Origin: an uncultured virus (IMG/VR IMGVR_UViG_641228477_000003) | Taxonomy: Duplodnaviria > Heunggongvirae > Uroviricota > Caudoviricetes | Length of the DNA stretch: 20,000 nucleotides | IMG/VR virus record: IMGVR_UViG_641228477_000003 | Coordinates: 44,978 to 64,977 of that record | Reading direction: 5' to 3' (one strand) | In this document: positions 1 through 20,000 of the stretch, piece by piece | How positions within the stretch are numbered: the stretch's first letter is position 1 | How the letters are laid out: every line of letters begins with the position of its first letter | Translations under genes and position numbers: made by a program | The notes under the pieces: generated by a model | The model's database searches: none | What the model was told of the DNA's origin: nothing | Seen by the model: only the letters and a program-made list of their open reading frames with translations

Positions 1-407
1 AAAACGGCTGGCAAGGCGTCTATAGAATCTTGCGCTTTGAAACCTGCCATCGATAGAAACGACAGACCTTCCGCTGCCTGTGATGCACTGAACTGCGTAG
101 ACGCCCCTAAATCCTTCGCCGTCTTCGTTAACTGTGCGAACTCAGTATCTGTCGCACCTGATATCGCCTTAACCTTAGCCATAGATTGCTCGAAGTTCAT
201 CGCAGATTGTACCGATGCACCAATAGCGCCGACCATCGCAACCCCTGCGACAGCTGACGCTTTACCTAGTGATGACATACTTTTCGATGTACTTTGAGAA
301 CCTCTATCGAGTCCTTGCATATCCGCACGTGACTGCTGTACACCTGCACGGAATTGAGCGTTATCTAGGACGAGTCTTGCCCTGACTTCACCTGCACTTG
401 CTGACAT
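1..407 (-). CDS. Tape measure protein, N-terminal part (TP901-like; runs off the window)
   Basis: Translated by hand from ATG 407 (RBS AGGAGG about 8 nt upstream): MSASAGEVRARLVLDNAQFRAG...AMNFEQSMAKVKAISGATDTEFAQLTKTAKDLGASTQFSASQAAEGLSFLSMAGF, typical of TP901-family TMPs. It follows the tail chaperones. Missing from the ORF track because it has no stop in the window. Confidence 0.95.
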   Translation of the reverse strand, partial: MSASAGEVRARLVLDNAQFRAGVQQSRADMQGLDRGSQSTSKSMSSLGKASAVAGVAMVGAIGASVQSAMNFEQSMAKVKAISGATDTEFAQLTKTAKDLGASTQFSASQAAEGLSFLSMAGFKAQDSIDALPAV

Positions 408-421
408 ATGATTCCCTCCTA

Positions 422-706
422 TTAATTGAGCGCTCGTAATTCCTCGAATTTATCTCGGTTAAACTTCTGCTCTTTCTCTTTGATTTCTGCTTCTCGCATA
501 TATCTGCGAACCAGTTCTTTGTAGTCCTTCTCTTCTAGATGTTTCGAACGCAGTATGTTCAGTAACTCTAGCTTCATAATCGCTTGCTGTTTTCGCTTGA
601 CTTGCGCCAATCTCGGCAAGTCTACCCAGTAATGCTCGTGCATTATTTGATGTTGGGTTACGCCCATTACACCAGCCAATTCGAGTAAGTATTCGTCGAT
701 TGTCAT
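422..706 (-). CDS. Tail assembly chaperone, second segment (lambda gpT-like), probably made as a frameshift fusion
   Basis: Lies between chaperone and TMP; its frame stays open upstream to the slippery site at 766-772. Confidence 0.85.
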   Translation of the reverse strand: MTIDEYLLELAGVMGVTQHQIMHEHYWVDLPRLAQVKRKQQAIMKLELLNILRSKHLEEKDYKELVRRYMREAEIKEKEQKFNRDKFEELRALN

Positions 707-726
707 TTGACCGATCTCTTCTTCGT

Positions 727-1131
727 CTACTCCTTCGGATTCGTCGTCGGCAACAGGCTTGCGAGGTTTTTTACTATCTTCCCGATTCCGTTAAACTTCG
801 CCATTTGCGTAATGTACTCGACAATCTCGTCCAATCCAACGCCACCGCTCGCTAAGTAATCCGCATCAATATTCGAAAGTGTTGACGTGACATTAACGAG
901 GTCATCCATTCCGACATCAAGTGCTGACATAATGTATGCCATTCTATCCTCTTCAGGCGCTTGGATAATCTGTACAATCATGTTCGGCAAGTTACCGATA
1001 ACCGCCATTAATTCCTTGTACTCTGCTGGCGTAATCTTTCGAACTCGTACCGTCTTTTCTCCTAGTTTTAATGTTTCAGGCATTTGCATTGCTTTGCTTG
1101 CCTTGTTCTTTGTGAATAAATCACGGAACAT
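727..1131 (-). CDS. Tail assembly chaperone (lambda gpG-like)
   Basis: 134 aa, between the major tail and TMP genes; RBS AAGGAGG; ends in VKNL over A-AAA-AAC. Confidence 0.85.
   Translation of the reverse strand: MFRDLFTKNKASKAMQMPETLKLGEKTVRVRKITPAEYKELMAVIGNLPNMIVQIIQAPEEDRMAYIMSALDVGMDDLVNVTSTLSNIDADYLASGGVGLDEIVEYITQMAKFNGIGKIVKNLASLLPTTNPKE
766..772 (-). other. Programmed -1 ribosomal frameshift heptamer A AAA AAC
   Basis: Minus strand GTA AAA AAC; the -1 frame continues PRKPVADDESEGVDEEEIGQ straight into MTIDEY of 422..706. Confidence 0.85.
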
Positions 1132-1177
1132 AAATATCCCTCCTTGTCAAGTTTGACAAACACACGAAAGTATGCTT

Positions 1178-1200
1178 GTACATACATAAGGGCATGAAGG
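1178..1200 (-). promoter_or_regulatory. Phage-specific promoter-like motif, copy 1
   Basis: Minus strand CCTTCATGCCCTTATGTATGTAC, directly after a terminator and upstream of the chaperone; matches four other intergenic copies. Confidence 0.65.
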
Positions 1201-1203
1201 CAT

Positions 1204-1235
1204 AAAAAAAGAGACTAGAGCCGAAGCCCTAGCCT
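1204..1235 (-). terminator. Intrinsic terminator after major tail gene
   Basis: GGCTAGGGC-TTCG-GCTCTAGTC-TCTTTTTTT (cUUCGg loop). Confidence 0.9.
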
Positions 1236-1240
1236 ATTGT

Positions 1241-1807
1241 TTATTTTTGCTTTGATAATGCAAGCGTTTCAGTTTCTGCTACAGACTCGTCACCTAAGAT
1301 GTACAATTCGCCTGTCTCCATGTTTGGGTAAGCGTTGAACGTCACGTTCGTCACTCGCTCGTTATCAGAGTCGTATGTGTAATCAGGGTCAGCAGATGCA
1401 CCAGCGAGTGGAATCGTAATCCAGTCGTTTGCTGTCGCATTCGGGTCAGTTGGTTTGATAACCATCTTGCGAGCAGTCGATAACATATCGAAACCAGCTT
1501 GCGCATTAACAACTAACTTCTTCTTTTCACCTTGAACATGTAGCTTAGTGTTCGGCATTACCATCGCCAACTTCTCCAAGTCGTGTAATGCGAATGGAAC
1601 TGTCGTTTCTGCCTTACGACCTTTCATGATTGCTTTTACTGGTGTCTCACCATATTGGTCAACCGTTACTTCCTGAACCGACGTAGATGCACCGAATGTG
1701 ATACCGCCTTTCGTGATATCGAACTTCACCATGTCAGTACCTTCACCATATTCCACGATAGCAGCCCCGATTGGTACGTTAATAGATTTCGTTTTCACAT
1801 TAGTCAT
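1241..1807 (-). CDS. Major tail (tube) protein
   Basis: 188 aa, beta-rich (TKGG...VDQYGETPV motif), RBS AGGAGG, downstream of tail-completion genes and followed by a terminator. Confidence 0.85.
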   Translation of the reverse strand: MTNVKTKSINVPIGAAIVEYGEGTDMVKFDITKGGITFGASTSVQEVTVDQYGETPVKAIMKGRKAETTVPFALHDLEKLAMVMPNTKLHVQGEKKKLVVNAQAGFDMLSTARKMVIKPTDPNATANDWITIPLAGASADPDYTYDSDNERVTNVTFNAYPNMETGELYILGDESVAETETLALSKQK

Positions 1808-1819
1808 ATGTAATTCCTC

Positions 1820-2191
1820 CTAGTTTCGTATAGTAGTTTCGAAATTCAGCGAGAAGATCGGTCGCTTTGCTCCGTCCTCACCTGTCCATGTAGGCGCTGA
1901 TTGCATCGCTTTCATCTCAACCACTGAAGTTTCGCCAATCATAAAATCACGTTTGAACTTCATCGCATCGTATAATCGATACGCCATTTCTTCCGCACCA
2001 GCCTTATCATTCGGTGTCCCACGCACAAGCAACTGAATGCTCGGACGTCTTACACCTGTCTCTTCGGTAGGAAAACCGCCGTTGATAAGAATTACTACGC
2101 TGTCATCTCGCCCAGTAGTTGGGAAAGAATAGGCGTAATATGTATGCGGTACGAGCGATTTGACATAACTCTCAACTTCTGCCATACGCAT
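1820..2191 (-). CDS. Tail completion/terminator protein (often annotated minor capsid protein)
   Basis: PSIQLLVRG and GED...RPIFSLNF motifs; position upstream of the tail tube gene. Start moved to ATG 2191, adjacent to the upstream stop. Confidence 0.75.
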   Translation of the reverse strand: MRMAEVESYVKSLVPHTYYAYSFPTTGRDDSVVILINGGFPTEETGVRRPSIQLLVRGTPNDKAGAEEMAYRLYDAMKFKRDFMIGETSVVEMKAMQSAPTWTGEDGAKRPIFSLNFETTIRN

Positions 2192-2192
2192 C

Positions 2193-2603
2193 TTAACCAC
2201 CCATTCCTCTCCGAACTGCGTCAGCAATCCAACGATTATATTTCGGTAGTTCCATCTTCAGAGGTCTTTCGAGATATTTGCGACCGACAGCGTATCCCAT
2301 GTAAGAACCGCTTTGTTTCGGCGTATATGACCATTCATGCATCGCAACAGCGTAATCAAAACCGTTACGTCCTCGGATTGAGAACGACACATCCGCCGTT
2401 ACACCAGTCGCAGATACCTTTAACTTCTTCGTATGGGACTTTCGTAGTGAACCTTTATCTAGTGGCGCTAGATTCGAACTGATTCGGATTAAATCATCCG
2501 CACAATCATTCAGACCTTTTTCAGCACCCTCAAGCGCACCTTGCTCGATTCGTTGCATTGCGCTAATGAAACTCGACATATCGATAGTAAGTCCGTCACT
2601 CAT
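2193..2603 (-). CDS. HK97 gp10-like tail/neck component
   Basis: APLDKGSLRKS, YAVAMHE and KYLERP motifs; start moved to 2603 (ATGA overlap with the upstream stop). Confidence 0.85.
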   Translation of the reverse strand: MSDGLTIDMSSFISAMQRIEQGALEGAEKGLNDCADDLIRISSNLAPLDKGSLRKSHTKKLKVSATGVTADVSFSIRGRNGFDYAVAMHEWSYTPKQSGSYMGYAVGRKYLERPLKMELPKYNRWIADAVRRGMGG

Positions 2604-2932
2604 ACGTACACCCACGTAAGCAACGGTTTACCTGTAAAATCCCTCTTAATCGTTATATTTCTTGGTTTACCTTTGTGAACCGTGCCAGCTTCGTTAACGT
2701 ATTCCAGTTCGTCCTCATATCCGATATCAGCGAGTTTGTCCAGTACTAGTTTTAAGTCAACGACAACGGTAGCGCCTTGAGTTTGACTTTGTCTGTCAGT
2801 TGTGGTATGAGAACCTTCTTCAGCACGACATTTCAATTCGGTGATTTCAATCTCTTCAGGTTTCCCCCAAATATTTAATTCACCTGTCTCTCGATAACGC
2901 TTAACGGTTTGTCTTAATGGAATCATCGCCAT
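2600..2932 (-). CDS. Head closure (stopper) protein, putative
   Basis: 110 aa, beta-rich, canonical position after the adaptor. Confidence 0.65.
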   Translation of the reverse strand: MAMIPLRQTVKRYRETGELNIWGKPEEIEITELKCRAEEGSHTTTDRQSQTQGATVVVDLKLVLDKLADIGYEDELEYVNEAGTVHKGKPRNITIKRDFTGKPLLTWVYV

Positions 2933-2933
2933 G

Positions 2934-3335
2934 CTATGTCAACCACCCTATCTTTCTCCCACTCGTTTGTAGATTGTCGTTTGCTTCGTCAATTAGCTTC
3001 GCTACACTGTCGGGGATTAGTTCGTCAGGGGATTGACCAATAGCACTCGATACGTTGTTCTCTTTGAATGTGAAAGAACCAACACCTGTTACACTGAAGG
3101 ACGCAATCCCTTGTTGTTGTAACCTGTTCGTATCGTTATACACGATTGCTAGATACGCACTGAATTCGTAGATTGCTTCAGGTGGGATAACTGTGTCTTT
3201 GCCATAATGGTTTCGCAATGTCCTACCAGCAACGTTCATCAGCCGTACTTTCTTCGCATCATCCGATTCGTGCCAGTCTTCGTTGGTAATCACGTACAAA
3301 TCGATATGTTCCGTAGCGTTTAAGATTCTCTCCAT
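2934..3335 (-). CDS. Head-tail adaptor (SPP1 gp15-like), putative
   Basis: 133 aa helical N-part plus GIASFSVTGVGSFTF hairpin; first gene after the capsid gene. Confidence 0.7.
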   Translation of the reverse strand: MERILNATEHIDLYVITNEDWHESDDAKKVRLMNVAGRTLRNHYGKDTVIPPEAIYEFSAYLAIVYNDTNRLQQQGIASFSVTGVGSFTFKENNVSSAIGQSPDELIPDSVAKLIDEANDNLQTSGRKIGWLT

Positions 3336-3357
3336 GAATCACCGCCCTCCTTATACG

Positions 3358-3388
3358 AAAAAGCGACTAGAGCCGAAGCCCTAGCCGT
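3358..3388 (-). terminator. Intrinsic terminator after capsid gene
   Basis: CGGCTAGGGC-TTCG-GCTCTAGTCG-CTTTTT; 22 nt identical to the terminator at 1213-1234. Confidence 0.9.
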
Positions 3389-3397
3389 TCATTCCGA

Positions 3398-4573
3398 TTA
3401 TTTTGCTGTTGCTGTTGCTTTGCGAGCCGAAGCCTTTAGTGTTTCAGGCTCAGTTGGTGGCACTGTTGGTTTAGCAGTACCGACGCCAGTGATGCGAGCG
3501 TGTGCTTGTTCTTGTAAGAACTCCATAGTGTACTCACCTACAAGCATTCCTTTCATGTAGTCACCTTTCTTACCCAAGAACTCATGAGAGAATTCACGTG
3601 TAGTAAGTGGGCGGATGCTGATACGGTTCGAATCGACGATTAAGATTTCGTCAGAACGAAGGTTGTTGTTAAGAACGATCTCAGCAGCCCCGAAGTCAGA
3701 CATGTAGTGGTCAACGACTTGTCCACGTCCGTTATCTAAACGGTCTAAGCGGATTTGCGCATTACCGAATTGAGAGATAGCAACCTTCTGTGTACCACCT
3801 ACGATGATTTTGAAGTTACCGCCAGAGTTCATACCGCCTTTCTCGAAGATTGAACGGAATGCGTTGATTAACATGTCATCATTTACTGACTCGCCTTCAG
3901 CTTTGATAACGTTCGTTTCGATGAATGAACGAATACCACGCATCATACGCTTGCTACCAGCTTCGTAACGAATACCGTTGATAACCGCTTTTTCTAACGC
4001 TAACGCTAGTTCTAGCTGTTTCTTTTGCTTCTCTTTCTCGTACTCGTTGTTTACGCCGTATTGAGCGACAGCCATCGCAGTACCAGTAAGTTCCACAGAC
4101 TCATCGAAGATTTGCGTGATATTAGATACACGCTTACGTGGTTTGTAGCGAGAGTCACGAGCGTCTGCGCCTTCAGAACCTTCGACGAACATTACTTCGA
4201 TAACGTCGCCTTCCGCAATTGCTTCGGCAGTTGTGTCCGCATATCCACGAGCAACCGTTAATTTATTACCTGCTACAGAAACAACAAGGATTAACTCGTC
4301 GCCAGCACGAACAACTTGTAATTTACGGAATGCTTCTGAATCAGCCACTTCGATTTCTGTCGCAGTAGCAGTTGCCTCTTTCGTTGCTGTAGACTCTTGA
4401 GCGAACATTTCATCTTCGAACCAAATATGCTCTACCGCCGTAACGGCTTGTCCGAATCCCACAAGAGATAACATCGGTGTTTGTAATGGATTCAATAATA
4501 GAAACTCATCTACTACGGATTCCTTCTTTCCTACTAAATCCTCGTTATAAACCTTCTCAGTAACTACTGTCAT
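3398..4573 (-). CDS. Major capsid protein (DUF5309/SU10-like)
   Basis: 391 aa; TPMLS, HIWFED, NITQIF, ALEKAVING, MRGI and GEYTME motifs; follows the scaffold gene; strong RBS. Confidence 0.9.
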   Translation of the reverse strand: MTVVTEKVYNEDLVGKKESVVDEFLLLNPLQTPMLSLVGFGQAVTAVEHIWFEDEMFAQESTATKEATATATEIEVADSEAFRKLQVVRAGDELILVVSVAGNKLTVARGYADTTAEAIAEGDVIEVMFVEGSEGADARDSRYKPRKRVSNITQIFDESVELTGTAMAVAQYGVNNEYEKEKQKKQLELALALEKAVINGIRYEAGSKRMMRGIRSFIETNVIKAEGESVNDDMLINAFRSIFEKGGMNSGGNFKIIVGGTQKVAISQFGNAQIRLDRLDNGRGQVVDHYMSDFGAAEIVLNNNLRSDEILIVDSNRISIRPLTTREFSHEFLGKKGDYMKGMLVGEYTMEFLQEQAHARITGVGTAKPTVPPTEPETLKASARKATATAK

Positions 4574-4598
4574 GTATGTTTCCCTCCATTATTGTAAT

Positions 4599-4627
4599 AA
4601 GAAAAGACGCCCAAATTGAGCGCCTTG
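4599..4627 (-). terminator. Intrinsic terminator between scaffold and capsid genes
   Basis: Minus strand AAGGCGCTCAATTTGGGCGTCTTTTCTT hairpin plus U-tract. Confidence 0.7.
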
Positions 4628-4654
4628 ACTTTTAGCGTATTTATGTTAAGTGGA

Positions 4655-5326
4655 TTACTTCCCTAATTTGTGTTTCAGGTTAACGTAAGCGATCTTATCT
4701 TCCATACGTTGAGTACGGCGATACTTGTCAGCTGATTCCTGTAACAACTGTTCGTCAGATTTCTCCGACTTCGGATTAGCGTGATTAGACGCTCCACCGA
4801 TTTCACGTTGTTGAACTTCCTTTTCTTTAACTAAGAACGGTCGCTCTTTAACGAGTTTAGTGACGATTTCTTTGATGTCTTCGACCTTAGTTGCGTCAGT
4901 CACCTTTGCAAGTGTTTTCGCATCTTCTAGGAACTCCGTCGGGATGTTCACTGTCAGCGCTACTTCGGCAAACTTGTCGTTAACCTCTTTCGCCTTTTGT
5001 GCTTGTTTCATCGACTCGACTTCGGCTTGCAACGTTGTTAAAGCGTCGTCCTTCGTCTTAATCGTTTCGTTAGCACGTTCCAGTTCGTCCATCTTTGCAA
5101 GTCGTGCTTCGTCTGCAATACGTTCAGCTTCTTCAGCCTTCGTCTTGAAATCGTCGAAACCTTCGTACTTACGATGTACTTGCTGTTTGGATTTTGCGAT
5201 AACTGCATCAAATTCAGCTTGCGTCATACTTACTGTCTTTTCAGCGTCAATCACTTCGTCCACTTTCGTTTCTGTAACTACTTCTCCACCATCAGGCGTT
5301 TGGGTTTCTTTGATTTCTTCTGCCAT
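4655..5326 (-). CDS. Capsid scaffolding protein
   Basis: Acidic coiled coil (TQAEFDAVI, ELERA, PFL motifs) upstream of the capsid gene; start moved to ATG 5326 behind RBS GGGAGG. Confidence 0.88.
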   Translation of the reverse strand: MAEEIKETQTPDGGEVVTETKVDEVIDAEKTVSMTQAEFDAVIAKSKQQVHRKYEGFDDFKTKAEEAERIADEARLAKMDELERANETIKTKDDALTTLQAEVESMKQAQKAKEVNDKFAEVALTVNIPTEFLEDAKTLAKVTDATKVEDIKEIVTKLVKERPFLVKEKEVQQREIGGASNHANPKSEKSDEQLLQESADKYRRTQRMEDKIAYVNLKHKLGK

Positions 5327-5480
5327 TGTTTCCTCCCACCGTTTAAAGACCGTCGTCATTTAGTTTCCGACTTGTTGCGATTCGCCAGTCGTCAGCGTAG
5401 TGTGTTCCGAAAAGGTTGTATTCCTCTTCGTACTATATCGGTGGCTAATGCCCTTTTATTTGCATACAAATGTAAACTTT

Positions 5481-6434
5481 TTAAGATTTTCTTTCGTTTT
5501 CTACATTTGCAGGGTTTCGCCCACCTGCTTCTAGTGCTTTGTCGCCAGTCTTCTGTTGCTTATCTGCTAGAGATCGCTCCCAGTTACTTAATAAACTAGC
5601 ATCTCGCAATGGGATGATATGGTGCTTACAATTCGGGTGGAATATCTGACCTGACATTTTCAACTGGTCTATAGTCGGATAATTACCTTCGGCTTCGCTC
5701 GTCAGCTTCACGATTCGTCCTTGATGATATCTACAAGCGTCTTTCGTATTTGCGTTGAAGGAAATCGTTGCGTAATACGCCCCACGTCCGATTGCTTCAT
5801 TCGAACAGGCTTCACTATGTAGTTGCGTCATCTTCGTGCGAGCCAGCATTTCCGTATAATGCTCGACAGTCCATTTTCGATTTCCTCTATCTACGATTGC
5901 GACATCCACAGAATCACGTAGCTTTTTCTGCAATTCCTCGATGCGCTTCGCCATTTCCTTGCTGGTAATCTGTACTTGGTTATTCATTGCGATGTTCTCT
6001 GCGATAACCGTTGAGGACACTTTGCGAATCTCTTCTACGAAATGCTTGTTCATATTCTGCGTGATTGCTAGTACATCTTCGAAAGTGTCTTCGACCGCCT
6101 TCGTAAGTAGTAGTGCGTTTGCTTGATTGAAGCGAACGATCTTGAGCGCTTCCTCACGACTTTCTACATATTCAAGTGCGACGAGCGAATCAGCGATTCC
6201 GTCCTTCGTAGCAATTACGATATTCTCCTTCACCCATTCGACTGCTTCCTTATCTACTTTCAGTAGTTCGGCTTGAAGGTTTCGGATGAGCGCATAAGTA
6301 GATGCTTGCGTCAGTAATCGAACATCTACCGCATCCAATTCTTTCTGCAATCGAAGCAATGCTTTCTTATATATAGAAACTAACCGCCCCACGTTTTTCT
6401 CGTAGGACGGCATTTTGAAATCATTTCTACTCAT
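5481..6434 (-). CDS. Minor head/head morphogenesis protein (minor capsid protein 2 / SPP1 gp7-like)
   Basis: VDRGNRKW, Y..M..RT, C and FHPNCKH motifs; between portal and scaffold. Confidence 0.85.
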   Translation of the reverse strand: MSRNDFKMPSYEKNVGRLVSIYKKALLRLQKELDAVDVRLLTQASTYALIRNLQAELLKVDKEAVEWVKENIVIATKDGIADSLVALEYVESREEALKIVRFNQANALLLTKAVEDTFEDVLAITQNMNKHFVEEIRKVSSTVIAENIAMNNQVQITSKEMAKRIEELQKKLRDSVDVAIVDRGNRKWTVEHYTEMLARTKMTQLHSEACSNEAIGRGAYYATISFNANTKDACRYHQGRIVKLTSEAEGNYPTIDQLKMSGQIFHPNCKHHIIPLRDASLLSNWERSLADKQQKTGDKALEAGGRNPANVENERKS

Positions 6435-8052
6435 CTACTTCTTCAGTTTCCTTTTCTTCGGGCTTCTCTTCTTCGACGTCCACCTGCGCTAGTGGGTCGA
6501 ACTTATTGAAGTCTTCAGGTTGTGCCAGCTTATCAGCTTCGCCATCCTTCTCCATAGCTTCGATGATTGCTTCCGCTTGTGCATCGTCAAGACCATCCAT
6601 ATTCTTGATTGCTGTACGAACATCAATCGTAGGACGACCGCCTGTACGAATCTGCATAACTTCAGCGAGTTCCTTCTCGTTAGCTGGTAAACCATCACGC
6701 CATCTAATCTTTGGATATACCGCAGTATAGTGAGTGAATCCGATTTCGTTTGCGGTATTCTCAAGTAATTGAGAGATGTACAGCGAATCACGGAATGCTC
6801 GGTCAATATTCGTTCTAATTCGTTTTACTTTCGACAAGATCGGCATGAACCTCGCCTTGATTGCTGAACCGTCGGTATGTGACGTACCAGTTCCGCCAGC
6901 GTTTCCGATTGTAGTTCCGAATAACCACTGTGGCGTTTCAGATACTTGGAAGACTAAGTTAATCAGCGTTTCTAACTGCTTGAATGCATCCGCTAACTTA
7001 CCATCCCACGTCATGTATGATGGTGCGACTTCTTCCTTACGCATAGGGATGTATCGACCGCCCCATGTCATTTCGACTTGTTGTAAATCGGGTCCATATG
7101 CCGTAGGGTCGCTATGTTTCAATAGAATGTAATCGATTTGCGTTAGACGATCATTAATGGCATAGATAAGCGATTCAATCTTTTCAGTAGACGAAATCCC
7201 ATTCCAGTGCGTGTCCGTTGCTTTGTACGGAATGTGGCGAATTAGATTCATAGGAACGCCAGTCTCTACTACATCGTGGTCACGGTCTGTCGCTACTTCC
7301 TCTAAGATTTCGTATTGCTTTTGTGTAACTTTATATTCCGTGATGATTTGTGGTAATGGATTCAACTTGAATCTACGATATTGAATGAATCCTGCGAGGT
7401 GGCGTTCGACATTTAGATACGGATGTTCTTCGCCATTCAATTCCATAACCCATTCGATTTGAGCGATATTGACCGCTTTGAACTTCTTCTTGCTTCCTCG
7501 TGCCAATTCAGGGAATACAGTCGAAGGGTCTTGTGATTCGATAATCGCTTCCATCTCGACACCTTTCGGAACGAACGGTAATTCGCTGAAGTCCTCACGG
7601 TAAGAGAAATACGTTTTGATGAATGCATCGCCACGGATACCAGCACCTACGACCAGTTCTTGTCCAAGCGCTGACATATCGTTTTCCTCTACTATAGAAG
7701 AAAGACGTAATTGCTCAGTGGAATCCGCATTCATTCCACTTTCAAACGATGGGTCTTCGCTGAACATTAAATCCGCTGGTTTATGAATGATAATATCTGT
7801 TAGGTTAACTGCGAGATACAACGATTGAAGACGTTTGACGTGCGGTGTATCCTTCAATAGTTCCTGCGCTCGCTTCGGTAAGTCTCTGAAGTTACCTTCG
7901 TATAATTTGCGACCACGTTCGTATTTTGCTAGACGTTCTAAATCGTCAGTTGGTGGGAACAGCTTCCCTTTTTCGAATAACGTATCGGATGGTCTGTACT
8001 CGTATTCGATACTGTCGTCGTGCTTTTCTCTTCTTAGTAGTTTGTTGAACAT
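6427..8052 (-). CDS. Portal protein (SPP1 gp6-like)
   Basis: 541 aa, acidic C-terminus, TPQWLFG...GSAIKARF motif, position after terL. Confidence 0.9.
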   Translation of the reverse strand: MFNKLLRREKHDDSIEYEYRPSDTLFEKGKLFPPTDDLERLAKYERGRKLYEGNFRDLPKRAQELLKDTPHVKRLQSLYLAVNLTDIIIHKPADLMFSEDPSFESGMNADSTEQLRLSSIVEENDMSALGQELVVGAGIRGDAFIKTYFSYREDFSELPFVPKGVEMEAIIESQDPSTVFPELARGSKKKFKAVNIAQIEWVMELNGEEHPYLNVERHLAGFIQYRRFKLNPLPQIITEYKVTQKQYEILEEVATDRDHDVVETGVPMNLIRHIPYKATDTHWNGISSTEKIESLIYAINDRLTQIDYILLKHSDPTAYGPDLQQVEMTWGGRYIPMRKEEVAPSYMTWDGKLADAFKQLETLINLVFQVSETPQWLFGTTIGNAGGTGTSHTDGSAIKARFMPILSKVKRIRTNIDRAFRDSLYISQLLENTANEIGFTHYTAVYPKIRWRDGLPANEKELAEVMQIRTGGRPTIDVRTAIKNMDGLDDAQAEAIIEAMEKDGEADKLAQPEDFNKFDPLAQVDVEEEKPEEKETEEVDE

Positions 8053-8071
8053 CGAATCCCTCCTAGTATAT

Positions 8072-8100
8072 AAAAGAAAAAGAGCGCTGAATGAGCGCCC
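8072..8100 (-). terminator. Intrinsic terminator after NDT gene
   Basis: GGGCGCT-CATTC-AGCGCTC-TTTTTCTTTT directly after the stop. Confidence 0.8.
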
Positions 8101-8652
8101 TTAGATTACCTCACCTTTGTAGTAAACCTTCTCTAGTTCGTTGATGCGAACGTCGAAGTTATATGCTTCTAGTGCTTCACGAGATTCTAGGAATGCGTGA
8201 CAAGACTCAGTTAGCATGATGTTCTTCGGTAAGTCCGTTTTGTCATCGAATAAGATAACAGGACGTTGAATTACGCTTGCGGCCCCTAGTTCCCAGTTCG
8301 TACCACTGTCAGTCGAGTGAACTGCGACAACGATATCACATGTTAGGATTTCTTTAACGTCGTTATTGTACGTGGCTTTTCGCCATTCAACCGAACCGAA
8401 TTCGAATTGTGGATTTTGATGCTCACGTGGTGAGAATACTTGCAACCCTTTCGCTCGTAACGTCTTTTCGACGAATTCTACTCGTTCGATTTCTTCGTCA
8501 TTGAAGAATGGGGATGCGAGGTAGACTTTCATTGGCTTTTTCGGTAATGGAAGTACTGTGCGAGTTACATGAGTCGTAACGATCTTGTCTGCTTCGATAC
8601 TTCCTACATTGATTGCCTTTGCTTTGATAGTTCCTGTTGTGATTTTACCCAT
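8101..8652 (-). CDS. Nucleoside 2-deoxyribosyltransferase / nucleotide N-glycosidase family protein
   Basis: KVYLASPFF, FSP, NDV..I..CDIVVA, DSGTNWELG (catalytic Glu) and NIML motifs; RBS AGGAGGT; about 40-aa N-terminal extension. Confidence 0.9.
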   Translation of the reverse strand: MGKITTGTIKAKAINVGSIEADKIVTTHVTRTVLPLPKKPMKVYLASPFFNDEEIERVEFVEKTLRAKGLQVFSPREHQNPQFEFGSVEWRKATYNNDVKEILTCDIVVAVHSTDSGTNWELGAASVIQRPVILFDDKTDLPKNIMLTESCHAFLESREALEAYNFDVRINELEKVYYKGEVI

Positions 8653-8695
8653 TGGTAAATACCTCCTAGTGTTTGTTTAATTGACCTATCCGTCC

Positions 8696-8715
8696 TACAC
8701 TTTCATAAGGGCAGG
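8696..8715 (-). promoter_or_regulatory. Phage-specific promoter-like motif, copy 2
   Basis: CCTGCCCTTATGAAAGTGTA, 20/20 identical to 19101-19120. Confidence 0.65.
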
Positions 8716-8732
8716 ACAGAATTTGAAAAGGT

Positions 8733-10493
8733 CTATAACCACAAAGGCTTGTCTCTCATTACTGCACGAGGTCGAGCGACATATTCGACGGACATTTGCA
8801 ACGCATCGACTGAATCGACGTAATCCCCGAATGGATATGCGTCCATCTGCTCTAGCAACGTCTTGTGGTGACGGTTGAATAGAAGAGTTTTGTTGACGCA
8901 ATACGGTTCGAGAGATTCGATACGCTGTTCCTTCGAAGACTTCTGTGCTTTGACGTCAATTACTTTCGTAGAATATAAGTGATGACGTGGTAGTTCTTCT
9001 TGTAGCTGACGATAGAATTCATGCTGTGCGTTGATAGTCTCAACGATTAGTAGATTCGGTCGGTAAGAAGAAACACGTTGAATAATACCTTGCATGAATT
9101 TATGTGGTGGCTCTTTGGTAGCGTATTCGTCCAGCACAAAAATACGCCCAGTTGCTTCATGGCGTCCAGTTGTAACTAACGCATTGTAGCAGGAGCGAGC
9201 GCTTTTACCCATTGCTATATCCCATGCCGAACTGATAGACATATCGGCAAGGTCATATCTCTCGCCTTCATATACGCAGTAGCGTTCGTCGGTAAGGGGG
9301 TCGTGCTGAATCGTGTAATATCCGAACTGATCGGTGAAGAAGTACTTCTCATCTTCCGAGAATGCTCGGTTTCGATACTCGGAATTGAAGGTCTTCGTTC
9401 CCATATTCGCTTTACGCTCCATTAACGCCTTATAAGTCCAGCGCCATTCCCATGCGGTTTCTACGCCGTCCATCATAGCAACTTCGTTTTTATCGTAGAA
9501 TGCTTCGTGTTCTTCACCATCTCCATGCAGATATAAATCGGTATATTCTTCCCACATTTGCGGATGATTCGGTTCACTTACAATCGCATCATAGAAACAG
9601 TGTTTGAAGTCACGGCGATTCAGAACGTGCGCCAATAGCCCAGTGGACGATACCATCGTGCCGACTAGGATTTGATTTGTGGTTTTAGAGCCGATTGGCA
9701 TTACTACGGCGTTAAACCAGTTAATTAACTTTTCACGTGCTTCTTTCGTTCCTTCGTTATTCGCTGATGATGGGTCATCGGTAATAACTGTAGTCGGACG
9801 TAATGCGCCATGACGCTTACCACGTAATTGCTTCCCTGACGATGATGCTTCGACAAGCTGGTTCTCTCTCGTAATGAAAGAACTCTCGTTATCTTTCTCA
9901 TTCGCCATTGGATTATCGTATAAGAGACATCCGAAGTCTTCTATTAACTTGCGATTATACTTTAATTGCTTATTACACCAGCTGACTAACTTCTTCGAAA
10001 GGTCGTCCGTTTCCGATATAATCAGAATGTATCTGTGCGATAATTGGCGGAATAATATGCCTTTTAGCGCATATGCATTCGAGAATATACCTGATTTCGA
10101 GTGACCACGAGGGGCTGCGATGCCTAAGTTCACGCCCTTACCTGCATCTACTTCGTCACATAATCCGAAGAATTCTTTATGTATTCCTGCCATTTCTTCA
10201 AGTGGTTGATGCTGTTCGCCGTCGTCTTGATTCTGAATGATGTTGTCTTCGTTATCAGGATTATGACCATCACTAAGATATTCCATCGTAAAGTATGCGT
10301 TATCCACTTCCGCACGATGTATGCGCTCTAAGCGAATTAATTCTTCCTTACTATTTAGTAATATTTCAATATGGTAGTCCGACGCATCACCTTGCTTATG
10401 TAGTTGCATAAGCGTGGCAAGGCGCTCTTTTACGAGCGCAATGCGTTCGGCACGTTCTTCACGATTGATAAACCGTTCGCCATTCCATGCCAT
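8733..10493 (-). CDS. terL: Terminase large subunit
   Basis: Walker A APRGHSKS, LRG.R, Walker B VITDD, VGT coupling motif, nuclease WDIAMG...DSVDA. Confidence 0.96.
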   Translation of the reverse strand: MAWNGERFINREERAERIALVKERLATLMQLHKQGDASDYHIEILLNSKEELIRLERIHRAEVDNAYFTMEYLSDGHNPDNEDNIIQNQDDGEQHQPLEEMAGIHKEFFGLCDEVDAGKGVNLGIAAPRGHSKSGIFSNAYALKGILFRQLSHRYILIISETDDLSKKLVSWCNKQLKYNRKLIEDFGCLLYDNPMANEKDNESSFITRENQLVEASSSGKQLRGKRHGALRPTTVITDDPSSANNEGTKEAREKLINWFNAVVMPIGSKTTNQILVGTMVSSTGLLAHVLNRRDFKHCFYDAIVSEPNHPQMWEEYTDLYLHGDGEEHEAFYDKNEVAMMDGVETAWEWRWTYKALMERKANMGTKTFNSEYRNRAFSEDEKYFFTDQFGYYTIQHDPLTDERYCVYEGERYDLADMSISSAWDIAMGKSARSCYNALVTTGRHEATGRIFVLDEYATKEPPHKFMQGIIQRVSSYRPNLLIVETINAQHEFYRQLQEELPRHHLYSTKVIDVKAQKSSKEQRIESLEPYCVNKTLLFNRHHKTLLEQMDAYPFGDYVDSVDALQMSVEYVARPRAVMRDKPLWL

Positions 10494-10504
10494 GCTTATT
10501 CCTC

Positions 10505-10927
10505 CTATTTCTTTAATAGTGCGTTGATTTCTGCGATTTCTTTCTCAAGATCGCTATTTGACTTCACGCCGTCAGCCGTATTGTCTTCGATGACTTTCTT
10601 ATCAGTAAGCAAGCCGTGTCTACGTAAGAACAGGTCGATACCTTTGATTGACGGTTGCGAACCGCTAATCGTACGCAGTAATTGACGATATACAAAATCA
10701 CGCTTTTCCGATAAAAACTCGTCAGCGATCATATTCTTGTAATCGATGAATGATTTGTTTTGCGTTCTCCATTTGTATAGGCACATGCGAGTGACGCCTA
10801 ATTCTTGCGCAATCTCTTCCTGTGTCTTACGTTCTCCCTCGATGTTGAGTTCGTTCTCTACCAGTAATAGAGCAGCTTCACGTTGTTTTAAGTTCAAGCG
10901 AGATTCTAATTCCTTCTTACTAGCCAT
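10505..10927 (-). CDS. terS: Terminase small subunit (phBC6A51-like helix-turn-helix protein)
   Basis: HTH KTQEEIAQELGVTRMCLYKWR; immediately upstream of terL; RBS AAAGGAG. Confidence 0.85.
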   Translation of the reverse strand: MASKKELESRLNLKQREAALLLVENELNIEGERKTQEEIAQELGVTRMCLYKWRTQNKSFIDYKNMIADEFLSEKRDFVYRQLLRTISGSQPSIKGIDLFLRRHGLLTDKKVIEDNTADGVKSNSDLEKEIAEINALLKK

Positions 10928-10960
10928 GCGTATCTCTCCTTTCGGTATAATAAAAAAGTG

Positions 10961-10989
10961 TTGCGATTCCGTACGTTCTCATTTATACT
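10961..10989 (+). promoter_or_regulatory. SigA-type promoter of the recombinase
   Basis: TTGCGA-N17-TATACT. Confidence 0.7.
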
Positions 10990-11039
10990 GAATGTAACAC
11001 AAACAGAAAAGAGATACATATGGAAGGTGGCAACACAAA

Positions 11040-11588
11040 ATGAATGAAGTTCAGCCAATTAGACTGAAGAAAGATATAAATAAAATGAAACGTGCCTTGC
11101 ACGGTCGTGATAGATTGATGTTTGTTTTGGGAATTAATTTAGGTCTTCGTATTTCCGATTTATTACAATTGAAGGTTTCTGATTTTTATGGTGAGAATAA
11201 CCGCTTCCTAAAACATGCGGTAGTTACCGAAGAGAAGACGGATAAGAATCGTAAGATGGCGATATCTGACGCAGTCAAGCGTGAAATCAAAGAAGCAGGA
11301 TTCACGCAATATAGCGAAGAATATCTATTTCCATCACGCAAAGGCGATAAGCCTATCGGACGTGTGCAAGCATACCGCATCCTAAATGCAGGGGCGGAAC
11401 GTGCAGGTATTACCGAAATCGGGACGCATACATTGCGTAAGACATTCGGATATCACGCATATAAGGCAGGTTCATCGATTCAAACGATTCAAAAACTACT
11501 GAATCATTCTAGCGAGAAGGATACGATTAAATACATCGGTATCAATCAAGATAATCTCGACGAAGTACATTTGACACTTTCGTTGTAA
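11040..11588 (+). CDS. Tyrosine recombinase, catalytic domain only (182 aa)
   Basis: Complete active site: GLRISDLL (R), EEKT (K), HTLRK (HxxR), LNH, KYIG (Y); no N-terminal arm- or core-binding domain. Confidence 0.93.
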   Translation: MNEVQPIRLKKDINKMKRALHGRDRLMFVLGINLGLRISDLLQLKVSDFYGENNRFLKHAVVTEEKTDKNRKMAISDAVKREIKEAGFTQYSEEYLFPSRKGDKPIGRVQAYRILNAGAERAGITEIGTHTLRKTFGYHAYKAGSSIQTIQKLLNHSSEKDTIKYIGINQDNLDEVHLTLSL

Positions 11589-11591
11589 TAG

Positions 11592-11626
11592 AAAAAGCGC
11601 TACCCGACGTGGGTGGCGCTCTTTTT
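11592..11626. terminator. Bidirectional intrinsic terminator after the recombinase
   Basis: AAAAA-GCGCTACCC-GACGT-GGGTGGCGC-TCTTTTT. Confidence 0.85.
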
Positions 11627-12123
11627 GCGTTTATTTCTCTTCATTCTATATACACGCCTGTATGCGATAGTTTTGTATACATTGTGTAAACTATTTAACG
11701 CAGATATAGATTCACGGCTTATCTGTCGGGGCATATACTGACCCATGAGCGGTCTACCTATCATGGCTCAACCACTCACTAACTAGAACCAAAGAATAAC
11801 TATAGCCAATATAAATATATTAGAGTCACTACGTTCCTCTAAGAAGATTTAACGCAGTAATATACATAATAAAGAGAGGGCGAGCCTTTAAAGATACGCT
11901 TAAACGTTATATAAAGACTGCGTAAGTATTTAAAAGAAGAAAGAAGAACGTTCTTAGTCGCCAATTTTATGCGCTGAATGTTTGCTGAAAAGTGCGCCAC
12001 TCATTTTAAGGCGTCTAGAAGGCGTCAGAAGACGTTTTAATCGATAGAGATATGATAGGTCTTCGAAAGGGGCTTAGTAAGCGTGATTACGCTACTTGCG
12101 TAATATAATCGGTAGATATGCGC

Positions 12124-12241
12124 TAGGATTAATTTAAGAGGGATATCGATAGGACTTCATGTGGATTTCGGTAGGCTTCGTACAAGATCGGTAGGACTGC
12201 GTAGGATTACATGTGGATTTCGTATAGGACTTCGTGTAGGA
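12124..12241. repeat. Phased short-repeat array (TAGGA/GTGGA units, about 11-bp period)
   Basis: Units start at 12150, 12161, 12172, 12192, 12202, 12213, 12225 and 12237; CATGTGGATTTCG occurs twice. Confidence 0.75.
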
Positions 12242-12278
12242 ATAACACCCTGAGTTGAAAATTGCGTGTACTTTTCGA

Positions 12279-12325
12279 GGGGGTTTGCTTCAGGGGGGTT
12301 GATGGGGTGGCTTGGGGGGTGGTGG
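12279..12325 (+). repeat. G-tract cluster (G5, G6, G4, G6)
   Basis: GGGGG-TTTGCTTCA-GGGGGG-TTGAT-GGGG-TGGCTT-GGGGGG-TGGTGG. Confidence 0.85.
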
Positions 12326-12381
12326 CATTTTGCGATTTGGGTGGACGGCTTGTTGAATATCGAATTCACTCGAATGAATAA

Positions 12382-12414
12382 CGAATGAAACAGAAGGACT
12401 TTGTGTTACTTTCG
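12382..12414. other. Candidate tyrosine-recombinase core site
   Basis: CGAATGAAACAGAA-GGACT-TTGTGTTACTTTCG (11/14 inverted match); the arm matches GAATGTAACACAA at 10990-11002. Confidence 0.55.
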
Positions 12415-13061
12415 ACAATCTCTTTTAAACGTTGATTTAACAATCTTCTTCGCACTTTCAACGAACATTCAATTCGAATAAAGTTTTATGCATTAAAAGA
12501 AACGTTGAGTTAATAACATTCTTCTTTCGCATTCGATTCGATTAAGATGAATAAGAAGTTGCATAAAGAAAGACACACGATTCTTTTAAACCCCTTGAGT
12601 TTCGAGTCGCTTCTCCACAGAAGTTCTCAGCTGATTAAATCAATCGAAGTTCTTCACGCATTCTTCTCGCACACACAACGATACTCACACTACTATTACT
12701 ATGCGTCATGCTACCGTATACCCACGTGGCTGTATCGTATATCAGTACGCCATACTACCTATATGTTAACGTGGTACAGTCTTGCGCTGGTATCTCGAAT
12801 ACATTTAGCGAAACCATTTCCGATTACATTTCCGTTGTAATCTACAGTAAACTATAACCGCTATTACTATGGCTACTATATACGTATGGTATATGCCCTA
12901 TGTTATAACAGGGCATTGCGATATGGTACTCGGCTATTGGTCATATGTACTGACGGCTTGGTATATATAGTACCGCCCTGTTATATATACAGTGTATGCG
13001 TTGGTAATATAGCGGTCATATACAGCCCTATGATCGGTAGTATATGCGCCTTGGTATTCGT

Positions 13062-13250
13062 ACATTTATGCGTACATTTATATAGTTTACATTGCGTCCT
13101 ATTAACGCTACATTTATCGACCTATTTATCGTATCATTTAGCTACATTTAACATATGTATATACTAATGCATAGCGTAATGATATATAAGAAATAGGAAG
13201 TATCTATCGTACATTTAGCGCCTATTTAACGCACATTTATCGGACATTTA
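13062..13250. repeat. Phased ACATTTA/CTATTTA repeat array
   Basis: ACATTTA at 13062, 13074, 13110, 13144, 13211, 13233 and 13244; variants at 13122, 13134 and 13222; neighbours mostly 10-12 bp apart. Confidence 0.8.
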
Positions 13251-13393
13251 ATCGCCTGTATATAGCGACATATTCGGTCTTCCTTAGACGACTAAAGGCG
13301 TATATATGTGTATAGTATAGCCGTATAATTTAAGTTATTTTTGGATAATATAGCAACATAAAGACACGCAAAAACACATCTGAAAAATAATTG

Positions 13394-13423
13394 TTGACAT
13401 GTTTTACGTATCAATGTTATACT
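13394..13423 (+). promoter_or_regulatory. Strong SigA promoter
   Basis: TTGACA-N18-TATACT with extended -10 TG and an A-rich upstream element. Confidence 0.85.
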
Positions 13424-13471
13424 AAGTATGTGCTTGAGAGAGTACAATACATCCGAAAGGAGGTATCGAAT

Positions 13472-13627
13472 ATGCAAGAAGTGTTAACATTCCTCTTCGA
13501 CAACTTACATAGTCCGATGTCATTCGTTATCATCTTCATGGTTTGCACTGAATTTGGTTTCAGCGTAAAACGTGTAAATGGTAAGATTGACTTCGAGATA
13601 ACAGTAAACTATCGATTCAGGAAGTAA
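13472..13627 (+). CDS. 51-aa hydrophobic micro-protein (candidate type I toxin)
   Basis: RBS AAAGGAGGT before ATG 13472; MQEVLTFLFDNLHSPMSFVIIFMVCTEFGF...YRFRK. Confidence 0.7.
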   Translation: MQEVLTFLFDNLHSPMSFVIIFMVCTEFGFSVKRVNGKIDFEITVNYRFRK

Positions 13628-13673
13628 ATAAGGTCATAGGGCGTGTTACAGCACGTCCTACCCTTTAACAAAT

Positions 13674-13703
13674 AGTATAACACTTCGACGCATATGAATA
13701 CAA
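13674..13703 (-). promoter_or_regulatory. Candidate antisense SigA promoter
   Basis: Minus strand TTGTAT-N18-TATACT with extended -10 TG, pointing into the 3' end of the 51-aa gene. Confidence 0.55.
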
Positions 13704-13873
13704 TTATGAGCGATAAAAATAAAGTTAGATACCTATTGATGACGGCGCTGGTGTTTTTACTGATAACGAGGATTATCGGCAATCCCATCGCAGGAGGACT
13801 CGCAGTTGTATTTGCTATAGCTGTAGCCTGTGCAGTCTTCACGGAACGAATCGGAAGAAAGCGAAGACAGTAG
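13694..13873 (+). CDS. 59-aa two-helix membrane micro-protein
   Basis: Hand-translated MNTIMSDKNKVRYLLMTALVFLLITRIIGNPIAGGLAVVFAIAVACAVFTERIGRKRRQ; no clear RBS. Confidence 0.55.
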   Translation: MNTIMSDKNKVRYLLMTALVFLLITRIIGNPIAGGLAVVFAIAVACAVFTERIGRKRRQ

Positions 13874-13899
13874 TCTCATCGTACTCTTTCGAGCATAAT

Positions 13900-13938
13900 A
13901 AAAAGCGGTACACGTTAATTCGTGTCCGCTTCTTTTTT
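13900..13938. terminator. Bidirectional terminator between convergent units
   Basis: AAAAAGCGGTACACG-TTAATT-CGTGTCCGCTTCTTTTTT. Confidence 0.85.
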
Positions 13939-14186
13939 TATTTCGGCATCTTCTTCATAATCAGGTAGTTTCGTACGATGAGTCCGTGGTCTTTATGAAT
14001 CTCCTGCAACAACGCACCAGCAGTAAATACCCTATCGTGCCAATACGAATAATAGCCGTCCGCCCTCATAAGAAATACACGACCGTTTATCGGATTCAGG
14101 CGTACGTCATACGTATGTGTAGCACGTCCGAACATCCATTGAATGGCGACTCTATCGCCTACCTCTAGTGTAATTGGTCTAGCCAT
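13938..14186 (-). CDS. Hypothetical protein, paralog family A
   Basis: 82 aa, coupled start, LEVGDRVAIQW...GRVFL. Confidence 0.8.
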   Translation of the reverse strand: MARPITLEVGDRVAIQWMFGRATHTYDVRLNPINGRVFLMRADGYYSYWHDRVFTAGALLQEIHKDHGLIVRNYLIMKKMPK

Positions 14187-14455
14187 TATATATCGCTTCC
14201 TTTCGGATAGATTACATATGATTCGACAATAGGCATGTCGCCCATCATATCGCCTTTAATCATGTCCAGCAGGTCAATCGTATTCATGAGAACAGGACGA
14301 CGATACGCATATCTATTTGTACCCTTCCTACGCAAGAATACTCGACCATCTTCGCCTTGTACTACGAAGTATGTGTGTTTCTCGAATGTATGCCATGTGA
14401 TGTCGATAGTATCATCGATGTACAGGCGCTCAATCGTTTCGCCTAGATTACCCAT
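14186..14455 (-). CDS. Hypothetical protein, paralog family A
   Basis: 89 aa, LYIDDTIDITW...GRVFL. Confidence 0.8.
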   Translation of the reverse strand: MGNLGETIERLYIDDTIDITWHTFEKHTYFVVQGEDGRVFLRRKGTNRYAYRRPVLMNTIDLLDMIKGDMMGDMPIVESYVIYPKGSDI

Positions 14456-14546
14456 GATTACGACCGCCCTTCACATATTTATAGATATCTCTCGCAACCC
14501 GACAGACGAGAACCGTAACAATAACAACGCCAATATTAACCGCCAT
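14448..14546 (-). CDS. 32-aa single-helix membrane peptide (not in ORF track)
   Basis: RBS GGAGG 9 nt upstream; MAVNIGVVIVTVLVCRVARDIYKYVKGGRNHG; fills the gap between two genes. Confidence 0.6.
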   Translation of the reverse strand: MAVNIGVVIVTVLVCRVARDIYKYVKGGRNHG

Positions 14547-14547
14547 T

Positions 14548-14739
14548 CTATTCATCCTCCCCATACAAATACTTATTCGCATTGTGGTAAGAGTCCGTAT
14601 CATAAGCGTGACAATTGTCCATCGTACTCATACAGTCCTGAAGTAAGTCCGTTAATATATCAACCTTCGCAGTCAGTTCGTTATTGTCTTCGACTAGCTT
14701 TTCGATTCGTTCTTCGTATGCATGTGTAATGCTACCCAT
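14548..14739 (-). CDS. Hypothetical short coiled-coil protein (63 aa)
   Basis: TAATG-coupled start at 14739; heptad pattern YEERIEKLVEDNNELTAKVDIL. Confidence 0.75.
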   Translation of the reverse strand: MGSITHAYEERIEKLVEDNNELTAKVDILTDLLQDCMSTMDNCHAYDTDSYHNANKYLYGEDE

Positions 14740-15047
14740 TATTTCGCCACCGCCTTTCGTCGTATCACCATTTCCCATTCGGCTTGTGCCAGTACTACGT
14801 AATGCTCTATCGTAGAGTGGTCAGCGATTGCCTTCAATAATCCGTGCAATGTTCTCCCCTTACTCTTAAAAGCGTAATTCGAACCGTTGACGCAAGCTAA
14901 GAAAACATCATCAACACGTGCGCCCATTTCAGCACTTTCCTGTACGAGATACAATTCGTAATCCTTTCGTCCAGTCCACAAGATCGCTACGAAGTCACCG
15001 ACTCTCAGGTTCGTTGGCTTCGCTAATCCTTCGACAGTTGCCATCAT
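14739..15047 (-). CDS. Hypothetical protein, paralog family A
   Basis: TAATG-coupled start at 15047; LRVGDFVAILW...DVFL. Confidence 0.8.
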   Translation of the reverse strand: MMATVEGLAKPTNLRVGDFVAILWTGRKDYELYLVQESAEMGARVDDVFLACVNGSNYAFKSKGRTLHGLLKAIADHSTIEHYVVLAQAEWEMVIRRKAVAK

Positions 15048-15346
15048 TATTGACCGCCACCCTTTCGCTCCATTTTCAGCTTCCAAAACTCTTTCGAATA
15101 CAACGTGTATGACTCTAGTAAATCAGCTTCGTGACGCAATGCGTTAATCAAATCGACAATACGAGCGTCGGATTGTTGCAAGAATGAATATCCTACGCCA
15201 TCAATACCCATTAAACATAAGCGATTACCCACTGGCGTCTTTATAATCAAGTACACTTTAGGCGTCTTTTCGCCTTTCCACTGGATTTCTACAACGTCAC
15301 CAAGACCGTATTCTCTCGTTAATTCCTTTGAAATTTCTATTTCCAT
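15047..15346 (-). CDS. Hypothetical protein, paralog family A
   Basis: 99 aa, RBS AAGGGAG, YGLGDVVEIQW...NRLCL. Confidence 0.8.
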   Translation of the reverse strand: MEIEISKELTREYGLGDVVEIQWKGEKTPKVYLIIKTPVGNRLCLMGIDGVGYSFLQQSDARIVDLINALRHEADLLESYTLYSKEFWKLKMERKGGGQ

Positions 15347-15370
15347 ATTTATCGCTCCCTTATCGCTATT

Positions 15371-15392
15371 TACACATACATAAGGACGCAGG
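15371..15392 (-). promoter_or_regulatory. Phage-specific promoter-like motif, copy 3
   Basis: CCTGCGTCCTTATGTATGTGTA after a terminator. Confidence 0.6.
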
Positions 15393-15400
15393 ACACGACG

Positions 15401-15431
15401 AAAAGAGCGAATACTAAATGTATCCGCCCTC
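15401..15431 (-). terminator. Intrinsic terminator after MTase gene
   Basis: GAGGGCGGATAC-ATTTA-GTATTCGCTCTTTT. Confidence 0.75.
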
Positions 15432-16748
15432 GATAATCTTATCCATCAACGCACTAATGACATTCACCGTCACCGCATTGCCAGCCGTCTTATATAATTG
15501 TGCGTTTGATATGCCGTTTTCGTGTAGCAGCTCATGTATCTCATCTCTAAATCCCTGTAGCCTGAAACACTCTTTCGGCGTGATTTTCCGCACTTTCCAT
15601 TCATGCGTAAGTGTAACGAGATAGTTCGTAGTCTCTAGCGTATGACAAACGCCATGACCGACTCGACCACGCCTTGTCTTACTCGAAGGGAATTTGATAT
15701 TTATCGAATCACCTACACCAGCGACCGCATATCCCTTCTTCGTAGCTTCGAGAACAGCAACCTTCGGCTCTTGATTTCCACCTTGCATCGTAGTCAGCGC
15801 AGGAGAAACACCATTCGGTGAATACACACGTTTCAGGATATCGTGTCCTTTTACGTCAATTCGTCCGATACAGTCTGTTTCTAACTTTCCGACCATATCA
15901 GGCAGTCCATTTGCATCGAGCATCTTCAATATCTCGGCTGATGCGTCCTCTTTGATGTAGAATCTCTTATCTACACTTTCTTCGAGTATATCAATCAGCG
16001 ATACATTGACATCTTCTTGCGCAGGGAAGTCGAAGTTAAACGACTGTACGCCTAAATTCAATAGATTTCGCTTGCAGTTTGCAACCACATTCTTTCCTTT
16101 GATGCGCCATTCTTCGGACTGTACTAAATCCTTTCGTACACATACGACGAATATACGCTCCCTATTTTGGGCTACATCGAAGTACTTCGAATTGATGCTT
16201 TCGAAATCAATCACGTAGCCGATCTTGTTCATTGTTTCCGCAATCACTCGCATCGTTTCACCTTTTGCTGAAGAAATGAGTCCTTTTACATTCTCCATTA
16301 ATACTACCTTTGGTTGCGCATATTCAGCTACACGTGCCACCTCGTAGAATAGCATTCCACGTATATCCTTCGGCTTCGCTTCGTCACAACATTCGGTGCA
16401 TCTTACGTTACGCATCTTGTATCGTTCGAAGTCAATTACAAACTCATGCTTACATCGTGGATTGATGCATTTGTACATCATGCCATCTCTACCGCCAGCT
16501 ACTGAAAACGTAGGGCAGGGAAAGCCAGCAGTCAGGATATCGTGTCTCGGTACGTCCATTGATCGCACTTTCGTGATATCACCCACCGTCTTCTTTCCGT
16601 AAATCAATTCGTACGCTGTGTTTGCGTATTTATCGACTTCTGACGCCATAACGCAAATACCGCCTTTTCCATTCAGTGCTTGTTCGAAGCCACCGATTCC
16701 TGAAAAAAGCGATACATATTTAAACCATATATTACCCTCACTTCCCAT
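15414..16748 (-). CDS. DNA (cytosine-5)-methyltransferase
   Basis: Motifs I FSGIGG, IV GFPC, VI ENVKG, VIII QNRER, IX R..TPKECFRLQGF and X YK.AGNAV; start moved to ATG 16748 behind GAAAGGGTGG. Confidence 0.96.
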   Translation of the reverse strand: MGSEGNIWFKYVSLFSGIGGFEQALNGKGGICVMASEVDKYANTAYELIYGKKTVGDITKVRSMDVPRHDILTAGFPCPTFSVAGGRDGMMYKCINPRCKHEFVIDFERYKMRNVRCTECCDEAKPKDIRGMLFYEVARVAEYAQPKVVLMENVKGLISSAKGETMRVIAETMNKIGYVIDFESINSKYFDVAQNRERIFVVCVRKDLVQSEEWRIKGKNVVANCKRNLLNLGVQSFNFDFPAQEDVNVSLIDILEESVDKRFYIKEDASAEILKMLDANGLPDMVGKLETDCIGRIDVKGHDILKRVYSPNGVSPALTTMQGGNQEPKVAVLEATKKGYAVAGVGDSINIKFPSSKTRRGRVGHGVCHTLETTNYLVTLTHEWKVRKITPKECFRLQGFRDEIHELLHENGISNAQLYKTAGNAVTVNVISALMDKIIEGGYI

Positions 16749-16769
16749 ACATACCACCCTTTCACGTTT

Positions 16770-16792
16770 GGTACGTACATAAGGGCGTGAAG
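16770..16792 (-). promoter_or_regulatory. Phage-specific promoter-like motif, copy 4
   Basis: CTTCACGCCCTTATGTACGTACC; 16771-16806 matches 1178-1213 at 33/36 nt. Confidence 0.65.
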
Positions 16793-16796
16793 ACAT

Positions 16797-16829
16797 AAAA
16801 AAAGAGCGACCGCTTATGCGACCGCCTTT
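16797..16829 (-). terminator. Intrinsic terminator after GIY-YIG gene
   Basis: GGCGGTCGC-ATAA-GCGGTCGCT-CTTTTTTT (G-U rich stem). Confidence 0.75.
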
Positions 16830-17527
16830 TCGTTGATATGTCGTTTATATTCCTGAATCACATTCTCGTTTGCACGTGGCTTTCGAATTGTCTTGCCAGT
16901 GTTACAGAATGGGTTCAGTGCTTTAATCAGATACGTTTCGTAGATGTCTCGATGGAACACGTTACTTACATACATGTAGTCCACTCGATGCACAAGATCG
17001 TTACGCATCAATTCCTTTAACCGATGATTTGAACTGATACCAATTATGTGCGTATTCGTTCGGTGGTATAGGCTACCTGTGATTCCTACATACAATGGAT
17101 TGCTGAATGCATCATAGAATACATATACGCCAGCAACCATCTTCAGGTCGTCAATCAACGATAAATCACGTTTGACCGAATCTACATACACCGTCTTACG
17201 TATTGTAGGTGGTTTAATCGAAATCAGACCATCATCATACGCATTCTCGGATTGCTTCGCTTTGAATTCGACCGCCTTCGCAAACTCTTCAGCGATCAGT
17301 TTCTTTCGTTCGCCGTCCGTGACCATATATTTGCCGTTCTCGTTCAACTTACGTTTGATTCTCGTAATCGTTTCGCTGGATGTTGCGTTCACACAATCAT
17401 CGACAGACTTGATGTTATCGAAATGACGCCAGTACGTAGTGACCAGTAATCTGTCGTTTATGCGTGTCGCAGGATAATTCTGTAGAATGTATTCTACCTT
17501 CGCTTTCTTCGTTCGTTTTCGTGCCAT
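16814..17527 (-). CDS. GIY-YIG endonuclease with an N-terminal helical domain
   Basis: GVYVFY...PLYVG, R...H, E.YLI..LNP..N motifs in the C-terminal half. Confidence 0.88.
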   Translation of the reverse strand: MARKRTKKAKVEYILQNYPATRINDRLLVTTYWRHFDNIKSVDDCVNATSSETITRIKRKLNENGKYMVTDGERKKLIAEEFAKAVEFKAKQSENAYDDGLISIKPPTIRKTVYVDSVKRDLSLIDDLKMVAGVYVFYDAFSNPLYVGITGSLYHRTNTHIIGISSNHRLKELMRNDLVHRVDYMYVSNVFHRDIYETYLIKALNPFCNTGKTIRKPRANENVIQEYKRHINEKAVA

Positions 17528-17543
17528 TTCTCACACTCTCCCC

Positions 17544-17897
17544 TTAGAATGATATCTTCGTAGAACCACTTAAATGACCAGCATTTATGATTCCGCCTTG
17601 TATTTTCATGTTCGGGCCGCCTAACCACGCAGTCCCTTTTACTGGATTCAGGAATTCCACTGAAACAACTGTCGCATCCCTAATTTTCGGATTGTATATC
17701 ACCGCAAGTACAGGATGTGATTCCGACGGTTGTGGTACATTGATGATTTTTAGAATATCTACTACATCGCCACGCACATAATTGATAATATCTACATAGT
17801 CGTCGAACACATCGCCGTCATGTACTTCAGCAAGTCCAAATGATTCGTTTATTATTGCGCTATCCCCAACATTGAATTTATGATCGCTCATCATCAT
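17544..17897 (-). CDS. Hypothetical protein (SH3-like KFNVGD start)
   Basis: 117 aa, RBS AAAGGGG, operon context. Confidence 0.75.
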   Translation of the reverse strand: MMMSDHKFNVGDSAIINESFGLAEVHDGDVFDDYVDIINYVRGDVVDILKIINVPQPSESHPVLAVIYNPKIRDATVVSVEFLNPVKGTAWLGGPNMKIQGGIINAGHLSGSTKISF

Positions 17898-17923
17898 TTC
17901 CCCTTTACGTTGTATTTCGTACA

Positions 17924-17948
17924 GAAAAAGACGCCCTAGAGCGCCTTT
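17924..17948 (-). terminator. Intrinsic terminator
   Basis: Minus strand AAGGCGCTCTAGGGCGTCTTTTTC. Confidence 0.7.
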
Positions 17949-18319
17949 ATGCTGGTAACATTCGGATACATCGACATGACAGCCGAACGCATACCAAACG
18001 TCATTACTTCGTATTTCTTTCCTTCCTTTAACTTAGCCTGAAAGTCAGCACTATCGTACTTTCCAGCGAAGAAGCTGTCGGTGTTCTCAAGAACGTGAGT
18101 CTCGCCGTTCTCATCCTCGATTACAACGAAGAACTTATCGACACTATCAATACGCTTCGTGTATTTATCTACGACAGTACCGACGATAGGCTCACGTGAT
18201 TCCGAATTGTTCACGCTGGTGCGTACAGCCGAGCATGATATGGTAATAGCGAGAATGAACGCAATAATACCAGTGATGATTAGACCTCTACGGACATTAG
18301 TTCGTGATTTGCGGTTCAT
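17936..18319 (-). CDS. Membrane-anchored phage protein (DUF1523-like)
   Basis: Basic N-terminus plus TM helix, then VVDKY, ENTDSFF.GK.DS.D, G.R...SMYPN motifs. Confidence 0.75.
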   Translation of the reverse strand: MNRKSRTNVRRGLIITGIIAFILAITISCSAVRTSVNNSESREPIVGTVVDKYTKRIDSVDKFFVVIEDENGETHVLENTDSFFAGKYDSADFQAKLKEGKKYEVMTFGMRSAVMSMYPNVTSIKAL

Positions 18320-18693
18320 TATTTCACCGCCATTTCTTCGAAGTATCCACGTACGTTGCGTAGGAATTGCATTGCTTCCTCCGCCTTGGCTTCGTTAAGG
18401 ATGATGATCGCGTAATCACCAGCGCCATAGATTTCAACACGAATACTCTTGCTATCGCTTTGTCGTCTGATTTTCATGTAATAATTGTGCTTGTCTACCA
18501 AGCATTTAATATCCCCTGATGCTGTACCCTTCTCTAAGTTGGATTTTAGTACGCCCAGTAACACTGTAGGATTTACGAAGGTAGTACGATATGTGTCGTT
18601 AGCCTTAGCCATTAACGCAACATTTCCATTTGGCATCATCTTCATTTCCAGCGTGTCTTTTTCTCTATATGAGCAATTAATTGTCTTCTTCAT
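18319..18693 (-). CDS. Hypothetical protein, paralog family B
   Basis: 124 aa, ends EMAVK, coupled to its neighbours. Confidence 0.8.
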   Translation of the reverse strand: MKKTINCSYREKDTLEMKMMPNGNVALMAKANDTYRTTFVNPTVLLGVLKSNLEKGTASGDIKCLVDKHNYYMKIRRQSDSKSIRVEIYGAGDYAIIILNEAKAEEAMQFLRNVRGYFEEMAVK

Positions 18694-18694
18694 A

Positions 18695-19075
18695 CTATTT
18701 CACCGCCATTTCGTCGAGAACGCCGATAACGTTCTTTAAGTCATTCGTGAAGTCTGTGAATGTTTTTAAGCCCATAATCATCGCATGTAATGGCTCATTA
18801 GGCATTTTAATACCGATACCTACGTCGCCATCTGAATGATACGTCTTAATGTGTTTCTTTTCGCCAGCCTTGAATTTAGTGTCTGAAGTACCTTTATTGC
18901 GGTGAATCTCAAGTGAATTCAACAACTCTTTCGGTTGCTTGATTTCGGCTGTAACCATTGGTCTACCACCCATTGAAATCGTGAGATACGCCTTCTCGTC
19001 GTGCGCCACACATACCGACATAGTGTCGCCTGATACCCTAACGCATTCGATGTTTTTACCTGTGTACTTATTCAT
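18695..19075 (-). CDS. Hypothetical protein, paralog family B
   Basis: 126 aa, ends EMAVK, RBS AAGGGAG. Confidence 0.8.
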   Translation of the reverse strand: MNKYTGKNIECVRVSGDTMSVCVAHDEKAYLTISMGGRPMVTAEIKQPKELLNSLEIHRNKGTSDTKFKAGEKKHIKTYHSDGDVGIGIKMPNEPLHAMIMGLKTFTDFTNDLKNVIGVLDEMAVK

Positions 19076-19100
19076 TGTTCATCGCTCCCTTTTCGTTATT

Positions 19101-19120
19101 TACACTTTCATAAGGGCAGG
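19101..19120 (-). promoter_or_regulatory. Phage-specific promoter-like motif, copy 5
   Basis: CCTGCCCTTATGAAAGTGTA after a terminator. Confidence 0.65.
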
Positions 19121-19127
19121 TGAACGC

Positions 19128-19160
19128 AAAAAAAGAGCGATGCCTATGCAATCGCCCTCG
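19128..19160 (-). terminator. Intrinsic terminator
   Basis: GAGGGCGATTGC-ATAG-GCATCGCTC-TTTTTTT. Confidence 0.8.
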
Positions 19161-19965
19161 TACGGTTATAACTTTCGATATATACATTCAGCGCATCAGC
19201 GAACCACGTCGCAGTATTTTGCTCGAATTGCACCCACGTCGTATTCGGTAATTCACCATATTCGACCCCTACGTCTAGTTTTTCGCCATCTGTGCGTAGT
19301 ATTAATCTGTCCCCCTTACCTAACGAAAGGCTACACTTAATACCAGCGTAAAACGATGTCTTATCACGCCCGAAGATACGCATATATCTACGCAACCTAA
19401 ATACGTCTGTTCTCTTTAAATAGATGGTACGCTGTCTACCGCTACTCTCCATTGAGACATATAGGTCGCCACCTTTATCGACAGCAATAGCGATAGAGTC
19501 ATTCGCATCTACTACGCAATTGAACTCGCCTAGTTCCACCTGCACTTCGCCAATCTTCGCCATTTGCGTTTCCTTCTTGATGAACTCGACAGCTTCGTCT
19601 AACGCATCAGCAAAGTCCTGTGCAGTCTCTTTGTTTAATAGAATTGTGTAAGGCGTTACATTGCCCTCTTCGTAAATCATGATAGATAAATCGTCCATCC
19701 CATGCGCCTGATTAAGTACGATTTTACGTCCGTCCTTGACAGTAGTTGCGTCCTGATATGTGATAGCGCCTTCGCCTAAGATGTAGTCTTTCACGATGCT
19801 CTGTAGGATAACAAGTTCGAACATTTCCGCAGTAGTCCAAGCAACGCCGTCTGAAGTATCTAACATGAATGAAGCGTGGTAGTTTGAATCTACCGAAATC
19901 TCTAGTGTATCTTCCGTTTCGAATGCGCGTCTAATATTTGAAATTTCCTTAACTGTTGTAATCAT
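19144..19965 (-). CDS. Hypothetical protein, double-length member of paralog family B
   Basis: Start moved to ATG 19965 behind GGAGG; both halves end in FADAL helices. Confidence 0.8.
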   Translation of the reverse strand: MITTVKEISNIRRAFETEDTLEISVDSNYHASFMLDTSDGVAWTTAEMFELVILQSIVKDYILGEGAITYQDATTVKDGRKIVLNQAHGMDDLSIMIYEEGNVTPYTILLNKETAQDFADALDEAVEFIKKETQMAKIGEVQVELGEFNCVVDANDSIAIAVDKGGDLYVSMESSGRQRTIYLKRTDVFRLRRYMRIFGRDKTSFYAGIKCSLSLGKGDRLILRTDGEKLDVGVEYGELPNTTWVQFEQNTATWFADALNVYIESYNRTRAIA

Positions 19966-20000
19966 TATAAATTCCTCCAATTTAATTTATGTAAGTAGTT

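Follow-up and report, generated by a model that had tools for sequence, protein, structure and literature searches.

Several described systems recall the locus reported here. Cre/loxP of phage P1 likewise consists of one tyrosine recombinase and a dyad site, which in that plasmid prophage is close to the packaging region, and it serves P1 in both circularisation and dimer resolution. The two differ in that P1 packs its DNA by headful, whereas a short fixed terminal repeat is predicted here; that Cre has ~320 residues in solved chains, against 182 for the recombinase of this locus; and that the present system, unlike Cre/loxP of P1, has a site with five free central bases and also occurs in integrating phages. 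P1 is listed with Cre in Table 1 of a published survey (PMC8026635). The TnpI/IRS system of Tn4430, like the present one, combines a Bacillus tyrosine resolvase with 14-bp inverted motifs; TnpI makes 6-bp staggered cuts and has adjacent accessory repeats, DR1-DR2 (PMC2847244), and TnpI of Tn5401 modulates its own promoter via the res site (PMC7157771). Compared with TnpI, the core of the distal site described below is one base shorter (a 6-bp sister clade has the TnpI spacing), operator and crossover site lie 1.4 kb apart, and there is no transposase match among the scanned ORFs of the window.

XerC/XerD, XerS, and XerA share the catalytic fold and residues of the recombinase, and dif is likewise a dyad with a free centre, but dif has 11-bp arms and a 6-bp centre (11-6-11; PMC5357621) where the present site has 14-bp arms and a 5-bp centre. 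Unlike Xer proteins, the recombinase has no N-terminal (core-binding) domain, and it falls far short of the curated Xer cut-offs (86 vs 220 bits for XerA; 71 vs 330 bits for XerD). FimB/FimE-type invertases are short too (models of 198-200 positions), and we know of no core-binding domain in them, but the recombinase scores 51 and 42 bits against their cut-offs of 222 and 221, and there is no invertible segment here. A precedent for a 5-bp crossover region is the Tn1549 integrase, which accepts 5-7 nt (PMC5871717); unlike the present enzyme, that transposase has three domains and cannot melt the crossover region without its core-binding domain, and it is not a close relative. We infer that the module functions like Cre/loxP; it falls outside the Xer, TnpI, and Fim families. 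The literature searched, with most subscription papers and supplements outside its coverage, yielded no description of the site, its place in a terminal repeat, or the satellites discussed below, and the available parts of PMC8138268, PMC9703825, PMC7157771, and PMC4293149 contain no account of the recombinase-site system.

The DNA analysed here (the window) is a stretch of 20,000 nucleotides, the final 20 kb of a virus record that is 64,977 bp long. Over the stretches queried, the record is identical to a public Bacillus mycoides plasmid record, NC_010182.1. Its close relatives AP022646 pBwiPL1-3, plasmid p2, and pBWB403 have been listed as putative plasmid prophages, an untested grouping, and members of that group are described as having a ParM-like gene and one Xer-like recombinase, proposed to be XerS-like, with no site described in the portions available (PMC8026635). 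An actin-like partition gene is present in the virus record as well. The features that matter for the argument are the following, in window coordinates:

8733..10493, minus strand: terminase large subunit gene terL (phrog_38), of a family used by Bacillota phages with short direct terminal repeats (DTRs)
10505..10927, minus strand: terminase small subunit gene terS (phrog_7344, E 8e-48)
10961..10989, plus strand: predicted sigma-A promoter of the recombinase gene (-35 at 10961-10966, -10 at 10984-10989; 9/12 consensus)
10989..11022, plus strand: predicted operator, with a strong arm (10989-11002) that covers the +1, then 6 bp and a weak arm (11009-11022)
11040..11588, plus strand: tyrosine recombinase, 182 aa, catalytic domain only (PF00589; R37, K66/K69, H130, R133, H156, Y165)
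11596..11620, plus strand: intrinsic terminator-like hairpin 3' of the recombinase gene (11-pair stem and T run)
12248..12256, no strand assigned: inner of the two copies of a short direct repeat, kept in close relatives and candidate satellites, from which the inner end of the terminal repeat is predicted
12287..12631, no strand assigned: predicted direct terminal repeat, ~345 bp, placed from the mapped ends of 268TH002 and Lietuvens
12382..12414, no strand assigned: predicted crossover site (arm 12382-12395, asymmetric spacer GGACT 12396-12400, arm 12401-12414)

The best isolate matches of terL are PK2, KLEB27-1, the Halcyoneviruses, phi18-2, 268TH002, and Lietuvens; a blastn search of window positions 8500-16000 against phage isolates gave no match.

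The first-pass annotation of this DNA had described a catalytic-only recombinase of 182 aa divergent from terS, which is what the ORF encodes, and all the sequences that it quoted are present where it had placed them. The protein is a member of the tyrosine recombinase superfamily, as judged from a catalytic domain with R-K-H-R-H/W and a Tyr nucleophile: it scores 86.5 bits against PF00589 (cut-off 27.1), and R37, K66, K69, R133, H156, and Y165 show no variation among 93 sequences, in which H130 is nearly constant (92 of the 120 matches listed were aligned). PF00589 is the sole domain match in 93/93 aligned homologs, and longer fused forms account for 4 matches among 568 candidates, weak evidence that there is no regular fused partner. 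A structure model (pLDDT 91) presents a bare catalytic domain that keeps a C-terminal helix (168-179) and whose fold matches the catalytic domains of IntI4, XerA, P2 integrase, and HP1 integrase. This protein is the single PF00589 match in the whole record and the sole recombinase found; profile searches of this one genome gave 0 matches to the split core-binding domain PF02899 and 0 to the serine resolvase family PF00239. A scan of 22 ORFs of the window gave no match to a repressor or excisionase family except for a weak HTH in terS, in keeping with the earlier remark that none lies nearby. The recombinase family itself is common, with relatives in 270 phage records and 3,028 plasmid records; what is new is the sites and their position.

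The distal dyad, said in the annotation to lie about 800 bp downstream of the gene, begins 794 bp past the stop codon, and the arm that it was said to share with the promoter dyad is indeed common to both (the genome has 3 copies of the 10-mer that they share). Scored with a matrix built from 13 half-sites in relatives' arms, in which spacing is not encoded, it is the top dyad of the 64,977-bp record (23.4 bits; the third-best scores 16.1), and 0/40 simulated genomes reach that value. Both dyads recur beside homologs. For the distal one, we surveyed 237 loci (134 clusters at 85% identity) and took the best non-promoter dyad above 15 bits. The spacing between core decamers was 13 in 41/134 clusters, 14 in 12, and another value in 11, with no dyad in 70; of 670 shuffles, 80 passed the 15-bit threshold, 5 of them at spacing 13. 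The 41 spacing-13 sites have 14-bp arms with the consensus CGAATGTAAC-ANAA, and their five central positions carry 0.05-0.33 bits. With 14-bp arms flanking five free bases, the distal dyad looks, from its sequence, like a crossover site. It lies 0.7-3.2 kb downstream of the gene in 22/37 terminase-adjacent clusters, nearly always with the same flanking motifs; one of the 22 (L200) is without terminal context and may be a chance match. The other 15/37, some with short loci, have no downstream 5-bp-spacer site at the threshold.

On a protein tree of 46 enzymes (36 with a 5-bp spacer and 10 with a 6-bp spacer; only sites scoring 17 bits or more were used, a distant one was left out, and PK2 was classed by its far-end site), spacer class changes once (support 100/98), in a count that ignores kinship; a single change is one event, which indicates that site and enzyme belong together and does not amount to repeated co-evolution. 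The two classes are separated by residues at 140-145 and 176-180, in helices whose counterparts provide the contacts between subunits of Cre and of lambda integrase. At the distal site, the stagger may instead be 7 bp, with the outer bases conserved. The centres of dif sites are normally 6-8 bp (PMC5357621), above the 5 bp of the distal site.

The promoter dyad has another character. As the annotation had it, an arm covers the predicted +1 of the recombinase gene and is followed, after 6 bp, by a degenerate arm. At 20.7 bits it is the genome's second-best dyad, and 1/40 simulated genomes reach that score; being modestly above chance by itself, it draws its support from positional conservation. 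A promoter half-site occurs at -75 to -20 in 27/37 terminase-adjacent clusters vs 0/148 control windows, mostly beginning at the last base of the -10, with a partner arm that is often weak and a spacing between core decamers that varies from 11 to 20 (17 clusters). The promoter call likewise rests on conservation in relatives, since a scan of the DNA found 11 such sites against 11.9 in shuffles; relatives have promoters at the same place that are nearer consensus. With its first arm fixed at the -10 and its spacing variable, the promoter dyad looks like an operator, and the autoregulation proposed earlier fits this comparative evidence. So does the expectation that the two sites would not recombine with each other: the spacers differ in 17/17 clusters with both dyads.

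The place of the distal dyad becomes clearer from isolates with mapped ends. In the closest isolates, the recombinase gene is divergent from terL and near the genome start, and the divergent arrangement holds in 37/37 terminase-adjacent clusters. The exact 310-bp terminal repeat of 268TH002 and the 437-bp repeat of Lietuvens each contain the site, which is hence present at both ends, and phi18-2 has a 309-bp terminal repeat with the site inside. In 268TH007, for which a 310-bp repeat was reported (PMC9476937), the site is at 204-236. This makes 4/4 isolates with mapped ends, from two lineages, in which the site is within the terminal repeat; the Cre/loxP-like trait of a site duplicated at both virion ends is thus found in 4/4 relatives and is predicted for this genome, where a distal site inside the repeat would be matched by an identical copy at the opposite end of the genome. 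The ends of the present genome are placed by a short-repeat-to-end offset taken from mapped junctions. The mapped outer junction of 268TH002 is GC|TGAT, and the same letters stand at window position 12631, at a 35-nt offset from the short repeat that is equal in three relatives (L007, L084, and L088); from the twin of the short repeat, 345 bp away, the inner end is expected near 12287. The outer end is better supported, and the inner end is uncertain by about 20 bp. Three contig sets have flat depth, and contigs cannot show genome ends. Among other isolates, gene and site are 2.4 kb apart in the KLEB27-1 record, which begins at terL; PK2 carries a site with a 6-bp spacer at 160-195 bp from the end of its record; and no dyad was found in GR1.

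Relatives of this element also integrate. A further full-length recombinase, mostly at the edge, was found in 10/11 provirus records that are at least 90% complete, and in 8/9 checked proviruses, which span three enzyme clusters, the site is whole 3' of the short gene with a full-length integrase at or near the edge. 268TH002 has a separate integrase, in place of which Lietuvens has an actin-like gene. Since integrating relatives keep the system, it is not limited to plasmid prophages, and since plasmid and integrating lifestyles both need a circle first, circularisation is favoured as the shared role.

Taken together, the recombinase and its site are a real, conserved module in the phage terminus. 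We think that it probably acts as a Cre/loxP-like system whose terminal copies recombine, circularising the injected DNA, and which would resolve multimers too. The annotation had already suggested a resolution or circularisation system tied to the packaging terminus, and the comparative evidence, with the site inside the repeat of every mapped isolate, is consistent with it. Terminase cuts would leave the ~345-bp repeat at both ends of the virion DNA, as is known in relatives, and with the 14-5-14 site within that repeat the linear genome would carry the site twice, in identical copies and in direct orientation. Once the DNA is injected, the gene, which lies no more than about 1.6 kb from one end, would be read from its host sigma-A promoter; four subunits would bring the sites together, and strand exchange in the middle 5 (perhaps 7) bp would produce a circle with one repeat. 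That circle would become a plasmid prophage here or, in relatives, the substrate for a separate integrase, and the same recombination would also resolve plasmid multimers. By binding the arm over its own +1, the enzyme would turn off its own expression, leaving packaging concatemers intact. Small elements that encode neither recombinase nor terminase would copy the terminal module and rely on the helper's enzymes.

How far the enzyme accompanies the terminase was asked from the terminase side. Of 128 loci chosen by their terminase, the 60 that had a near full-length match and 5 kb or more of upstream sequence were retained, forming 36 clusters. The site occurs in 7/10 clusters with the enzyme vs 1/26 without it (Fisher p 1e-4, kinship ignored, with a terminase alignment seeded mostly from enzyme-bearing loci); the lone enzyme-less cluster with a site is that of Mgbh1, which has a 16.9-bit 6-bp dyad. 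Close terminases (56-58%) are found both with and without the recombinase. The enzyme is absent from 26/36 terminase clusters, and the Halcyoneviruses, with repeats of 377-378 bp (PMC6070908), have no short recombinase in 3/3 records checked and no dyad within the first 3.5-4 kb; the system is therefore dispensable for some such phages.

That many relatives with DTRs manage without the enzyme suits an account in which it is a multimer resolvase only, in the manner of dif or res, while homologous recombination across the repeat circularises the DNA and the site is there for other reasons. The same account draws on the filing of the element as a putative plasmid prophage with a recombinase proposed to be XerS-like (PMC8026635), on the thousands of plasmid records with relatives, and on 23/97 non-terminase clusters, from Bacillota and Synergistota, in which the same dyad lies 120-320 bp upstream of the gene in a res-like layout (loci L026, L032, L034, L035, L037, L041, L089, L094, L097, L099, L111, L123, L124, L139, L154, L213, and L243 among them); most relatives away from this terminase have no dyad. 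It does not explain why integrating relatives keep enzyme and site, nor why the site tracks the terminal module rather than the gene, and we judge it rather unlikely. Resolution and circularisation being the same reaction, the two roles need not exclude each other.

A role without strand exchange is improbable in our estimate: the protein would be a DNA-binding or nicking helper of packaging or transcription, acting as a repressor at both dyads or marking or nicking the terminus. MrpR of SPbeta is reportedly a tyrosine recombinase fold that serves as a repressor, and a protein without a core-binding domain, in a genome with no separate PF02899, an unusual 5-bp spacer, and an operator-like site at its own promoter could all be read in the same way; candidate satellites could also retain the site as part of a packaging signal. 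Yet the catalytic residues are conserved throughout the aligned homologs, the C-terminal helix is kept, the site combines strict spacing with a free central sequence, and terminase relatives package without the enzyme.

A reading of the recombinase as the integrase and of the distal site as its attP draws on the database label ‘integrase’ and on the lack of a second recombinase match in this genome. In integrated relatives the site stays whole in mid-prophage while another full-length integrase sits at the edge, so that the distal site is not attP, and the record's group is deposited as plasmids; the annotation's view that this is not a chromosomal integrase fits these observations, and the attP reading is highly improbable. 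An inversion or deletion switch between the two dyads, suggested by arm sequence shared on either side of the gene and by the similar shortness of FimB/FimE-type invertases, is scarcely credible against differing spacers in every two-dyad cluster, an invariably divergent gene, and three DNA runs (contigs only) with no joint at either site.

The preferred account, in which the terminal sites recombine, extends to small plasmids that reside with larger relatives. A terminal module with the site is present in AP022647 (14.2 kb) and AP022648 (13.9 kb), from the strain of AP022646, and in NZ_CP040785 (two units of 16.6 kb), from the strain of NZ_CP040784; in the three small Bacillus plasmids, the module is at L086:6001-6340, L087:7949-8280, and L088:16331-16900. 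None of the three matches PF00589 or TerL, and among 30 ORFs scanned are genes for replication proteins and regulators and a capsid, tail, or tape-measure gene. The small plasmids could have been mere deletion copies of the helper, but we rejected this reading because they are 70-94% identical to it in patches and have replication genes of their own. Between NZ_CP040784 and NZ_CP040785, strong identity ends just past the predicted outer end, and the site differs at 3/5 spacer bases and 1/28 arm bases; AP022647 and AP022648 keep the helper's spacer, and likeness is lost before the outer motif. Misassembly would be another explanation, with which the 1.8 kb that two of the small plasmids share at 98.6% and the linear, two-unit record of the third would agree. 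We regard the three as candidate extrachromosomal satellites, whose packaging and helper dependence are predicted from their sequences.

A broader scheme is possible, and we offer it tentatively. The catalytic-only clade of ~180 aa would act alone on the 5-bp-spacer site of the terminal repeat as a dedicated circulariser of plasmid-type and integrating Bacillota phages, and satellites of 14-17 kb, without integrase or terminase and with a few virion genes each, would copy their helper's module so as to be cut, packaged, and re-circularised in trans; the changed spacer of one would stop its fusion with the helper.

In temperate phages with short terminal repeats, closure of the DNA after injection is, to our knowledge, usually assumed and not shown. 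A named site and enzyme make this question testable with one point mutant. The 268TH002 paper itself leaves open the role of its two recombinases (PMC9476937). At 182 aa, a stand-alone recombinase would be roughly half as large as Cre and, given its 33-bp site and the variety of natural spacers, would have appeal as a tool; the natural pair of 5-bp and 6-bp clades would show what sets spacer length; and the small plasmids of the same strains suggest a type of satellite not yet described.

Other observations concern the same proteins and DNA. A related short recombinase lies 3' of an ArpU regulator gene in many phages of the B. cereus group (phIS3501, BtCS33, phBC6A52, and others), and is also found in 128 Streptococcus phage records; these loci mostly have no dyad near the short recombinase. 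A 75-bp sequence occurs twice in the genome, inverted and at 95% identity (window 11742-11817, 3' of the recombinase gene, and genome 27231-27305, adjoining replication genes); the copy 3' of the recombinase gene folds no better than shuffles (z 0.41), and an Rfam search of window 10400-14100, which includes it, gave 0 matches. Beyond the predicted repeat, a near-consensus (11/12) extended -10 promoter at window 13394-13423 precedes two small plus-strand ORFs, with conservation in relatives and in one of the candidate satellites. A contig of 175 bp in run X3, with a depth of 896 (element ~120), matches 47 bp of the terminal module (window 12483-12529) and may come from a high-copy relative or satellite. 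An intergenic motif (repeat families D1 and D3) that may serve as a promoter or regulator site specific to the phage recurs 5' of minus-strand genes at window 1178-1213, 8697-8732, 15341-15385, 16771-16806, and 19071-19137. Between terL and the portal gene, as in three close relatives, lies a nucleoside 2-deoxyribosyltransferase gene (window 8101-8652).
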